A stretch of 60,478 bases of DNA, the filler included. It is 7 parts of 7 records of this genome, joined end to end, with 100 filler letters (N's around TTAATTAATTAA, not from the genome) between each part and the next. Parts side by side here need not be neighbours in the genome. Positions count along the whole stretch, not along the records: positions 18,900 to 28,493 come from SRR31156797_16185; 6 more parts are not named here. One strand, 5' to 3'. Numbering within the stretch: the stretch's first letter is position 1; the number at the start of each line of letters is the position of its first letter. The position numbers and the translations under genes are program-made. Shown here piece by piece: positions 1-60,478 of this stretch. Below the pieces are notes generated by a model. It was not told the origin of the DNA, did no database searches, and was given only the letters and a program-made list of their open reading frames with translations.

Positions 1-79
1 TAACAGCTCCACATATGGTTAAAAAAGTCAAAATTTGGATGAGTGCTTTAAATAAATAATTGAAAGCTGGGATGAAACT

Positions 80-946
80 ATGAAAACTAAAGAGATTAAT
101 CATGAAAAGTATGGGAAATGTCTTAAAATCTCAAATGATATCCTTGAACTAATAATTCCTCTTGAATATGGAATTAGAATAATGTCATTTTCATTTATTA
201 ATAGTGTGAATATCCTTGGAGATGAAGTAGATATTACTCTGGATTTAGAGAGTGATGATGAGAAATTAAAAGGGAAGAAATGGAATATGAGAGGCGGTCA
301 TAGAATATGGCATGCACCGGAAGTTAATCCCAGAACTTATATTCCTGACGATTCGCCTATTAGTTATGAAATAAAAGAGAATAAAGTTATCTTGACTCAG
401 GAAACAGAGTATTATACAGGGATTCAAAAATCACTTGAATTGGAATTTATTAGCGATCAAGAAGTAAAGTTAAATAATATACTAACGAATAAAAACCCTT
501 GGGATATAGAAACTGCTGTTTGGGTTATAAGTATCATGAGTCGAGGTGGTGAGGCAACAGTACCATTTAGTAAGAGACAATCAGATTTCCTAAGTACTAA
601 ACACTTGGAAATATGGCCATATACTGATCTGACTGATAGTAGATTTACTTTAAATACAGATTATTTTAGACTTAAACAAAGTGATGCCGAGAGAGCATTT
701 AAAATAGGGATTAATAATGAAGAGGGAATAGCAGAGTATAGAAATAATAATCTATTATTTACTAAAAAATTTACTCACTTCATGAATGAAAAATACAATG
801 AAAAATACCCTGATAATGGTTGTTCATTTGAGATTTATACTAATAATCAAATACTTGAGTTAGAGAGTTTATCACCTGTAAAAATCATTAGATCAGAAGA
901 AAAAATAGAACATGTTGAGATATGGAGATTAGAGAAAGAAAACTAG
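80..946 (+). CDS. Conserved hypothetical protein, galactose-mutarotase-like beta-sandwich (DUF4380-like)
   Basis: 288-aa ORF; GGHRIWHAPE, YPDNGCSFEIY and LELESLSP motifs typical of this family; terminator follows. Confidence 0.6.
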   Translation: MKTKEINHEKYGKCLKISNDILELIIPLEYGIRIMSFSFINSVNILGDEVDITLDLESDDEKLKGKKWNMRGGHRIWHAPEVNPRTYIPDDSPISYEIKENKVILTQETEYYTGIQKSLELEFISDQEVKLNNILTNKNPWDIETAVWVISIMSRGGEATVPFSKRQSDFLSTKHLEIWPYTDLTDSRFTLNTDYFRLKQSDAERAFKIGINNEEGIAEYRNNNLLFTKKFTHFMNEKYNEKYPDNGCSFEIYTNNQILELESLSPVKIIRSEEKIEHVEIWRLEKEN

Positions 947-973
947 AGATACTCTTATAAAATTACCTTCCAG

Positions 974-1004
974 AAAGGAGCTGTATTCGGCAGCTTCTTT
1001 TTTT
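974..1004 (+). terminator. Rho-independent terminator
   Basis: AAAGGAGCTG-loop-CAGCTTCTTT hairpin followed by a T tract. Confidence 0.7.
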
Positions 1005-1113
1005 GCGATTATTTGAGAGAGACTAAACTTAAAAACGCAAAAGAATTCTTTATTTTATTAATTAAATAGATTAAAATTAGTTATTAAAGTTAACTACAAA
1101 GAGGAGAAAAAAT

Positions 1114-1683
1114 ATGGAAAACAAAAGATTTAATCCGAAAAAACTGGAGAAACTTAATAACCCAAAACGATTAGAGATGTTAGCTGTTGATAGTTTAGCG
1201 AAAAAACTAAACTTGGATGACGTAGATGCAATAATTGATTTTGGTGCAGGAACAGCTTTATTCAGCAAGGCTTTTTCTAATATCTATAATGAAGCTAAAA
1301 TTTATGCTTGTGATATAGCTGATGAGATGATTGAGTGGATGAATGAAAATGTTGTAGCTGAATATCCAAATATAATCCCTTTTAAAACCGATGAAACCGG
1401 AATCGCACTAGAGAGTGAATTAGCGGATTTGTTAGTTATGATTAATTTACACCATGAGCTTGATGGACATATTAAGATTTTACAGGAATGCAAGAGGTTG
1501 TTGAAAAGTGAAGGGAAAATATTAATCTCTGATTGGAAAAAAGAGGAGATGGATTTTGGACCTTCTGTTACGATTAGGGTAGATGCTGAAACTGTTAAAG
1601 AGCAGTTGTTAGAAGTAGGATTTAAGAATATTGAAATATATAATGAGTTTGCTTATAACTATGTTGTAATAGCAGAAAAATAA
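1114..1683 (+). CDS. Class I SAM-dependent methyltransferase
   Basis: IDFGAGTA motif I, YACD acidic motif, LHHE...RLLKSEGKILISDW; GAGGAG SD upstream. Confidence 0.85.
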   Translation: MENKRFNPKKLEKLNNPKRLEMLAVDSLAKKLNLDDVDAIIDFGAGTALFSKAFSNIYNEAKIYACDIADEMIEWMNENVVAEYPNIIPFKTDETGIALESELADLLVMINLHHELDGHIKILQECKRLLKSEGKILISDWKKEEMDFGPSVTIRVDAETVKEQLLEVGFKNIEIYNEFAYNYVVIAEK

Positions 1684-1685
1684 GT

Positions 1686-1715
1686 TTAAGTCCCCTTTAG
1701 GTTAAGGGGACTTAA
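1686..1715. terminator. Bidirectional terminator-like hairpin
   Basis: Perfect 12-bp stem TTAAGTCCCCTT/AAGGGGACTTAA between convergent units. Confidence 0.7.
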
Positions 1716-1932
1716 TTATATTATGCTTATCACTTGAAGCAAAGGAAAAATACATAAACTCCAATAACAAAAATAGTTTTCATTTAAATTACCTCCCCAA
1801 TAATTAATTTGATTGAGTAAATAATCTCTTATCATAAATATTATACACTATTGAATTTAGTTAAGACCATAAGATGGAGTTAATTAATTCAAATTTTTTA
1901 CTCTAAAGAACTTATTCAAAACTATAGTTGAG

Positions 1933-2640
1933 TTATTTAGTAGAGATTAACTTTCGTAAAGAATCATCTCTAATTTTTTGAATTTCACCGTTTTCTTTCA
2001 TCTCTTCCAAAATTTTAGTAATTTGAGGAACAATATGAGCATTTTTTTTGTGAAGATAGTGATAGAGATAAATTGTTTCAAGTGCCGGCTCCAGCATTTT
2101 AACATTTGGATATTTATTAGATTTAATTTGAGATATCCCAGTGACATCTGTTGATAAAGCAAAATCAACTCTTTTAGCATTTAGAATTTTGAAAACCTGT
2201 GAAGTTTCATTAGAAAAAACAACGTTAAAGTCTTTTAGATATTTTTCAAAAATAAGGATACCTCTTCTTGTAGCGAAATTATAACTCTTTAGTTGCTCAA
2301 AATTATTAACAGAGATGTCATATTTACCGGAAAAAACTCTTATTTCAAAATAGTTAATAGGAATATCTATGCGGATTAGATTAGGAAATTTATCTTCCAC
2401 TTCAATAATTCGATGTGCTTCACCATCTGTTCTTCCACTACTAGCTTCATAAAGAGATCTTTTTGCAGGCATATCTATAAAAGTAGCTTGATAACCGATT
2501 TTATTATATGCAATTTTCAAGATTTGAGATGAAATCCATGCAATCTCACTTGAAGTTGTAGAAATTGTTATTTGCTCCTTTGAAAATGAGCAGGAAAATA
2601 TATTAATTAGTAATAAAAACATAAAAAAAATATTTTTCAT
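1933..2640 (-). CDS. Extracytoplasmic solute-binding protein (family 3-like), possible lipoprotein
   Basis: Signal peptide with FSC; MPAKRSL...GRTDGE and LYHYLHKK motifs; paralog of next gene. Confidence 0.75.
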   Translation of the reverse strand: MKNIFFMFLLLINIFSCSFSKEQITISTTSSEIAWISSQILKIAYNKIGYQATFIDMPAKRSLYEASSGRTDGEAHRIIEVEDKFPNLIRIDIPINYFEIRVFSGKYDISVNNFEQLKSYNFATRRGILIFEKYLKDFNVVFSNETSQVFKILNAKRVDFALSTDVTGISQIKSNKYPNVKMLEPALETIYLYHYLHKKNAHIVPQITKILEEMKENGEIQKIRDDSLRKLISTK

Positions 2641-2672
2641 TTAAATTCACCTCAGAGTTTATGAAAATTAAT

Positions 2673-3368
2673 TTACTGATTTAAAATTTCATTACGAATT
2701 CTTTCTATTTTTCCACTTTTTTCCATTTTTTCGAGTATAGCAGTAATTTCCGGAACTACATGTGCCTTACTTTTGTGTAAGTAATGATAAAGTTTAACTT
2801 TTTTTAATGCAGGTTCCAACATAATAAGGTTTGGATAATGATATTTTAGTATCCAGTGTCCTTCGATATCGGTGGAAAGAGCTAAATCAATACTACCTGC
2901 ATTAAGTATCTTATAGCATGTAAAATTATCACTGGCATAAAAGGCGTTTAAGCCCTCTAAGTATTGCTTATAAATAACTACACCATTGGTTGCAGCTATA
3001 GAGTAATTTTTTAGCGTATCTTTACTATTAATATAAAAATTATAATCTCGGGAATAGATTCTGAGTTCAAAATAATTGATTGAAACATCAATGAAGATTA
3101 AATTGGAGTATTTTTTTTCAATTCCTTTTATTCTATGAACTTCTCCATCAACTAGACCGTAATCAGATTCTAAAAGCCCTCTTGCCGGAGGTAGATCAAT
3201 AAATTCAATGTCATAGTTAGTTTTTCGATATGCTTCCTCTAATACAGCTATTGAAATAGCTGCCAGTCTGCTTTTAATATTAGCAAGGACTATTTTTTCT
3301 TTTGATTCCCCAACAATAAAATTTATAAAAACTAAGATAACTATTATAATTTTTTTCATGTGTTTCAC
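2673..3368 (-). CDS. Extracytoplasmic solute-binding protein (family 3-like), tandem paralog
   Basis: Signal peptide; LPPARGL...GLVDGE and LYHYLHKS motifs; visibly similar to 1933-2640. Confidence 0.75.
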   Translation of the reverse strand: MKHMKKIIIVILVFINFIVGESKEKIVLANIKSRLAAISIAVLEEAYRKTNYDIEFIDLPPARGLLESDYGLVDGEVHRIKGIEKKYSNLIFIDVSINYFELRIYSRDYNFYINSKDTLKNYSIAATNGVVIYKQYLEGLNAFYASDNFTCYKILNAGSIDLALSTDIEGHWILKYHYPNLIMLEPALKKVKLYHYLHKSKAHVVPEITAILEKMEKSGKIERIRNEILNQ

Positions 3369-3745
3369 TCCCTCATGTTATTGTGACGTAACACTCATAA
3401 TAATTATACTTCATCCCTATTATGAAAACTTTTTTTAAAAAGATAATAGGAAAAAGAAGTAATTAAAATATATAAAAAGTATCAAAAAAACTAAGTTGTT
3501 TATATTTGTGATAAAAGTAAAAGTTACTTGTTTTATTATCATAAGAGAGGATGAGAAGAAGAAAAATAATAGAATGGAGATTATTAAAGTGCGAAAATTA
3601 CCATTTTTAGGAATAGATTTACCTATTAAAAATAACTCATTTTTAATATACTTTTATTATAAGAAGATCAAAAATGACAGGAAAATTTTATTAAAGTGGT
3701 ATAGTGAATAGTAATGGTATCTTTATTTAGATTAGGAGGATTGAA

Positions 3746-4129
3746 ATGAGTCAAAATCTTGAAGCAAATAAAAAGAATGCAGTTGAATTTTATAGAATGG
3801 CATATTTGGGTAAACCGGTAGAAGCTGTAGAAAAATATGTAGGTGATATGTATATTCAGCATAATCCTGACGTTGAGGATGGTAAGGATGGATTTATTAA
3901 TTATTTCGAAGAGATGCAGAGAGATTATCCTGATAAAGGTATTGAGTTTGTAAGAGTTATTGCAGAAGAAGATTTGGTTGCTCTCCATACACATCAAACA
4001 TGGCCTGGAAATGATCAATATGTAACAATGGATTTTTTTAGATTTGATGAAAATGGAAAAATAGTTGAGCACTGGGACTCAATTCAACAGATTCCTAAAG
4101 AAGCTAAATGTGGAAGACCAATGTATTAA
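3746..4129 (+). CDS. SnoaL-like / NTF2-family protein
   Basis: YIQHNP...DG and MDFFRFDENGKIVEHWD motifs; AGGAGG SD. Confidence 0.85.
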   Translation: MSQNLEANKKNAVEFYRMAYLGKPVEAVEKYVGDMYIQHNPDVEDGKDGFINYFEEMQRDYPDKGIEFVRVIAEEDLVALHTHQTWPGNDQYVTMDFFRFDENGKIVEHWDSIQQIPKEAKCGRPMY

Positions 4130-4144
4130 TAAATAAAACTAAAA

Positions 4145-4180
4145 AGTGAATGAACCGGTTTTCATACTGGTTCATTCGCT
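4145..4180. terminator. Bidirectional terminator
   Basis: AGTGAATGAACCGGT/ACTGGTTCATTCGCT stem flanked by A and T tracts between convergent genes. Confidence 0.75.
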
Positions 4181-4184
4181 ATTT

Positions 4185-5270
4185 TTATTTTTTATTTAGT
4201 TTGAATTTTTGCCAAGGTTTTATATCTTTTAAAAATCTTTTGTTAGTTTCAGAAACTTTTCCTATTACATTGCTGTTTCCATCATTTTCAAAATCCTTAA
4301 GAGCTATGTGCAACTCGCCTTTGTATCTTTTATAATTATTATTCTCGATATAAACATCCCCATATTTAATATCTCTGGTATTTTTTGCTAAAATATCAGC
4401 TTCTTTAAATTTCACTCTGGGCATAGTTGACCTTACAGAGAACTCTCCTGCATCTCCTCTATAGAAGTGTAACTCTTTAAATGCAATATCACTTTCAACT
4501 TCACTTAAAGTATACTCAGTTTCAATATCCAGAGTCACAAGACCTTTATCCAACGGACTTAATGCTTTCAGCTCATTCTCACTTGCAAAACAGTTAGCTA
4601 TGATTACATCATCTACAAGATTAGTATAAAACAGGTCTTTTGCCTGTACATCAATTGGCAGTTCTCTATGCTCTTCCAGTGTGCATAATCCTTCTGAAAC
4701 TTCCCATGGTCCAAAACTTGCATTTTGTGAATTAACAAATGCAGCTACTCTTATTCCATGTTTTTTATATATTTTACTTGATTTGATAAAGTGCTCTCTT
4801 GAAAGACCTGATCTCTTTTTCGGATAAAAATTATGACAACCTAGTAATTTATGCATATCAGGATGAAAAGAAATTATGTTATCCAGATAAGCAGTGCCAA
4901 CGCTTACATTTAATTCAATCATTAAGTTTTCAGGATTAAAAGTCATCAATGCTTCTGTGTTTCCATCAAATCCCTCATCTAATCTAAATCCATCTACTCC
5001 CATTTTGCTGAAAAAAGAAAGATCATCATATTTAATCCCAAGCTCTTTAAATATATGAGGAGCTACATCAGCTATTATTTCAAAATTTTTACTTTTAGCA
5101 TGAGTAGTCATCTCTTTAAATTCAGAGATTATTTGTTCTTTATTTCCTTCAACTGATAATAGACAAGTGAATATTCTTGAGAAGCCGTATTTAGCAGCTA
5201 AATCAATATATTTGATATTATCTTCAAGATTTGCATGTTCAGGATAAATTGAAATTCCTAATTTTCTCAT
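4185..5270 (-). CDS. DUF871 / MupG-family phospho-glycosidase (TIM barrel plus cyclophilin-like C-terminal domain)
   Basis: LGISIYP, FTCL, GFRLDEGF, CHNFYP, GLCTLEEHR, YKGEL motifs; directly downstream of PTS IIC. Confidence 0.85.
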   Translation of the reverse strand: MRKLGISIYPEHANLEDNIKYIDLAAKYGFSRIFTCLLSVEGNKEQIISEFKEMTTHAKSKNFEIIADVAPHIFKELGIKYDDLSFFSKMGVDGFRLDEGFDGNTEALMTFNPENLMIELNVSVGTAYLDNIISFHPDMHKLLGCHNFYPKKRSGLSREHFIKSSKIYKKHGIRVAAFVNSQNASFGPWEVSEGLCTLEEHRELPIDVQAKDLFYTNLVDDVIIANCFASENELKALSPLDKGLVTLDIETEYTLSEVESDIAFKELHFYRGDAGEFSVRSTMPRVKFKEADILAKNTRDIKYGDVYIENNNYKRYKGELHIALKDFENDGNSNVIGKVSETNKRFLKDIKPWQKFKLNKK

Positions 5271-5272
5271 CT

Positions 5273-6634
5273 TTATGCCCTCTCTAGAGCTTCTTCACCA
5301 ATTAAAGATTGCTCATAAATTCTTAAGAATGGAATATATAATAGTGTTGATAAAGCTATTAATGCAGTACTTAATAACAGCGCCATAATATTGAAGTTTG
5401 TAGCAAACAGTGCGGCAATTGGTCCCGGAGTTGTCCATGGTACCAGAGTGATAACTTTTCCAACCAGACCACTTTTAACTGCTACCCATGTAATAGTTGC
5501 ATTAATAATAGGTATAGTTATAAATGGTATAAACAGAATAGGGTTCATTACTATTGGTGAACCAAATATAATAGGTTCGTTTATGTTGAATAAACCAGGT
5601 ATAATTGATAATTTCCCGATTGATCTCAGATGTTCAACTCTGCTTCGAGACATTGCAATAGCTAATCCTAAAGTAGCTCCAGCTCCTCCCAAATAAACAA
5701 ATGCGTCAAGGAACCCACCGGCGAAAATTTTAGGCAGCTCCTCTCCTGCTTGTAGAGCAGCTTGATTTGTAGCCAAATTTGATAAAATTATAGGATTAAT
5801 AATAGCTACAACTACGTTAACTCCGTGAAGTCCCGCAAACCATAATACATGTACAACTATAATAACAGAGATAACAGCCGGTAAAGAATCAGATGCAGCA
5901 ACAAACGGTTGGAATAATTTCATAATTAACTCAGGAATCATCATGTTACCCATATTTTGTACTAAAATATTAATTGGATTAAAGATTAAGATAACAGCTA
6001 CAATTGGAGTTAATAATTCAAATGATCTTGCAATTGCAGGTGGTACAGAATCAGGTAATTTAATAGTAAGCTTACTTTTTACCATTATTCTAAATATTTC
6101 AATTGATACAAATGCACAAATAATTGCAGTAAATAATCCTTTTGCATCCAGATATCTAGCATCCATTACAGGCATCCATCCACCATCAGCTATGTGAAAT
6201 AATGAAGGAGCTCCACTTGCCTGACCTACAGGTAACCAATCTAATTTAGCAGAAACCAATAAGAACGAAAATAATGATAAGAATCCACCTGTAGTATTAT
6301 TTAAGCCGTATTGAGATGATAAGCTATAACCAATACCATAGGAAACAAACAGTGACATGATCCCCATGCTTACATAAAATGGTTGAACCCAATTAGCTTT
6401 ATGAGCTGCCATTAAGTCAGCGTACCATTTCATATAGATAGGATTTTTAACACCCTCTGACAGATATTCAGATGATACAGGCAGGTTAACTAATAATAAT
6501 ACAATTGAGCCTACTATCAAAAATGGCATAGTGAAAACAAATCCATCTTTTAATGCAGTTAAGTGCTTATTTGTTGCCATTTTACCAGCTAAAGGTAATA
6601 ATTTACTCTCTACAAAATCCATTATTTTATTCAT
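5273..6634 (-). CDS. celB: PTS lactose/cellobiose/chitobiose-family IIC component
   Basis: Multi-TM; KLPDSVPPAIARSF, WFAGLHG, GGAGATL, PGLFNINEPIIFG, VPWTTP motifs. Confidence 0.92.
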   Translation of the reverse strand: MNKIMDFVESKLLPLAGKMATNKHLTALKDGFVFTMPFLIVGSIVLLLVNLPVSSEYLSEGVKNPIYMKWYADLMAAHKANWVQPFYVSMGIMSLFVSYGIGYSLSSQYGLNNTTGGFLSLFSFLLVSAKLDWLPVGQASGAPSLFHIADGGWMPVMDARYLDAKGLFTAIICAFVSIEIFRIMVKSKLTIKLPDSVPPAIARSFELLTPIVAVILIFNPINILVQNMGNMMIPELIMKLFQPFVAASDSLPAVISVIIVVHVLWFAGLHGVNVVVAIINPIILSNLATNQAALQAGEELPKIFAGGFLDAFVYLGGAGATLGLAIAMSRSRVEHLRSIGKLSIIPGLFNINEPIIFGSPIVMNPILFIPFITIPIINATITWVAVKSGLVGKVITLVPWTTPGPIAALFATNFNIMALLLSTALIALSTLLYIPFLRIYEQSLIGEEALERA

Positions 6635-6778
6635 TTCTTCCCCCTATATATTTTTTTAAGTCAAATTGCTTCTTTTTGACTTAGAACAGAAAAATATTCT
6701 ATAGTTTTTTTCAAAGACAGAGTGTCTTTTTCTGACTTCGTTATGAAAAACACTTCTATATATTTTTTTAAGTTAAAC

Positions 6779-7087
6779 TTAGTTTTTAATTGTTCTATAT
6801 AATTCAATAAACTCTTTTACTAAATCTTTTGCCAATATTGATGTCATTAGATGATCTTGTGCATGAACCATTAGTATGTTCATTTCCAGTTTCTCCCCAT
6901 CAGCTTCTTTACAAATCAGCTCAGTTTGAAGTGAGTGAGCTGCTAATATTTTCTTCTCAGCATCTTTGATCATATTTTTAGCATCTTCAAAGTTCCCTTT
7001 TTTTACTGAATCAAGTGCTTCGAAAGCTAAACTTTTGCATTCCCCCGAATTTCCTACTAATTCCATTGCTATACTTTCTATATCCAC
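6779..7087 (-). CDS. celC: PTS lactose/cellobiose-family IIA component
   Basis: AHSLQTELI and MVHAQDHLM (phospho-His) motifs; GTG start with GGAGG SD. Confidence 0.92.
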   Translation of the reverse strand: MDIESIAMELVGNSGECKSLAFEALDSVKKGNFEDAKNMIKDAEKKILAAHSLQTELICKEADGEKLEMNILMVHAQDHLMTSILAKDLVKEFIELYRTIKN

Positions 7088-7162
7088 AATTTATTCCTCC
7101 TATTTTATATATATTTAAAATTTATTTTATAATGAACTGCAAAAATAATCACATAGATTCTG

Positions 7163-7187
7163 CCCGGGTAAATATAGAATTTACCCC
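7163..7187 (-). repeat. REP-like palindrome at contig end
   Basis: GGGTAAAT-5nt-ATTTACCC inverted repeat running into the gap; minus strand reads GGGGTAAATT...ATTTACCC. Confidence 0.4.
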
Positions 7188-7287
7188 NNNNNNNNNNNNN
7201 NNNNNNNNNNNNNNNNNNNNNNNNNNNNNNNTTAATTAATTAANNNNNNNNNNNNNNNNNNNNNNNNNNNNNNNNNNNNNNNNNNNN
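7188..7287. other. Artificial contig spacer
   Basis: 100 nt of N with central TTAATTAATTAA; composition changes across it. Confidence 0.98.
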
Positions 7288-7288
7288 A

Positions 7289-8119
7289 CCATCTAAACGA
7301 ATTATATCGGAGTTAAAGACAAAAACTGAAAATTGGAAAAGAAAAACCTGGATGGAAACAGGCCTTGATCAGTTTACCGATAATTCATCAAAATTTAAAT
7401 CGCTTGCTCCGGAACTTTATGGTATAGAGTGGATTCAAACACCTTCTGTAATTAAAGAAGATGAGACTTTGCCAACTTTTATTCTGTCAAAAAAATCAGA
7501 AGTTTATATTGGAATTGACACTTCCTTGACTTTGTTGCCAGAATGGTTGCAAACGTGGATTCCTCTGGAAAAATACATTGCATCAACATTAAACAACGGA
7601 ACAAACTACCAACTATATAAAAAATCGTTTGATAAAAATGAGGTGGTTGAAATACCAAGGCTGTCTGATAGCGAATTTGCCATGTATCCTGTGGCTGTTT
7701 TACCGGTTACGTCATTGGATGATCCCATTGATTTACGAAAAACCAGTACATGGCAAGCCGAGGATGGGAAATTATGGGGAGCAGCAAAAAAAGTAGTTCA
7801 CCTGAAAAAAGATTGTATTTACACTCCGGATCAAAAAGGAACATTCGGAGTTAAGTTTCAGGTTGGGTTGGCCTCAAAGTATGGATTACATTTTCGGTAT
7901 ATCAATCTTTCGGGAGGCGATTTGGTAGCTGACGTGGAAATACTGGCAGCTGATGGCCGCGAAATGTGGTCGGGCCAGTGGACATTTCCGGCAACACCTG
8001 ATAAATGGAAAAGCTACCGGACCGATACGCAAACAACCATTAATGCAGGAACATATACTGTTAAAATTACGCCGAATGGAAAGGGGCCATTTTATATTGA
8101 TTGGTTGAAGGTTCAATAA
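7289..8119 (+). CDS. 5'-truncated C-terminal part of a large carbohydrate-active protein ending in a CBM6/35-like domain
   Basis: Frame stays open from 7289 (PSKRIISELK...) to the Met at 7352; C-terminal WQAED...NAGTYTVKI...YIDWLKVQ jelly-roll pattern; sits in a glycan locus. Confidence 0.6.
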   Translation, partial: PSKRIISELKTKTENWKRKTWMETGLDQFTDNSSKFKSLAPELYGIEWIQTPSVIKEDETLPTFILSKKSEVYIGIDTSLTLLPEWLQTWIPLEKYIASTLNNGTNYQLYKKSFDKNEVVEIPRLSDSEFAMYPVAVLPVTSLDDPIDLRKTSTWQAEDGKLWGAAKKVVHLKKDCIYTPDQKGTFGVKFQVGLASKYGLHFRYINLSGGDLVADVEILAADGREMWSGQWTFPATPDKWKSYRTDTQTTINAGTYTVKITPNGKGPFYIDWLKVQ

Positions 8120-8135
8120 ATAGAATTTAAAGACA

Positions 8136-9260
8136 ATGAAGAAATTCAACAACCAAATAGCCGATTCTCAGGCAAGTATAGTAAATTCTATAGCACCCGA
8201 AAATTTTGATTTCGACAGCTATGAAGCTTATGTCGCTGATCTGAATAAAAGGTGTGCTGAATTCTGGAGCTCAGACTCTGGCATATTGGTTTACCGGAGA
8301 ATGCGTGTGGCTGAGTGTTTTTCTTATGGTTGCCGCAATGTGAAACAATCGCTCGAATTACAATTGGGAGCACTTCAGCAAAGCATGAAATTTGTTGCAG
8401 ATGTTCCGAATTTTCTGGAACCCTGGTACGGGATCGGAACCATTGCCAGTGCCTATGGAAATGATTACATCTGGAAAGAAGGAAATGCGCCAGCATTGAA
8501 AGCACAGTTTACTTCTCTTGATGAGGTTCTTGCTTATGAGCCCAAAACTATTGCGAATACAAATATTGGGAAGTTTACCCTAAACATGATCGAATATTTT
8601 ATGGAGAAAACAAAAGGCCGGTTGCCGGTTTCATTTACCGATTCGCAATCGCCTTTAAATATTGTTGCCCATTTACTGCCGCTCGACCAGTTTTTTATCG
8701 AGATTCTTATGAATCCAAAAAAAGTGGTGCAATTGTTTGATATTCTGGCTGCATTATCGGTAGAGTTTAATCGCGAACAGGAGAAATTGATTGGCGATTC
8801 ACTGGTATTGCCTGGTCATGGTTTTGCATCATCTATGGCCTGGAAAGGATTAGGATTAAGTGACGACAATGCTATAATGATTTCTCCCGACCAGTACGTT
8901 GATCTGGCAGTGCCTTCAGCAAAGAAAATCTGCGATCCATTTGGTGGAGTTGTTTTTCATTCTTGTGGCGATTGGTCGGAATGGATTAATGCGGTGCTGA
9001 AAATAGAGGGGCTTAAAATGGCCGACGCAGCCTTTTCGCCACAAACCGATCCTGGAGCTACCGATAACCTGGAGGCTTATCATGCTTTTGCCAACACCGG
9101 TGTTGTGCTTAACGCGCGCATTGTTGGCGATTTGGAAACGTTAGAACAACAAGTAAAACGATTGTGGATTCCAGGAATGAAATTAATAGTTGTGAGTTAT
9201 TGTGAAACACCGGAAGAACAGAATGAAGCTTATCAGATGATAAAAGAAATATGTAACTAA
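8136..9260 (+). CDS. Uroporphyrinogen decarboxylase-like (UroD/MtaA superfamily) protein
   Basis: DSQSPLN, GLSDD, FHSCG (HxC metal motif) pattern of UroD/cobamide methyltransferase MT2-like barrels. Confidence 0.7.
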   Translation: MKKFNNQIADSQASIVNSIAPENFDFDSYEAYVADLNKRCAEFWSSDSGILVYRRMRVAECFSYGCRNVKQSLELQLGALQQSMKFVADVPNFLEPWYGIGTIASAYGNDYIWKEGNAPALKAQFTSLDEVLAYEPKTIANTNIGKFTLNMIEYFMEKTKGRLPVSFTDSQSPLNIVAHLLPLDQFFIEILMNPKKVVQLFDILAALSVEFNREQEKLIGDSLVLPGHGFASSMAWKGLGLSDDNAIMISPDQYVDLAVPSAKKICDPFGGVVFHSCGDWSEWINAVLKIEGLKMADAAFSPQTDPGATDNLEAYHAFANTGVVLNARIVGDLETLEQQVKRLWIPGMKLIVVSYCETPEEQNEAYQMIKEICN

Positions 9261-9281
9261 ATGAAAACCAAAACTTAAACT

Positions 9282-10556
9282 GTGAACAATAAAACCGATA
9301 AAATAGGTAATTACCGTTGGCGGATAGTGGTACTTTTATTTTTTGCCACTACTATCAATTATATCGACCGTCAGGTACTTGGAATACTTGCTCCTGAGCT
9401 TGAGGGTATTTTTAACTGGTCGGAGTCGGACTATGGCTATATAATTTCAGCATTTCAAATTGCCTATGCCATTGGGCTGGTAACTACCGGAACCATTCTC
9501 GATCGGATTGGTACAAAAAAGGGGTTTTCTATTGCTATTGTTTTATGGAGTATTGCAGGTGTTGCACATGCTGCAGCACGTGGTGTATTTGGCTTTGCAG
9601 CATCGCGATTTGCCCTGGGAATTGGGCAATCGGCAAATTTTCCGGCAGCGGTTAAAACGGTAGCCGAGTGGTTTCCTAAAAAGGAACGCGCTTTGGCAAC
9701 CGGTATTTTTAACTCGGGTCCGAATATAGGAGCCATTGTAACGCCTCTGCTTATTCCGGTAATTGCATTGGCCTGGGGATGGCAACGGGCGTTTATTCTT
9801 ACAGGAGCCCTGGGATTTATCTGGTTGATATTTTGGGTGCTTACTTATAAAAGACCTGAAGTAAACACCAAGTTAAGTGCGACCGAAAGAGCGCATATTC
9901 TTCAGGATGGTGAAGAACCAGTTGAACAAACTATTCCGTGGGAAAAAATTATTGGGCATAAACAAACACTGGGTATTTGCCTGGCACGTTTTGTAACCGA
10001 TCCAATCTGGTGGTTTTTCCTGTATTGGCTGCCGAAGTTTCTGAATTCGAAGTACGGAATAGACCTGACTAATATTGGATTGCCGTTGGTTACAATATAT
10101 GTTATTTCAATAGGTGGATCTATCCTTGGCGGATGGATGTCTTCGCAAATGATAAACCGTGGTAAAAATCCGGTTGCAGCACGAAAAATTACCATTTTAT
10201 TGATGGCGGTTTTAGTGGTGCCCATTTATTTTGTCTCCGGAATTTCGAACATGTGGCTGGCTGTACTCTTTATTTCCATGGCAGCTTTTGCGCACCAGGG
10301 GTATGCAGCTAACATTTTCACAATCGTTTCCGATATATATCCAAAAAATGCTGTTGGCTCTGTTGTTGGTCTTTCGGGTTTTGCCGGAGCCATAGGTGGT
10401 GTATTGTTTTCAGCAGCAGTAGGACTTATACTGGAATTTACAGGAAGTTATCATGTTGTTTTTGGAATTGCCAGTGTTGCCTATTTGTTGTGCTGGTTGG
10501 CATTAAAATTATTTGTGCCTGATAATAAGATCATTCAGATTAAAAATATAAATTAA
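9282..10556 (+). CDS. exuT: MFS transporter, ExuT-like hexuronate transporter
   Basis: YRWRIVVLLFFATTINYIDRQ, EWFPKKERALATGIFNSG, DPIWWFFLYWLP; about 12 TM. Confidence 0.8.
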   Translation: MNNKTDKIGNYRWRIVVLLFFATTINYIDRQVLGILAPELEGIFNWSESDYGYIISAFQIAYAIGLVTTGTILDRIGTKKGFSIAIVLWSIAGVAHAAARGVFGFAASRFALGIGQSANFPAAVKTVAEWFPKKERALATGIFNSGPNIGAIVTPLLIPVIALAWGWQRAFILTGALGFIWLIFWVLTYKRPEVNTKLSATERAHILQDGEEPVEQTIPWEKIIGHKQTLGICLARFVTDPIWWFFLYWLPKFLNSKYGIDLTNIGLPLVTIYVISIGGSILGGWMSSQMINRGKNPVAARKITILLMAVLVVPIYFVSGISNMWLAVLFISMAAFAHQGYAANIFTIVSDIYPKNAVGSVVGLSGFAGAIGGVLFSAAVGLILEFTGSYHVVFGIASVAYLLCWLALKLFVPDNKIIQIKNIN

Positions 10557-10561
10557 GAAAA

Positions 10562-11671
10562 ATGAGGATAGTTATTTTATTTATTGTTTCAGTTATTATC
10601 GTGTCGTGTGTTGGACAAAGATCATCCTTGCCAAAGGTGGTAACTCCTGAAAAAATGCAGGAAGTTTACGAAGAAGTAAAAACTTCCTTTAAATATGGTT
10701 TGGTTGTGGCACCCGAGAACGATTCTCTTAAAATTGATTGTCCAACCGTTTTTCAAAAGGATGGGAAATGGTACATGACCTATTTTTATTTTGATGGACG
10801 TGGATACGAAACCTGGTTAGCTCAAAGTAATGATTTATTGAACTGGGAGGAACTGGGTAAAGTAATGTCATTCTCCGATACAACGGACTGGGATGCCAAC
10901 CAAAAAGCAGGCTACCCAAGTTTACAGGATCCAACCTGGGGCGGTACCTACGAATTAAATAAATTGGATGGAAAATACTGGATGCCATATTTTGGAGGAA
11001 GTTCAACGGGTTACGAAAGCGGATTATTATCGATTGGAATGGCTTATACTGAAAAAGATCCCGCAAGTGTACACGAATGGCAACGTTTTGAAAAACCTGT
11101 TTTTATGGCCACTGATGATGATGCCCGATGGTGGGAGAACAGCACAATTTATAAAACCTGGGTATTGTTAGATGAAAGCAAAACTACCGGCTATCCTTAT
11201 GTGATGTATTACAATGCCCGAGGCGATAGTATTAATCCAAAACGTGGAGCTGAAAGAATTGGTATGGCTGTATCAGAAGATATGGTGAACTGGCAACGTT
11301 TCGGAGAAGACCCCATTATCAACCATCATAAAGGAATATCGGGTGATGCTGTTATTCAAAAAATGGATGACATATGGGTAATGTTTTATTTTGGGGCGTT
11401 TTGGCCAAACCGAAAAGATCACGACGCTTTTAACCGTTTCGCCTGTTCTTACGACCTGGTTAACTGGACCGAATGGGAAGGAGAGGACTTAATCGCTCCT
11501 TCAGAACCTTTCGACAACTGGTTTGCCCATAAATCGTGTGTGGTAAAACACAATGGTGTGGTGTACCATTTTTATTGTGCTGTTAACCGAGGTCACGACC
11601 GTGGAATTGCTGTGGCCACTTCAAAGGACTTAGGAAAAAGCCAGCTTACATTTAAACCAAAACAAAACTAA
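10562..11671 (+). CDS. Lipoprotein five-bladed propeller glycosidase, GH137-like (beta-L-arabinofuranosidase)
   Basis: Lipobox IVSC; VYEEVKT.FKYGLV, DCPTVF, GYETWLA, ERIGMAVS recall the GH137 domain of BT0996 (recalled, not aligned). Confidence 0.65.
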   Translation: MRIVILFIVSVIIVSCVGQRSSLPKVVTPEKMQEVYEEVKTSFKYGLVVAPENDSLKIDCPTVFQKDGKWYMTYFYFDGRGYETWLAQSNDLLNWEELGKVMSFSDTTDWDANQKAGYPSLQDPTWGGTYELNKLDGKYWMPYFGGSSTGYESGLLSIGMAYTEKDPASVHEWQRFEKPVFMATDDDARWWENSTIYKTWVLLDESKTTGYPYVMYYNARGDSINPKRGAERIGMAVSEDMVNWQRFGEDPIINHHKGISGDAVIQKMDDIWVMFYFGAFWPNRKDHDAFNRFACSYDLVNWTEWEGEDLIAPSEPFDNWFAHKSCVVKHNGVVYHFYCAVNRGHDRGIAVATSKDLGKSQLTFKPKQN

Positions 11672-11672
11672 T

Positions 11673-13604
11673 ATGAGACCATCAATATTATTAACTATTC
11701 TTACAGTATTGTTTTTTGTTTCTTGTTCCAATCAGCCGGAAAAGATTCGGGAAAGCGATTTGTTTACTTCCGGTTGGAAGTTTGTTCAGCAAGACATTGA
11801 AGGTGCGGAGGCTCCGGACTTTGATGATTCAGAATGGAGAATGCTGAATTTGCCACACGATTGGAGTATTGAAGGCGATTTTAGTGAAGAACACCCTGCT
11901 GGTACTGCCGGAGGGGCGTTGCCCGGAGGAGTTGGTTGGTACCGTAAATCTTTTAATCTGGCCGAAACCGATAGCAGCAAACACATCTCAATTGATTTTG
12001 ATGGCGTTTATCAAAACAGTGAGGTTTGGATTAATGGAAAATACCTGGGAATACGTCCATACGGGTACAGTGCCTTTCAATACAATTTAACTCCTTTTTT
12101 GAAGTTTGGTGAAGAAGAGAACGTACTTACCGTAAAGGTTGATAATTCACTTCAACCCAATTCTCGCTGGTATACAGGTTCTGGTATCTACCGGAATGTT
12201 TGGCTAACCAAAACCGGAAAAACACATGTAAAACCCTGGGGAGCTTTTGTTACAACACCAAAGGTTTCAACAAAAAAAGCCATAGTTGAATTGCAACTTA
12301 GTCTTGAAAAAAGTGCTCAATCGGGCATTTTGGTAGAAACAGTAATTGAGAACCGGGAAGGAAAAGTAGTTGCTAAAGCAAAAACAGGAGACTTTGAAAA
12401 TATTCAGCAAAATTTTGAAATAGAACGTCCTCATTTATGGTCAGTTGAGGATCCTTATTTATATACGGCTAAAACCTACGTATACGTTAATGGAAATCTT
12501 TCTGATAACATTGAAACCACTTTCGGAATACGAACTTTTTATTTTGATGCTAAAAAAGGATTCTTTTTAAATGGTGAGCCTTTAAAAATTCATGGTGTTA
12601 ACCATCATCATGACATGGGAGCCCTTGGTGCTGCCGTAAATGTAAGGGCCATGGAGCGTCAACTGGAAATTTATAGGGCCATGGGGGCTAATGCTATCCG
12701 AATGGCACACAATCCTCCAGCTCGCGAATTGCTTGATTTATGCGATAGAATGGGATTTCTGGTAATGGATGAAGCTTTTGATATGTGGGCAAAAAAGAAA
12801 AATAAATACGACTATCATTTATTTTGGGATGAGTGGCATAAGCGAGACCTGGAAACCATGGTCTTGCGTGATAGAAACCACCCTTCAATAATTGCCTGGT
12901 CGATTGGTAACGAAATTCGCGAACAATTTGATGAAACCGGAATAAGCATTACCAAAGAGCTCGTAACGACTGTAAAGGCTTTGGATTCAACCCGGCCTGT
13001 AACTTCCGGGCTAACCGAACAAGATCCGTCAAAAAACTTTATTTACCAGTCGAAAGCACTGGATTTGATTTGCTTTAACTATAAACACAAGGAATATCGT
13101 GATTTTCCCAAAAACTTCCCGGGAGAGAAAATGCTGGCCGCAGAAACCATGTCGGCTCTTTCAACCCGCGGACACTACGATATGCCTTCAGACAGTATTC
13201 GAATTTGGCCACCGGCACATAATGTGGAATTTGATGGGAATCCTGATTTTACAGTATCGGCATACGACAATGCCTATGCCTACTGGGGAACAACCCACGA
13301 AAGCAACTGGGAAGTAATTTCAAAAAACGATTTTATAGGAGGTATGTTTATCTGGGCAGGATTTGATTACCTGGGAGAACCAATTCCTTATCCATATCCG
13401 GCCCGAAGTAGCTACCTGGGGATTATTGATTTGGCTGGATTCCCAAAAGATGCTTATTATCTCTACCAAAGTTTATGGACCGATAAACCGATGCTTCATT
13501 TATTTCCACATTGGAACTGGGAAGAAGGACAGGATATTGATGTGTGGGCCTATTACAACAATGCCGACGAAGTGGAACTATATGTAAACGAAGAGTCGCA
13601 GGGA
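11673..13604 (+). CDS. GH2 beta-galactosidase-like lipoprotein, 3'-truncated
   Basis: Lipobox FVSC; LPHDWSIE, GWYRK, SRWYTGSGIYR, RDRNHPSIIAWSIGNE (acid/base), GFDYLGEP. Confidence 0.92.
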
Positions 13605-13704
13605 NNNNNNNNNNNNNNNNNNNNNNNNNNNNNNNNNNNNNNNNNNNNTTAATTAATTAANNNNNNNNNNNNNNNNNNNNNNNNNNNNNNNNNNNNNNNN
13701 NNNN
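13605..13704. other. Artificial contig spacer
   Basis: N run with TTAATTAATTAA. Confidence 0.98.
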
Positions 13705-14276
13705 ATGACCGATGCTGACAAGTCGGTCTTCAACTCCGTATCTTCCCAAAATGTTACTCCATTTCCATGATCATTGGAGGAACCAACATCATGCTTCCAG
13801 CACAAAAACAAGTAGCGAGGCACTCTGTCAGGTAATATTACCGTATCACCGAGAATAAAGGGAAAAGGAGGAAGGTGCCGCTTATATCTCCTTAAAACTG
13901 GCTTTAAGATAGACGTTTCAGAGGTAGTTTAATGTTCTGCAGAAATTACTGATAAGATTAATCATACCTGAAATGGCCTGTCTTCTGCCGTTTTCGGCAC
14001 TGAAAACCGGTTCAATTTGCCTTCATCAGGAGTTATTTTAGAAATGGACAGGAATAGTGTAAAGTTGCAGGTTTGCTTAAATGGTTTGTATGGCCAGTAC
14101 GAACCTATCTCCCTGCGTTCAATTTATCTTCATAACGCCGCCTCTGATACAATTTTAACGCTGTTAGCGTTTCCGGAAAACACACTCGATGATACACGCG
14201 CAATTGATAACTTTCAGGGCAAATAGTAGCAAGCCTAACTTTTGATGAACATGTGGAATGCTAAGGTTTGATCGAG

Positions 14277-15059
14277 TTATCTATTGTTAAATTGTGCCTT
14301 TCGTTTTTCGATAAAAGCAGCCATGCCCTCTTTTTGATCAGCAGTGGAAAAAAGACCACCAAAGATGGAGCTTTCATGCAAGATAGCATCAGCTTTGGGC
14401 ATATTCATGCCGCTACGAATGGTTTCTTTGGCAAAGCCAATTGCCAGTAGCCCGTTGTTTATTATTGTTTCAGCACCTTTTTTCGCTTCATCCAGAAGCA
14501 TCTCCTGTTTAACCACCTTATTTACAATCCCCCATGCTTCTGCTTTGAGGGCATCAAGTTTCTGGCCGCTGAAAATCAATTCTCTTGATCTGTTTGGTCC
14601 AATAAGGCGTGGAAGATTTTGCGTTCCCCCAAATCCAGGCATGATGCCAAGGGTAACTTCAGGTAGACCCAAAAAGGCGTTAGTTGACGCATAGATAAAG
14701 TCGCAGGCTAGGGCAAATTCAAATCCGCCCCCAAGGGCATACCCATTTACAGCAGCGATAACCACTTTATTCATGGTTTCGATATTACGGATAAGCTCTT
14801 GTCCTTTTCTTGAGAACTCCATGGCCTGGACAGTATTCATGTCCCTCATTTCCACTATATCTGCCCCTGCAACAAAAGCCTTATCACCAGACCCGGTAAG
14901 TATGACAGCCTTAACTGACGTGTTTCTTTCAATACTGTTAAAAGTGGTGGTTAGCTCTTCAATCAGTTCACTGTTCAGGGCGTTTAAGCTTTTTGGCCTG
15001 TTGATTGTTACAGTGCATATACCGTGTTCATGGTTTATTTTTACAATTGGTTCTCCCAT
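14277..15059 (-). CDS. Enoyl-CoA hydratase / crotonase
   Basis: INRPKSLNALN, AFVAGADI, AAVNGYALGGGFE, GLPEVTLGIMPGFGGTQ (both catalytic Glu present). Confidence 0.93.
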   Translation of the reverse strand: MGEPIVKINHEHGICTVTINRPKSLNALNSELIEELTTTFNSIERNTSVKAVILTGSGDKAFVAGADIVEMRDMNTVQAMEFSRKGQELIRNIETMNKVVIAAVNGYALGGGFEFALACDFIYASTNAFLGLPEVTLGIMPGFGGTQNLPRLIGPNRSRELIFSGQKLDALKAEAWGIVNKVVKQEMLLDEAKKGAETIINNGLLAIGFAKETIRSGMNMPKADAILHESSIFGGLFSTADQKEGMAAFIEKRKAQFNNR

Positions 15060-15077
15060 TTTTTAAGCACCTTCTGG

Positions 15078-15947
15078 TTAGTATATGTTTGAGCTTGTAA
15101 GGACCCATTGTAATAGTTCATTGGCGTGCGGAGAAATTTTTGTAGCACAGTTTTCGCAAGGGTTTGCAGACTTACCACCCACAATAGCATTGGCAAAATA
15201 AACATTTGCAGAGCCCGGTTTCCTAAAGTATAGGGGGCTTCCGCTGGAACCTCCACATTGGGTGCCAATATAGTATTGTCGATACTTATCTTCTTTTTCA
15301 AGCTCGTCAATAGATGAGGTCATACCTTCGCCAGACTTATCACTTGAATACCCGCAGCGAACAATAAATCGGGAGGTAAAACCGTAGTTTTCTTCAGCCT
15401 CATCGCTCTCGTAGTGTGGAGGGAGCCACATATTAAAATTTGGGCTGTCTAACCCGAGTCCTGGTATTACAATTGCGCCGATATCGTGTGGGCTGTTCGT
15501 TTCATTATAGTGTCTGCTTTTGAAAAACCTTTTTGAGTGTACAACACCGTATGGGGTCTTGTTGGTATCATGAAGCGCTTGATACACTGTTACGGAGTCA
15601 GCATAAACTTGTCTAACCGCATCGTAGATGCAGTGAGCAGAAGTGAGAATTAGCTTGTTGGTTACCTTAAACCCGGTTGCCCTATAATATGTATCCCCGA
15701 ATTGTATTCTTATATAACAAATCGGATGTACTGTAAGATTTGCCCGATATGACGGGTGCACAGGATGTTTTCTGTTGTCTACGCATCCGCTTTCTGCAAG
15801 AGGGGCAAATTCATCGAAATACCTTTCCTCTATTGGAGGGATAATCCAAATTTCATCAGCTTCATTGGAACCGATAGACAGTATCCTGTCTATACGGTCA
15901 CCACCATTTTCACTGTTATCATCAAAGTTACAATCTGTCTGAAACAT
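15078..15947 (-). CDS. Trypsin-like serine protease (V8/glutamyl-endopeptidase-like)
   Basis: Catalytic triad motifs LTSAHC, HDIG, GGSSGSP. Confidence 0.8.
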   Translation of the reverse strand: MFQTDCNFDDNSENGGDRIDRILSIGSNEADEIWIIPPIEERYFDEFAPLAESGCVDNRKHPVHPSYRANLTVHPICYIRIQFGDTYYRATGFKVTNKLILTSAHCIYDAVRQVYADSVTVYQALHDTNKTPYGVVHSKRFFKSRHYNETNSPHDIGAIVIPGLGLDSPNFNMWLPPHYESDEAEENYGFTSRFIVRCGYSSDKSGEGMTSSIDELEKEDKYRQYYIGTQCGGSSGSPLYFRKPGSANVYFANAIVGGKSANPCENCATKISPHANELLQWVLTSSNIY

Positions 15948-16070
15948 TAGGATCTCAATGCAATCGGAAATAGTTGATATATTGAAGTTGTTTGTAAAGA
16001 TTAGGCAATTTTTTCAACCTAAATTTCTCTTCACTATTTATAACTGCTTACAGGGCAGTTACGGCCCAAG

Positions 16071-16940
16071 TTAAAACGCCCTCAAATGATCAGGCTTAAG
16101 GCTGACCTCCCCGCTAAGTGCTCTATCAATCAGACGAAGCGTTTCAGCTTTTTCCTCGGGAAGTCGTGCCTTGATTGGCAAATAGTTGGACGCATGGTTG
16201 GCGTGAAAATATCCGTCTGTCAGTTCGGTAGACTCAATCATTGTCCGAAGTTCAGCAAGCATCTCCATGGTATCGGGAAGTTGAAAATCGCCGCGCTCAG
16301 ACTCCTCATACAGCGGGGTTCCAGGATTGAGCATAAGGCTTAACACACCGACATACTTTGGATCAATGGCTGTGAGCACCCTGCCGGTTTCCCTGGCATG
16401 GGCCAGGGAGCGTTCCCGCCCGGCAACGCCGATCAGTACAGTTAAAGACAGGGTCATTCCGCTCGCTACAAGCTTTTTCCCCATTTCAATTTGGCGATTG
16501 CTGTCAGATCCCTTACGAATTCTCTCAAGGGTTACATCGTCCCCTGACTCAATGCCCATATAAGCAATATCCAAACCGGTCTGATGCAGTTCCAGTAGCT
16601 CCTGCTCTGACTTCATGGCAATACTCTTGGTATTGGCATAGATGCCTATCCTGTTCAGCCAGGGCAGTTTTTCCTTGATTCTCCCAATGATGTTAAGCAG
16701 ACGCTTTTGTGGTACAATCAAAGCATCACCATCGCAGATAAAAAGCCGGTCCAGTCGTTTATAGTGCTGCTCGGCAAAGTCAATGTCTGCCATAATGGTC
16801 TCATCATCCTTAATAGAAAACCGGCTATCCTTATACATATCGCAAAAGGTGCACTTGTTGTGGGAACAGCCGGTTGTGACCTGTAGTAAAATTGATTTTG
16901 CCTCACTTGGTGGTCGAAAGATGTCGCCCTGATAATCCAT
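16071..16940 (-). CDS. Radical SAM protein
   Basis: CSHNKCTFC (CxxxCxxC), FRPPSE, GIESGDD, NHASNYL. Confidence 0.9.
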   Translation of the reverse strand: MDYQGDIFRPPSEAKSILLQVTTGCSHNKCTFCDMYKDSRFSIKDDETIMADIDFAEQHYKRLDRLFICDGDALIVPQKRLLNIIGRIKEKLPWLNRIGIYANTKSIAMKSEQELLELHQTGLDIAYMGIESGDDVTLERIRKGSDSNRQIEMGKKLVASGMTLSLTVLIGVAGRERSLAHARETGRVLTAIDPKYVGVLSLMLNPGTPLYEESERGDFQLPDTMEMLAELRTMIESTELTDGYFHANHASNYLPIKARLPEEKAETLRLIDRALSGEVSLKPDHLRAF

Positions 16941-17039
16941 GTCTCAGTATTCTCCTGATTTGTTATATCCTTTAGAGGGTACAATCATTACTTGAAATTA
17001 CTCATAATAGGTGGCGATATTAGGCTACGCGCTCAAGCA

Positions 17040-17401
17040 CAACACCACTCTATCCTGCAGTTGTCATGATGATCAATGCGGATCTTGTTTTCAAAGACCA
17101 GCCAACCTTGATTCCTCAATATCTCCTATACTCCTGGTACCCAACTGAATGGTTCATACCCAGATCATAGCCGGTGATGAGCACCTCTTCACCTAGGGAA
17201 AACGTGCTGTCATTGCTTTTACCAACGGTTCCATACTGCATCAATGCAGGGAGTATGTGGGGGAGTACTGGCTGCAGAGAAAGCATTTTTATAGTTGAGA
17301 AAAAAGTACTCAACTTTGATGACCACATTACGGCAAAGCGCCTTAACCTTTCTTTTACAATATGACCAGTCGTCTTGAAGTGCAAGTAAATTTTTTATCA
17401 T
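17040..17401 (-). pseudogene. Degraded YhdH/AcuI-family (acryloyl-CoA reductase-like) oxidoreductase
   Basis: Fragments in different frames: VVIKVEYFFLNYKNAFSA (cf. VxYSSLNYKDALA) and GEEVLITGYDLGMNHSVGYQEY; frameshifts and stops; boundaries approximate. Confidence 0.7.
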
Positions 17402-17811
17402 TTTATTTTGAGGCGTAAAACCTCTTGTATTGTACGCATAGATAACCTCTTCTCTGGCATGGAAACCTCCTGGATAATTAATCAGAAGGTCCCATCTACC
17501 ATTCAGGGTCTATGCGTCGCTACTATCCAAAAAAGTGGCCGGATTCCTCTGGAATTACCGGCCGGAATGGCCTGGAATATACACCCAATGAACATACAAG
17601 AACTCAAGCAATCAATTTTGCGATTCATGAGGTCGCTGAGTATGTTGCCGGATAAAATAGCCAGTTTCTTCATGCATCCGTATGGAAAGTTTCCATGTGA
17701 CTGTGTCGGGTATTTAGCGACCGCCGTAATATTGCTTTTTATAGTGGCACGTTGTGTGATAGACTGATTCTATATATATCCAATCAATTTTTTTTCTAGG
17801 GAGGTTCACCT

Positions 17812-18799
17812 GTGCCTAAGATCACCCACCGAATAAAAAATGTATTATGGATTCTCTTTCTGACTGTTGTGCTTTTTAAATTATTTCAATTTTACAAGAC
17901 GGAAGCATCAACCAACAATCAGGTGTTAATTGTCTCTGGAATTCTATTTGCTACCAACGTTTTTCTTCTCTATTTACACCACAGGAAACAACGTTTGATT
18001 TTTTTCCTGGAAGGATCACTGGACGCTCTCGAGCTACCTGTAACCACAACCGACATGAACATGAAATGGGTTTTTGTTAATAAAATCACTGAAAGCCTGC
18101 TTGTGCAGCGCAACTTAAATAAAAGGAACGTTATAGGAAAACATTGTTCCAACTGGAAGGCTGATATCTGCGAAACGGAAAACTGTGGTATCCGTTGTTT
18201 GCGCAATGGAAAAACTAGAACACATTACAATCAGGACGTCCCAAGCCAGCCAAGTGTTTATATGCAAGTTGACACCCAATATATCACTGATGACAGTGGT
18301 AAGAAAATTGGGCATGTAGAATTTGTAACGAATGTAGATGCTTTAAAGCAGCTAAAAACTGTAGTTGAAGTTCTTGCTCCAACATCTGAGACCTTGCTTG
18401 ACCTTTCAAGGGGAGTAGCCATAAACTCAGAAGAACTTTCAGAAAGATCTGGGTCATTGACCGCTTCATCCGAAGAAATGTCTGGGAATATGAATGGTGT
18501 GTCTTCGGCAATGGAGGAGTCTACTACCAATGTAAGCATGGTGGCTTCAGCCGGAGAGGAAATGTCGGCAACGATAACTGAGATATCAGAAAATACTGAG
18601 AAAGCCCGTTTAATTACAGAGGAAGCAGTTGCTCATTCCGCAGATACCTCGGATCAGGTTGATAAGCTCGGAGATTCTGTTGGGGAAATCGGCAAAGTAG
18701 TTGAGACTATTTCAGAGATTTCCGAACAAGTAAACCTTCTCGCATTGAATGCAACTATTGAAGCTGCAAGAGCAGGAGAGGCGGGCAAGGGTTTTGCTG
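17812..18799 (+). CDS. Methyl-accepting chemotaxis protein with two N-terminal TM helices and a PAS domain, 3'-truncated
   Basis: [27 protein letters not shown] signalling hairpin; GGAGG SD before GTG. Confidence 0.92.
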
Positions 18800-18899
18800 N
18801 NNNNNNNNNNNNNNNNNNNNNNNNNNNNNNNNNNNNNNNNNNNTTAATTAATTAANNNNNNNNNNNNNNNNNNNNNNNNNNNNNNNNNNNNNNNNNNNN
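18800..18899. other. Artificial contig spacer
   Basis: N run with TTAATTAATTAA. Confidence 0.98.
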
Positions 18900-18900
18900 T

Positions 18901-18990
18901 TGTCCAAGGCCGACTATAACCAATTGCCCACGACCGACGTTAGCACGTTGCCCACGGCCGACCCTTGCCGGCTGCCCTCGTCCAACATTC
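18901..18990 (+). repeat. 24-bp coding tandem repeat (4 visible units)
   Basis: Units at 18901, 18925, 18949, 18973; the CPRPT codons differ only synonymously (TGT CCA AGG CCG ACT / TGC CCA CGA CCG ACG / TGC CCA CGG CCG ACC / TGC CCT CGT CCA ACA). Confidence 0.92.
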
Positions 18991-19227
18991 TCAGCCGCCA
19001 TGTGTACTCCTCCACCACCAATGATGTATGAGTATGATATGCCTGAGTATTGGGATGATGAGGGATACTATGATTACTATGGTGAGGATGAGTGGTATGG
19101 CATGTATGATGCTGGTGAAGCCGGGTACTGGGAAGATGAGGTGGAGCAGGCTGCTTATGATGAAGAAGAATGGTACGATGATGAAGCCTACGATGAGTGG
19201 GACATAGATGATGAGGAGGAGTGGTAG
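18901..19227 (+). CDS. 5'-truncated putative RiPP precursor/substrate: tandem CPRPTxxx repeats plus acidic-aromatic C-terminal tail
   Basis: The frame of ORF 19000-19227 is open back to the contig edge: CPRPTITN CPRPTLAR CPRPTLAG CPRPTFSAAM CTPPPP MMYEYD...DDEEEW*; directly upstream of kinase/lyase/LanC. Confidence 0.85.
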   Translation, partial: CPRPTITNCPRPTLARCPRPTLAGCPRPTFSAAMCTPPPPMMYEYDMPEYWDDEGYYDYYGEDEWYGMYDAGEAGYWEDEVEQAAYDEEEWYDDEAYDEWDIDDEEEW

Positions 19228-19265
19228 AATTATAATTTCCTACAAAGGAAATGTTAACTACTGTA

Positions 19266-19300
19266 ACCGTGGGCCGTAAAACGCCCGCGGTAATTTTTTT
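19266..19300 (+). terminator. Stem-loop/terminator between precursor and modification genes
   Basis: ACCGTGGGC-loop-GCCCGCGGT (one G-U) followed by AA and T7. Confidence 0.75.
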
Positions 19301-19353
19301 CTGCACATTATCACTGTTTGTAAGGAGAAAGGATCATTTATCCTGCAGAGCTA

Positions 19354-20340
19354 GTGCAATATTTATTGCATAGAAATATCATATCCTCGTCAGAGGTGGT
19401 TGAACGCGGCGTCCAATTATCAGGTGATATACGTGAACGTTCTGTTTTGCAGACTCTTGCCATAGGGGGAGTGCCAGCCTACGTCGTCAAGCAGGCCCGG
19501 GCAGCAGAAACCATGGTAAATATCCATCAGGAATTAAAAGTCTACTCCTGCCTTGAAAAAATACCAGAATTGGATGGCAGTATTCCACCACTGATAGCAG
19601 CAGATGTGGACAGGGGACTGCTGGTGCTTGGCTGGGTAGGAACTGCTGATTTGCAGTATTCTCATATGCCAAAAGATGAAATGTCCAGTATGCTCGGAGC
19701 TTTGACGGGCCAGCTGCATTTTTTAACCAGGGAAGTCGCCGGTCTTAGCGGTATAAGTGAAAGGCCATGGGTATTGTCTTGCCTTGGAAAGAATCCTCGA
19801 TGGCTCCCTGAAGAGTTACCTGAGGTCATAGGACGTGCCTCAAGAGTTGACCTGTTGGAAACTGGATTGCTATATGGGGAGAAGGGCTGGAAGCCGGATG
19901 CTCTTATCCATGGTGACTTGAAGCAAGAGCATTGCCTGCTGGTTGACAATGATGCACAGATTGAACTTTGTCTCATTGATTGGGAACTGGCAGGCTATGG
20001 TGATTCAGCCTGGGATGTAGGCAGTATAATCAGTGACATCCTGTTTGATCGAGGGTATGAGGCGAGTGGTGGTGGATATAGTGCCGCCGAAATCATTGAA
20101 GAGGGAGACATAGGCAATTTTTTCCGTCTCTATAGTCAGCATTGTATGGTAGACAGTGACTTTTTGTACAGGGTAGCATTATTTACCGGCGCTCGCCTCC
20201 TGCAGACAAGTATGGAGTCTGCCGCAGCGTATGGAATGGGAGCATCATCTGGAGTCGACATGCTTGTGTCCATGGCAGAACAAATTTTCAGCGATCCCCA
20301 AGCGTTTGCCCAACTGCTCAGTTATGGAGCAACAGTATGA
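19354..20340 (+). CDS. APH/choline-kinase-fold phosphotransferase, putative LanK-type Ser/Thr kinase
   Basis: YVVKQ (ATP Lys), LIHGDLK, LIDWELAGYGDSAWDVG; ATGA overlap with next gene; true start may be slightly upstream. Confidence 0.85.
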   Translation: MQYLLHRNIISSSEVVERGVQLSGDIRERSVLQTLAIGGVPAYVVKQARAAETMVNIHQELKVYSCLEKIPELDGSIPPLIAADVDRGLLVLGWVGTADLQYSHMPKDEMSSMLGALTGQLHFLTREVAGLSGISERPWVLSCLGKNPRWLPEELPEVIGRASRVDLLETGLLYGEKGWKPDALIHGDLKQEHCLLVDNDAQIELCLIDWELAGYGDSAWDVGSIISDILFDRGYEASGGGYSAAEIIEEGDIGNFFRLYSQHCMVDSDFLYRVALFTGARLLQTSMESAAAYGMGASSGVDMLVSMAEQIFSDPQAFAQLLSYGATV

Positions 20341-21293
20341 GTAGGCAAGCGGGGCGGCTGGATGACCAGGATCAACTGGGTAAAGCACTGATAAAGGCTA
20401 TTGCGTCGGTTGTTCAGCGCTACGGAAATGGCCCGCTTTCAGCGAACAAAGAAGAAAAACAAAAATTGATCAATTTGCTGTATCAATTTTGGTACACTCG
20501 TTCCGAGGGAGAGAAAGATTATCAGTCTTTCTCCCACCCTTTTTGGGATCAGATTTATCGAACTATGCACCAGGGAACCTACCAATGGGAAACCGGGTGG
20601 AAGGTCGATAAAGTTTCCTCAGCGGGAAGAGTTCAGGCTTTTTTGGGTGATGAGGTGCGATTGCTTGATCCTGGCGATTACATCTCTTTGTCTCATCCAG
20701 GATCAATGCCGGCTCCGGGGACTGAGATCGAGGTTGTAGCCCGCCGGGAAGCAACAGAGCCGCAAGAGGGGTTTTGGATCACCCATTCTACTGCCTGGAG
20801 CGGAGTGCAGCCTGTAATAGTTCGTCTTTATTGGAACACTTCTCCAGAGGGCGCTGCCTGTCTTGTTGAACAGATCACTCGATTTATTCCAGATAGCATT
20901 CCTTATAGTTTGAAACTGCCTGTTGATGGAGCTGGTTTCCAGCGTGCAGATGCTGCTGTATTCTACTTTCAGGGAAGTTTTTTTTCCCAGCTGCGACCAC
21001 TGCTGCATGCTGTCCATCGAACCATGCAACCGTATCTCTGGCCTGAGGTACCGGGATTAACCAAAGAGTGTGAACCCGGATTGGGTTTGGCTGAAGATCC
21101 TCTTGAAGAGTTTGAAAGTTTTGGTTTGCATCGCTGTCGTTTGATTGCCGAAGGCGTGCTGTCAGCAACGGCATCTGACTGGCACGACCTGCAGGAGGTC
21201 GGTGCGGTCGTGAAGGCATATTTAGCAACAGCAGGGCTTGATCCTGATCGCCCCTACCTTAACCTCTATGCCAGGACAGATTATGACTGGTAG
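20337..21293 (+). CDS. HopA1-like domain protein, putative LanY-type phosphoSer/Thr lyase
   Basis: VRLYWN, YSLK, RADAAVFY, GLGLAEDP, ESFGLHRCRLIAEG, GLDPDRPYLN pattern of the HopA1 family. Confidence 0.85.
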   Translation: MSRQAGRLDDQDQLGKALIKAIASVVQRYGNGPLSANKEEKQKLINLLYQFWYTRSEGEKDYQSFSHPFWDQIYRTMHQGTYQWETGWKVDKVSSAGRVQAFLGDEVRLLDPGDYISLSHPGSMPAPGTEIEVVARREATEPQEGFWITHSTAWSGVQPVIVRLYWNTSPEGAACLVEQITRFIPDSIPYSLKLPVDGAGFQRADAAVFYFQGSFFSQLRPLLHAVHRTMQPYLWPEVPGLTKECEPGLGLAEDPLEEFESFGLHRCRLIAEGVLSATASDWHDLQEVGAVVKAYLATAGLDPDRPYLNLYARTDYDW

Positions 21294-22638
21294 AACCAAA
21301 TTCCGGCAGCACGTAGTGCAAAGTAATATGAAAGAGCGCGCGTCCTTTTCGAACCTGCGCACTGCAGAAAAGATCGGGCAGCGTCTGGTGCACTCCGCTG
21401 TCTGGCACGATGGGCGGTGTACTTGGACCGGCGATGATGTCAAGCTGATCAACGATGAGTGGCTGGTTATTCATCAAACTGTCGATCCTTATCTTTATTC
21501 TGGTACTGCTGGTATTGCATGGTTTCTTACACTCTGTCATGAGGAAACACATGGTAAGGGGATGAGACGGGCTGCCATCGGTGCAGTTCGACAATCATTG
21601 GCCCTTTTAGAACTTCACGATAACTCTGATTCGTCGTTGGGCTTATATGATGGATTAACAGGGATTGCCCTTGTGGCCTTTGCTGCAGGCCGTCGACTTA
21701 ATGAGCCTCCACTTATTACTGCTGCTCAATTACTTGTCAAAAAGATCAGTGACCGTGTAGAGGCAGAGCAAATAGGCAATGCTGTTGATTTTATTTCCGG
21801 GGCAGCTGGCATTATTACGGGACTTTTACAGATTGCCGGAGAAACCAACGATCGGTCTCTTTACAGGCTGTGTGAAAAAGTGGCGGACCAGTTGTTGAAG
21901 AAGGCACATCACACGAGTTGTGGTATGTATTGGCCCGAAGAAGGACTGCAACGTAACGATATCGGACTATGCGGCATGGCCCATGGCATTTCCGGTGTTG
22001 CCTATGCTCTCATGGAGTTGGCTGCTGTTACCGGTAATGAGTTATATCTGAGGGCTGCTGCCCAGAGTTTATTGTATGAGCGAAGCTGGTTTCATTGTGG
22101 TGAGATTAACTGGCCAGATAATCGTGGCTCCGATGAGACGCAAACATCTGCTGTGGAGCAGGAACTCGTTTATCCAATATATTGGTGTCATGGTGCGGCA
22201 GGGGTAGGGTTAGCCAGGCTGCGCGCCTATCAGTTGACAAGTGATCCGCTTTATCTGGCTGAGGCGACGGCCGCACTGTATGCAAGCTCTCGTTATGCAA
22301 AGCGAATCCTTACTGAGACCAGAAATAAACGACAGCTGTCGCACGATGTCAACATGAGTGTCTGCCATGGTCTTGGCAGCATCATTGAATTGTTTGTATA
22401 TGCATCAACTGTACTGGGAAATGACGAATTCTATCGCCGAGCATGCTCCATCGGTGCGTTTAGTGCCAGAGCTTCGGCCAGGGAACAGGGGAAATGGCGG
22501 TGTGGGATTCAGGATGGTGGGGAGGCGCCTGGATTGATGCTGGGACTGGCAGGTATTGGTTGTACTTTTCTCCAACTTCACAATCCTTCAGGGTTGCGAC
22601 CGGTTGGTCTGATGAACCTCGGCACTGCTTATTGCTAG
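21283..22638 (+). CDS. Stand-alone LanC-like lanthionine cyclase
   Basis: Seven GxxG repeats (LYSGTAG, LYDGLTG, ISGAAG, GMAHGISG, WCHGAAG, CHGLGS, LMLGLAG); Zn ligands in WCHG and CHG and catalytic His of AHG intact; ATG at 21283 overlaps the lyase stop. Confidence 0.9.
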   Translation: MTGRTKFRQHVVQSNMKERASFSNLRTAEKIGQRLVHSAVWHDGRCTWTGDDVKLINDEWLVIHQTVDPYLYSGTAGIAWFLTLCHEETHGKGMRRAAIGAVRQSLALLELHDNSDSSLGLYDGLTGIALVAFAAGRRLNEPPLITAAQLLVKKISDRVEAEQIGNAVDFISGAAGIITGLLQIAGETNDRSLYRLCEKVADQLLKKAHHTSCGMYWPEEGLQRNDIGLCGMAHGISGVAYALMELAAVTGNELYLRAAAQSLLYERSWFHCGEINWPDNRGSDETQTSAVEQELVYPIYWCHGAAGVGLARLRAYQLTSDPLYLAEATAALYASSRYAKRILTETRNKRQLSHDVNMSVCHGLGSIIELFVYASTVLGNDEFYRRACSIGAFSARASAREQGKWRCGIQDGGEAPGLMLGLAGIGCTFLQLHNPSGLRPVGLMNLGTAYC

Positions 22639-22905
22639 CCATTTCAGAGAGAATCTGGAATTGCATGAAAAAACGCTGTTAGGTATTGGGTGGAAATAAC
22701 GGTTGTCCATCATTCATATTTGGATACCGGAGTTTTCGCTAACCTCCGAAGATAAGATTTGGAGTGAACCTCCAAGATTGGAAGAAAAAACAAATTTCTA
22801 AGGTGGCCTTAACCAATAGCGTCTACATTAGACGCAGGCTCGGATTAGTAATTCAGCGCACATTCACCATAAATATCACTTCCAGCGTAAGAAGGGCTTT
22901 TAAAA

Positions 22906-23754
22906 ATGACTCGACCGCAATTTGTCTCTGTTCATGGTGGTCACAGTGGCCAGTTCTGCAACCATGCCCAGGATTCCCTTGAGGAGATCGTCAAAAAATA
23001 TATCGAGTTTGGTTACAGCTGGGTCGGCATTACAGAGCATGTTCCTGCTATTAATGATGCATTTCTTTATCCTGACGAAGAAGAAGCTGGGCTTTCTGCG
23101 AGCATTCTGAGTAGACGATTTGGAACCTATATCGAAGAGTGTAGACGACTACAAGTCAAATATGCTGATCAGATTTCACTTTATTGTGCAATGGAGATTG
23201 AAACCTATTCTGGTTACGATTCATTTGTTCCTTATCTTTTAGAAACGCATCGACCTGATTATATTGTTGGGTCAATCCACCATGTCGATGACATGGGATT
23301 TGATTATTCAAAAACAAATTATGATAAAACAGCGGAAGCTGTCGGTGGGTATGATAGTTTATACTGCCGGTATTTTGATCAACAATTTGAGATGCTCAAA
23401 CGGTTTAAGCCCTCAGTTGTAGGACACTTTGACCTGATTCGTATCTATGACCCTGACTATAAGAATCGCTTTGAAAAATTGGAAATTAAAAATCGGATCA
23501 TCCGAAATCTTGAACTTGTAAAAAAGTTTGATCTTATTTTGGATTTCAATGTTCGCGCATTATTAAAGGGTGCTGATGAGCCCTATATAACAACTTCAAT
23601 TCTACATCTCGCCCGTGAAATGAACATCTCTGTTGTCCCTGGTGATGATTCCCATGCCATTAAAGATGTACACCAAAATATGGAACAGGCAATAGCATTG
23701 CTCCAAAAAGCTGGTTTCAGTCTACATTGGCCTCAACCAAAGCTTTACCAATAA
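22906..23754 (+). CDS. PHP-family histidinol-phosphatase (HisJ/HisK type)
   Basis: HGGHS..FCNHA, GITEH, DYIVGSIHH, GHFDLI, GDDSH. Confidence 0.85.
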   Translation: MTRPQFVSVHGGHSGQFCNHAQDSLEEIVKKYIEFGYSWVGITEHVPAINDAFLYPDEEEAGLSASILSRRFGTYIEECRRLQVKYADQISLYCAMEIETYSGYDSFVPYLLETHRPDYIVGSIHHVDDMGFDYSKTNYDKTAEAVGGYDSLYCRYFDQQFEMLKRFKPSVVGHFDLIRIYDPDYKNRFEKLEIKNRIIRNLELVKKFDLILDFNVRALLKGADEPYITTSILHLAREMNISVVPGDDSHAIKDVHQNMEQAIALLQKAGFSLHWPQPKLYQ

Positions 23755-23818
23755 CCGACTTCACCCTGGCTACGTGGAGAAGTATTACAGCCCCCCTCTA
23801 TAGCTCTCCACATGTTGT

Positions 23819-26122
23819 TTACCTTTTAAATTTCATTTCCTTTCCAGGTTTGCCGTTATCATCTTGTAGAAGTTTGTGTTTTGGATTAGGGCATTTCCAG
23901 TAAAAAAAGGAAGCGTTTTTTGCTGATTGAATCCGTCTTATCTGTTCGTCACACTTTTCATGGGGGCAGGGGGCTTTCGGAGCATTGGGATCGATCATGA
24001 GTTTTCCAGGTTTGCCGTTATCGTCGAGGAGAAGCGGACATCCCTTTTTTTTTCCAGTTGAACAAGCCCAGAAATAATATCCAGGTCTATTGTTACTTTC
24101 CAATCGCATTAAAAAACCGTCTTTGCAGTGAGGGCAAGTCGGGCCAGACGTGGGACGTTCTGAAAATGCGGCACCTGGGGCACCATTATTGTCGGATCTG
24201 GGGGGACAGTTTATTTCTCGTCCGTTGGAACATATCCAGAAAAGTTTTCCTTTGGCTTTTTTCGACTCCATTTGCATCAAATACCCATCGCAAAGGGGGC
24301 AAGCGTATTGTTTGCCGGTGATGAGTTCTGAGAACTGTGTGGCTAAAGCATACTGGACCATTTTGGTCATGCGTCGTGTAAGCTCCTCTAAAAACTCATT
24401 TTTGCCAAGGTTACCTTCACACACCCTATCAAGGGCATCCTCCCAAATTGCGGTCATACCCGGAGATTTGAGGGTAGGATGCATTTTGTCGATTATCTCA
24501 CGACCCCGCTCGGTAGAAATCAGAGATTTACCCTTTTTTTTGAGATACTCTCGTTTTTGCAATTCAGCGATGATGTTTGTCCTGGTTGCAGGTGTGCCGA
24601 TTCCGGAATTCTCTTTGAGCCGGGCTTTGATGACCGGATCGTCAACATATTTATGGACTTGGGTCATCGCAACTTGTAGAGATGCTTCACTAAATCGTGA
24701 TAAAGGCTTAGTAACTTTTTGCTCTTTATCTATTTTTTCTATTGCTGCCGGGTCCCCTTTTGTAACTTTTGGAAGGGGTTTATCTTTTGTCTGTTGGTCA
24801 TTGAGTGTCATCCAGCCGGGATCTTTGACCGTAATTCCTTTGGCTCGCCAATGTTCATCAAGACAATCGACTAAAATGTTGGTGGAGTAGTATTGATAGT
24901 CTGGGAAAAACTGCTTCAAAAACCGGATTGCGACCAGCTTGTATATATTTTGTTCTTCCTCTGTTAAATCCCTGGGAATTACTTCTGTCGGAATAATGCC
25001 GTGATGAGCCTCTGCCCCCTGTTTTTTAGTATTCCAGGCGGGGGAGCACAGTGACGGATTCGCTAAGTCGGCACCGGCAATACCTTGCTTGGTCAGTGCT
25101 GCGATAACCCGCGGTGCATCCTCGTGCATTTCATCGGGCAGGTATCTGCACTCGGTTCTCATGTACGTGAGACACTTCTTTTTTTCATACAGTCCCTGAC
25201 CAATTTCCAAGGTCTGTTTCGGGGCATACCCGAATTTATCTTCAGCCTTTTTTTGCAGATCTGACAGCATAAAGGGAAGTGGAGGACTCTTTTTTTTCAG
25301 CGTCTGTTTTCGATCTTTGATGATCCCAGAGCTGGCAGTCAGTCGTTCAATGAGCTGGTTTGCTGCTTTTTCATCGACGAGACGGCCTTCCGGGTCGACT
25401 CCCCTTGCAAGCTCTCCTGGTTCCCAGGTAGCTATAAAATTTCCGTTTTGGTGGTTAACCGTGGCTTTTAATAACCAATACGGTTTTTTAACAAATTGTT
25501 CAATTTCCCGGTCACGGTCGACAACCAAAGAAAGGGTCGGCGTCTGGACTCTTCCTGCCGAGAGAACCGTGCCTCTGGTTCTGGCGGCAAGGGTTAATCC
25601 TCGCGTAACATTTAACCCTACAAGCCAGTCTGCATTCGCCCTGCAGATAGCCGCATTTTTGATATTTAAAAATTCCTGGTTGTCACGTAATTTTTGAAAC
25701 CCTTTTGCAATGGTTCGTTTATCGAGAGCCGATATCCATAGTCTCTTAGCCGGCCCTGTATATTCAAGGTAATCGAGAACTTCATCGACAATTAATTGTC
25801 CTTCTCTTTCTGGGTCACCGGCATTAATGACGTCAGTTGCTTTGTTAAGCAGATACCTGATAATGGTTAGCTGTTTTTGTGTTCTTGCAATGGGCTCTTT
25901 TATCCATTTTTGGGGAATTATGGGTAAATCTTCTGCTCGCCATTGTCTATATTTCTCATCATAAATATGCGGCTGGGCTTGTTCTAGGATATGGCCTACA
26001 CACCAAGTGCAGACGACATTTTGTTTGCAGTTGATAAATCCATCCCCTTGGTGAGCAATACCAAAATAGTGAGCAAGGTCCCTGGCAACGGATGGCTTTT
26101 CAGCAATTAAGAGTGTGGTCAT
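23819..26122 (-). CDS. topB: DNA topoisomerase III with C-terminal Zn-ribbon repeats
   Basis: IAEKPSVA TOPRIM, AGDPEREGQ, SAGRVQTPTL, LTYMRTE (catalytic Tyr), GIGTPATR; three Cys-rich repeats ending DxNGxPG. Confidence 0.92.
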   Translation of the reverse strand: MTTLLIAEKPSVARDLAHYFGIAHQGDGFINCKQNVVCTWCVGHILEQAQPHIYDEKYRQWRAEDLPIIPQKWIKEPIARTQKQLTIIRYLLNKATDVINAGDPEREGQLIVDEVLDYLEYTGPAKRLWISALDKRTIAKGFQKLRDNQEFLNIKNAAICRANADWLVGLNVTRGLTLAARTRGTVLSAGRVQTPTLSLVVDRDREIEQFVKKPYWLLKATVNHQNGNFIATWEPGELARGVDPEGRLVDEKAANQLIERLTASSGIIKDRKQTLKKKSPPLPFMLSDLQKKAEDKFGYAPKQTLEIGQGLYEKKKCLTYMRTECRYLPDEMHEDAPRVIAALTKQGIAGADLANPSLCSPAWNTKKQGAEAHHGIIPTEVIPRDLTEEEQNIYKLVAIRFLKQFFPDYQYYSTNILVDCLDEHWRAKGITVKDPGWMTLNDQQTKDKPLPKVTKGDPAAIEKIDKEQKVTKPLSRFSEASLQVAMTQVHKYVDDPVIKARLKENSGIGTPATRTNIIAELQKREYLKKKGKSLISTERGREIIDKMHPTLKSPGMTAIWEDALDRVCEGNLGKNEFLEELTRRMTKMVQYALATQFSELITGKQYACPLCDGYLMQMESKKAKGKLFWICSNGREINCPPRSDNNGAPGAAFSERPTSGPTCPHCKDGFLMRLESNNRPGYYFWACSTGKKKGCPLLLDDNGKPGKLMIDPNAPKAPCPHEKCDEQIRRIQSAKNASFFYWKCPNPKHKLLQDDNGKPGKEMKFKR

Positions 26123-26604
26123 AAAATAAAGCGAGTCGTAAATAGTATTCTTACTGGAATCGTCCTTGATACAGGTACTGTGATAAAGATGCCAGCATTT
26201 TTCATAAAAGAATGGAGGAGCTGTCGGCTGACTAACGATACAATCAAATTTTTGGATTTGGATAGCATCACCAATATCTCCGTTGAGATGTTCCTGCGTG
26301 GAGATTATCCGACTTCGTATATATCCGAGTCGATCTCACTCCATCACTCTCCCTCCCCTTTGGGGGGGAAATGACAACCAAAATAGCAATTATTTTAAAT
26401 GCAGCTTCTTTCTGTACATTTTTGCGTACCATACCTTCCAGGGAATATGGGGTATCAAATTGTTTTTTTAGAATAAATACTTTCGTAAGGTTGGGTCGAG
26501 AAGAAGTTGCAAGAAATTAGCGGTTAACCGCATTGATATCACAGGGCAATCCATCACTGACAGCATGATGGTGGAGGAGAAAAGTGTGGGGTGAAAGAGA
26601 AGAA

Positions 26605-26632
26605 GCAAAGCGCCACCATGGTGACGCTTTGC
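26605..26632 (-). terminator. Terminator-like hairpin after the peptidase gene
   Basis: GCAAAGCG-CCACC/GGTG-ACGCTTTGC stem with T-rich tail on the minus strand. Confidence 0.6.
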
Positions 26633-26643
26633 GTAGCACTTAA

Positions 26644-28392
26644 TTATTTTGCCTGAGGTTTATTGTAGGTTGTAGGACCATTCACCCAGGAAGTGGTTTT
26701 TAACCATTCCTGCGGGTAACCAACTTTGTGGTTTAATTCTCCAGGGTAATTCATCCCGCCATCAGCGTATTTTACGATGAGCCTATCTGCAAAGTTCTGC
26801 CAGGTTTCAAATACGTTTTGTGCTGTATTTACGCTGAACTCTGTGAGGTAGGCAGTGGCAGCTGCAGGGTTCTGGTTAAAGAGAGAAAGGGCCTCTTTAT
26901 CTGCTTGGGCGACTGCTTGAAAATGTTTTTTTTCAAGCGGATCACGCACATCAACGATGTCCTGATGTACTCCCGAATAGTTGATGGCAGCCCAATTCTC
27001 GACAAAATTAAAAGCCCAAAAGGCGGAATCTCTGGTGTAATACCTGGGGTCAGCAGTAGAATATGGTTCTGCAACTTTTGTAGCTCCCACATAGAAAGGC
27101 GTATAAGCTGTTTCCGAAGGCTTTGACAGGCCAAACCAGAGAAGACCGCCGATCGCATCTGGCAACCAAGAGCGACCCTCGCAGATAAAGGAATAGGTGC
27201 AGTAATATACCGAGAGTGGGCGCTGCCATGCCCCATCATGGTGTGCCTTTGGATCTGCCACATCACCTGCCGATTCATAAGGGCCCAGGTAACGATATGG
27301 CACTCCAAATGGACCGGAAGCAACGCCTTTGGTCATGTCGAACTCAGTTCCCTCATAATGGTCACGAAGTAAATGCAGTACCTCATGGCGCGTTACTTTA
27401 TGATCCGGGGTAATGGTTAATGGGTAGTCTCTGGTATATCCATCCTTGACCCAGGGGCTGAGATTCATTGAAGGCGCAAGCCTATCCATTACGCGCCATA
27501 CCCTGCGTAAAGAGTAATAAGGGTGATTGTATTCGCCAAGGCTCGCTGCACGGAGCCAGTCTAGCTGGCCATCTTCCTGTTTCCACCAGCCTTTTTCCTG
27601 GGCGACCTTATGCAGATTGGGGCTAAATAATTGATCAGGATTATTTGGATCAATGTCGCGGATGCGGAGCTCATTAGCACTCACCACCATCTCACCATCG
27701 GGTATTCTTTGGGCTACCCACAAGCCGCCAAAGGTGTCATCGCCGGGAATCATTTCAATCAACCAACCTTCTTTGGGGTCAGCAACCGGCAGCGTCTCGC
27801 CGGTTCCATGGAACCCATAGGTGTCGATTAAATGGCCTATCAGCTCAACTGCTTCACGGGCAGTTTTACATCTCTCTAACGCTACACGAGCAAGTTCCGC
27901 ACTATAAAAAAGGTGCTTGGGAGAGGGTTTTACATTACCCAATTTGGTTCCATTGGTACACTCACCGAACATAAGCTGATGTTCGTTCATAATACCGTAG
28001 TTGCCATCATAATATGCATATGTGTGCGCAACCTGAGGGATGAAACCAACAGGCTTTGATTGCGGAACTTGCGCATTCACGTACCCTGGCCCCCGGTCTT
28101 TGCCGGTATAGCGGCGAAAGACAAAACTGCCGTATTCTGGTAATTCCCCAATGGAAGTTGCATCAAAATAAACTGGGCGCATGGAGCCAGGCTGGTGGTC
28201 TGCAGCAGGGACGTAAATAAGGCGTGGGTCGTTTAAGTGACCATCATCACTATGGCCGACATACATAGCTCCACTCTTTGTGGCTCCAGGTGTAATAATA
28301 AAGGTGGTACAGGCCAGTGATTGAGAAGTAAACAGCAGACTTGTAACCAGGGTTGTAGCGATGTGCCATTTTTTCACCATGTGCTTCCTCAT
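26644..28392 (-). CDS. Secreted peptidase C69 family dipeptidase (Ntn-hydrolase)
   Basis: Signal peptide ending SLA then CTTF N-terminal nucleophile; IMNEHQL, LERCKTAREA, ANELRI, RRVWR, LRDHYEGTEFD. Confidence 0.88.
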   Translation of the reverse strand: MRKHMVKKWHIATTLVTSLLFTSQSLACTTFIITPGATKSGAMYVGHSDDGHLNDPRLIYVPAADHQPGSMRPVYFDATSIGELPEYGSFVFRRYTGKDRGPGYVNAQVPQSKPVGFIPQVAHTYAYYDGNYGIMNEHQLMFGECTNGTKLGNVKPSPKHLFYSAELARVALERCKTAREAVELIGHLIDTYGFHGTGETLPVADPKEGWLIEMIPGDDTFGGLWVAQRIPDGEMVVSANELRIRDIDPNNPDQLFSPNLHKVAQEKGWWKQEDGQLDWLRAASLGEYNHPYYSLRRVWRVMDRLAPSMNLSPWVKDGYTRDYPLTITPDHKVTRHEVLHLLRDHYEGTEFDMTKGVASGPFGVPYRYLGPYESAGDVADPKAHHDGAWQRPLSVYYCTYSFICEGRSWLPDAIGGLLWFGLSKPSETAYTPFYVGATKVAEPYSTADPRYYTRDSAFWAFNFVENWAAINYSGVHQDIVDVRDPLEKKHFQAVAQADKEALSLFNQNPAAATAYLTEFSVNTAQNVFETWQNFADRLIVKYADGGMNYPGELNHKVGYPQEWLKTTSWVNGPTTYNKPQAK

Positions 28393-28493
28393 GCAGATAT
28401 CCTATTAATTGATATTTTGTAACCATTGCGCGAATAAAAAAAACTCGCCTTAACCTCGAGCTATAACTGTTCAGGAGTGCTCCAGATGCGTAC

Positions 28494-28593
28494 NNNNNNN
28501 NNNNNNNNNNNNNNNNNNNNNNNNNNNNNNNNNNNNNTTAATTAATTAANNNNNNNNNNNNNNNNNNNNNNNNNNNNNNNNNNNNNNNNNNNN
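28494..28593. other. Artificial contig spacer
   Basis: N run with TTAATTAATTAA. Confidence 0.98.
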
Positions 28594-28622
28594 CGCGAGT
28601 TCGAGTCTCGTCCAGACCGCCA
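28594..28622 (+). tRNA. 3' fragment of a tRNA, probably tRNA-Asp
   Basis: GCGAG-TTCGAGT-CTCGT T-arm, acceptor strand CCAGACC, discriminator G and CCA; anticodon not visible, so identity is inferred. Confidence 0.75.
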
Positions 28623-28632
28623 AAAATGACAC

Positions 28633-28665
28633 AAGAGCTTCTGATTTATCGGGAGCTCTTTTTTT
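28633..28665 (+). terminator. Rho-independent terminator after the tRNA
   Basis: AAGAGCTTCTGAT/ATCGGGAGCTCTT stem plus T tract. Confidence 0.8.
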
Positions 28666-28791
28666 ATGTAGCAACCGTGGGTTGCGAGACCCATAGAAGA
28701 GATAATTATATATTTTAACTAATTCTATGAGGATCCTTGCGAAACGAAGTCCAAAAACAGCTTTTATCTACATCCCAAAGCAAATGGTATT

Positions 28792-30252
28792 CTATTCATA
28801 AGAAGACTTTAACCTATATACTTTTATAGACCCTCTCTCAAGCAACAATTGATCAAGATATTTATTTAACTCTTTATTTTTTTTCATCAAATCCATGCTA
28901 GTATAAATATACTGTGCCCCGTCTATAATCATTTTAGACAACATTTCAGGAGTTAAATTATCTCCATCAAAGACCCAACCTTTTTTATCAATATAATATA
29001 AAAATATGAAATGAGAGATATCATTTCCAGCTACAACTAATGCATCATCTGGAACCGCTGAACGCAATTCTTCTTTATGAACTAATAGATCTTTATTAAA
29101 TCCAGGTCTTTCCGGATCCCATCTTACCTCCATCCTTAGATAGCAAGTAAAAGGAGCAACAAGCATAATTCCTATTGTAATATATTTTAAAAAAGCACTT
29201 TTCTGAGTTAATAGATTATATGCCCCATATGGTATTATAATAAATAATAAAGGCATAAAAGGGAAAAAATAATAATCATGTACTTTTTTAATTGCATTAG
29301 CTTCAAACACATAATAAATTAATGCCATCCCCAATAAAGATAAAAGAAGAATCGCTTTATTATCTCTTAACACTTTGTTTTTAAAGCAGAAAAATATACC
29401 AATAATAAGAAAGGGAACAGATGCATAATTCACCAATACTTCAGGTAACACGATTAAAAGGTTATGTTGAATATAATCCAGAATTGTAAGAATTGAAGTA
29501 TCGTTTTCTAGAATTCCCTTTACAACAGGATTACCATGCCAACCGGTAATTACTGTCAAGTACCAAGCAACCGGAAAAATAGCTAATCCAAACACAGAGA
29601 GCATATGGACAAAATTTACCTTTTTGATTCCATGTTTTCTTGCGAGAATTATGAAATACGAAAATGGCACTATGTAGTAGATAATAAAAGGTAACTTAGC
29701 TAAAGTTCCAACGCTTAAAAAAAGTCCTGAAAGTATTAAATTTAATAGCTTTTTATTTCTGTACCATTGAAAAAAGAACGTTAGTGCCCATATAACGCAG
29801 CATAAAGACATGTTATCCGGTAATGGATTGATTGTATAATAATAAAACGCTGGGGAAAAATTTAGGGTCCATGCGCCAATCAGTGCATGCTTTTCGTTTT
29901 TAAAAAGAGCTATGAGAAGTTTATATAAACCCAAAATGGAAAACAATCCAATTAAAAAAGTAAATAAACGTGTGATTATTATATGACTTCCAAAAATCTT
30001 ATATAGAAGTGCTATGATCCACTGATAAATAGGAAACTCCATTCTAAATATTCCATCTGAATTTCCACGATCATTCTTTCGTGGATTTAATATGTTCATA
30101 TCCTCTTCATAAAAATTATCTATGGTGGATTGGGTTTGGGTTTGTCTCCATACATGTACACTCATTAAATCTTTATTAAAATGCTCCAGATGCATAAGTG
30201 TGCTAATAATTATAATTAACAGCAGGATTGAGTATTTGAGTGATTTGGACAT
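28792..30252 (-). CDS. ArnT/PMT-family (GT-C) membrane glycosyltransferase
   Basis: HVWRQTQT, RMEFPIY, PLPDN, LAKLP, HDYY motifs; many TM helices. Confidence 0.8.
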   Translation of the reverse strand: MSKSLKYSILLLIIIISTLMHLEHFNKDLMSVHVWRQTQTQSTIDNFYEEDMNILNPRKNDRGNSDGIFRMEFPIYQWIIALLYKIFGSHIIITRLFTFLIGLFSILGLYKLLIALFKNEKHALIGAWTLNFSPAFYYYTINPLPDNMSLCCVIWALTFFFQWYRNKKLLNLILSGLFLSVGTLAKLPFIIYYIVPFSYFIILARKHGIKKVNFVHMLSVFGLAIFPVAWYLTVITGWHGNPVVKGILENDTSILTILDYIQHNLLIVLPEVLVNYASVPFLIIGIFFCFKNKVLRDNKAILLLSLLGMALIYYVFEANAIKKVHDYYFFPFMPLLFIIIPYGAYNLLTQKSAFLKYITIGIMLVAPFTCYLRMEVRWDPERPGFNKDLLVHKEELRSAVPDDALVVAGNDISHFIFLYYIDKKGWVFDGDNLTPEMLSKMIIDGAQYIYTSMDLMKKNKELNKYLDQLLLERGSIKVYRLKSSYE

Positions 30253-30433
30253 AGTGTAAGATTATCAGTATTATTTTGCGACAAAAATATGATAAATCAA
30301 TACATTAGCAAATAAACGATTTTGGTTTAATTTTAGTTTTTAATGATTTATGCTTCTTAGTTAAACTATCTTTATTATATATCTGTTTTTTATTTACGTT
30401 TTCTATTAAGTATAAATCTTTATCGGGTTCACA

Positions 30434-31309
30434 ATGAAATCAATTAGTTTGCTCATTGGTGTGCTGTTAATAGCCTCATTTACCATAGCTCAAAAGAATG
30501 AAGTAGCAGAAAAGTACAGACTTTCTGGTAATTATGCACCGCATGTTATTAATAATTATGTAGTTACTTATCAAGATGGAGTAACCCGTATTCTGAATAA
30601 GGATTCTGGTGAATTTCTGAAAGATGAGTACCAATATTTTGGAACAGATAATAATGATTTTTGGGGTTTGAAGGATGGATTTTGGTGTTTTGGAACTTGT
30701 GATAGTGCCATTGTAAGTGTGCAAATTCCTCAAGATAAAATCGAGAGCCTTGAATCGTTAGGTTCAAGTTTTTATATAACTAGTAGCAAAGACAAAAAGC
30801 TCATCCTATATGCAGATCCATGGAAGAAAGCTTATAAAATTACTGAAGCGGAACCATTTAAGTCTGTGCTTTGCCACGAATTTGAACAAACGGTTATGGT
30901 TTCTAAGAATTTTGCAGATGACAGTTTGAAGTTTGGTTGCTTATCGCTTGAAACCGGAGAATTTATTTCTGAATTCTTTGTTGACTCTGTTATTACCTGC
31001 CCACGTGTTTTTAATGAAGTTGGAATGATGAAAAAAGATGGTAAATATCTCTTTTATGATTTTATTTCCAGTCAACCATATGGCAAAGAATATATTGCAT
31101 ATAAAAGAGTTCCAATTTATAATACTGTGATGGTATTTTACGATAATGGTGTTGAACTTATAGAAAATAAAAAGATTTCAAGCTTTGATATAGGTCGAAT
31201 CAAGTCTGTTGATTTTGAATCGGTCGGTGATTTTGTTTATGCTAACATCAAATCAGATAAAGGGGAATTTAAAATTGATATTTGGGAAAAGAGAATAATC
31301 AATGATTAA
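30434..31309 (+). CDS. Hypothetical secreted protein
   Basis: 291-aa ORF with signal peptide ending TIA-Q. Confidence 0.65.
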   Translation: MKSISLLIGVLLIASFTIAQKNEVAEKYRLSGNYAPHVINNYVVTYQDGVTRILNKDSGEFLKDEYQYFGTDNNDFWGLKDGFWCFGTCDSAIVSVQIPQDKIESLESLGSSFYITSSKDKKLILYADPWKKAYKITEAEPFKSVLCHEFEQTVMVSKNFADDSLKFGCLSLETGEFISEFFVDSVITCPRVFNEVGMMKKDGKYLFYDFISSQPYGKEYIAYKRVPIYNTVMVFYDNGVELIENKKISSFDIGRIKSVDFESVGDFVYANIKSDKGEFKIDIWEKRIIND

Positions 31310-31396
31310 TTTTGTTTAGAATTTATCTTCTTTACTTGCTTCCTTAATATTTTGGCTTATTTTCCTAACTTTATAATTGAACTCTAGCTTCAAATT

Positions 31397-32065
31397 ATGG
31401 ATATAACATTAAATAATCTTCTTAAACAATACAATGATACCGACAAGCCGGTATTGAATGATATTTCGATAAAGATTCCCGAAGGTGGAACCTATTCAAT
31501 AGTAGGGCCATCGGGTTCAGGAAAAAGTACACTTTTGAACTTAATTGGGACGCTCGATTTTCCAAACTCAGGTGAGGTTAAATTGGGAAGTATTGTAACT
31601 GCCAATGCAAGTTCCAAAGAGTTGGAGGAGATACGTAATCGAAAAATTGGATTTGTTTTTCAAACCCATATGCTACTGCCGCAATTAACCGTTTTGGAGA
31701 ATATTCTCCTACCGGTTGTGCCTCGTGGTAAAGTACATCAGGAAGGGGCATTGAAACGGGCTAAGGCGCTGCTTAAAGAGGTTGGATTAAGTGACAAAAT
31801 AGATAGTTTTCCCGGTAAAATGTCCATAGGTGAATGTCAACGGGCTGCTGTTGTCCGGAGCTTGATTAATGAACCTGAACTACTATTGGCAGATGAACCC
31901 ACCGGATCGCTTGATCGGGAATCAGCTACAAAATTGACTAATTTGCTCTTAAAGCTCCAAAGTCTGTATAATTTTACGTTGATAACGGTAACGCATTCAT
32001 TGGAGTTGGCAAATCAAATGGGGGTGACTTATAATTTGGTGGATGGTAAAATAACACAAAATTGA
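31397..32065 (+). CDS. ABC transporter ATP-binding protein (LolD/MacB type)
   Basis: GPSGSGKS Walker A, IGFVFQ, MSIGECQR signature, LLADEPTG, VTH. Confidence 0.92.
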   Translation: MDITLNNLLKQYNDTDKPVLNDISIKIPEGGTYSIVGPSGSGKSTLLNLIGTLDFPNSGEVKLGSIVTANASSKELEEIRNRKIGFVFQTHMLLPQLTVLENILLPVVPRGKVHQEGALKRAKALLKEVGLSDKIDSFPGKMSIGECQRAAVVRSLINEPELLLADEPTGSLDRESATKLTNLLLKLQSLYNFTLITVTHSLELANQMGVTYNLVDGKITQN

Positions 32066-32074
32066 TTCAGTCGA

Positions 32075-35000
32075 ATGGGACTTTTTACATATATCATACG
32101 AAGCATTGTCTATTATTTTAAACAGCATCTTGCTTTGTTTTTTGGAGTTGTGATTAGCGCTACCGTGTTAGCAGGAGGATTAATTATCGGGGATTCGGTA
32201 GGTTACAGCCTTAAAAAACTGGTGGATATTCGCCTGGGTAAAACGGATTATGCCGTAATGAGCGGAACACGCTTTATTGATACAAAGCTGGCTCATAAAA
32301 TTTCGGACGAATTACAAGTACCAACTGCACCATTGCTGATGTTAAAAGGAATTGTCACGGAATCTATATCCGGGCAAAGAGTAAACAATACAGGCATAAT
32401 TGGTATAGATAGCGCCTTTTCTTCCATTTGCTATGCAACTTTTCCTGTTCCTAAAAATGATGAGGCTGTAGTTAGCAATACTCTGGCCAAACGTATGAAT
32501 TTGAAGGTCGGAGATATGTTACTGTTGCGTGTGGAAAGTGCAAATCGTATTCCCATAAATGCTCCATTTGCAAAAGAACCAAATCCTACGGTTGCCATTC
32601 GAGTTACGATAAGTGGAATTGCAAATGATGATCAGCTTGCACGATTAAACCTCCAAAACGACCAAACGGTTCCTTATAATGTGTTTGTTGCCAATGAATT
32701 TCTGTCAAATAGGCTGGACCTTTCCGGATTGTCCAATACTATTCTTGTGGCGGGATTAAATGATGATCTGGATAAAAACAAGATTCAAGAAGCAATACAA
32801 AAACAGTGGTCGTTGAAAGACATGGGGTTGCAAATTGAAAATTATGATAATAATACTTTCGATTTGACCTCCAACCGTGTATTTATTGATACCGTTGTGC
32901 AATCGAAAGTTGAGCTGGCAGAGTTTCCGCAACAGCAAATTATCACGTATTTGATTAACGATATAAAATTAAACGATCAACATACACCTTATTCATTTGC
33001 ATCTGCTGTTTCTGCCAGTATAGCTGGAACGGAACTTAATGACGATCAGGTATTAATAAATCGCTGGATTGCTGATGATTTGAATGCCAATCCTGGTGAT
33101 ACTCTTCAACTTACTTATTTTGAAATTGGACAACTGAGAGATTTAAAAGAGGTGAGTCATAAATTTGTGGTGAAAGGAATTATCCCTATTACTTCAGCAG
33201 ATATAAACAGCACTTTGATGCCAGATTTTGAGGGGTTTTCTGAAGCTGGAAGCTGCAGCGATTGGGATGCAGGAGTACCTATAGATTTTAAACGCATACG
33301 TGATAAAGATGAGGACTATTGGGATCAATATAAAGGAACACCTAAAGTTATTTTACCCCTTTCTGCGGGTAAACAATTATGGGCAAATCAATTTGGATCA
33401 CTTACAGCCATTCGTTTCAATAGCTCAGAAGTTAATAAAGTCCAATTAAAATCAGCCATACTTGAAGTGACAGCACCATTGGATGTGGGAATTAACGTGA
33501 TCAATGTAAGAAAACAGGGTACTAAAGCAGCTGATAATGCGGTTAACTTTACCGAGTTGTTCTTAAGTATGAGCTTTTTCATTATTGTGGCAGGTATTCT
33601 ACTTACAATATTAATTTATTCATTGCATTTTCAACGAAGAAGTAAGGAGACTGCTTTACTAAACAGCATGGGATTTAGTGTGCGAAAAATTTTGAAAATT
33701 CGAATTTCAGAATCGCTTTTGATAATTATACTTGGGAGTGTGGCAGGAACTTTTATTGGTTTAGTCTATAACAGAGGATTGATTGCTGCGCTCAATACAT
33801 TGTGGAATGATATTGTGCGGACCGATGTATTGCTTGTGCATATTGAACCGGGGACGCTTGTTCTCAGTATTATTATCAGTATCATAATTGCTTTGATACC
33901 CATCTATTTTGTTACAACCAAACAGTTGAAAAAATCCATTGCCGGACAGTTGAAAGATGATCGTATTGTGAGTAAACAGTCGGATCGAAAAGGCAAGCGG
34001 AGGATCGTTTTTGGAATTGCAATGTTGGCTTTGGCAGTGTTGTTGGTGGGTTATTCATTGGCTATAGGCGCATTTAACGATGCAGTGCTATATTTAAGTG
34101 CAGCCTCTTTGGTACTTTTGGGAGGATTAGGTCTGAGTAGTGGCCTTTTAAAGAAGCCTTTTGCTGGTCAAAAACATCCCATTCCATCAATGGGAAAACT
34201 GGCTTTGAAAAACATGCAGCGCAATCCGGGTAGAACCCTGACAGTTATTATTTTGCTTGCCATCGGAACTTTTACTGTGGTAATTACGGGTGCAAACCGA
34301 AAAACCTTTTACGGAACTGAAAATAACCGATCTTCAGGAACAGGAGGTTACCTGCTTTGGGCAGAAACTACAAGTCCTGTTGCATTTGATTTGAACAGCC
34401 AAAAAGCACAGGAACGATTGCTGTATGATAGCATTGAGCAGTTGAAAAATGTGCAGTTTTTGCAGTTTAGCAGGTTGGAAGGAGACGAAGCAAGCTGTCA
34501 TAACCTCAATCAAGTGCAGCGTCCGCGCCTTTTGGCTATAGAACCGCAAAAGTTTGATGCTGTGGGCGCTTTTACTTTTGTAGATCAACTTTCATTTATT
34601 TCCAACGAAAATCCGTGGTTAAGTCTTGATAAAACATTAGACGATTCTACCTATGTAGCTTATGTGGATCAGACCGTATTGACATATAGTTTGCAGAAAA
34701 AGTTGGGAGATACGCTTATCTATTCCAATGAGTTTGGAGAACCTTTCAGGTTGGTATTGGCTGGAGCACTCAATAATACAATATTCCAGGGAAATATTTT
34801 GGTGTCGAAAGAGATTCTTAGAGAGCAATTTCCGGGATTAGGCGGTACAAAAACTATTTTGGTGGATGCACCACGTGAAAAACAGGAATCTGTTGCTAAG
34901 ATTTTATCGGAAAGTATGGTTGACTATGGAATTGATGTAACACCAACCAGTGAGCGACTAGCTAACTTTTACAGTGTAACCAATACCTACCTTTCTATTT

Positions 35001-35365
35001 TTATGGCATTAAGCGGTTTGGGTTTCCTCATTGGAACTATTGGCCTTGGAATAATTTTGTTGCGCAACTTGCAGGAGCGACGAAAAGAGTTGGCATTGCT
35101 ATTGGCGACAGGTTATAGTAAGCGCATGATTTTTAAAATTGTATACATTGAAAATTTACTTGTGCTTCTTATAGGAATAGCCATTGGAATTGTAGCTGCA
35201 TTCATTGGCATATTACCTTCGTTATTGTCCCCAGTATTTAATATTGAAGGATTGTTTTTAATGTCACTCATTGCAGGAATTATAGTGAGTGGGTTAGCAT
35301 GGATTTATTTCCCATTGCGATCAGCTTTGAGAAAACCATTGATACCCTCATTGAGGAATGAGTAA
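32075..35365 (+). CDS. ABC transporter permease, double FtsX/MacB-type
   Basis: Two repeats of TM, large periplasmic domain, three TM; RSKETALL..MGFS and ERRKELALLLATGYS motifs. Confidence 0.85.
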   Translation: MGLFTYIIRSIVYYFKQHLALFFGVVISATVLAGGLIIGDSVGYSLKKLVDIRLGKTDYAVMSGTRFIDTKLAHKISDELQVPTAPLLMLKGIVTESISGQRVNNTGIIGIDSAFSSICYATFPVPKNDEAVVSNTLAKRMNLKVGDMLLLRVESANRIPINAPFAKEPNPTVAIRVTISGIANDDQLARLNLQNDQTVPYNVFVANEFLSNRLDLSGLSNTILVAGLNDDLDKNKIQEAIQKQWSLKDMGLQIENYDNNTFDLTSNRVFIDTVVQSKVELAEFPQQQIITYLINDIKLNDQHTPYSFASAVSASIAGTELNDDQVLINRWIADDLNANPGDTLQLTYFEIGQLRDLKEVSHKFVVKGIIPITSADINSTLMPDFEGFSEAGSCSDWDAGVPIDFKRIRDKDEDYWDQYKGTPKVILPLSAGKQLWANQFGSLTAIRFNSSEVNKVQLKSAILEVTAPLDVGINVINVRKQGTKAADNAVNFTELFLSMSFFIIVAGILLTILIYSLHFQRRSKETALLNSMGFSVRKILKIRISESLLIIILGSVAGTFIGLVYNRGLIAALNTLWNDIVRTDVLLVHIEPGTLVLSIIISIIIALIPIYFVTTKQLKKSIAGQLKDDRIVSKQSDRKGKRRIVFGIAMLALAVLLVGYSLAIGAFNDAVLYLSAASLVLLGGLGLSSGLLKKPFAGQKHPIPSMGKLALKNMQRNPGRTLTVIILLAIGTFTVVITGANRKTFYGTENNRSSGTGGYLLWAETTSPVAFDLNSQKAQERLLYDSIEQLKNVQFLQFSRLEGDEASCHNLNQVQRPRLLAIEPQKFDAVGAFTFVDQLSFISNENPWLSLDKTLDDSTYVAYVDQTVLTYSLQKKLGDTLIYSNEFGEPFRLVLAGALNNTIFQGNILVSKEILREQFPGLGGTKTILVDAPREKQESVAKILSESMVDYGIDVTPTSERLANFYSVTNTYLSIFMALSGLGFLIGTIGLGIILLRNLQERRKELALLLATGYSKRMIFKIVYIENLLVLLIGIAIGIVAAFIGILPSLLSPVFNIEGLFLMSLIAGIIVSGLAWIYFPLRSALRKPLIPSLRNE

Positions 35366-35370
35366 ACAAA

Positions 35371-36660
35371 TTATTTTTCGCTTACTTCCCGATACACATC
35401 AATTAAGCCTTTGGCTAATTCATGAATATCGAGATGGTTTTCGGCACCTTTTCTGGCATCCTCGCTGAGTTGTTTTAATTTATCCTTGTTGTCAAGTAAT
35501 GATTTAAGCGATTCTGCAAGCGCTTCTGGTGTGTTTTTTTCATAAATAAGTCCACCACCGGTTTTATTGATAACTTCAGGAAATGCCCCTAGAGGCGGTT
35601 GCACCACTGGAATACCCGATGCTAATGATTCGGCAATGTAAATTCCAAAAGCCTCACCGTTTCGAACAGGTACTGAAATCATAGATGTTTTGGCGAAAAA
35701 CTCCTGACGACCTTCTCCATTAAAATCTTTATGATAATCTACTGATGAAAGCAAATTGTGCTTTTGAAGTTTCTTTTTATTCTGTTTTAAGAACTTTTTA
35801 TCATCGCCAGTATGACCTCCTGTTAGAATGAGTTTTACATCTTCGTATCCTTTATCTTTTTTCAACAAAATGAAAGCATCGACAAGTATATCCATTCCAT
35901 TTTCATGACACATGCGTGAAATATATCCAATAGTACGTTCTTTTTCACTGGAATTGATGTACTGGTATTCTTTCGGATCAACCCCGATATGGATGCTTGA
36001 TATTTTGTCCTCTGAGAGATTCATTTTGCTGTGAATTAGTTCTTTGAAGTAGTCGCTAACAGAAATGAACCGATCCACATAAGCTGCATTTTCTTCCATA
36101 AGTTTCCATACCGTATCACGACTTTTATCACTCATTACATCAACCCAAACATCTTCGTCTTGCAGTGTGCAAACTACGGGGGCTTTTAATTTTTCTTTTA
36201 GTTTTTTTGATAACCCAAGTAACAAAGCATTGGAAAGGTGAATGGCATCTGGTTTAAAGTTTTCCAATAACCAGTCAGTCATATGTTCAAGTTCATCATG
36301 TTGTTTTCCTTTTTCTCCCTCAAGCATTGATATGGTCATCTCTTCCAGACCTTTGGCACGTGTACTTCCTGCTTGTGATGCTGCTAATTTCAGCATTGGT
36401 TTTGAATTGAGTAGTCGATCAACCCATTTTGGTGCTTTCCTGAAGATGGGCACCATTTGTTTGAGGTAAATACTAACAGCCCCATAAAAAACAGGTACTT
36501 CACCCAAATCTTCTTCATTTTCGAATAATGGAAGATACATTGGGACTTTTATTACATCAACTCCCATATCACGCAGGGCATCAAAATATTTACTATCGCG
36601 CAGGCAATTGCCGCAGTAGAAACTTCCTCCAGATCCGGGTATGATATGTATTACTTTCAT
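35371..36660 (-). CDS. GT4 glycosyltransferase with N-terminal CxxC
   Basis: EAFGIYIAESLASGIPVV (Ex7E) motif, GAFPEVI; N-terminal GSFYCGNCLRD. Confidence 0.85.
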   Translation of the reverse strand: MKVIHIIPGSGGSFYCGNCLRDSKYFDALRDMGVDVIKVPMYLPLFENEEDLGEVPVFYGAVSIYLKQMVPIFRKAPKWVDRLLNSKPMLKLAASQAGSTRAKGLEEMTISMLEGEKGKQHDELEHMTDWLLENFKPDAIHLSNALLLGLSKKLKEKLKAPVVCTLQDEDVWVDVMSDKSRDTVWKLMEENAAYVDRFISVSDYFKELIHSKMNLSEDKISSIHIGVDPKEYQYINSSEKERTIGYISRMCHENGMDILVDAFILLKKDKGYEDVKLILTGGHTGDDKKFLKQNKKKLQKHNLLSSVDYHKDFNGEGRQEFFAKTSMISVPVRNGEAFGIYIAESLASGIPVVQPPLGAFPEVINKTGGGLIYEKNTPEALAESLKSLLDNKDKLKQLSEDARKGAENHLDIHELAKGLIDVYREVSEK

Positions 36661-36826
36661 TGTATATTTTTCTTTTTACTTCAATTCAAATTAAACTGTA
36701 AATTTTTTAGAACGCGGATTATACGGATTATATAACTCTTCGATTTATACGAAACAGATAAAAACTATTATTCTGTTCAATTTTAAATTTACTACTATTT
36801 AAAGAATTTAAGCTATTTATAACTTA

Positions 36827-37939
36827 TTACTCTAAATCAATTCCAAAAACATGTCCATCTTCTGTGGCAATTACCATTAATCCTTCGACAATAGCAGGTG
36901 TACTGCTTGAGGCATTACCCATGTCGTAGGCCCAGACTTTTTCACCGTCATCAACATTCAAAACGTATATTCTTCCATCGCCACAAGCAATGGCTACTTT
37001 GTCTTTGGCTATAACAGGTGAACCTGCAAATCGTCCCAAAGTTTTGTGATTCCACAATAATGTTCCATCTTTTTTATTGAAACAATAAATTCTGTGATTC
37101 TCTGAACCTATAATTACTTTTGAGCCTGATACGGCAGGGGAGGCTATAAACGATCCACCACCTTTGTTCTTCCATTTCACGTCTTGGGTTTGATAATCCA
37201 CACAAGCAAAAATACCTTCATAATCTCCAAAATATGCCAGATTGCCATTCAGCGTAGCTGATGAGGCGATGTAGGTGCTCATATTCATTTTGTGTTTTAG
37301 TTTCCCCGTTTTCAAATTAACCACATGTAAATGACCGTCGCATCCTCCAAAAGCAGTATAATTTCCGGCTACGGCTGCAGCGGAATGTACATAGTTGTCA
37401 GAGGTATATTTCCACTCAGGTTTCCCCGTTACACCATCTACGCAATGTAAGGCATAGTCGTAACTGCCTATGATTATTTTCAGGTTTTTATTTGAATAAA
37501 AAAAGTTGGGCGAACCCATTATTCTGCCATCTGTTTGATATTTCCATTTTTGAGTTCCTGTTTTTGCATCTAGCGAAAAAAGTTCACCTTCCATTGTACC
37601 AAAATAGATATGGTTTTGATGATAAAGTGGAGCTCCTTCGATAGTGTTTTTTGATTCAAATTTCCAAATAGCTTTTCCTTGAAAATCAAGGCAATACAAA
37701 GTTCCTTCTTCTGAACCAATGAATATCTTTTTGTCGGCAATTACAGGTGAGGATTTTGTGCCGCTTGCCATTTTTGATATCCACAATACTTTTGGAGCGT
37801 CTGGTATTTCAATGTTGGTATGGCCTTTTAAACCTGGATCACCACGATAAATGGGCCACTGGTTATCTGTTTGGGCATTTACCATTGATAATAAAACCAG
37901 GAGTATGAATAAAAGAATTGTGTATGATTTGATATGCAT
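36827..37939 (-). CDS. PQQ-like/BamB-like beta-propeller protein, secreted
   Basis: Signal peptide; WPIYRG; repeated SSP...LxALDxxTGxxxW-type blades. Confidence 0.85.
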   Translation of the reverse strand: MHIKSYTILLFILLVLLSMVNAQTDNQWPIYRGDPGLKGHTNIEIPDAPKVLWISKMASGTKSSPVIADKKIFIGSEEGTLYCLDFQGKAIWKFESKNTIEGAPLYHQNHIYFGTMEGELFSLDAKTGTQKWKYQTDGRIMGSPNFFYSNKNLKIIIGSYDYALHCVDGVTGKPEWKYTSDNYVHSAAAVAGNYTAFGGCDGHLHVVNLKTGKLKHKMNMSTYIASSATLNGNLAYFGDYEGIFACVDYQTQDVKWKNKGGGSFIASPAVSGSKVIIGSENHRIYCFNKKDGTLLWNHKTLGRFAGSPVIAKDKVAIACGDGRIYVLNVDDGEKVWAYDMGNASSSTPAIVEGLMVIATEDGHVFGIDLE

Positions 37940-37975
37940 TGCTTGTTTTAATTATTGGTAGTTATATGTGATTTA

Positions 37976-38028
37976 AGAATACAGAATTTAGAATATATTG
38001 ATATTCTATCTTCTGTCTTCTGTCTTCT
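37976..38028. repeat. Inverted heptamer-repeat hairpin
   Basis: AGAATAC AGAATTT AGAATAT / ATATTCT ATCTTCT GTCTTCT GTCTTCT. Confidence 0.7.
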
Positions 38029-38060
38029 ATTTTTTATACTCCATTGTAATATTAATTTCA

Positions 38061-39632
38061 TTATTCTTTGGTTTTTAGTGAAATGGCTCCTGTTGGACAT
38101 GCATCAGCACATTTTACTGCTGTATGGGTTAAACTTTCACTAAATACACTTCCCAGTGGTGTGTTGATTTTAACATCTATGCCTCTACCTTCAAAAGCTA
38201 AACCAAATTTTTCATCTTCCCTGTTGCTAATCTCCACACAAAGACCGCATTTGATGCACTTCTCAGGTTCGTATATAACCAGATCATGTTGTATTTGTTT
38301 GGTCATGTATTTTCGTTCACCAATTTTATAACACTTACCGTCAATGCTATATTCTTCAGCGTAGTCGCGTAATTTGCAATTGTCTTTTTTGCGACAATCG
38401 CAATGCATACAGCGCTCTGCTTCTTTGATGGCTTCTTCGCTTGTAAAACCTACTTGCGGATTTACTTTTGGTTCAATTCGCTTGATATCAGTAGCTTCTT
38501 TGAGGTATTCCTGCAACTCATTATCAAGTAACTTGTTGAAACGAGAATTAAATTTCGGTTTTGGTTTTTCCCATTGTTGACTTTGCAAATAGAAATGTAC
38601 AGACATGGCCGCTGCTTTTGCCTGTGCTGTGCTTCGAATAGCCATTTTTTGAGGTTTTATTGCACTTCCACATATAAATACTCCTTCTATGGAAGTGGAC
38701 ATGTTTTTGGCGTTTACCTCAATACCTGTTTGTGATTGATTAAAAAGATCAACTAAACTATTATCAGTATGAATATCTCCAGTGGCTATAATTATTGCAT
38801 TAAATTCAGGTTGAATTTTTTGAGTAAAAATTTCTTTTGTAATGAGGGTGTTGTATTGAAATATTACTCCCAATGATTCAATTATAGCCGTTTCATTATC
38901 AATTACTTCACAGGGTAAGTCTTCCTCAGAAATTACACTTCTGATTGTTCCGCCTGATATATTAGATTTTTCAAAAACAGTGCATGCATGACCAAGATTT
39001 TGCAAATAATAGGCAGCTGTTAAGCCTGCCGGGCCACTTCCAATAATAGCTACTTTTTTCCCAGATGATTTAACTTTTTCTTTGTTTTCAATTGTTTTTT
39101 CTTCGATTCCTTCTGCTGCTGCAAATCTTTTAAGTAAGCAAATCGCCACTGGCTCGTCCACTTGTTTGCGACGACATGCATTTTCGCAAGGAGCAGGACA
39201 TATGTAACCAAGAATATGTGGCAGGGCAATATCTTTTTTAACTACTTTTAATGCCTCTTCAAATTTACCTGCAGCTATTAATCGATTCATTAGTGGAATA
39301 TCCATTCCGGCAGGACAGGCAATGGTGCAAGGTGCTTCACAATCTCCTACATGGTCGCTCAATAGCATTTCTAATGCTTGTTTACGGGCTTTTTTAACTT
39401 CGTTGCTACTTGTGTCAATTTGCATTCCCTCAGTAACTTGCAGCGAGCATGAAGCTACCAGTGTATCTCTGCTTTTATCTTTTACTAAACACACCATACA
39501 ACTGGGATGATTGGTATAGCCTTTCATGTAGCACATCGAAGGAATGTGTATTTCACAAGCTCGTGCAGCTTCAAGAACGGTAGTTCCGGCTTCTACTTCT
39601 ATGTTGATATGGTCTATTGTGAGTTTTATCAT
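38061..39632 (-). CDS. Fe-S flavoprotein: NuoG/HydA-like [2Fe-2S] N-terminus, GltD-like Fe-S/FAD domain, C-terminal [4Fe-4S]
   Basis: IPSMC..SCMVC..ASC; DCEAPC..ACP; GYICPAPCENAC; VAIIGSGPAGL; ERCMHCDC; CIKCGLC...CPTGAI; no H-cluster or Mo domain. Confidence 0.85.
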   Translation of the reverse strand: MIKLTIDHINIEVEAGTTVLEAARACEIHIPSMCYMKGYTNHPSCMVCLVKDKSRDTLVASCSLQVTEGMQIDTSSNEVKKARKQALEMLLSDHVGDCEAPCTIACPAGMDIPLMNRLIAAGKFEEALKVVKKDIALPHILGYICPAPCENACRRKQVDEPVAICLLKRFAAAEGIEEKTIENKEKVKSSGKKVAIIGSGPAGLTAAYYLQNLGHACTVFEKSNISGGTIRSVISEEDLPCEVIDNETAIIESLGVIFQYNTLITKEIFTQKIQPEFNAIIIATGDIHTDNSLVDLFNQSQTGIEVNAKNMSTSIEGVFICGSAIKPQKMAIRSTAQAKAAAMSVHFYLQSQQWEKPKPKFNSRFNKLLDNELQEYLKEATDIKRIEPKVNPQVGFTSEEAIKEAERCMHCDCRKKDNCKLRDYAEEYSIDGKCYKIGERKYMTKQIQHDLVIYEPEKCIKCGLCVEISNREDEKFGLAFEGRGIDVKINTPLGSVFSESLTHTAVKCADACPTGAISLKTKE

Positions 39633-39633
39633 G

Positions 39634-41979
39634 TTACTCAGTTATCACAGCATCTACAGGACAAAGATCCCTGCAGACATCACATTTTATACATTTTTCA
39701 TTATCCACTACATGTTTTTCATATGGTATTGGAGCAATGGCATCAGATGGACAAGCTTGTGCGCATTTTGTACAACCGATGCACTCATCTGTAATGGTAT
39801 ATTGAATTAAGCCTTTGCACACCCCTGTCGGACACTTCCCCTTTATGTGAGCCTCATATTCATCTCTGAAGTATTTGAGTGTCGTCAGCACAGGATTAGG
39901 AGCAGATTTACCTAAACCGCACATGCTTCCGGCTTTTGTGCTATATGCTAGTTCTTCCAGTAATTCGATGTCTGATTCAATGCCATTTCCAGAAGTGATT
40001 TTGTCTAGTATTTGCAGCATACGAGTAGTACCTATACGGCAAAACGTGCAACGTCCACATGATTGCTCCTGGGTAAAAGATAAAAAATAGTGCGCTATAT
40101 CCACCATGCAATCCGTATTGTCTAAAACGATCAATCCACCTGAACCCATCATAGCACCAGCCTCTTTTAATGATGAATAGTCTATAGGTGTGTCGGCCAT
40201 TGATGCCGGTAAACAACCTCCTGAAGGTCCACCAATTTGGATAGCTTTGAATTCACGGCCTTTTGCTACTCCTCCTCCAATTGTTTCTACAATATGTCGA
40301 ATTGTTGTTCCCATTGGTACTTCAATAAGACCACCACGTTCAATTTTCCCAGCCAATGCAAATACTTTGGTTCCTTTGCTATTTTTTGTCCCAATTTGCT
40401 GAAAAGCTTCCTGTCCATGTTTTAATATCCATGGGACCATGGAGTATGTTTCTGCATTATTTATCAATGTGGGTTTTCCCCATAATCCTTTTTCTGAAGG
40501 GTAGGGTGGGCGCATACTTGGTAATCCGCGTTTCCCTTCAATGGAGGCTATTAATGCAGTTTCTTCACCGCAAATAAATGCACCTGCTCCTTCAAATATT
40601 CTAATTTCAAAATTAAATGAGCTATTGAGTATATTCTTTCCAAGCATATTATTTTCATAAAGCGCGTAAATGGCTTCACGAATTCTTTGCACTGCCAAAG
40701 GATATTCTGCACGAATATAAAAAACTCCTTCGGTTGTACCTGTGGCATACGCTGCAATCATCATTCCTTCAATGATGCGATAAGGATAGGATTCTAATAG
40801 CATCCGGTCCATAAATGCCCCCGGATCTCCTTCATCACCATTACAAATGATATACTTTATTTCACTGTCTGATTTTCGGACTAGTTTCCATTTCTCAGAA
40901 GTTGGGAAACCTGCACCACCGCGGCCACGCAGTCCACTTTTTTCAATTATTGTAATAACCTCTTCCTGTTTCATTTCAAGAGAGGTTTTTAATGCATCAA
41001 ATCCTCCTTTTGATTGATATTCTTGTAAATCTGATGGTCTGAGTTCACCTCGGAATTCAGTGGCAATACTAATTTGTGATGATAGAAAAGCTGAAAAAAG
41101 GGATTCCTTATCTTCAGGATTATAATATTGATGATTTCTTGGTATTTCCTTATTTACAACAGAATCAAAAAAGTTATAAATGCCTGCGCGGGTTTTATGT
41201 GCAAGTTTTTTAGGTTTGAAGTGTTGTTTAATTACATCTCGTACTTCTTCAGGTTTTATTTTAGCATAAACAGCTGGTGTTTCATTGGGTTTGTGAATTT
41301 CTAAGATAGGTACCTGATTACAAATACCAACACAACCCACATGTTTTACATTTACATCTATTTTGCTGTGGTTCAATGCATCTTCCAGCGCATTTTTTAC
41401 ATCGTTGCTACCGGTTGCCACACAACATGATCCCAGCCCGATACGAATCTCTCCTTGCATTTCTTCCTTATTGATAATCACCGGTGGTTTTTCAGGTTTC
41501 GGTTGGTCCTGTCTTTCCAGGAAATTCTTCAAAATGTCCTCTGCTTCGTCGGTTTTTACATGTCCGTAGGTTATATCATCAATTTGAACAACTGGCGCTA
41601 TGGTGCAGCAACCCAGACAAGCAACTTTATCTAAAGTGAATAGTTTTTCATTATCTGTATCTTCACTTTCTTCGAGTTTTAATGCACGTCGAAATGCATC
41701 ATAAACAAGCATGGCACCTTTTACGTGGCAGGCTGTTCCAACACAGACTTTTATCATGTGTTTACCCACAGGTTTTAGTCTGAACTGTGAGTAGAAAGTA
41801 GCTATTCCATGAATATTTGCAGGCGTGATATCAGTTGTTTCATACACACGCTTTAAGGCTTCTTCAGGCAGGTAATTATATGTAGTTTGAATAGCCTGTA
41901 AAATAGGAATGACTTTGTCAGCCGAAGTTCCAATCTCAGCAATTAATTGGTCGATATGGTTTATCAGCTCGTTTGTCAT
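39634..41979 (-). CDS. Fused NuoE/HydC + NuoF/HydB NADH-FMN diaphorase subunit
   Basis: VCVGTAC..ACLGCC [2Fe-2S]; second thioredoxin-like GSCC..GCVGIC; LRGRGGAGFPT; CNGDEGDPGAFMDR; ICGEETAL; SCGRCTFC; C-terminal 2x[4Fe-4S]; ATG at 41979 overlaps upstream TGA. Confidence 0.92.
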   Translation of the reverse strand: MTNELINHIDQLIAEIGTSADKVIPILQAIQTTYNYLPEEALKRVYETTDITPANIHGIATFYSQFRLKPVGKHMIKVCVGTACHVKGAMLVYDAFRRALKLEESEDTDNEKLFTLDKVACLGCCTIAPVVQIDDITYGHVKTDEAEDILKNFLERQDQPKPEKPPVIINKEEMQGEIRIGLGSCCVATGSNDVKNALEDALNHSKIDVNVKHVGCVGICNQVPILEIHKPNETPAVYAKIKPEEVRDVIKQHFKPKKLAHKTRAGIYNFFDSVVNKEIPRNHQYYNPEDKESLFSAFLSSQISIATEFRGELRPSDLQEYQSKGGFDALKTSLEMKQEEVITIIEKSGLRGRGGAGFPTSEKWKLVRKSDSEIKYIICNGDEGDPGAFMDRMLLESYPYRIIEGMMIAAYATGTTEGVFYIRAEYPLAVQRIREAIYALYENNMLGKNILNSSFNFEIRIFEGAGAFICGEETALIASIEGKRGLPSMRPPYPSEKGLWGKPTLINNAETYSMVPWILKHGQEAFQQIGTKNSKGTKVFALAGKIERGGLIEVPMGTTIRHIVETIGGGVAKGREFKAIQIGGPSGGCLPASMADTPIDYSSLKEAGAMMGSGGLIVLDNTDCMVDIAHYFLSFTQEQSCGRCTFCRIGTTRMLQILDKITSGNGIESDIELLEELAYSTKAGSMCGLGKSAPNPVLTTLKYFRDEYEAHIKGKCPTGVCKGLIQYTITDECIGCTKCAQACPSDAIAPIPYEKHVVDNEKCIKCDVCRDLCPVDAVITE

Positions 41980-43856
41980 TTTCCTATGCAATACATGTTT
42001 TTTATTCCTTTGAGATAAATTCTGCCATCAGTGAAAATAGGGGTACTACCTGAATATTCTCCCAATTCAGGTTTGCTGATGATTTTCAATTCTTTATCGG
42101 GCTCAATGATGTGCATTACACCGGGTACATCCAATAAATAAATTCTGCCATCAACTATCATTGGTGAAGCAAATATGTTACTGCCTATTTCATATTCCCA
42201 GTATTTTTCTCCTGTAAGGGCATCATAGCAAATAAACACACCATAGCTTGTGGCCATAAACAGAAATTTATCTGTAGCTACCGGACTGGGGATATCTGAT
42301 AAATGTTCATCGTTTTCCCATAATAATGTGGGTCTGGATCCTATTTTCACAGCTGAGAGTACAGAATAATCATTCACTGAAAATACTATACCATTGGCAT
42401 AAGCTAATGAAGGACCAACTTCTCCACCTATACACTCCATTCTCCATAGTTCTTTTCCTGTATAAGCATCATAAGATATTACGTATGGATCTGCAGCTGT
42501 CATTATCTCCAGGTTCGATCCTGTATTGACCACAATAGGCGAGGCCCATGATATTTTTACATCTCTATCCACACTCCAAACTACTTCCCCGGTATGCGAT
42601 GCTAATGCCAATAATTTCTGTTCGTTACGCTGGTCCCATTGCACAATGACATTTCCATTAGCCATCATGAGTGATGAGGAATGGCCATAATGGTTATCGG
42701 GTAAACCGAAGTCTTTTTCCCAGATTATTTTTCCTTGAAAATCAACTGCTGCCATATCACCTGTAGCGAAAATAGCGTAAATGAAAGTTCCATCAGTTAC
42801 AGCAGTGGGCGCTGCAAATCCGGTTTCACCGATTGGTGCGGGCACTTTATCACTTCCTCCAACAGATGTTGTCCAGAGTAGCTTACCTGTATTTTTATTT
42901 AAGCAATAAATCTCCTGTTTGCCTTCTTCAGCTCCGGTAAAGAAAAGCTTATCACCCCAAATTATTGGAGAATTCTGACCAGGCAGTGGTAATGGTGTTT
43001 TCCAAATCACATTTTTGCCTGAGGCACCGTCCCAATCAGTTGGGATGTTCTTTTTAGTAGAAATTCCAATTCCACCAATTCCTCTAAAGTTTGGATAATT
43101 GGGAGAGATGGTATTGATTGCTTGTGTCGCTTTTGTTTCCTTTTGAGGTTGTATTTCTTTTTCTGTTGTTCCTTCGTTTTGTGCAATTTCAATTATAGTG
43201 GTATCAAACTCAATACTATCAGCAGAATCAGTACTGTTATTAAGTTCGCTTGCAGATTCTTGCTTTTTTTCGTCGTTTTCTGAAAGGTCGGTAACAACCA
43301 CATTACCTGATTGAATATCAGATTCAATGGAGAAGTCTTTTTCGCCACTCAGGCTTGATAGCTGTTCGTTTAATTCGTTGGATGAGAGAAAAGCAAAAAC
43401 AGCAGCTGTTATCAGAATTAATCCACCACCTAATACAATGGCACGACGTGCTTTTTGTCGTTGGAAAAGTGAATCGTCATCGCCAGTTTCATTGATAACA
43501 GGGTTAACTTTCTTTCTGTAATCAATGATTTGGAGCGAAATGATAAATAGTGAAACAAAAACCAAGAGCAGGTAACCTCCGGTGCGTATTTGCCACTGAC
43601 TTGTAAAATATGCTTTGCGGTAAAGTAGATCGAGCATGCGAATTTGCTCGCGTAATTCAGCATCATCCGGATTGTTTTGTAATCGTTCAGACAGCTGGTC
43701 AATAACAGTCATATTAACCGGATCAGCACTGTTGATTTGCAAATAGTTGGCAATCATTAAAACGCAAATGAGCAGGGCGAATGCACCTGAGATTGTAGCT
43801 ATCCTCTTCCAAAGTTTATTGCTACCCCATTTGTTATGTTTATGTTCAAAATTCAC
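41976..43856 (-). CDS. Membrane-anchored PQQ-like beta-propeller protein
   Basis: Three N-terminal TM segments, acidic linker, YPNFRG, NSPIIWG, propeller blades (TGKLLW, TGEVVW, TGKELW, TGEKYW). Confidence 0.85.
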   Translation of the reverse strand: MNFEHKHNKWGSNKLWKRIATISGAFALLICVLMIANYLQINSADPVNMTVIDQLSERLQNNPDDAELREQIRMLDLLYRKAYFTSQWQIRTGGYLLLVFVSLFIISLQIIDYRKKVNPVINETGDDDSLFQRQKARRAIVLGGGLILITAAVFAFLSSNELNEQLSSLSGEKDFSIESDIQSGNVVVTDLSENDEKKQESASELNNSTDSADSIEFDTTIIEIAQNEGTTEKEIQPQKETKATQAINTISPNYPNFRGIGGIGISTKKNIPTDWDGASGKNVIWKTPLPLPGQNSPIIWGDKLFFTGAEEGKQEIYCLNKNTGKLLWTTSVGGSDKVPAPIGETGFAAPTAVTDGTFIYAIFATGDMAAVDFQGKIIWEKDFGLPDNHYGHSSSLMMANGNVIVQWDQRNEQKLLALASHTGEVVWSVDRDVKISWASPIVVNTGSNLEIMTAADPYVISYDAYTGKELWRMECIGGEVGPSLAYANGIVFSVNDYSVLSAVKIGSRPTLLWENDEHLSDIPSPVATDKFLFMATSYGVFICYDALTGEKYWEYEIGSNIFASPMIVDGRIYLLDVPGVMHIIEPDKELKIISKPELGEYSGSTPIFTDGRIYLKGIKNMYCIGK

Positions 43857-43896
43857 TATCAGTTTTCTTTTAAAGGTTTATCAATTGAATGAAATC

Positions 43897-43962
43897 AGAA
43901 GTCAGACAACAGAAAACAGATAAAGAATATTCTAAATAATTCTGTCTTCTGTTTCCTGTTCT
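43897..43962. repeat. Inverted heptamer-repeat hairpin
   Basis: AGAAGTC AGACAAC AGAAAAC AGATAAA ... TTCTGTCTTCTGTTTCCTG; same family as 37976-38028. Confidence 0.65.
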
Positions 43963-44030
43963 TTTTGATCTTAATACAACTTCTTTCATAATTATAATCG
44001 CTTGATATACAGTTATCTAAATCTTTAAGG

Positions 44031-45293
44031 TTATTTCACAGGACAATAATCAATGCATCTTGCGCAACTGAAGCAGTTTCCTTTATTAGCCGTATACTCA
44101 TCTCGGTATGGGTATATGGTAAGTTTTGCCAGTGTCAATCCGAAGATCAAACCAATCAAGCCTCCGATGATCCAGCTGCCTATATAAAACTTTTCAACAA
44201 TTGAGGCTGCTTCTTTGTACAATGCTTCAATGGGTGTACCGGATGCTTCAAATGTAGTTACTTCTGTGAGGGGTTCCACATCATTTTCTGATTCAGTATT
44301 GTGTTTTATCATTTTTTCGGCAAGGCTTACTTTAAAGTTGACCCTTGCAAAATCTTCGTGATATCCGGAAGTCACCCAACCGATAAGCATTACCAAAAGA
44401 GGTGTGATAAAACCGTAAATGATTATTTTTTTTACTAACCTGCGATTATCGTTCTTTACTTCAAGACCTGTGGGTTTATCAATGGCATCAAATGGACAGG
44501 CATTATCACACAATTTACAGCTGATACACTTTCCATTGGCAATGGACATATGTTTTTTTGATACGCGACTGACTACATTTAATATTACTCCATATGGACA
44601 AAAAAATCGGCAATATGGTCGGGCAATGAAAATCCCAGCGATTAGTAAAATTCCTCCAATAGATAACATCATAAAAGAACCATTCATCCGGAAAAATCCA
44701 ACGAAAGGATCATATCTGCATATAATAAAATCTGTGCCAGTGGCAGCAAATAATAGTGCTAGACCAAGGTATAAAACTGGAATTAATCCAAGAAGGGTTC
44801 TTATCCATCTTTTTAAACTTACCGGACGAAATGCAACTAAATCCTGTATAGCTCCCAGTGGACAAACTCCGGCACAAAATGTACGTCCATAAAAAAGCGT
44901 GACGGCTAATGGTGCAATGAAAAATATAATAGCAGTAAGTGGTATAGCATATTCAGGATTAAAAATAGCCATGGTTACATTCTGAATAGAACCAATGGCA
45001 CAGATGCAACCTTCACGGTAAAATCCAAAGTACAATAAACTAAACACTGAAATCCAGAAAACTGCTTTCCGAGAACGCTTTTTAATGATAACCCAGGTCA
45101 TAAGAGCTAAGGCTCCAAGAAACACAACTATATCAAGTATTTCATAAATGAAAGGTTTAACATCAGATATTTGTGTGTCGGGAACTTTATAATTAGTGTC
45201 AAATTCAGGTGCCGGAAAGCGCTGAGCAAAAATATTGATCGTAATCAGTGAAATAATAAGTAATAGTGAGATTTTAAGTAATTTATGTTGCAT
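44031..45293 (-). CDS. NapH/MauN/NosR-like membrane polyferredoxin
   Basis: GRTFCAGVCPLG and RPYCRFFCPYG (CxxxCP) motifs, CISCKLCDNACP, CFSCARCIDYCP; multiple TM. Confidence 0.85.
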   Translation of the reverse strand: MQHKLLKISLLLIISLITINIFAQRFPAPEFDTNYKVPDTQISDVKPFIYEILDIVVFLGALALMTWVIIKKRSRKAVFWISVFSLLYFGFYREGCICAIGSIQNVTMAIFNPEYAIPLTAIIFFIAPLAVTLFYGRTFCAGVCPLGAIQDLVAFRPVSLKRWIRTLLGLIPVLYLGLALLFAATGTDFIICRYDPFVGFFRMNGSFMMLSIGGILLIAGIFIARPYCRFFCPYGVILNVVSRVSKKHMSIANGKCISCKLCDNACPFDAIDKPTGLEVKNDNRRLVKKIIIYGFITPLLVMLIGWVTSGYHEDFARVNFKVSLAEKMIKHNTESENDVEPLTEVTTFEASGTPIEALYKEAASIVEKFYIGSWIIGGLIGLIFGLTLAKLTIYPYRDEYTANKGNCFSCARCIDYCPVK

Positions 45294-45298
45294 TTTTA

Positions 45299-45874
45299 TT
45301 ATTTCTTGATATTTAAATCATCAAAACCTCTGAGTAAATAAGGTTTTGAGGGATTAACTCTACTATATGCATCAGCTGGACATGATCTGGCTATGGCACA
45401 TTGATTACAGTTTACACATAAACTTTGATTTACTTGCAATTGCAATGATCCATTGCCAAACGCACCACAATTTTGTACACATTTGCCACATCCGTTACAT
45501 AACTCTTCAATTATTTTATACTCAAAATATGGTTCTTCAATATAGGTCCGGACAATAGCACCATTGGGGCATAGCTGATTTTCAGCAGCAGTATTTAGCT
45601 CTTTTGCTCCAGGTTTTAAATATCCACTGCAAAGATCACAGTAACCACACATATCCGTTACATGTACACATTTGACGGCGGAAGTTTGAAGGACACATTC
45701 TGTGGCACAATTTCCACATTGTACACACTTAGCAGGATCTAACTGCCAAATAGCCTCTTTTGAGACTGAACGGGATATTAATCCAAATCCAATTGTACCT
45801 AAACACACCCCGATACCAACCCGCAGACTGGTGTCAAGGAATTCTTTACGTGTTATTTTCTTTTTGTTTTCCAT
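45299..45874 (-). CDS. Multi-[4Fe-4S] ferredoxin with Tat-like leader (NapG/MauM-like)
   Basis: ITRKEFL plus hydrophobic stretch; CVQCGNCATEC, CGYCDLC, CNGCGKCVQNC, CVNCNQC..CP. Confidence 0.8.
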   Translation of the reverse strand: MENKKKITRKEFLDTSLRVGIGVCLGTIGFGLISRSVSKEAIWQLDPAKCVQCGNCATECVLQTSAVKCVHVTDMCGYCDLCSGYLKPGAKELNTAAENQLCPNGAIVRTYIEEPYFEYKIIEELCNGCGKCVQNCGAFGNGSLQLQVNQSLCVNCNQCAIARSCPADAYSRVNPSKPYLLRGFDDLNIKK

Positions 45875-45886
45875 GATACTAATTCA

Positions 45887-46885
45887 TTAAGTATCTGTCT
45901 TCTTTATCTCTTTAAAAATACATATTCTATTATATGCATCCAGAATATATATTAGTCCATTTTTATCAGTATCGAGATCATTTACAAGATTTTTACGTCC
46001 CAGCAAAAAATCTGCATCACCTTTAAAGCTTCCTGCACCTGCCACAATACATTTGAATTGTCCGGCAGGATTAAATATTTTAACCTTATCAAGGCCTTTC
46101 TCAAAGGTTACAAAGCTACCATCAGGTAATATGCTAAAATGCGAAGGATTGCAACATCCGGGGAATCCCTCATTTTCATATGATGCTTCTCCCCACATGG
46201 ATCTTAAACTGCCCGTTGATGAGAAATTTTCTAATCGCAAGTATCCTGGATTTGCAACCCAAATATCATTAAATCCACCTGCTTCCACATCAAAATAGAG
46301 ACTTGGTACAATGAATCCTTTTTTACGTCGCAGTGTATCTTTCGTCCCTAATTCTTTAATAAATTCTCCGTTGATCGAATACTTTAAAACGATTTTGTTT
46401 ATGGCATCAGCAGCATAAATATAATTTGCATCAGTACTTAGAGATGTGATGTAGCTTTTATCGTTATATGGCTTAAATTTTTGGATAAGTTCTCCATCGA
46501 TCGAATAGTGTGAAATGTATGTTCCGATACCCAGGTAAATTGCATTATTTTTAATTTCTATACAATGCGCTGAAGAGTCAATATCAAATGCTAAAAGCTT
46601 TTTACCACTTTTATTATATGAAACTACTTGTTTATGGGTGCACACAAAAATTTGCTCATTTTGATCTATTGCAATGCCTTTTGTATTTTCTATATGTGTT
46701 TCTATTGTTGTAATCTGCTCATAGCCAATTAGTTTGGGGTCGATTTCTTTGAGTGTATTATTTTGCTTTGTTAGTATATTGGGAGCAGTCTTTGTGGGCG
46801 ACTCGTGAAATAAATCATAAGCAATTAGTATTACCGCAAGCAGCAATAATAAAACTGAAAAACTTATGATTAATTTTTGTCTCAT
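45887..46885 (-). CDS. NHL-repeat beta-propeller protein, membrane-anchored
   Basis: N-terminal TM; GIAID, IYAADA, IWVANPG, IYILD blades; GCCNPSH vicinal Cys. Confidence 0.75.
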   Translation of the reverse strand: MRQKLIISFSVLLLLLAVILIAYDLFHESPTKTAPNILTKQNNTLKEIDPKLIGYEQITTIETHIENTKGIAIDQNEQIFVCTHKQVVSYNKSGKKLLAFDIDSSAHCIEIKNNAIYLGIGTYISHYSIDGELIQKFKPYNDKSYITSLSTDANYIYAADAINKIVLKYSINGEFIKELGTKDTLRRKKGFIVPSLYFDVEAGGFNDIWVANPGYLRLENFSSTGSLRSMWGEASYENEGFPGCCNPSHFSILPDGSFVTFEKGLDKVKIFNPAGQFKCIVAGAGSFKGDADFLLGRKNLVNDLDTDKNGLIYILDAYNRICIFKEIKKTDT

Positions 46886-46888
46886 TTT

Positions 46889-48337
46889 TTAATTATTTTG
46901 ATTGGCTCTTATATCTACACACACCATTTTTTTGGAATCTCGCAAAATAAGATATCCGTCGGCCAGAGCAAACGGGCCCCAGGTATCATCACCTTCTATG
47001 ATTTGAGCTTTATCTAAAACTTCAAATTTTGAAGTACTGTATTGGGCTATGGTTATTTCGCCTTCATCGTTCATTACGAAAAATTTATTGTCGGCAATTA
47101 TATATGGACCCAATCCAAAACGTTCCGTTGTGCTGCTTGTCCACACAATGTTTTTAAAATCTTCAGCTTTGCAACAAACAAACTGCATTCGGGTAATACC
47201 GGCATCTTTAGTTTGAACATTAAAAACCACACCATCTTTATAAATAGGTGTTTGCTGTTCTGAAGCCATCCCCTCTGAAGGCTTAAACTTCTGTAATGTT
47301 TTTGTGGAAAAGGAATTGCCGTTTCTATTAATCTGAATCAGGGCGCTACCAGCACCATATCCTGCAGTAACAAATATTCGATTTTCTCCTACATAAACCG
47401 GTGAGGGTGCAATTACTGAAGGTGCAAAATCTTTAGATACCCATAGTAATTTACCTTTGTCATTTTTTTCGGCTGAAATACCGCAAAGTCCCCCCAGCGC
47501 ATTGTAGATATACATTTTTTTGCCTGCAATTGTCATTGGAATTACGGAAGCATGTGACATTTTAAGGCTGTCATTATTAGGCGTTTGCCAAGCTATTTCG
47601 CCGGTTTCACAATCCACACCCATTACCAAAGCAGAACCACCTACACCAATAACTGCTACATTATCGTCAATTATTGGACATTGCCCTGTATACCACAAAG
47701 GTTCGTCAGTTCTGAAATCTTTTACCAGATCAATACCCCATTTAAGTTCTCCGGTGATTGCATCGCAACACATCACATGACATTTGGGACCCATAGTTAC
47801 CACGTATTTGTCATTTACAGCCGGAATGGTTCGCGACATACCATGATTTCGTTTTATATCGACTGAATAACCACGGCGCCAAAGCTCTGTGCCATCTTCC
47901 AGTGCATAGCAACGTAATACATCACGTTCTTTTCGTTCTTCATAATCGAGTACGTAAACTCTTCCATTGTAAATGGCTGCCCCTGCATGTCCTTCACCTA
48001 ATTCTTTTTGCCATAAAATGCGCGGACCATTTTCCGGCCATTTATCGAGTAGTGAAATATCTTCTTTGTTGATATTATCAAAATCGGTACCTCTGAAATT
48101 GGGCCATTTCCCGTTAAGTGATGACTCAAAAGAATTTTCGTACGCAGTAAAATGTTCGCCTATGATCACTTCTTCAATATCTGAAAGAGATTTTGGTGGT
48201 CGGTTATCGAGACCGGGAATTGATTTAGCAAAATTATCAGTAGGATTGTATAAAAACCAATACAAAAAAAGACCTATTCCGATCAGAATTACTATTCCGG
48301 ATATGATTCCTTCAAATATTTTGTTTGGTTGTGGCAT
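46889..48337 (-). CDS. Membrane-anchored PQQ-like beta-propeller protein
   Basis: N-terminal TM; WPNFRG; DGTELW, TGELKW, TGEIAW blades. Confidence 0.85.
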   Translation of the reverse strand: MPQPNKIFEGIISGIVILIGIGLFLYWFLYNPTDNFAKSIPGLDNRPPKSLSDIEEVIIGEHFTAYENSFESSLNGKWPNFRGTDFDNINKEDISLLDKWPENGPRILWQKELGEGHAGAAIYNGRVYVLDYEERKERDVLRCYALEDGTELWRRGYSVDIKRNHGMSRTIPAVNDKYVVTMGPKCHVMCCDAITGELKWGIDLVKDFRTDEPLWYTGQCPIIDDNVAVIGVGGSALVMGVDCETGEIAWQTPNNDSLKMSHASVIPMTIAGKKMYIYNALGGLCGISAEKNDKGKLLWVSKDFAPSVIAPSPVYVGENRIFVTAGYGAGSALIQINRNGNSFSTKTLQKFKPSEGMASEQQTPIYKDGVVFNVQTKDAGITRMQFVCCKAEDFKNIVWTSSTTERFGLGPYIIADNKFFVMNDEGEITIAQYSTSKFEVLDKAQIIEGDDTWGPFALADGYLILRDSKKMVCVDIRANQNN

Positions 48338-48420
48338 TGCTAAATAATAAGTGATGCAAAACTTAGGGTTAGGGCCAAAATCGAAACAATCTTAATAAAT
48401 ATCTGTACAGGTTGTTTTAA

Positions 48421-48447
48421 CAGATTGCTTCGTCGTTCCTCCTCGCA
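48421..48447. repeat. Partial dispersed palindromic repeat at contig end
   Basis: CAGATTGCTTCGTCGTTCCTCCTCGCA resembles the GTCATTGCGAG...GAAGCAATC repeat type (recalled) and is cut by the gap. Confidence 0.5.
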
Positions 48448-48547
48448 NNNNNNNNNNNNNNNNNNNNNNNNNNNNNNNNNNNNNNNNNNNNTTAATTAAT
48501 TAANNNNNNNNNNNNNNNNNNNNNNNNNNNNNNNNNNNNNNNNNNNN
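48448..48547. other. Artificial contig spacer
   Basis: N run with TTAATTAATTAA. Confidence 0.98.
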
Positions 48548-48573
48548 GCATTCTATGAAATTTCATAGAATGC
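48548..48573. repeat. Perfect 26-bp palindrome at contig start
   Basis: GCATTCTATGAAA/TTTCATAGAATGC. Confidence 0.8.
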
Positions 48574-48749
48574 ATATAAAATTGAAATATTTACTTAGTG
48601 TGATAAAATTTATAAATATGATTTTGTTTAAAACTTAAATTATTAACTAAACTGTAATTTTGATTTCCTGATATAAAAAACTATTATATTCATTTCTAAA
48701 ATCTCTTATACAAACTATCACAGCTTCAATTTTAAATAACTGAATCAAT

Positions 48750-48781
48750 AAAAAATGAAACCTACTAAAAATAAGTTTCAT
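48750..48781 (-). terminator. Terminator after small membrane protein gene
   Basis: Minus strand ATGAAACTT-loop-AGGTTTCAT followed by a T tract. Confidence 0.6.
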
Positions 48782-48789
48782 CATACTAA

Positions 48790-48963
48790 TTATTTTGTTT
48801 TTATTCTATAGAATACTGATAATCCAGCAATAATTAGCAAAATATAGATGGAGCCACCTAACATTCCAAATCTAGGAAATATAAATCTATAAATAACTCT
48901 AAGTATAAATATTAAGATTGCTACTGAAATAAAAAAATTAATCTGTTTTTTGGATAATTTCAT
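48790..48963 (-). CDS. 57-aa small two-TM membrane protein (absent from ORF track)
   Basis: GAGAGGTG SD; MKLSKKQINFFISVAILIFILRVIYRFIFPRFGMLGGSIYILLIIAGLSVFYRIKTK*; own terminator. Confidence 0.7.
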   Translation of the reverse strand: MKLSKKQINFFISVAILIFILRVIYRFIFPRFGMLGGSIYILLIIAGLSVFYRIKTK

Positions 48964-49530
48964 ATTAACACCTCTCTAAATATTTTCATTTATATCAAAC
49001 ATATAGTTTTCTTTAGAATTGTAGTATTTTCTTTAGTATTATTTAAATCAGGGATATTGAAATAAGATATAATACAGCTCTATGATGTTTATCTTACGAA
49101 TGAACACTTGGCTTTTACAATAGTTTTCAAATTTTATCATATTTTTGCCATAATAGATATATTGATTTTAAAATTTTAGTACTCTAATCTATTGAATTGT
49201 ATCACAATCAAGCTATTTTTTAAACAGATGTTTTATAAAAACACTTATTTGAATCTATAATTTATATTGATAAAATCAATATATTAAATGTATTGCAAAA
49301 CAATAAGAAAAGTTGAGTCAGATTTTTGGAGTTTTCTTACTCTAAGGATTACTAAAAATTTTGACTTAACTATGAATTATTTAATTAATGAATAAAACTT
49401 AGTATTATTAGAATTCCAAGTAAAGTAACAGATTCATTATAAAAAAAACGTTTAAAAAAATTAAATCTTGACAAAAAGATTAAAATAGAATACTTATTAA
49501 TATAGTCATAAAAAAAGAAAGGGGCTTAAA

Positions 49531-51060
49531 ATGAAGTGGGGAAAAAGTGAATATTCTGTAAGAAATGTTAGTGTTATAGCCTTCTTATTTATAATGTTAG
49601 TTATGTTTTTCGGTTTTTATAGTTTTTATTCAATTGGAAAAAATAACTCAAAAAATTACACTCTTTTTATTGAGATGAATAAAAGAGCAAACAGACTTCC
49701 TTTGATCTTAGATAAGTGTGAATTATATGCAAATGCATACTTTAATACTGGAGATGTTAAAATATTGGAAGATTATAAGAATTTGAGTAGGGAGATAGAT
49801 GAACTATTAGTAAAGCTTGGTGATTTAGGTAAAGAGGGGGAGGAGTTGCTGGTATATTTTGAAAAGCCAGAGAATAATCAGTATTATCAGCAGGTTTTAT
49901 ACTATCTGGATACACTTAAAACGATGAATGCTTATCAGCAAAATTTAACAGAAATTATATCTGAGAATATTAAAAAAGATGAAAATGTTTATAAGCAAAT
50001 TGAGTACTTAAGCAGATATTTGAGACAAATGGATAGTAATGCTAAAATTCTAATTAATTCACATTTTATTTTTACAGGTGCAATTTTTGATTCATATTAT
50101 CAAGAAAGTGAAAAAAAAGGTAAACGAATATCAATAATAGTAATGCTTATGGCTGCTTTAGGACTTCTATTCATTATGGATTATTTGTATAGATTAATGA
50201 GAAATGTTAAGAAACTGGAGCTTGCAGCAAAGTCACTCTCTGCAAGGGACTGGAAAATCAAAGATATTACTAAGGGGAGGTATCGGGAATTTAATCAGGT
50301 AGCCTTTGCATTTGATGAAATGAAACATGCAATTATTCATTACGTTGACGAGATGCGTGAGAAAGCCAAACTTAAAATACAGCTTGAAAAAGAAAAATCT
50401 GAAAGAGCTGAAAAAGATAGAGTGTTAAATAAAACGAAGCTTTTATCTCTACAAATGAGAATGAATCCGCATTTTTTATTTAACACTCTTAATCTCATAG
50501 GAAGTACTGCTATTCATTCAGATATTGAATTGGCGACGGAACTAATAGAAGCGATATCGGATATATTGAGATATAATCTGGAATTTAACGAGGCAAATGT
50601 TAAATTGATCGAAGAGATAAATGTTTTAGAAAAATATATATTTATTCAAAAATCCAGATGGCGAGAAAGAATAGAATTTAAAATAGAAAATAATATAGGT
50701 GATCAGAATATAAAGATTCCACCTATGTTGTTGCAACCGATAATAGAAAATTCTATTATACACGGATTAAAAGATATAGTAGAAAACGGATTTATCAGTA
50801 TAGAGTTTTATAAAAAAGAAGAAATGATTATTGCTAAAATATCTGATAACGGTAAGGGAATAAGTCAGATAATAAAAGAGCAGATTTATGATGATTATGA
50901 AACAGAAAAAGAAAGAAAAAGAAAAAGTATAGGATTAAAAAATATAAGAAAAAGACTGGAAATTATATATAAAAGAAAAGATCTGTTTAAAATACCTGTA
51001 GTCAGTGTAGGAACAGTTATTGAGATATCATTTCCAATAGAAAGGAATATAAACTCATGA
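49531..51060 (+). CDS. LytS/YesM-type sensor histidine kinase
   Basis: Two TM plus HAMP; QMRMNPHFLFNTLN H-box, PPMLLQPIIENSIIHG, DNGKG, SIGLKNI. Confidence 0.92.
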   Translation: MKWGKSEYSVRNVSVIAFLFIMLVMFFGFYSFYSIGKNNSKNYTLFIEMNKRANRLPLILDKCELYANAYFNTGDVKILEDYKNLSREIDELLVKLGDLGKEGEELLVYFEKPENNQYYQQVLYYLDTLKTMNAYQQNLTEIISENIKKDENVYKQIEYLSRYLRQMDSNAKILINSHFIFTGAIFDSYYQESEKKGKRISIIVMLMAALGLLFIMDYLYRLMRNVKKLELAAKSLSARDWKIKDITKGRYREFNQVAFAFDEMKHAIIHYVDEMREKAKLKIQLEKEKSERAEKDRVLNKTKLLSLQMRMNPHFLFNTLNLIGSTAIHSDIELATELIEAISDILRYNLEFNEANVKLIEEINVLEKYIFIQKSRWRERIEFKIENNIGDQNIKIPPMLLQPIIENSIIHGLKDIVENGFISIEFYKKEEMIIAKISDNGKGISQIIKEQIYDDYETEKERKRKSIGLKNIRKRLEIIYKRKDLFKIPVVSVGTVIEISFPIERNINS

Positions 51061-52577
51061 TAAAGTTAATGATTGCTGAGGATGAACAAATAGCTAGAGA
51101 ATCAATGAAAAAACTATTGGAGAGATACTTTCCTGATGAAATAAGGATAGTTGCTGAGTGTGACAACGGAGAAGACGCAGTTGAGAAGGCACTTTCCCTA
51201 AAACCGGATATTATTCTTCTGGACATACACATGCCAAAAAAAGATGGACTTGAAGCAGCAGAAATAATTAGAAACTATAATGAGAAGTGTGAAATACTAA
51301 TTATAACAGCAAATAGTGAGTTTGAATACGCAAAACGAGCCATAAAACTTAGTGTAAATGATTTTCTGGTAAAACCCTATTCTATTAAAACTTTTAAAGA
51401 AGCTTTAAATAAAATAATTAATAAAATTATGAAAAAACAAAAGTTAACACAAGAAAAAAATGAATTTAGTAAAAGTTTGAATAATATTAAAATATTACTT
51501 GAAAAAGAATTTATGCTTGATATGATAAATGGTAATGAATTAAGTGAATTCAACCTATCAACTTACTCCAACAGTTTAGAATTAGAGGATAAATATTATA
51601 CTTGCACTATTTGTAAAACCAGTGAAAGTGATGATTTCAAAGAGATAATAAAAACTATGAAATTAGAACGTCTGGATAAGGGAGTAAAACTATTAAGCGG
51701 ATATTATCTAGATAGATTAGTTTATTATATCTTTGCTGATGAAGAGAAAAAATTATATGAACATAATGAGAAAATTAAGAGTCTGCTAAAATCAAAGTTT
51801 TTGGTTGAATATTTTTCAAAGCAAGTTATCTATTCTGATCTGGATAATTTAAGTACAGCATTTCAGAAAAGTAAGAAAGATTTGAATTCTAAAGTCAAAT
51901 CAAATGATCTTTACGGTCAGGATATTCCATATGAATTGGAAAATGACTTGTTTAAGCTGATACTTGAGAACTCGGCAAAAAATGCTGAGAAAACAATTGA
52001 TGATATTCTGGATTATTTATTCACTAAAAATAGTGATGTAAATACACAGTTTTTTGAAAAATATATTAAGCAATTAATACTGATGATAGACAGAATGGTG
52101 CAGCAGATTGTGACAGAAGAGAAGACTATTATCAATGTAAATGAGATATTTGCACAGATAGAGAGTGTAAATCTCATAGAACAGTATAAAAATATATTGA
52201 TAAAATACTCAAATGAGAGTATAGCTGTAATTAAGAAATTCAAAAATAATAAACATGTTAAAGTTATTGAGTATGCTAAGCAATATATCGAGAATAATTT
52301 TGATAAAAATATTTCACTTGATGATGTAGCCCAGCATATTGGACTAAGCAGTAATTATCTGAGTAAATATTTCAAAAAAGTTGAAGGAATAAATTTTAAG
52401 GATTATGCTACAAATATTCGTATTGAAAAAGCTAAGATGATGCTTGAAAGCAGTGAAGGAAATATTACAGAAATTGCTGAAAGACTAGGTTATACCGATG
52501 CAAGTTATTTTAGTTATGCATTCAAAAAAAGAACCGGTGTATCACCAAAAGAGTACTTTATTAGTAAAAGAAGATAA
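51057..52577 (+). CDS. YesN-type response regulator (REC + AraC HTH)
   Basis: IAEDE, LLDIHMP, FLVKP receiver; C-terminal SLDDVA..YLSKYFKK..YFSYAFKKRTGVSP; ATGA overlap. Confidence 0.92.
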   Translation: MIKLMIAEDEQIARESMKKLLERYFPDEIRIVAECDNGEDAVEKALSLKPDIILLDIHMPKKDGLEAAEIIRNYNEKCEILIITANSEFEYAKRAIKLSVNDFLVKPYSIKTFKEALNKIINKIMKKQKLTQEKNEFSKSLNNIKILLEKEFMLDMINGNELSEFNLSTYSNSLELEDKYYTCTICKTSESDDFKEIIKTMKLERLDKGVKLLSGYYLDRLVYYIFADEEKKLYEHNEKIKSLLKSKFLVEYFSKQVIYSDLDNLSTAFQKSKKDLNSKVKSNDLYGQDIPYELENDLFKLILENSAKNAEKTIDDILDYLFTKNSDVNTQFFEKYIKQLILMIDRMVQQIVTEEKTIINVNEIFAQIESVNLIEQYKNILIKYSNESIAVIKKFKNNKHVKVIEYAKQYIENNFDKNISLDDVAQHIGLSSNYLSKYFKKVEGINFKDYATNIRIEKAKMMLESSEGNITEIAERLGYTDASYFSYAFKKRTGVSPKEYFISKRR

Positions 52578-52589
52578 GTGAATAACAAG

Positions 52590-52622
52590 ATGAGTCCTTT
52601 GAAAATAAGGGGCTCATTTTTT
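52590..52622 (+). terminator. Rho-independent terminator
   Basis: ATGAGTCCTT/AAGGGGCTCAT stem plus T tract. Confidence 0.75.
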
Positions 52623-52810
52623 ATTTGTATATAAATTTAAATTATACATAACAAAAAATACAAAGAAAATAACCAAAAATCCAATGGTTGCATGAGGTGA
52701 GATATTATATATTAATAACAGGATAAAAATTAAACAAAAAATATAGAAATCAAACACTTTTTAATTATTTCAAACGAAAAGTATATGATTTTTAATAAAG
52801 TGAGGTGCTT

Positions 52811-53737
52811 ATGAAAAAAAGAATAGTTGTATCCTTGGACGGTAAAGGAGATTATAAAACAGTTCAGGAAGCTGTAAACTCCGTTGCTGATTATAACAGC
52901 ACTCCAATTGAAATATTTATTAAAACAGGCAGATATTATGAAAAACTTGTAATTGAAGAAACTAAAACGAATATAATTTTAATAGGTGAAGATGCTAAAA
53001 ATACTCTGCTTGAGTATGATGATTATGCTCTGAAATTAGATGAAAACGGAGAGGAGTTAACGACATATAGGACTCCGTCTGTGACAATTAATGCAAATGA
53101 TTTTAAAGCTAAAAATTTGACTTTTATTAATTCTGCCGGAGTTGGCGATATAGTTGGACAAGCTGTGGCCGTTCAAGTGTCAGGGGATAGATGTATATTC
53201 AGAGACTGTAACTTTTTAGCATTTCAGGATACTTTTTATACCAAATCGGAAGATGCCAGAATCTATATCAAAGATTGTTATATTGAAGGAGATATAGATT
53301 TTATATTTGGAGCTTCAATTGCAGTATTCGAGAATTGTTTGATCTCTAGTATCAATAAACCAGGTTTTGTCTGCGCCCCGTCTACACCGATTAGTAAAAA
53401 ATTTGGATATCTTTTTTATAAATGCCAGTTAACCAGCCCTCTAGGAGCAAATACTTCTTATTTGGGAAGACCATGGCATCCGGCAGGTGATCCTGATGCA
53501 ATTGCCAGTGTGGTATTTAGAGAGTGTGATCTGGGAGAGCATATTCGTGATGAAGGTTGGACAGAGATGAAAGGATTTTTATCTGAGGATGCCAGAATGT
53601 ATGAATATAAGAATTTTGGACCGGGAGCTAAAAAACACAAATTAAGAAGAGAGTTAAGTGATGAACAGGCAGAAGAGTATACTGCTGAAAAAATGCTTGT
53701 AGGTATTGGTAATTGGGACTTTAGAGAGAAGTTTTAG
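52811..53737 (+). CDS. Pectin methylesterase (CE8), no signal peptide
   Basis: GDYKTVQEAV, GQAVAV, FQDTFY, IEGDIDFIFG, YLGRPW; ATG 52811 after GAGG SD. Confidence 0.92.
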   Translation: MKKRIVVSLDGKGDYKTVQEAVNSVADYNSTPIEIFIKTGRYYEKLVIEETKTNIILIGEDAKNTLLEYDDYALKLDENGEELTTYRTPSVTINANDFKAKNLTFINSAGVGDIVGQAVAVQVSGDRCIFRDCNFLAFQDTFYTKSEDARIYIKDCYIEGDIDFIFGASIAVFENCLISSINKPGFVCAPSTPISKKFGYLFYKCQLTSPLGANTSYLGRPWHPAGDPDAIASVVFRECDLGEHIRDEGWTEMKGFLSEDARMYEYKNFGPGAKKHKLRRELSDEQAEEYTAEKMLVGIGNWDFREKF

Positions 53738-53933
53738 TGGAAAATCAAATATAGAAAAATTGGAAAATTTGCCTAAAAAAATTATAAATAACCAAAAATA
53801 TAAAAAAAAAGACAATTTTTCAAATGGTAGTTTTTATGAAATTGCTATACAATTGAAGTGCAAAAGACACATAAAGAGTTATATCAGAACATGAAAAAAT
53901 TTTTAGAAGTGATCTTGAGCTTGAGGAGGAAAG

Positions 53934-54496
53934 ATGGAAAAACTGGAATTATATTTGAAAGATTATTTGGGAACTTATCAGCCATATAAAGGTGAAATGA
54001 AATGGAACTATGAAGATGGCTGCACATTAATAGGAGTTGAAAAGCTATTTGAGGCTACAGGTGATAAAAAGTACTTTGACTTTATCTATGAATATATGAG
54101 TAAAAGAATAGATGAGAATGGTAGAATTACTAATTTTTCATTAACTGAATTTAATATAGATAATATCTGTTCAGGTAAAGTTTTATTTAATCTTTATAAA
54201 GAAACAAATGATGAAAGATTCAGAAAAGCAATTGATGAAGTTTATTATCAATTAAAAATTCAACCTAGAACTCTGGACGGTGGATTTTGGCACAAAGCAA
54301 GATATCCTTACCAAGTATGGTTAGACGGGCTTTACATGGCACAGCCTTTTTATACACAATATGAAACTGAATTTAATAAAATGGAAAACTACAGTGATGT
54401 GTTTAAACAATTTGATAATTTAAAAAGATTAATGCTTTCAGAAGAAACTGGACTTTATCTACATGGTTATGATGAAACGAAAATGATGAATTGGGC
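53934..54496 (+). CDS. GH105 unsaturated rhamnogalacturonyl hydrolase (YteR/YesR-like), 3'-truncated
   Basis: WNYEDG, NIDNI, FWHK..YP.QVWLDGLYMAQPF, TGLYLHGYDE; GAGGAGG SD. Confidence 0.92.
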
Positions 54497-54596
54497 NNNN
54501 NNNNNNNNNNNNNNNNNNNNNNNNNNNNNNNNNNNNNNNNTTAATTAATTAANNNNNNNNNNNNNNNNNNNNNNNNNNNNNNNNNNNNNNNNNNNN
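54497..54596. other. Artificial contig spacer
   Basis: N run with TTAATTAATTAA. Confidence 0.98.
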
Positions 54597-54978
54597 ATCA
54601 TCGCTAATATACATATTAATATGATAGCGACTAATTCCTCCCTGCCTTAGTGGCTTTGTTGTAAAACAAAGATTAACTACTAGGTATCTATAAAACAAAG
54701 TCCAATATATTAGATGCAATACCAACCACCTCCCCCACTCATTTTTCGCGGTATTTCTCCTTAAAAATAAGGCGGGGTGGTTTATTGGTGTACTAATCTT
54801 GCCTTCTACCTGCTGACCAATCTCACACTCAAATTAAATTATTTATTAAAAAAACGCTGCCTCTCTGTGCCCCTGTGTTAAAGCAAAGCATTACAAAATC
54901 CTTCCCTAATTCCTTGATATTTTAAAATTTACCTCTTGCGTTATAAACAAAATTATATTAAATTCATCATACTTTAAC

Positions 54979-55051
54979 TGAGATAACCCTCCGGCTGGTC
55001 ATATAGCCGGATAAAATAAACAAACGCTATGGAGAGCAAGGAGGGGTCTCA
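54979..55051 (+). promoter_or_regulatory. Candidate structured 5' leader RNA
   Basis: Outer TGAGAT-AA-CCC / GGG-GTCTCA pairing enclosing TCCGGCT/AGCCGGA hairpin; 25 nt upstream of ATG. Confidence 0.4.
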
Positions 55052-55076
55052 AATTTTTAACTAAATACTTTAAGTT

Positions 55077-55775
55077 ATGCCGTTAAGATACGGATTGATC
55101 CCAAATCATTTAACCGACGACCCAAACGACTACATGGGTGTAGTAACAGAAAATGAGACCATCACAACCGAACAAATTGTGGAACAAATGATTGGTAAAG
55201 GTTCTACTGTTACCAAAGCCGAAGCCCTTTCGGTGATTGAAGAGTTTAACTACGCTATTGCCGATGCAATTTCCAATGGCAATAATGTAAACACCGAACT
55301 CTTTAAAATTTATCCCAGTGTAAGTGGTGTTTTCCAGGACGAAAGCGACAGCTTTGATAAAAGCCGACACGCTATTCGTTTAAACCTGAATGCCGGCAGC
55401 AGACTTTCTGAAGCTATCGACAACATTGACTTGCGCAAGGTGGAAATCACAAGCCCGCAACCTGTGCTACAAAAGTTTACCGATTTAAAAACCAATGTGG
55501 TAAACGAGAGCTTTACTCCCGGTCAAATTGCCTCTATTAAGGGAAGCCTGTTGAAGTTTAACGAAGATGACAACACCCAGGGCATCTTTTTTATTGCGCA
55601 GGACGGCACTGAAACCCGGGTTGCACAAGTGGTAAAAAACAAACCTTCGGAATTACTGTTTTTTGCCCCTGAAGGATTAAGTGGCACCTATTCTGTGGAG
55701 CTTAGGATGGTTCCAAACAAGAACAGATCTATTAAAACAGGACGTTTGTTTACTGATTTAACAGCCACAACCTAA
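55077..55775 (+). CDS. HU-like DNA-binding domain + DUF4469 (Ig-like) protein
   Basis: NHLTDDPNDY, GSTVTKAE, GNNVNT..SGVF; C-terminal GSLLKF...NKPSELLF. Confidence 0.8.
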   Translation: MPLRYGLIPNHLTDDPNDYMGVVTENETITTEQIVEQMIGKGSTVTKAEALSVIEEFNYAIADAISNGNNVNTELFKIYPSVSGVFQDESDSFDKSRHAIRLNLNAGSRLSEAIDNIDLRKVEITSPQPVLQKFTDLKTNVVNESFTPGQIASIKGSLLKFNEDDNTQGIFFIAQDGTETRVAQVVKNKPSELLFFAPEGLSGTYSVELRMVPNKNRSIKTGRLFTDLTATT

Positions 55776-55793
55776 GCGAAAATTACTTAAATG

Positions 55794-55819
55794 AGCCGAT
55801 GTAATCATCGGCTTTTTTT
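55794..55819 (+). terminator. Rho-independent terminator
   Basis: AGCCGATG-TAAT-CATCGGCT plus T tract. Confidence 0.85.
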
Positions 55820-55848
55820 ATGTTTTTACCATACATGATTGCTGGAGA

Positions 55849-55973
55849 TTACTATCCCTTATTATTAGGGGTTACTATCCCTGATCGTTAGGGGTTACTA
55901 TCCCCGATCGTTAAGGGTTACTATCCCCGATTGTTAGGGATTACTACCCTCGATTGTTAAGGATGATTATCCC
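55849..55973. repeat. 23-bp non-coding tandem repeat, about 5.5 copies
   Basis: TTACTATCCC-like starts at 55849, 55872, 55895, 55918, 55941, 55964; consensus TTACTATCCCYGATYGTTARGGR. Confidence 0.9.
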
Positions 55974-56035
55974 AAGACGTTTGGATAATAAATTACATAG
56001 CTCTATGCTTTATTCCAGCTTAATGCAAACCGTTT

Positions 56036-56662
56036 TTATATTAATGGTTTCCATATATCCTTTGCAGGCTTCTTTCCTGTTAAAACCTCAAGAATATTTA
56101 ATATGAAATCATTCTCACTTTCTCCTCTCTCCTCTATCATTTTTTTAATACCTAAAGTTCCTATTGAAAATAAGTGAGTGATATCAATCTTCCATACGTC
56201 ATCTTCTAGATAAAAATGAAAGTAGAAAGGAGTTTTCTGCCCATTACTTACAAGTTGTGCCTTTGAAAAATTTCCATCTATAATTACTTCTCCTAATTCT
56301 GCATTTACAACACTATTTTTCCCAACCATTCCGTTATCAATTGCATATATAAACAAACCTTTTCCATCAAAACTGAGTAATTCACTTTTAGATGTTCTGT
56401 GCCTCATTGTTAAAACGGTTAGTTTGTCAATTAAGCCCATAGCATTTACTTCCAACGAATCAGCGTTTTTTACTTTTTCAATAATGTCTGAATAATAATT
56501 GATGGTTCTACTATCAACAAAATCAAATGCCATTATTCCTTGATCAGTTAGAATAGCATTTTTATAATTCTCAAATGATTTTAACACTTGCTCTTTATTT
56601 GATTGAGAGTAAATGTTGAATGATATAATAAGCAGTAATGATATCGGTACAATTCTTTTCAT
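56036..56662 (-). CDS. Hypothetical secreted protein
   Basis: 208-aa ORF with signal peptide ending IYS-Q; ExDxWKID strand suggests an NTF2-like fold. Confidence 0.65.
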   Translation of the reverse strand: MKRIVPISLLLIISFNIYSQSNKEQVLKSFENYKNAILTDQGIMAFDFVDSRTINYYSDIIEKVKNADSLEVNAMGLIDKLTVLTMRHRTSKSELLSFDGKGLFIYAIDNGMVGKNSVVNAELGEVIIDGNFSKAQLVSNGQKTPFYFHFYLEDDVWKIDITHLFSIGTLGIKKMIEERGESENDFILNILEVLTGKKPAKDIWKPLI

Positions 56663-56732
56663 CTTGTTTGTTTATATGGTTTATAAGGGACTCAGCTATG
56701 CTCCAAAGTTATTGGTTTAACTGTGATTACGT

Positions 56733-57662
56733 TTATTCTATTTCAAGGCATTTTTTAACCCAAAGAATACAGTCCACCTCTTCGATAATCGACCAGGAAT
56801 GTGGATGCCTAAATCCTTGACTTCTCATTCCGGGTCTATCAGCAATGACTAACTCCGCTCTATCATTTCCATTTAAGAGTAGTTTATTAATCATTGCAGA
56901 GGCACAAAGCACATTCATATCAAATAAATCACGTCTCCTGTTTTTTAATTGCCAAACAATATCAGGATCATGGTATAGTCTCACAGCTGTATTTAATAGA
57001 TATTTCATATTACCGCCATCATCAGCTCCGTTGTAATAAGGTGAATGTGCAATATAATTTTTAAGATTATCTTCCGGAGTTCCATTTAAATCCTTTTGCA
57101 TTCTATCTAAATAAACGCTCGCTTCATTCATTGCCACCTCGGAATAATTCTTTTTTATTTCGCGATTAAAGGTATACCAAACATCAATTAAATCCACAGG
57201 TGAATCGGCCGTAAAAACTGCTTGGGGATTGATCATTGCCTTATCCGGAGATTTTTTGCAGTACTCGGTATAGCTTAAGGCTGTTACTCCTCCTGCTGAA
57301 TAGCCTCCAATTACAAATTTATCTTTTGAGATATTATATTCCTTTATAATTTCTGCTAAAACAGATTCAATTTTACCAATTACTGTATCATTTAAATAGA
57401 TTGTTGTCTTTCCATATGATAATGCAACAACCAGCACATTATGCAAATAAGCTACATTGTGTAATTTCGTTTCAGGAAAAATACTTTTCGGTTCCATATT
57501 TCCTCCCGGAAGTAGAATTAAAGCTCCTTTAATTTCACCTTGGGGTTCAACTACAAAATAATTATCTATTGAAGTATTGGGAGAATCTATTCTTTTTATG
57601 GTCTGCCCTATTATTCCACTCGTTATGCTTATTAATAAAAAAAGTAATCCTGTTTTAATCAT
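56733..57662 (-). CDS. Secreted alpha/beta hydrolase
   Basis: Signal peptide; ILLPGG oxyanion region, GGYSAGG nucleophile elbow, DSPVD, HPHSW. Confidence 0.75.
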   Translation of the reverse strand: MIKTGLLFLLISITSGIIGQTIKRIDSPNTSIDNYFVVEPQGEIKGALILLPGGNMEPKSIFPETKLHNVAYLHNVLVVALSYGKTTIYLNDTVIGKIESVLAEIIKEYNISKDKFVIGGYSAGGVTALSYTEYCKKSPDKAMINPQAVFTADSPVDLIDVWYTFNREIKKNYSEVAMNEASVYLDRMQKDLNGTPEDNLKNYIAHSPYYNGADDGGNMKYLLNTAVRLYHDPDIVWQLKNRRRDLFDMNVLCASAMINKLLLNGNDRAELVIADRPGMRSQGFRHPHSWSIIEEVDCILWVKKCLEIE

Positions 57663-57793
57663 AGTCTATTAATTATGGTTTTGTTTAAGATATGGTGTAT
57701 CTGTTTTTACGTTTAATGTTTATAGGAAGAGAATGTCTTTTTATGCTTTATTATCAATATTTTAATTCGTATTTTTTATATTAAATCCTTATT

Positions 57794-58279
57794 CTAAGGT
57801 CCATTTCCAACCAGGAGTCTGTCAATTATTAAGTCCTTATTCTCTGCTAATGTCCAGTCTGAAAGTGGGTATAAAGCTTGATTTGCAATAACAAAAAATA
57901 GATTTTCCTGATGACTTTGAATAACATTAATTAGTTCTGGTGAATTATAAGTGTTTTGAATTTCAACATCGTTCACATCTATAATTACAAGTAAATACTT
58001 CTGCTTAGCTGCTTTAACGATATCAGAATCCTCAATTAAATTCCACCCTTTATTTTGCTCTATCTTTAAATTCTCTTTTACAAAAGCAATTAGAAGTAGT
58101 CGATCATCTGATAAGATATTGGTCTTAGGGTGATTTGCTATGCAATTAACAGCCGTACTTATATTTGTATATGTCTGTTTACAACAATCACAAGCTTTGT
58201 AATTAACACTTTGCTTACTAAGTGAACAACTTGAAAATATAATAACAGAAAAGAAAATTAACCCTAATATATTATTCAT
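57794..58279 (-). CDS. Hypothetical lipoprotein (thioredoxin-like C-terminal region)
   Basis: Lipobox FSSC; CDCC; KYLLVIIDVND resembles thioredoxin-7 family strand. Confidence 0.55.
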   Translation of the reverse strand: MNNILGLIFFSVIIFSSCSLSKQSVNYKACDCCKQTYTNISTAVNCIANHPKTNILSDDRLLLIAFVKENLKIEQNKGWNLIEDSDIVKAAKQKYLLVIIDVNDVEIQNTYNSPELINVIQSHQENLFFVIANQALYPLSDWTLAENKDLIIDRLLVGNGP

Positions 58280-58292
58280 AGTACATTTTTAA

Positions 58293-58423
58293 ACACAACG
58301 GCTCGAATATACGTAGGATGAGGTTTCAAAGCACAAAACTATCAAATCGCTATTTTGTCTATCAATTGCTTTAAAGTTCAACCTTATTAAATCACCCCTC
58401 ATTATGAATTTTATTATTAACAG
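58293..58423 (-). mobile_element. Degenerate attC-like recombination site
   Basis: Minus strand CTGTTAAT (R''-like) shortly after the stop ... GTTGTGT (R'-like) just before next ATG; inner arms ATGAGG/CCTCAT and AAAGCA/TGCTTT. Confidence 0.5.
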
Positions 58424-58435
58424 CTGATGTTAATC

Positions 58436-59263
58436 TTAAATTATCAGATTAATCCCAAATTGATTACAAATAGCTTTTAATAAAGCTATATTTTCAGGTC
58501 CTGTTTTTATTATGGACGTTCTACCTAATTTAACTATTTCTCCTTCTTTTATCATTATCGGAGCAGTCACATGTGTTCTATCAAGATATTCAATATTTTT
58601 GGCATAAAAATAAAGTACGTCACTCATTGTCAAATCTTTTAATTTTAACTCGTTATACTCCTCCATTATACCGCTATGGTCTTTTAAAAATTGATAATCT
58701 CTAATAAAGACAATATACCCTCTATTACCCAAAGAGATAAATATCGAACTAGAATTTATTATATGAATGAAATGAAACCCTTGTTCTTGTTCAAAATCAA
58801 ATCTGAACACAGATCCAAAGGGATCAGGATTACATTTAAAATCGCCAGAAACACAGTGCAAATAATGTCTAGCTTGTTCTAATGGGTCTTTAGTTGAAAT
58901 AACATCGCCTATTTTATAGCCAGGATTTTTTCTGTCCCATTCAAATACTTTGTCTTTGATTGTCAGACAAAAGTGAATTTTATTAGCCCAACGCCAAATA
59001 TCGGAATCGGTTTCTGATTCTTTCGAAATCTCCTTTTCTAATTTCCCATATACATCCCCATTACACTTCGAACAGCATGGGACAACTAATTGTCTATATG
59101 ATATTTTGGTTTCATTTGGAAGTACTAATTTCTTATCCCACAAATTAAATTTATGTTGTAACCATTTAGGGAATATATGTTCACGTGTAGTAGCTTTTCT
59201 ACCACAAACAAAACATGTTTCGTTATTTATTTCAAAACTTTTGATCTTAGTAAATTTCTCCAT
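58436..59263 (-). CDS. HNH-like endonuclease domain protein
   Basis: CFVC...TREHIFPKW...VPCCSKCN Zn-finger/HNH motif; likely start MEKF at 59263 (the longer ORF runs through the attC-like site). Confidence 0.75.
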   Translation of the reverse strand: MEKFTKIKSFEINNETCFVCGRKATTREHIFPKWLQHKFNLWDKKLVLPNETKISYRQLVVPCCSKCNGDVYGKLEKEISKESETDSDIWRWANKIHFCLTIKDKVFEWDRKNPGYKIGDVISTKDPLEQARHYLHCVSGDFKCNPDPFGSVFRFDFEQEQGFHFIHIINSSSIFISLGNRGYIVFIRDYQFLKDHSGIMEEYNELKLKDLTMSDVLYFYAKNIEYLDRTHVTAPIMIKEGEIVKLGRTSIIKTGPENIALLKAICNQFGINLII

Positions 59264-59271
59264 ATCATTTA

Positions 59272-59473
59272 CTGCTAACGGTTTGAATAAGTGGTGGTCG
59301 TATGCTTTTTTGAAAAACACAACCTCCAAAATCCCACTTAGCCGAAGCATTTGTTTTGGTTATAAATTTGTTCTCGTTACTAGTCGAAGCTAATGTTTCG
59401 GCGACCTAATTGAAAGTACAAAACTCCCAAATTTATGCAAACAGCCTATGACCTTTATTTATTGTTGCCCTTA
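59272..59473 (-). mobile_element. attC-like recombination site, about 200 bp
   Basis: Minus strand TAAGGGCAAC overlapping the stop ... GTTAGCAG 8 nt before next ATG; nested arms AATAA/TTATT, GGTCGTA/TATGACC, GCCGAAGCATT/AATGTTTCGGC. Confidence 0.65.
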
Positions 59474-60391
59474 GTGAATTTTTTGCACCTTCATTATATC
59501 CAATGTTGTTCTAATTTCAGGTTTCACTAAAGTTGAAATTATAATCCCTGTAAAATTATTTCGTTCCCGAGTCTTAACCTCAACTAAGTTACTTTCCAAA
59601 TTCCTAATTGATGAGATCTCTAGAAAAATTGATGTCTTTCCTTCTGAGATATTCTTTAATACTTGTGTACCTTTAAGTTCAGATATTTTTGTTATAAAAC
59701 ACTTAATTCTTAGTTTAAGAAAAATATCAATTGAATCTAATAACCTTTCTTCGCTTTGCTTATTTAGTGTTCTAGTTTTATACGGTTTTGTTAATGCCTT
59801 AAGCTCAATTCTCTGCTCCTTTTCAGTTTGTGCATATTTTAAAGAACATTCGCGCCACTCTTTTTCAACTAATTTAGGAATCTCAAAACCATTAACTATA
59901 GGAATTCTATTTGAAGCCAATTTATCACCTGCTTGAAAATCACCTGAATAATTAACATTTAAAGCAATTGGCTTTATTTCTTCAAACATAATATTTACGT
60001 CCATCTCAGGTTGCCAACTACCTGAAAGAGCTTCATGAGCAGTACATAACGAAATTCCTAATCTTTTTGCCTTGGATATTGATGTACTTGAAAATCCTTT
60101 TCTTGAAACAAGAATACCTTTATTAGCTTTTATGTCTAGAAGCTTTGAATGAAAAGCATCAATTGTTCCAACTGATATTTTTCTATTATAATCCTTACAT
60201 TCTATTACCGTATGAATCTTTATTCCTACGGTTTCGCTAGTAACCAAAACATCAACTTGCCTTAATCCATCAACTCCCTCTAATTTAACATCATGTTCAA
60301 CTTTTTCATATTCAGGATTATTTACAAGTTTATTAAAAATTGATTCTGCTAATTTTTCAAATGTTTTACCAGTATTCTTTTCCATTTTCAT
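59471..60391 (-). CDS. Mrr_cat-like PD-(D/E)XK restriction endonuclease domain protein
   Basis: FEKL..IF, RQVDVLV, VIECKDY, KGILVS..GFS..A. Confidence 0.8.
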   Translation of the reverse strand: MKMEKNTGKTFEKLAESIFNKLVNNPEYEKVEHDVKLEGVDGLRQVDVLVTSETVGIKIHTVIECKDYNRKISVGTIDAFHSKLLDIKANKGILVSRKGFSSTSISKAKRLGISLCTAHEALSGSWQPEMDVNIMFEEIKPIALNVNYSGDFQAGDKLASNRIPIVNGFEIPKLVEKEWRECSLKYAQTEKEQRIELKALTKPYKTRTLNKQSEERLLDSIDIFLKLRIKCFITKISELKGTQVLKNISEGKTSIFLEISSIRNLESNLVEVKTRERNNFTGIIISTLVKPEIRTTLDIMKVQKIH

Positions 60392-60434
60392 GTTTATTCT
60401 CGGAAGCTTATTCTGCGTTCTTGCATTTTCTAAT

Positions 60435-60478
60435 TAAGGGCAACGTTGGTGGTATGAGGTCGTGGCGGATTGACGAGA
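60435..60478 (-). mobile_element. Partial attC-like site (R' end), cut by window edge
   Basis: Minus strand ...CCAAC-GTTGCCCTTA, the exact complement of the R''-like box at 59464-59473. Confidence 0.6.

Follow-up and report, generated by a model that had tools for sequence, protein, structure and literature searches.

A class-Vb-type kinase–lyase–cyclase operon and its predicted protease-tail substrate

Gene content at the start of a contig

The DNA analyzed here (the window, 60,478 nucleotides) consists of seven contigs joined end to end, and the locus of interest opens one of them: an N44-TTAATTAATTAA-N44 spacer ends just before base 18900, where the contig begins. The following features lie at the locus.

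18901..19005, + strand: last four complete Thr/Cys units, CPRPT-x3, from translation; the array closes with ...FSAAMC
19006..19227, + strand: acidic/aromatic tail, 73 residues plus stop codon, from translation and alignment to relatives
19230..19257, + strand: first hairpin between precursor gene and kinase gene, from the RNA fold of 19225–19353
19266..19301, + strand: terminator-like hairpin followed by a T7 run; stem 19266–19291 of 9 pairs, 7 of them G-C
19354..20340, + strand: LanK-type APH-fold Ser/Thr kinase, 328 aa, GTG start (Pfam APH, 2.4e-12)
20337..21293, + strand: predicted LanY-type HopA1-fold phospho-Thr lyase, 318 aa (Pfam HopA1 PF17914, 3.8e-27)
21268..22638, + strand: stand-alone LanC cyclase, start taken as ATG 21268 (Pfam LANC_like, 7.9e-57)

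From position 18901 the reading frame is open at its 5′ end and passes through four CPRPT-x3 units, the closing ...FSAAMC-TPPPP stretch and the 73-residue tail before reaching a stop codon at 19225–19227. A preliminary description of this DNA had reported a Cys/Thr repeat gene here; the repeats are present, but the stretch 18901–19227 is merely the final 108 codons of a longer gene, truncated on its 5′ side by the contig start inside the repeat array (18901..19005), at which Logan unitigs also fragment. Across the five CPRPT codons, 30 pairwise comparisons between units gave 21 differences, every one of them synonymous (0 non-synonymous), so the repeat frame is under protein-level selection and is no chance DNA repeat. 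The truncated ORF aligns to residues 542–640 of a subtilase-repeat protein from the related locus L081 (49.5% identity, E 7e-16, tblastn), and both its repeat end and its tail end match relatives’ substrate proteins in alignment. Because the gene’s own 5′ part is missing, a search found no subtilase piece elsewhere in the window, and the closest relative (L001, 79%) likewise comes without upstream sequence, we infer the protease part of this particular gene from its more complete relatives.

The three enzyme genes follow a 126-nt spacer that holds hairpins and no ORF. The 129-nt stretch 19225–19353 folds at −37.8 kcal/mol (z = −3.75; none of 200 shuffles was equally stable), and the stem-loop noted earlier corresponds to the 9-pair stem and its T7 run, which together probably form a leaky terminator or attenuator separating the substrate gene from the enzyme genes. 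Downstream, the Pfam matches listed above, obtained by the HMM check that the preliminary description had suggested, agree with its assignment of an APH kinase, a HopA1 protein and a LanC. Within the kinase, K46, E60, H186-G-D188-x-K190 and D209-W-E211 are invariant in 8 of 8 relatives; against the NCBIfam LxmK model (NF038156) it scores 40 bits, the cut-off being 315, as befits a distant relative and no equivalog. More generally, NCBIfam returned no match for the lyase and placed the kinase and cyclase under its curated cut-offs. The LanC motifs His239, W-C307-H-G and C366-H367-G, previously described as intact zinc ligands and catalytic His, are present and unchanged across all 12 LanC proteins aligned; its Cys-Cys-His residues are those we take, from NisC, to be the zinc ligands. 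Alternative LanC starts are TTG 21238 and ATG 21283, and both ATG candidates (21268 and 21283) precede the lyase stop codon at 21291–21293, so these gene ends overlap; at the other junction, the lyase ATG shares bases with the kinase TGA (ATGA, 20337–20340), and the three genes thus overlap in series as first described. Lastly, lyase residues R163, K193 and R203 are invariant, and Y210 nearly so, in 16 relatives; their spacing (30/10/7) resembles that of the CaoY residues shown to be important for phosphate elimination, R187/K219/R229/Y236 (32/10/7; PMC9486802), a comparison of spacing alone and not of aligned sequences.

Related loci and their protease-repeat proteins

A total of 116 related loci were fetched, among which 79 carry kinase, lyase and cyclase in the same order; 30 of the remaining 37 are cut by a contig end and 7 have room but no match. 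Some related loci carry fused lyase–cyclase ORFs. At all ten close loci that reach upstream (L002–L010 and L081, including the near-copies L002/L003 and L007/L008/L009), a gene with Thr/Cys units and a tail directly precedes the kinase gene. Furthermore, inspection of the DNA upstream of homologous triads, a check proposed in the preliminary description, recovered an ORF with at least 15 Thr/Ser-x(1–8)-Cys units at 33 of 62 loci with enough upstream sequence, compared to 0 of 42 downstream controls. Distant triads are among those that stand behind Cys/Thr-rich repeat ORFs; there, a different conserved N-terminal domain of ~110 aa is used and the acidic tail is missing. The Thr/Cys repeat ORF is therefore likely the substrate of the three enzymes, as had been proposed, with the amendment that in relatives the repeats are the C-terminal part of a protease. 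Regarding the host, the topoisomerase III encoded on this contig shares 80% identity with its Desulfogranum mediterraneum counterpart and 68–69% with those of Desulfosediminicola and Desulforhopalus, which bears out the Desulfobacterota-like, sulfate-reducer lineage suggested at the outset.

Relatives’ substrate genes encode proteins of 426–800 aa with a protease domain. In all close relatives whose sequence extends upstream, the protein measures 620–800 aa, and a pro-region, a protease, 8–24 Thr/Cys units and an acidic tail follow one another. A small paralogue of the protease pro-region is seen upstream. Among close relatives, the fused protease is mostly subtilisin-like (S8 Pfam matches of 1e-28 to 1e-31 in L002, L006, L007, L010 and L081, with the Asp/His/Ser triad and the oxyanion Asn in DSG, HG, GN and GTS motifs that align with subtilisin BPN′), once caspase-fold (L004; model pLDDT 92.9; Foldseek matches to SAVED-CHAT at 4.9e-7 and gingipain R at 1.8e-6) and once trypsin-like (L013), and all three kinds of loci have lyases on the same side of one branch (SH-aLRT 100) in a quick tree. 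Neither a signal peptide nor a conserved transporter was seen. In a full-length model, repeats and tail have pLDDT <50, so that both are accessible and peptide-like. Dozens of 90%-identity clusters of repeat-bearing subtilases occur among the best 120 matches of one search. Members of the same subtilase family, at 62–82% identity, also carry Cys-free tails or lack a tail altogether: 95 of 120 listed subtilases could be classified (25 could not), including 11 of “type B”, 6 short and 11 other forms, so the protease has a role independent of any rings.

Each repeat unit has one Thr and one Cys. Across 65 related repeat-bearing subtilases, the extensions contain 821 Cys, and the segments between Cys hold exactly one Ser/Thr in 483 cases and none in 5. 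The common unit form is [P/C]-R-P-T-hydrophobic, the window’s being C-P-R-P-T. Arrays start with a Thr unit not preceded by Cys and end in Cys, which fits rings closed from Thr to a downstream Cys; this direction is read from the array ends alone, and the regular Cys-to-Thr spacing (mode 4) counts against the argument.

The window’s tail comprises 31 D/E, no K/R and 19 Y/W/F residues, is 67% identical to the tail of P0035 and ends in the conserved motif EEEWYD..YDEWDIDD..W (general form EEWY..Y[DE][DE]WD[IL]D..W). Upon comparing net charges, we found that the positive charge of the repeats tracks the negative charge of the tail: regression over 61 proteins gave a slope of 1.11 (r 0.94), the absolute difference averaging 1.9 charges, and the Spearman coefficient was 0.94 for 65 proteins. 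Repeat- and tail-charge differences also correlate across 30 nearest-neighbor pairs (Pearson 0.76), and where repeat charge differs, in 26 pairs, the tail changes in the same direction in 20, in the opposite direction in 4 and not at all in 2. The caspase-fold and trypsin-like proteins have +15/−15 and +3/−4 (repeats/tail), respectively; exceptions are P0032/L081 (+20/−40) and P0056, whose tail is net positive. Both the one-Thr, one-Cys composition of the units and the equality of repeat and tail charge are new observations here.

A proposed stapled, charge-masked protease tail

On balance, we favor a reading in which a class-Vb-type LanK/LanY/LanC operon comes after the 3′ end of a protease-substrate gene, its enzymes staple the protease’s tail, and the acidic end of that tail masks the cationic array. 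In this scheme, whose chemistry, ring direction and tail function we infer from sequence comparison, the kinase would phosphorylate the sole Thr of every unit, the lyase would remove the phosphate to give dehydrobutyrine and LanC would add the thiol of the next Cys, 3–8 residues downstream, converting the disordered C-terminal region into back-to-back, non-overlapping methyllanthionine rings. Some 15–20 rings would be expected for the window’s gene, of which four units are visible. Such rings would probably form in a full-sized protein and not in a small peptide, the product being a stapled module at the C-terminus of a protease, unlike a classical leader-core peptide. The acidic/aromatic tail would then act as a stoichiometric counter-ion that keeps the array soluble and harmless inside the producer, or holds it until the tail is cleaved.

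The tail could instead serve mainly as a docking “follower” that recruits kinase, lyase and cyclase, as leader peptides do elsewhere, and mask no charge; we regard this as possible but less probable. Tail and repeats are the only parts common to the S8, caspase-fold and trypsin-like substrates of the clade, the tail’s end motif is conserved, and the distant triads, which lack the tail, use the ~110-aa N-terminal domain; class V kinases are described as binding the leader (PMC12328550). A docking motif fails, however, to predict why tail charge should track repeat charge one for one from 3 to 46 charges. Docking and masking are compatible, and docking is a refinement of the masking scheme rather than its exclusive rival.

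Less likely still, the protein may be a delivery form, a multi-core RiPP precursor whose fused protease cuts the ringed array (for instance beside a conserved Arg) and frees small cyclic methyllanthionine peptides. Near-identical tandem units would suit such a precursor (L002 has eleven 11-residue NPRDPRC[I/V]RPT units), as would the fixed Arg positions (45% of units have R at −2 relative to Thr), the presence of three unrelated protease folds on the same kind of array, one with Arg-specific gingipain R among its top matches, and the usual involvement of subtilisin-type proteases in lanthipeptide maturation (PMC5812297, PMC10885120). Yet units within a single protein differ in length, and no distinct conserved cleavage motif was seen between them. 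The Cys-free and tail-less subtilases, together with the lectin-type modules carried by other members of the caspase-fold family, indicate that the protease has other substrates. Furthermore, an exact charge match by a single tail suits an intact array better, although release would still be compatible with it.

It is very improbable that the repeats are not the substrate, their Cys binding metal or forming stalk disulfides while the enzymes act on a small peptide or on dehydro residues capped by a thiol (as eukaryotic LanC-like proteins reportedly do with a small thiol, according to a 2021 Cell paper on LanCL): the subtilase family does exist without Thr/Cys repeats and a short peptide ORF might escape inspection by eye, but the repeat gene adjoins the enzymes at all 10 close loci with upstream sequence while other flanking genes differ, Thr and Cys are matched one-to-one in 65 proteins, distant triads also stand behind Cys/Thr-rich ORFs (33 of 62, against 0 of 42 controls), the window’s spacer offers no alternative ORF, and arrays move among three protease folds while the lyase clade stays one.

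Extending the stapled, masked tail further, we speculate, with considerable doubt, that it is a natural “activatable polycation”, in which 8–24 methyllanthionine rings would make the Arg-rich chain protease-resistant and the fused protease, of subtilisin, caspase or trypsin fold and restrained by its pro-region and the small upstream pro-region paralogue, would remove the acidic mask of exactly equal charge that keeps the chain inert in the producer, upon which the polycation could bind a target surface (membrane, cell wall or nucleic acid). If so, lanthionine chemistry would yield a protein-scale weapon or anchor and not a small antibiotic.

Comparison with known lanthionine systems

Known lanthionine rings occur in short peptides released from a leader by cleavage. 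Should the favored reading be true, the same chemistry staples the tails of full-sized enzymes and the range of lanthipeptide substrates widens. The protease-repeat system occurs in many uncultured bacteria, and its design rule is evident from the sequence itself: every unit has a single Thr and a single Cys, and the charges of repeats and tail balance. Enzymes of this kind may accept 8–24 tandem sites attached to a folded fusion partner, a property useful for peptide and protein stapling, and the charge-matched tail offers a testable idea of how cells safely handle a highly cationic product.

Several familiar systems share single elements of this design. LanP enzymes such as NisP also place an S8 protease in a lanthionine cluster; they are, however, separate secreted enzymes that remove a leader, whereas here protease and ring-bearing region form one polypeptide, with no signal peptide seen, and the S8 domain’s family also occurs without Cys repeats. 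Tandem modifiable units or enzyme–substrate fusions are known from cyanobactin PatE (with PatA/PatG), fungal Kex2-cut repeat precursors and the borosin OphMA; to our knowledge, none joins a protease to lanthionine units or has a charge-matched acidic tail. In pro-defensins, with their anionic pro-pieces, and in engineered activatable cell-penetrating peptides, a polycation is likewise masked by an equal polyanion on one chain, with a protease as the likely trigger; the analogy is one of design only, with no sequence relation. Class Va lanthipeptides and thioamitides (CaoK/CaoY, LxmK/LxmY, TsaC/TsaD) share the split dehydratase of kinase and HopA1-type lyase, but act in Actinomycetota on short leader-core peptides, without LanC and with LanD/LanX leading to AviMeCys.

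Genome mining has already turned up HopA1–LanC gene clusters (Eyles et al. 2021, PMC8153245); as described there, RiPPER sought only short peptides near the bait, so that survey would not report long repeat proteins, and on the favored reading, searches near such enzymes that consider only short ORFs would have a blind spot here. We found no protease-tail lanthionine substrate in the literature searched, although the supplementary datasets of PMC8153245 may list such loci. The triad itself, contrary to the preliminary description’s view that the architecture was unrecognized among described clusters, has already been published under the name class Vb lanthipeptide synthesis; its one characterized member is the Streptomyces set SmoK/SmoY/SmoC, which makes mSmoA (Pei et al., JACS 2022; via PMC11186320, PMC12291118, PMC12328550). 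As in class Vb, a separate APH-fold kinase (PF01636), a HopA1-fold lyase (PF17914) and a zinc LanC occur together, and the same chemistry is presumed; in sequence the two sets are far apart, as the kinase’s LxmK score indicates. Unlike the short leader-core precursor of class Vb, relatives’ substrates are long and include a protease domain, the window’s copy being known by its end alone; and whereas actinobacterial SmoA has overlapping “stapled” rings, the system described here combines a Desulfobulbales-like host and a predicted protease-tail substrate, which has an acidic end and numerous tandem units that do not overlap.

Repeat gene and enzyme triad in the window

The window is built from seven contigs separated by spacers of the form N44-TTAATTAATTAA-N44 (7188-7287, 13605-13704, 18800-18899, 28494-28593, 48448-48547 and 54497-54596). 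Given that G+C ranges from 25 to 49% among these contigs, only the contig at 18900-28493 was treated as relevant to the finding, and since the pieces may derive from more than one organism, no features were linked across spacers. The features of this contig are:

18901-19227, repeat ORF, 5'-truncated
19266-19291, terminator-like hairpin
19354-20340, LanK-type APH-fold kinase
20337-21293, LanY-type HopA1-fold lyase
~21268-22638, LanC cyclase
22906-23754, PHP-domain protein, 3' of the triad
23819-26122, minus strand, topoisomerase III, 3' of the triad
26644-28392, minus strand, C69 peptidase, 3' of the triad

The contig opens inside the repeat ORF, whose frame from 18901 reads CPRPTITN, CPRPTLAR, CPRPTLAG and then CPRPTFSAAM-C-TPPPP, followed by a tail of 73 residues (31 Asp/Glu, no Lys/Arg, 19 aromatic) that ends at a stop codon at 19225-19227. 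Pairwise comparison of the CPRPT units at their five codons gave 21 differences in 30 comparisons, all 21 synonymous, a pattern indicating that selection acts on the CPRPT peptide and not on the DNA repeat. Unitigs from the source run fragment exactly at 18900-19070, showing that the assembly broke inside the repeats and that the contig starts at this break. The seven unitig pieces at 18900-20400 (34-2389 nt) yielded no 5' extension of the ORF, none of them bridging the stretch; a 21-nt loose end at 18939 was discarded as an extension because it would cause a frame shift. No RNA dataset carrying the stretch was found among the sequencing runs searched; the single DNA dataset carrying it may be that of the source sample. 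The 126-nt spacer between the repeat ORF and the kinase gene holds two hairpins, the second of which (9 pairs, then T7) is the terminator-like one.

The three enzyme genes have overlapping ends and match Pfam families for the APH-fold kinase (2.4e-12), the HopA1-fold protein (3.8e-27) and LanC (7.9e-57). Motifs of the kinase (K46, E60, HGDxK and DWE) and of LanC (His239, WCHG and CHG) are intact and invariant among relatives. Lyase residues R163, K193 and R203 are also invariant, and Y210 nearly so; their spacing, the one property compared, is like that of the CaoY residues described as important by mutagenesis (PMC9486802). Taken together, the repeat frame, hairpin, Pfam matches and intact motifs confirm the preliminary description of a repeat ORF, a hairpin and overlapping kinase, HopA1 and LanC genes, and its label of the contig as Desulfobacterota-like also held, with topoisomerase III being 80% identical to that of Desulfogranum mediterraneum (68-69% to those of Desulfosediminicola and Desulforhopalus). 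Model searches place the window enzymes at a distance from curated families, the kinase scoring 40 bits against the LxmK model (cut-off 315) and the lyase matching no NCBIfam model. Structure prediction of the kinase and lyase with the 108-residue ORF product, run with the supplied alignments unused, scored 0.02 against a mark of 0.34, which favours neither binding nor its absence. On the neighbouring contig, inspection by eye revealed an ORF with trypsin-like motifs (TSAHC ... GGSSGSP; 15078-15947, minus strand) and one resembling a chemoreceptor, cut at the contig end (17812-18799, plus strand).

Protease genes with a repeat tail in related loci

A genome-collection scan with the single lyase protein as query returned no relative; a scan with the aligned sequences of the lyase and related proteins fetched 116 loci (L001-L116), including copies (L025 = L083; L002 close to L003; L007, L008 and L009 close to one another). 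Kinase, lyase and cyclase occurred in this order in 79 of the 116, the remaining 37 being cut by a contig end (30) or having room but lacking one hit (7). Lyase and cyclase hits shared one stop-to-stop ORF in eight loci (L019, L071, L092, L099, L106, L107, L108 and L116), which fits the HopA1-LanC fusions mentioned by Eyles et al. 2021; kinase and lyase hits did so in three (L060, L070 and L074). Fifteen proteins are closely related to the lyase (42-79% identity, E no higher than 7e-68), and the match after them falls to 2e-33. In a quick maximum-likelihood tree of 105 lyases, a branch with an SH-aLRT of 100 separated the 10 protease-linked rows and L013 from the other lyases.

Ten of the close loci (L002-L010 and L081, but not L001) have sequence upstream of the kinase, and in each of the ten the gene before the kinase ends like the window ORF. 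Nine of these genes encode a subtilisin-like protein (623-796 aa where the gene is whole) consisting, in order, of a pro-region, an S8 domain (Pfam 1e-28 to 1e-31) that aligns with subtilisin BPN' at the motifs of the catalytic Asp, His, Asn and Ser, 9-24 Thr/Cys units, and an aromatic tail that is acidic in most. The window ORF aligns with the L081 protein over residues 542-640 of the latter (49.5% identity, E 7e-16), and the tail of the ORF shares 67% identity with the tail of P0035, a subtilase from our protease-family searches; no further subtilase piece was found in the window. The free-standing repeat protein previously taken for the substrate was thus not borne out, as the genes of relatives encode a protease, repeats and tail in one protein.

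The tenth gene, in L004, carries the same units and acidic end behind a non-subtilisin domain with a near-invariant His-Gly and an invariant Cys, whose AlphaFold2 model (60 sequences, pLDDT 92.9) matches SAVED-CHAT (4.9e-7), gingipain R (1.8e-6), caspases and separase. Furthermore, L013, which groups with the close loci in the lyase tree, carries Cys/Thr units preceded by a trypsin-like domain in which a GDSGS motif is present; the hits behind this assignment are weak (Nal1_C at 1.5e-5, under the Pfam cut-off; protein-atlas scores of 0.98 to S1/NAL1 clusters). Three predicted protease folds (subtilisin-like, caspase-fold and trypsin-like) accordingly have one kind of tail in common.

A small gene precedes the protease gene and completes a conserved five-gene module (small pro-region paralogue, protease-repeat-tail gene, kinase, lyase, cyclase). 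Its product is a paralogue of the subtilase pro-region (in L081, 37% identity across 87 residues, E 3e-16) and may serve as an inhibitor or chaperone of the protease. It was located at:

L081, 329-637
L002, 3904-4233
L006, 3481-3918
L007, 4373-4894
L010, 4333-4830

No NCBIfam or Pfam family was found for the repeat regions or the small upstream ORF, no signal peptide was seen in the protease-repeat proteins, and no transporter is conserved near the module among the loci. Flanking genes vary among loci, and none of the PHP-domain, topoisomerase III and C69 peptidase genes is kept beside the module in relatives. In L007 an IS1595-family transposase adjoins the module (10390-11319), and in L010 the vicinity of the module includes a RepA-like plasmid replication protein (320-1171), neighbours that hint at a module mobile between genomes. 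A full-length AlphaFold2 model of P0035 was confident for the pro-region and subtilase and fell below pLDDT 50 from residue 474 (repeats and tail), as expected of an accessible, peptide-like substrate; it gave no confident structure or docking for repeats or tail.

Unit anatomy and charge balance

Repeat-bearing proteins were collected by a protein search with the subtilase part of L081, in which 1,577 of 8,000 scored candidates were hits. The best 120 of these were classified (at least 62% identity, except two Bacillus-type tandem-S8 proteins at 49-50%): 25 had no anchor motif, and the tails of the other 95 comprised 67 with at least 6 units, 11 Cys-free ("type B"), 6 short and 11 other. Two of the 67 are long Bacillus-type proteins and probably false, leaving 65 for unit statistics.

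Arrays open with a Thr unit without a preceding Cys (for example, ...IVRPTLVGPRC) and close with ...FSAAMC, each later unit running from just past one Cys to the next. The 65 proteins contain 821 Cys in their extensions, with 5 inter-Cys segments having no Ser/Thr and 483 having exactly one. The most frequent residues near Thr are Pro at -3 and -1, Arg at -2 (45%) and Leu at +1, and the spacing from Thr to the next Cys is mostly 3-6. The predicted tandem methyllanthionine rings would need each unit to supply one hydroxyl residue and one thiol, which these units do, and the array ends favour a putative ring direction from Thr to the downstream Cys. The Cys-free second tail type has RD-x-x-T / PRLD repeats, an 'RPFVLxTPHH'-like motif and, at the C terminus, a coiled coil. 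Subtilases (P0074, P0082, P0100 and P0102) and a caspase-fold protein (P0278) both carry this type, as though tails could be swapped as cassettes.

Array and tail are correlated in net charge, which is positive in the former and negative in the latter (Spearman 0.94, 65 proteins). Regression over 61 proteins of A6, our alignment of repeat-bearing subtilases, gave a slope of 1.11, an intercept of -0.1, r of 0.94 and a mean absolute difference of 1.9 charges over a charge span of 3 to 46 (P0056, whose tail is net positive, was set aside). Because relatedness inflates such a correlation, nearest neighbours were paired (30 pairs), and their charge differences remained correlated (Pearson 0.76); among the 26 pairs differing in repeat charge, the tail changed in the same direction in 20, in the opposite direction in 4 and not at all in 2. 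The caspase-fold L004 protein (+15 in repeats, -15 in tail) and trypsin-like L013 (+3/-4) can be set beside the subtilases; L081 is an exception (+20/-40). The net charge of -31 of the window tail therefore predicts about +28 for the full array, or roughly 15-20 units.

Distant triads and comparison with class Vb lanthipeptides

More distant triads occur in Undibacterium (including cultured strains L088, L091, L093, L095-L097 and L109) and other Burkholderiales, Bryobacteraceae and other Acidobacteriota, Chloroflexota and Myxococcota, where they are preceded by repeat ORFs that are rich in Cys, Thr and Pro, span 250-800 codons and contain as many as 75 Cys. The very large upstream ORFs are:

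L082, 4114-6501 (46-75 Cys, as in L025/L083 and L051)
L025/L083, 4960-6306
L051, 5316-6659
L086, 4852-6609 (37 Cys)

Many distant precursors share a conserved N-terminal domain of ~110 residues (FVxKxVxDPxxPPxxxxLxGYxGxSxEEGxxRLY...). In some cases the domain is encoded by a small ORF of its own that has just one core. The domain matched nothing in Pfam or NCBIfam and is probably a leader or recognition domain. Sites include:

L014, 5725-6489
L023, 119-1930
L025, 4450-4911
L109, 4469-4987

With a threshold of at least 15 units (at least 6 let through 17 of 37 controls), upstream repeat ORFs were found in 33 of 62 loci, compared with 0 of 42 for an equally long stretch downstream of LanC; among the 33, the ORF of L104 probably lies in the wrong frame. 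Long repeat substrates thus seem general for this enzyme set outside Actinomycetota.

We propose, as the most likely reading, that kinase, lyase and cyclase would turn a disordered protease tail into a chain of back-to-back methyllanthionine rings, a cationic array that the acidic end would mask. The chief alternative, a possible one, is a multi-core precursor that the fused protease itself would cleave into pieces. Against the units as the protease's sole substrate, however, stands the occurrence of the subtilase and caspase-fold families with other C-terminal modules, namely the Cys-free RD-x-x-T repeats with coiled coil, ricin lectin, FG-GAP and beta/gamma-crystallin. This range of modules suggests that the stapled array is one of several exchangeable accessories for targeting, anchoring or regulation. 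A known anti-phage system was dropped, PADLOC returning a generic subtilase match only (1.2e-15) and nothing for the three enzymes.

The triad architecture, initially described as unrecognised, is already published: class Vb lanthipeptides are described as made by stand-alone LanK (PF01636), LanY (PF17914) and LanC, with mSmoA from Streptomyces, credited to Pei et al. 2022, given as the sole characterised member (PMC11186320, PMC12291118, PMC12328550). Eyles et al. 2021 report 20% of 1,340 HopA1 proteins as near or fused to LanC, in a search described as covering short peptides only (PMC8153245). A literature search short of the original class Vb article and of supplementary files found nothing linking HopA1/LanC enzymes to a protease or to long repeat proteins, and an earlier mention is possible. 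By sequence, the three enzymes resemble those of class Vb; what appears new is the architecture of the substrate, together with the charge rule.

Follow-up and report, generated by a model that had tools for sequence, protein, structure and literature searches.

The repeats found immediately before a set of class V-type lanthionine enzymes raise the question of which kind of substrate these enzymes act on, and whether it is a short precursor peptide, as a sequence-only reading of the locus had proposed, or something larger. The window, i.e. the whole stretch of 60,478 nucleotides that was analysed, consists of seven contigs concatenated with six artificial linkers between them (Table 1). The contig carrying the repeats starts at 18900 and its reading frame is open to base 18901, the cut in the repeat frame being the contig join and not a stop codon. 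On the other side of this join, a gene for a methyl-accepting chemotaxis protein (MCPsignal domain, 17812-18799), itself truncated where the preceding contig ends, is unrelated to the repeats.

The translation of 18901-19227 on the + strand comprises the CPRPT units, a Cys, a stretch beginning with TPPPP and a D/E/Y/W-rich tail ending in EEEW, followed by the stop codon. A six-frame translation of the window contains CPRPT four times, every time within this fragment, and the repeat observation is confirmed, far beyond chance. When the CPRPT blocks are compared pairwise, they are 60-87% identical over 15 nt and exhibit 23 synonymous and no non-synonymous differences, in agreement with the earlier claim that the codons vary only synonymously and that it is the peptide which is selected. 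The spacing described for the fragment is also correct: each of the later Cys residues is preceded, at a distance of four residues, by a Thr or Ser (TITNC, TLARC, TLAGC and SAAMC), and the Cys of the regular units lies four residues ahead of a Thr. The repeats directly precede the LanK/LanY/LanC set. The Met at 19000 was rejected as a start codon, as had been suspected, since the relatives have a conserved Met at this place of their terminal unit, FSAAMC.

Table 1. Features of the repeat locus in the window and in related loci (coordinates with a locus handle refer to that locus)
Feature	Location	Strand	Basis or remark
Contig linkers	7188-7287, 13605-13704, 18800-18899, 28494-28593, 48448-48547, 54497-54596		genes across any linker are not neighbours
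Artificial contig join N44-TTAATTAATTAA-N44, as in all six linkers	18800..18899	.	5' part of the protease-repeat gene is missing from the window
Four Cys/Thr units CPRPTITN, CPRPTLAR, CPRPTLAG, CPRPTFSAAM and closing Cys	18901..19005	+	candidate methyllanthionine ring sites
Acidic/aromatic tail, 73 aa	19006..19224	+	net charge -31; 42% D/E, 26% Y/W/F
Conserved C-terminal motif of the tail, EEWY...Y-D/E-D/E-W-D-I/L/M	19165..19224	+	alignment; shared by L040 of the CHAT type
Stop codon of the protease-repeat gene	19225..19227	+	translation
LanK-type kinase, APH fold	19354..20340	+	Pfam PF01636, E 2.4e-12
LanY-type HopA1-family phospho-Thr/Ser lyase	20337..21293	+	Pfam PF17914, 95.7 bits (cut-off 22.7)
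LanC-like cyclase with WCHG and CHG motifs, start codon uncertain	21238..22638	+	Pfam PF05147, 192.9 bits
426 aa protein with CHAT/C25-like caspase-fold domain, DPRC-type repeats and acidic tail ending in YTDWDMGDD	L040 6846-8123		directly before LanK-LanY-LanC
458 aa protein with probable trypsin-fold domain, then Cys/Thr repeats (e.g. TTPIVCEVIVTKPVVCQIKT...)	L049 978-2354		directly before LanK, LanY
Giant repeat proteins	L003, L004, L006, L007, L008, L011, L052, L087, L107 and others		upstream of distant LanK-LanY-LanC

With regard to the full-length protein, the small hidden precursor that had been proposed is not supported by the relatives. The 108-residue fragment showed no match among proteins of 59-189 aa, and an exhaustive phmmer search against 1.84 billion representatives returned four matches, all to unrelated low-complexity repeat proteins; this search is uninformative because the composition of the query defeats it. 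Against longer proteins, ten matches were obtained, all of 627-693 aa and all ten with a Peptidase_S8 domain (PF00082). The best relative, P0036 (693 aa), matches 90% of the fragment at 88% identity. Judged from these relatives, from which the architecture is transferred, 18901-19227 is probably the 3' end of the gene of a subtilisin-fusion protein of about 690 aa, of which the fragment would be the last ~15%. In this protein, the repeats precede a long acidic tail instead of forming a C-terminal core behind a leader. The N-terminal half is not present elsewhere in the window, where tblastn matched only 18901-19191. In the cassette loci, which were reached via homologues of the HopA1 protein, the ORF directly before the kinase gene likewise encodes a large protein, of 623-796 aa.

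The fusion protein comprises, in this order, a Lys-rich N-terminus, a prodomain, a CPIPPCDC motif, the S8 domain, the array, a terminal CPRPTFSAAMC and the acidic/aromatic tail. A Pfam S8 match is present in six of the six S8-type proteins from related loci, and residues D181, H221, S395 and N278 are invariant in all 13 sequences. The catalytic triad and the oxyanion Asn are thus kept in the relatives, the S8 domain of the window's own protein lying past the contig edge. In the relatives, the alignment with subtilisin BPN' spans the entire S8 domain, with a similarity that is generic for subtilisins only. No signal-peptide-like or membrane segment was found in any member of the fusion family that was checked, and the fusion protein therefore meets the cytoplasmic enzymes.

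The AlphaFold2 model of P0036, based on a 13-row alignment, had a mean pLDDT of 37.8 and is uninformative on the array or the tail; only the prodomain (residues ~21-112) reached 62-78, and was modelled as beta-alpha-beta-beta-beta-alpha-beta. An ESM Atlas search with the array plus the tail gave no usable match (TM <=0.22). Among the anti-phage defence models of PADLOC, P0036 matched a generic subtilase model only, and LanK, LanY, LanC and the CHAT-type protein of L040 matched none. Between the prodomain and the S8 domain, the relatives exhibit an invariant CPIPPCDC-x-P-x-TPKG motif (residues 137-151 in P0036), and a C-x3-C-x4-C cluster is found within the S8 domain; both the CPIPPCDC motif and this cluster are possible additional sites for rings, disulfides or metal. 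Two loci encode a stand-alone paralogue of the prodomain, of ~155 aa, directly upstream of the fusion gene (L043 6418-6894 and L046 6366-6830), with 34-35% identity to the prodomain of the fusion (E 1e-11 and 2e-13, respectively). This paralogue may act on the protease as a free-standing inhibitor or chaperone.

The three enzymes encoded after the fusion gene look competent from their conserved residues. In LanK, the HGDxK and D-W-E catalytic motifs are invariant in eight of eight aligned homologues. Its score against the NCBIfam LxmK model is 40 bits, far below the cut-off of 315, and it is not an LxmK equivalog. Used as a single query against genome contigs, the kinase gave 79 pattern matches and no relatives. 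The LanY homologues show 40-79% identity. In LanC, which is most like the cyclase domain of LanM, residues C317, H318, C376, H377 and H249 are invariant in seven of seven sequences, and the WCxG and CHG motifs presumably provide the expected Cys-Cys-His zinc ligands, with residue roles as in NisC.

The association of these enzymes with the fusion protein is conserved. A protease-repeat gene is found directly before LanK-LanY in all 12 loci of the clade with upstream DNA (the window, L001, L038, L039, L040, L041, L042, L043, L044, L045, L046 and L049), some of which are near-copies of each other (L038/L039 and L043/L044/L045); L037, which is without upstream DNA, was left out of this count. The protease is of the S8 type in ten of these loci, CHAT-like in one and trypsin-like in one. 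LanC comes next after LanY in the loci checked. The flanking genes vary by locus, and no transporter is conserved among them. There is no small conserved ORF within the cassette, and its only Cys/Thr-rich gene is that of the protease fusion of 627-796 aa with its C-terminal non-core tail. Mobile-element genes are present near the cassette, namely an integrase core (L038 2490-3080), an IS1595 transposase and a plasmid RepA (L043 12390-13319; L046 2320-3171), and the four-gene cassette looks mobile.

In a FastTree phylogeny of 108 LanY sequences, the protease-linked clade comprises 11 rows against 97 others, with a local support of 100, not bootstrapped. Within this clade, the N-terminal domain of the fusion is an S8 domain in nine rows, CHAT/C25-like in L040 and probably of trypsin fold in L049. 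The CHAT assignment is based on ESM Atlas structure matches with TM values of 0.50-0.55, and the trypsin-like assignment on Nal1_C and Trypsin_2 Pfam matches below their cut-offs together with a GDSGS motif. The Cys/Thr array is kept with all three protease types, and the acidic tail is also kept in L040.

The anatomy of the array was analysed on 205 units from 16 sequences, i.e. 15 non-redundant relatives and the window. Each unit has one Cys, a Thr is present in 204 of them, and the arrays of the relatives contain 12-24 Cys. The first Thr follows the Cys at +4 in 138 units and at +3 in 42, and the next Cys follows the first Thr at +6 (80 units), +4 (50), +5 (41), +8 (16) or +3 (14). The strict (T/S)xxxC register that had been claimed for the repeats is valid for the C-proximal 8-residue units, but family-wide the Thr-to-next-Cys distance ranges from 3 to 8. 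The units upstream of the C-proximal ones are longer, and the window retains only the latter. The units abut, with only P-R-P or x-R-P between Cys and Thr, and their interiors are variable (2-7 residues).

The ends of the arrays bear on the polarity of the putative rings. A Thr or Ser is found within nine residues ahead of the first Cys in 14 of the 15 complete arrays, and all arrays end on a Cys without a further R-P-T motif after it. Pairing of each motif Thr with the next downstream Cys is favoured because every Cys is then used, whereas the reverse pairing leaves both ends unpaired. The polarity usual for lanthipeptides, from Thr to downstream Cys, is thereby favoured, and the earlier proposal of such rings joined by Pro-Arg-Pro gains from the complete arrays being Thr-first and Cys-last. 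The conserved Cys-to-Thr spacing could equally reflect reverse-polarity rings or a recognition motif of the kinase.

Based on these observations, we propose, with a probability of roughly 0.6, that the protease-repeat protein of ~690 aa is the substrate, and that LanK, LanY and LanC turn its units into methyllanthionine rings. From gene order only, we infer that the fusion protein is what the three enzymes act on. The protein presented to them would carry, behind its Lys-rich N-terminus, prodomain and intact S8 domain, ~15-20 units with one Cys and one (R/P)-P-Thr each, a closing Cys and the tail. LanK would phosphorylate the motif Thr, LanY would eliminate the phosphate to give dehydrobutyrine, and LanC would add the thiol of the next downstream Cys. 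This would yield a chain of small methyllanthionine rings, each enclosing 2-7 residues, with Pro-Arg-Pro as the connecting segments. The protease would thereby acquire a rigid, protease-resistant and polycationic stalk, which the tail would mask like an anionic pro-piece. More speculatively, the protein might be a natural 'lanthi-protein', in which a polycationic arm of ~12-24 rings serves in targeting or anchoring, is silenced by the tail until the tail is removed, and bears a swappable protease payload. Together with the protease-less giant repeat proteins of the sister clade, such proteins would make up a widespread class of protein-sized class V substrates that has gone unrecognised; this extended proposal is a possibility that we put forward only tentatively.

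The acidic tail is matched to the array in charge. The more positive the array, the more negative the tail (r=0.88; Spearman 0.88, n=15; mean sum of the two charges -3.3 +/- 5.1), although the sequences are related and n=15 overstates their independence. The match persists across expansions of the array or the tail. L038, with a charge of +40/-47, has gained NPRDPRCIRPT units as well as DYG repeats, and the CHAT-type protein of L040 is also balanced, at +13/-15. The aromatic content of the tail is 22-29% in the S8 members, and its end bears a conserved EEWY...DDWD motif. Most likely, the acidic tail masks the basic stalk electrostatically. In defensin propeptides, an anionic pro-piece balances a cationic host-defence peptide, and here too an acidic segment balances a cationic segment of the same chain. 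In contrast to defensin propeptides, the present protein is bacterial, its acidic segment is C-terminal and highly aromatic, and its cationic part is presumed to be a thioether-stapled Pro/Arg repeat. The tail may also be a docking element of the follower type; a complex prediction of LanK, LanY and the 108 aa fragment, made without supplied alignments, gave a score of 0.02 and is uninformative on this point.

Several of these features could also be expected of a self-processing multi-core precursor, in which the protease would be a LanP-like peptidase or leader, and would either cut out many single-ring peptides or free the whole array, minus the tail, as one polycyclic cationic peptide. Class I lanthipeptides have their leaders removed by S8 enzymes, and the present cassette likewise encodes an S8 protease together with lanthionine enzymes. 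The catalytic triad is invariant, the charge-matched tail resembles a pro-piece, and stand-alone prodomain paralogues are encoded upstream in L043 and L046. Nevertheless, we consider such self-processing rather unlikely, although release of the array in one piece may occur. The units are linked only by Pro-Arg-Pro or similar sequences, and Pro-flanked bonds are poor subtilisin sites. No conserved protease recognition sequence flanks the units, which argues against the multi-core precursor that the sequence-only reading had envisaged as one option. Moreover, CHAT-like and trypsin-like domains replace the S8 domain in sister loci, so that one cleavage specificity would be needed from three folds. 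Unlike LanP, the protease is fused to the presumed ring-forming repeats and is without a signal peptide, and its similarity is to subtilisins in general.

Compared with class V systems, the cassette has the same three families, LanK, LanY and LanC, in one operon directly after a Cys/Thr-rich substrate gene. It differs in that the candidate substrate is an enzyme of ~690 aa with 12-24 ring sites and a long acidic tail, and not a short leader-core peptide. Its LanK falls far below the curated LxmK cut-off, and its hosts appear to be Gammaproteobacteria-like MAGs and not actinomycetes. Among enzyme-fused RiPP precursors, borosins carry the core on the same chain as its modifying enzyme. The fusion proteins are similar to these in having a full-size enzyme domain and a presumably modified segment in one polypeptide, but here the enzyme domain is that of a protease, and separate genes encode the modifying enzymes. 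A class V example with a LanC cyclase, SmoA/SmoC, is termed 'class Vb' in a review.

The protease-fusion proteins appear to be part of a wider group. More distant LanK/LanY/LanC loci encode, upstream of the enzymes, Cys/Thr/Pro repeat proteins of 300-856 aa with 22-75 Cys and without a protease. A composition filter, which asked for an ORF of 100 aa or more, for 8 or more Cys and for a Cys+Thr+Pro share of 28% or more, let through 33 of the 60 more distant LanY loci with at least 3 kb of upstream DNA, although a few short passes in GC-rich loci may be spurious, and the protease fusions themselves fail this filter. The giant repeat proteins are found in Undibacterium, Sideroxydans, Sulfuricellaceae, Bryobacteraceae and Longimicrobium. 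Some have a conserved N-terminal domain of ~100 aa; in others, the repeats begin within ~10 residues of the Met and the protein ends in ...GCTCLPMTVGPVITVAGQC. No Pfam match was found for them. Like the protease fusions, they are protein-sized, contain tens of Cys and Thr, and are encoded directly upstream of the same trio of enzymes. They differ in that they exhibit no protease domain, no acidic tail and other repeat motifs, and in that their LanY is on the other side of the tree.

In Eyles et al. (bioRxiv 10.1101/2020.12.17.423248), HopA1 proteins occurring with LanC, mostly in Proteobacteria, are described as not consistently associated with precursor peptides, and it is proposed that larger proteins might be modified by HopA1+LanC clusters. 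The loci described here fit this suggestion. The same study (10.1101/2020.12.17.423248) also considers unclustered precursors. These would be required if the repeats were an unmodified Cys-rich linker, with metal or disulfides, and if LanK, LanY and LanC acted on an unlinked peptide, a reading that would be in line with the frequency of Cys/Pro-rich linkers in secreted proteins. We regard it as distinctly improbable. The Cys is paired with a Thr in 204 of 205 units, and the array stays with the enzyme trio across three changes of protease fold and in many protease-less relatives. In addition, given the lack of a signal peptide, the Cys residues would stay reduced in the cytoplasm, and the cassette contains no conserved small ORF that could be the substrate instead. 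A metallothionein-like role was rejected on similar grounds, every Cys being Thr-paired and the array travelling with the Lan enzymes.

No protease-fused or protein-sized class V substrate was found in the literature searched, in which chemistry journals and supplements were incompletely covered. What is unfamiliar is not the enzymes but the architecture of the substrate, with its modular protease payload. Lanthionine rings are known from short peptides. If the proposed modification of the fusion protein is correct, lanthionine chemistry would extend to proteins, here to a protease of 70 kDa, the only plausible substrate in the conserved cassette, which offers as many as two dozen sites for rings, and a testable answer would be provided to the HopA1+LanC clusters of Proteobacteria that seem to be without precursors. 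Stapled by thioethers, a Pro-Arg-Pro stalk would serve in nature as a linker that resists proteases, and would be useful in protein engineering. The charge-balanced tail suggests a built-in masking mechanism, and the swap among three protease folds suggests a modular design of payload plus stalk. With regard to genome mining, precursor searches restricted to short ORFs miss the whole group.

The repeat region was also examined in contigs of three public sequencing runs, which were aligned to the window. Run X1, the probable source, contains the window's version and a diverged second version of the locus (records 3 and 4, 18924-19475). The second copy spans the tail, the intergenic region and the start of the kinase gene, with a depth of 11-14 versus 25, and matches P0036; it stems either from a second strain or species, related to the first and present in the same sample, or from a paralogous cassette. 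Between 18954 and 18999, all nine differences between this copy and the window are at third codon positions, and among the 40 differences listed, 25 of the 35 that were classified are third-position differences. The third-position bias of the differences and the synonymous-only CPRPT variation indicate purifying selection in the repeat frame. In X1, the unitigs diverge within the repeat and extend upstream into more units (...TS-CPRPTLVG- and CPRPT-LVN-CPRP); the array therefore runs past the contig edge, and the frame continues upstream of the Met at 19000 as had been supposed. An assembly artefact or a non-coding repeat at a contig end, which the position of the repeat against the contig edge and the branching of the unitigs might suggest, is extremely improbable in view of the synonymous-only variation among the repeats, the third-position strain differences within them and the full-length relatives from independent collections. 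Of the kinase gene, run X2, from a salt marsh, contained a piece of 269 bases that differs from the window at 12 positions, and it contained nothing else of the locus.

Follow-up and report, generated by a model that had tools for sequence, protein, structure and literature searches.

The window, by which we mean the whole stretch of 60,478 nucleotides that was analysed, consists of seven contigs with six identical spacers (N44-TTAATTAATTAA-N44) between them, and the tail considered here lies on the contig at positions 18900-28493. The ORF at 18901-19227 is 5'-truncated at the end of a spacer (18899). Its translation gives a fragment of 108 residues, in which four CPRPT-type repeats with five Cys are followed by T-PPPP and then by a 68-residue acidic and aromatic tail (codons at nt 19021-19224, stop codon at nt 19225-19227). 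Because the ORF is cut on its 5' side by the contig junction, the acidic tail closes a far longer protein; the remainder of this gene, an S8 subtilase gene as described below, was not found anywhere else in the window. The part of the repeat array that is left in the fragment is presumed to be the lanthionine core region at the C-terminus of the truncated subtilase. A chemotaxis-receptor gene ahead of the spacer is not a real neighbour, since the spacer separates contigs and the gene belongs to another one. A separate small ORF from the ATG at 19000 was also rejected, because the frame runs on from the conserved repeat array.

Three enzyme genes follow on the same strand (Table 1). RNA folding of 19225-19310, which covers the hairpin ahead of them, gave -25.3 kcal/mol (z -4.1); a comparable hairpin lies 3' of the S8 gene in the related locus L002, and none was found after the S8 gene in L001. 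The kinase matches the NCBIfam model LxmK weakly (40 bits, against a cut-off of 315 bits), and its stop codon is overlapped by the start of the lyase gene over 4 nt. The lyase has 2441 relatives in a representative library. The LanC protein scores best in NCBIfam against the LanM C-terminal domain, and it has the motifs AHG248, WCHG316 and CHG376, which we take to correspond to the acid/zinc ligands of NisC. Most of the enzymes are acidic; in the window, the net charge is -22 for the kinase and -12 for the lyase. PADLOC returned a generic subtilase match for the S8 part and no match for the enzymes.

Table 1. Features at the locus, with positions counted along the window
Feature	Position	Strand	Basis or remark
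Artificial contig junction (N44 + TTAATTAATTAA + N44)	18800..18899	.	Protease gene cut at this point
End of cationic Cys/Thr array (CPRPT-type, 5 Cys, 5 Arg, no D/E) and T-PPPP hinge	18901..19020	+	Translation, homologue alignment
Acidic/aromatic 68-residue tail and stop codon	19021..19227	+	Residue count, conservation, charge comparison
Motif [DE][EY]W[YT][DG], copy 1 (DEWYG)	19087..19101	+	Motif count
Motif [DE][EY]W[YT][DG], copy 2 (EEWYD)	19165..19179	+	Best-aligned column block of the tail
Terminator-like hairpin, 9-bp stem with 7 GC pairs, then T-run	19266..19301	+	Between protease and kinase genes
APH-family kinase (LanK-like)	19354..20340	+	PF01636, 2.4e-12, above cut-off; HGD and DWE motifs
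HopA1-family phospho-Ser/Thr lyase (LanY-like)	20337..21293	+	PF17914, 3.8e-27
LanC-type cyclase	21238..22638	+	PF05147, 7.9e-57

A script count of the 68 tail residues gave 17 Glu and 14 Asp (31 D/E), 13 Tyr and 6 Trp, the remainder being Gly (5), Ala (5), Met (4) and one each of Pro, Val, Gln and Ile; there is no Ser, Thr, Cys, Lys, Arg or His. These figures agree exactly with a hand count made in an earlier, sequence-only reading of the stretch (68 aa, 31 D/E, 13 Tyr, 6 Trp, no S/T/C/K/R/H). The micro-motifs and the terminal Trp that it had described were recovered as well, with YW[DE][DE][DE] occurring twice, [DE]EW four times and Trp as the final residue. The boundary with the basic Cys/Thr region is as sharp as it had claimed, because the 35-residue repeat part in the window contains 5 Arg and no Asp or Glu.

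Against a background composition taken from the S8 parts of 27 homologues, the probability of finding no S/T/C/K/R/H in 68 aa is 1.5e-9, that of at least 31 D/E is 8e-14 and that of at least 19 Y/W is 4e-12. No tandem DNA repeat was found beneath the tail-coding sequence. A chance low-complexity expansion was rejected as the origin of the tail, because its composition is conserved across phyla and its charge is tuned, as set out below. The tail is thus far from chance and is a conserved, quantitatively tuned part of the protein.

The protein that carries the tail

No homologues of the fragment were found among proteins of 59-189 aa. A search among longer proteins gave ten matches, all of 627-693 aa and all with PF00082, in which an N-terminal part and the S8 domain are followed by 12-19 Cys/Thr units and then by an acidic-aromatic tail. 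Overall, the full-length homologues are S8 proteins of 616-804 aa, and PF00082 (5.3e-30) is their sole Pfam domain; the window fragment itself has no Pfam match. Its closest relatives are two full-length S8 proteins, L001 (690 aa, from a Desulfobulbus MAG) and P0002 (693 aa), which are 87-88% identical to it over the entire fragment. We infer the S8 membership of the window protein, of which the window holds the last 108 residues only, from this identity. The active-site residues D181, H221, N319 and S395 are invariant in 62 sequences, and among proteins of solved structure classical subtilisins come closest in sequence (BPN', 1.6e-13).

AlphaFold2 modelling of L001 with the 62-sequence alignment gave a folded region at residues ~20-470, with 312 residues at a pLDDT of at least 90; an earlier model from 17 sequences had a mean pLDDT of 40. 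By Foldseek, the model matches pro-subtilisin E and ProN-Tk-SP, propeptide included. Residues 475-690, which comprise the repeats and the tail, had a pLDDT of 34-44 and thus no confident fold, values that would be compatible with disorder and are not evidence of it. No signal-peptide-like hydrophobic stretch was found in the first 60 residues. The tail therefore ends a zymogen-like subtilase that is probably made in the cytoplasm, and not a short precursor peptide. The premise of the sequence-only reading, that of a short lanthipeptide precursor, was wrong, because the protein is a subtilase of about 690 aa. Among the ORFs of at least 90 aa in the 10 enzyme-linked loci and L006, there was no short conserved ORF that could serve as a precursor candidate.

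Between the catalytic domain and the tail, the homologues carry 10-24 Arg-rich repeat units of the form Cys-Pro-x-x-Thr (or Cys-Pro-Ser). Every one of the 336 Cys-Cys intervals in 27 homologues contains at least one Ser/Thr. The spacing from Cys to Ser/Thr is fixed by lineage (4 in CPRPT, 2 in CPS), and the spacing to the next Cys is 1 to 8. The alternation of Cys with Ser/Thr, together with the gene linkage, supports ring formation, and one (methyl)lanthionine ring is probably made per repeat unit by the kinase, the lyase and LanC, as judged from sequence.

Linkage and charge of tail, repeats and enzymes

A genome scan that used only the lyase as query gave no match. A scan with the S8 alignment gave 78 loci from many phyla, including archaea, and in nine of them (L001, L002, L003, L005, L007, L015, L016, L017 and L058) a kinase, a HopA1-type lyase and LanC lie 3' of the S8 gene, the contig of L001 stopping within the lyase gene. 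The hosts of these nine loci are one Desulfobulbus, one gammaproteobacterial and one Cyanobium MAG, two roseobacter-group MAGs and four actinobacterial MAGs. Cys-Ser/Thr repeats with an acidic-aromatic tail occur in exactly these nine loci of the 78. Among the remaining loci, S8 genes that run through to their stop codon have unrelated modules at the 3' end (propeller-like WSxWExLGG, GTPVxxD or Cys/Tyr repeats) or none; L062 and L075 are truncated. In L006, the S8 protein has another kind of module, rich in Cys and Arg, together with a long acidic tail, and the contig ends ahead of any downstream gene.

Across the nine loci, the window contig and L006, five genes are conserved, namely those for the S8 protein, the kinase, the lyase, LanC and a stand-alone paralogue of the S8 propeptide. 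This paralogue (92-154 aa) is present in eight of the nine enzyme-linked loci, and in the other loci it is limited to one copy in the truncated L075 and a weak match in L006, which suggests tight control of protease activity. No conserved transporter, ABC/membrane-fusion, export or metal-related gene was found in the 10 enzyme-linked loci and L006.

The sequence-only reading had proposed that conservation of the tail be checked in homologues. The tail was present in 9/9 enzyme-linked genome loci, in 20/20 S8 proteins from the sequence searches whose C-termini were inspected and in five S8 loci from metagenomes (L080, L081, L082, L084 and L085). It was therefore found in every enzyme-linked homologue examined, and absence from close homologues, which that reading had named among its refuting conditions, was not observed. 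Its composition is conserved throughout the 31 S8-borne homologues that were measured, and its length after the last Cys ranges from 32 to 133 residues. Pooled over 27 tails, the composition is 16.3% Asp, 14.4% Glu, 15.8% Tyr, 6.0% Trp and 13.9% Gly. Basic residues are the class most strongly excluded (Lys 0.2, Arg 1.0 and His 0.8%, versus 3.3, 5.3 and 1.8% in the S8 part), and Ser, Thr and Cys amount to 3.0, 2.0 and 0.2% (versus 7.1, 6.4 and 1.9%). The earlier statement that every residue the enzymes could modify is excluded thus holds for the window tail and fails elsewhere, where S/T/C are depleted yet present: the exclusion of basic residues is general, and that of Ser/Thr is partial outside the window.

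The tail sequence is otherwise poorly conserved, apart from the motif [DE][EY]W[YT][DG], which was found in 20/27 tails and usually lies close to the C-terminus. The WY dipeptide occurs 32 times in the 27 tails, compared with 18.0 +/- 3.7 in shuffled tails. Searching the ESM Atlas for the tail yielded no match that could be used.

Repeat arrays with a higher net positive charge (range 6 to 44) go with tails of higher net negative charge (range 8 to 48). A fit to the 17 distinct homologues collected first put the net negative charge of the tail at 1.04 times the net positive charge of the repeats plus 3.2 (r 0.79). Ten later homologues, obtained by a search with the C-terminal region and thus out of sample, gave a slope of 1.03 and an r of 0.975, and four metagenome loci had repeat/tail charges of +28/-31, +39/-47, +40/-48 and +12/-20. 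For all 31 S8-borne homologues, a sample that contains the close kin P0002/L001/L080, L081/L082 and L016/L017, the slope was 1.07, the intercept 2.7 and r 0.92. The sum of repeat and tail charge lies within -8 to +2 in 30/31 of them, including pairs as large as +44/-46 and +40/-48; the outlier far from the line is P0010 (+17/-40). On a tree of the S8 domain, independent contrasts gave an r of 0.58 for the first set (13/16 of the same sign, p 0.007) and, for 30 sequences, an r of 0.88 that very short branches may inflate (19/27 of the same sign, 0/20000 permutations as high). As a caveat, repeat charge, repeat length and tail charge are collinear, with a Spearman coefficient of 0.88 between charge and length of the repeats and again of 0.88 between tail charge and length. 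The balance was measured on homologues, the array in the window fragment being incomplete.

Metagenomes provided a natural control. A scan with the lyase alignment gave 80 loci, in which the order is kinase-lyase-LanC wherever all three genes were detected; in L153, an exception, the kinase lies 3' of the lyase and LanC was not found. Where the lyase is at least 43% identical, the upstream gene encodes an S8 protein with repeats and tail in the five loci named above and a protease of another fold in L083. Residues 125-307 of the L083 protein are CHAT/Peptidase C25-like by an Atlas structure search (TM 0.76-0.83), and Pfam, NCBIfam and PDB sequence searches with this domain gave nothing meaningful. 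This protein, too, has Cys/Thr units rich in Arg and Lys along with an acidic-aromatic tail, and its gene lies beside those of the kinase, lyase and LanC; by hand count its repeats hold a charge of about +13 and its tail about -15.

Where the lyase is ~27-36% identical, in soil samples, 31 loci have an upstream Cys/Ser/Thr/Pro-rich repeat protein of 93-735 aa with 9-69 Cys, in which the array is neutral (net charge -5 to +4). An acidic tail was found in 0/31 of these loci (net negative charge of the tail -2 to +1); 12/31 of the proteins have a tail of at most 4 residues, and the others end in Gly-rich or Thr/Pro-rich tails. The acidic tail thus occurs only with a cationic array and, given that related enzyme trios lie beside tail-less substrates, such a tail is no general requirement of the enzyme family. 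L098 and L158 were left out as short ORFs that are probably read in the wrong frame. The filter for Cys-rich upstream ORFs returned none in 44 loci, which mostly have scant upstream DNA or no kinase match, and it also missed the S8 or CHAT-like substrates of L081, L082 and L083.

Roles considered for the tail

On balance, and with a confidence that goes only a little beyond an even chance, we read the tail as a charge-compensating anionic follower that would mask a cationic array of lanthionine repeats. Since the tail charge matches the repeat charge almost one for one, masking is the most likely role. That the tail is an intramolecular charge partner of the Arg-containing repeats had been one of several suggestions made from the sequence alone, and the charge rule, the independent contrasts and the neutral-repeat control all speak for it. 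The match could also come from selection on the charge or solubility of the whole protein, without a specific contact between tail and repeats.

In the masking reading, the adjacent kinase would phosphorylate Ser/Thr of the repeats, the HopA1-type lyase would then eliminate the phosphate, and LanC would add the neighbouring Cys, so that each unit would come to hold one (methyl)lanthionine ring. The modification would have to take place in the cytoplasm, because the N-terminus is not signal-peptide-like. The tail would stay unmodified and intrinsically disordered, and its Asp and Glu would pair with Arg and so cancel the positive charge of the array, while its Tyr and Trp could stack on the Arg and Pro of the repeats. 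The polycationic segment would thereby be kept masked and soluble in the cytoplasm during synthesis and modification. On deployment, the tail might be removed or displaced, as with anionic propieces, and the stapled cationic array would be exposed. Subtilisins generally favour aromatic P1 residues, and so the protease itself may remove the tail. The contact between tail and array is put forward from the charge data, and the removal by analogy with other precursors.

Charge balance does not explain the aromatic content of the tail (~23%) or the recurrence of [DE][EY]W[YT][DG], and both hint at a specific binding function. Lanthipeptide leader peptides recruit modifying enzymes, and the aromatic motif might likewise be a docking handle that brings the kinase-lyase pair, LanC or both to the array. 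The spread of the motif (20/27 tails), WY/YW doublets in excess of shuffled tails (32 versus 18.0 +/- 3.7) and the strict co-occurrence of tail and enzymes among the S8 relatives would fit such a role, and passages in a study of the cacaoidin pathway describe recognition of the leader by the kinase CaoK through hydrophobic/aromatic residues (PMC9486802). However, a fixed docking site would not have to grow with the repeats, as the length (32-133 aa) and the charge of the tail do, and 7/27 tails lack the motif. Related trios adjoin substrates that are tail-less (at most 4 residues in 12/31) or have a Gly-rich neutral tail. The enzymes are mostly acidic, so that electrostatics would disfavour binding of the tail. 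Complex prediction for kinase, lyase and tail (fragment residues 36-108), run without controls, gave 0.20 and 0.08, the mark being 0.34, and speaks neither for nor against binding. We consider docking an unlikely main role; it could hold alongside charge masking.

Returning to the protease itself, the Tyr/Trp-rich tail might be a cleavable pseudo-substrate or plug that fills the protein's own cleft, or is its first substrate, and contributes to latency together with the propeptide. The protein resembles a zymogen, its N-terminal propeptide being docked in the manner of pro-subtilisin, most enzyme-linked loci (8/9) hold a stand-alone propeptide paralogue, and abundant aromatics would suit the P1 preference of subtilisins. 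Yet the tail is not docked on the catalytic domain in the AlphaFold2 model of L001 (pLDDT below 45 over residues 475-690), a similar tail is found on the unrelated CHAT/C25-like protease of L083, and a plug does not predict a charge match to the repeats. This role therefore seems quite improbable to us.

Similarly, we give little credence to a tail that is retained in the mature protein, be it as a polyanion that binds Ca2+, other metals, minerals or a target, or as one of the two blocks of a polyampholyte that would promote self-assembly or condensation. The content of ~31% D/E and the abundant Tyr are compatible with cation binding, and segregated opposite charges on one chain are known to favour self-association, as blocks of this kind would here. 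On the other side, there is no metal-binding motif or family match (no Pfam match, no usable Atlas match) and no conserved metal-related gene nearby, and the equality between the acid content of the tail and the Arg/Lys content of the repeats is not predicted. Finally, the idea that the tail is a C-terminal signal for export or sorting, such as one for type I secretion, has only a very slim chance of being correct: the lack of an N-terminal signal-like hydrophobic segment and the C-terminal, acidic and disordered nature of the tail would suit it, but no ABC transporter or other export gene is conserved across the loci, the relatives with neutral repeats lack a tail of this kind, and the tail is too variable in length and sequence.

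Known systems and significance

The three enzyme types in the window are those of class V lanthipeptide machinery, that is, an APH-type kinase (LanK), a HopA1-type lyase (LanY) and the LanC of class Vb. The Smo pathway is reportedly an example of the Vb subgroup with a LanC cyclase. The known substrates of class V are short and carry their leader at the N-terminus, whereas the putative substrate here is an appendage of a 616-804-aa protease, with 10-24 units and a C-terminal tail; we did not file the protein as a LanA because it is no short leader-core precursor. Passages in two papers give LanK and LanY as the class V lanthipeptide enzymes (PMC10604976, PMC9486802), and according to one of them the kinase and lyase of the cacaoidin pathway form a heterodimeric dehydratase (PMC9486802). 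A LanC-dependent subgroup of class V is named Vb in part of a review (PMC12328550). Class VI lanthipeptides were set aside as a different, streptococcal LanKC-like system.

Two further groups share single traits with the window protein. Borosins combine a catalytic domain with a modified C-terminal core/follower on one polypeptide. They resemble the present protein in that an enzyme is fused to a modified C-terminal segment, although the fused domain here is a protease and not the modifying enzyme. Cyanobactin proteases are subtilisin-like and read an acidic/aromatic AYDG signal. They likewise pair an S8 fold with short acidic/aromatic signals, whereas the S8 domain here is closest to classical subtilisins, and no cyanobactin protease was among the best 60 of 91 sequence matches to it.

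The closest parallel to the proposed masking comes from animal defence peptides. Portions of the literature state that the charge of the anionic propeptide of alpha-defensins typically counterbalances that of the cationic peptide (PMC2803202) and that an acidic pro-peptide inhibits a cationic peptide (PMC6057973). In the propieces of alpha-defensins and cathelicidins, as in the tail, an anionic segment balances a cationic, Cys-containing segment of the same precursor. Unlike the tail, these propieces are eukaryotic, lie at the N-terminus and are not rich in aromatic residues, and the cationic segment that they balance is disulfide-bonded, where that of the subtilase would hold putative thioethers.

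In the open full-text literature (subscription-only papers aside), we found no protease-borne Cys/Thr repeats beside LanC, no neutral Cys-Pro-Ser/Thr repeat proteins and no such acidic tail. The substrate type, for a chemistry that is itself known, is apparently undescribed so far. A wider picture can be drawn, which we hold to be doubtful but worth stating. Several phyla might make protein-scale lanthionine products, in which S8 and CHAT/C25-like proteases would carry a protease-resistant, polycationic chain of 10-24 rings for targeting or for binding to membranes or nucleic acids. The chain would be masked by the tail and the protease held in check by the propeptide-like inhibitor, and removal of the tail would arm a secreted or defence effector; a larger set of soil cassettes would staple whole neutral repeat proteins of the Cys-Pro-Ser/Thr kind that hold as many as 69 Cys.

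The known examples of lanthionine chemistry are short peptides. Should the repeats prove to be stapled, this chemistry would extend to large proteins, and to proteases in particular. The tail would then provide a simple, quantitative design rule, in which acidic residues match the basic residues of the core one for one, in parallel with the anionic propieces of animal defensins. We know of no such rule used so far in lanthipeptide leader/follower biology, and it would aid the expression of polycationic stapled peptides. It would also provide a bioinformatic handle, namely a cationic Cys-Ser/Thr array with a charge-matched acidic tail beside kinase-lyase-LanC genes.

The repeat and tail module on different proteases

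Lanthionine-type enzyme genes were also found beside a protein of another kind. In the metagenome locus L083, the kinase-lyase-LanC genes lie directly downstream of a gene whose product carries Arg/Lys-rich Cys/Thr units, as in the S8 homologues, together with an acidic-aromatic tail. On predicted structure alone, residues 125-307 of this protein look like a CHAT/Peptidase C25 domain. Given that the same repeat and tail module is carried by a CHAT/C25-like protein as by S8 proteases, the module appears to be movable between protease folds.

The near-identical S8 homologues of the metagenome loci L081 and L082 differ by one extra repeat unit (net charge of the repeats, +39 vs +40) and by a DYG-repeat tail that is three residues longer (net charge, -47 vs -48), and are a small-scale case of array and tail changing together. 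The S8 homologue of L084, another metagenome locus, has an acidic/aromatic stretch within the repeat array besides the terminal one.

The same S8 family occurs with interchangeable C-terminal repeat modules in the genome loci L019-L065 (many of them cyanobacterial), L011-L014, L018, L036, L064, L053, and L068. The HGNMCATD and YARNPNHP motifs are conserved in these members, which apparently have no signal peptide, and the module types include WSxWExLGG propeller-like, GTPVxxD, FG-GAP/VCBS-like, and Cys/Tyr-rich CYYYYY repeats. The pattern points to a shared protease fitted with exchangeable domains for binding or sensing. The S8 relative from an Acidimicrobiia MAG (L006), whose contig stops short of any downstream gene, ends in a duplicated Cys/Arg-rich module of another type that leads into a long acidic stretch rich in D, E, F, and G, and may represent an independent pairing of a basic Cys-rich segment with an acidic tail.

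Neutral-repeat proteins beside related enzymes

In 31 metagenome loci, the gene just upstream of a related kinase-lyase-LanC trio encodes a repeat protein of 93-735 aa, built of neutral Cys-Pro-Ser/Thr units, with 9-69 Cys and often a Gly/Phe-rich C-terminal end. The five such proteins searched against Pfam gave no match. As a group, the neutral-repeat proteins appear to be a previously undescribed class of candidate lanthionine substrates the size of proteins.

Surroundings of the protease gene

Six identical N44-TTAATTAATTAA-N44 spacers join the seven contigs of the window, and apparent gene neighbourhoods that span them are artificial; the cut-off chemotaxis-receptor gene is not a neighbour of the acidic tail. 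Between the protease and kinase genes, a terminator-like hairpin was found in the window, where the intergenic RNA containing it has a z of -4.1, and in the enzyme-linked locus L002; no such hairpin was found in L001. The hairpin might set the substrate in excess of the enzymes.

A small acidic protein of 92-154 aa, paralogous to the N-terminal propeptide of the S8 protease but encoded as a separate protein, occurs in eight of the nine enzyme-linked loci. Among the remaining S8 loci, none was seen except for a copy in the truncated L075 and a weak match in L006. This paralogue may inhibit the S8 protease in trans or serve as its chaperone.

Positions of the features discussed, in the window or in the locus named
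Feature	Sequence	Position	Strand	Basis
Contig spacers	window	7188-7287, 13605-13704, 18800-18899, 28494-28593, 48448-48547, 54497-54596		
Cut-off chemotaxis-receptor gene	window	17812-18799		
Terminator-like hairpin	window	19266-19301		
Terminator-like hairpin	L002	2760-2793		
S8 homologue	L081	3516-5897		
S8 homologue	L082	2168-4582		
S8 homologue	L084	2-1090		
CHAT/Peptidase C25-like protein	L083	4556-5863		predicted structure
Cys/Arg-rich module and acidic stretch	L006	from about 11300 to locus end		
Propeptide paralogue	L001	4564-4857		
Propeptide paralogue	L002	353-640		
Propeptide paralogue	L003	9911-10189		
Propeptide paralogue	L007	2710-2991		
Propeptide paralogue	L015	9884-10258		
Propeptide paralogue	L016	4755-5102	(-)	
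Propeptide paralogue	L017	15172-15636	(-)	
Propeptide paralogue	L058	9983-10348		
Neutral-repeat protein (example)	L088	837-2885		
Neutral-repeat protein (example)	L099	3903-5462		
Neutral-repeat protein (example)	L103	4761-5492		
Neutral-repeat protein (example)	L114	3574-5457		
Neutral-repeat protein (example)	L136	4266-5603
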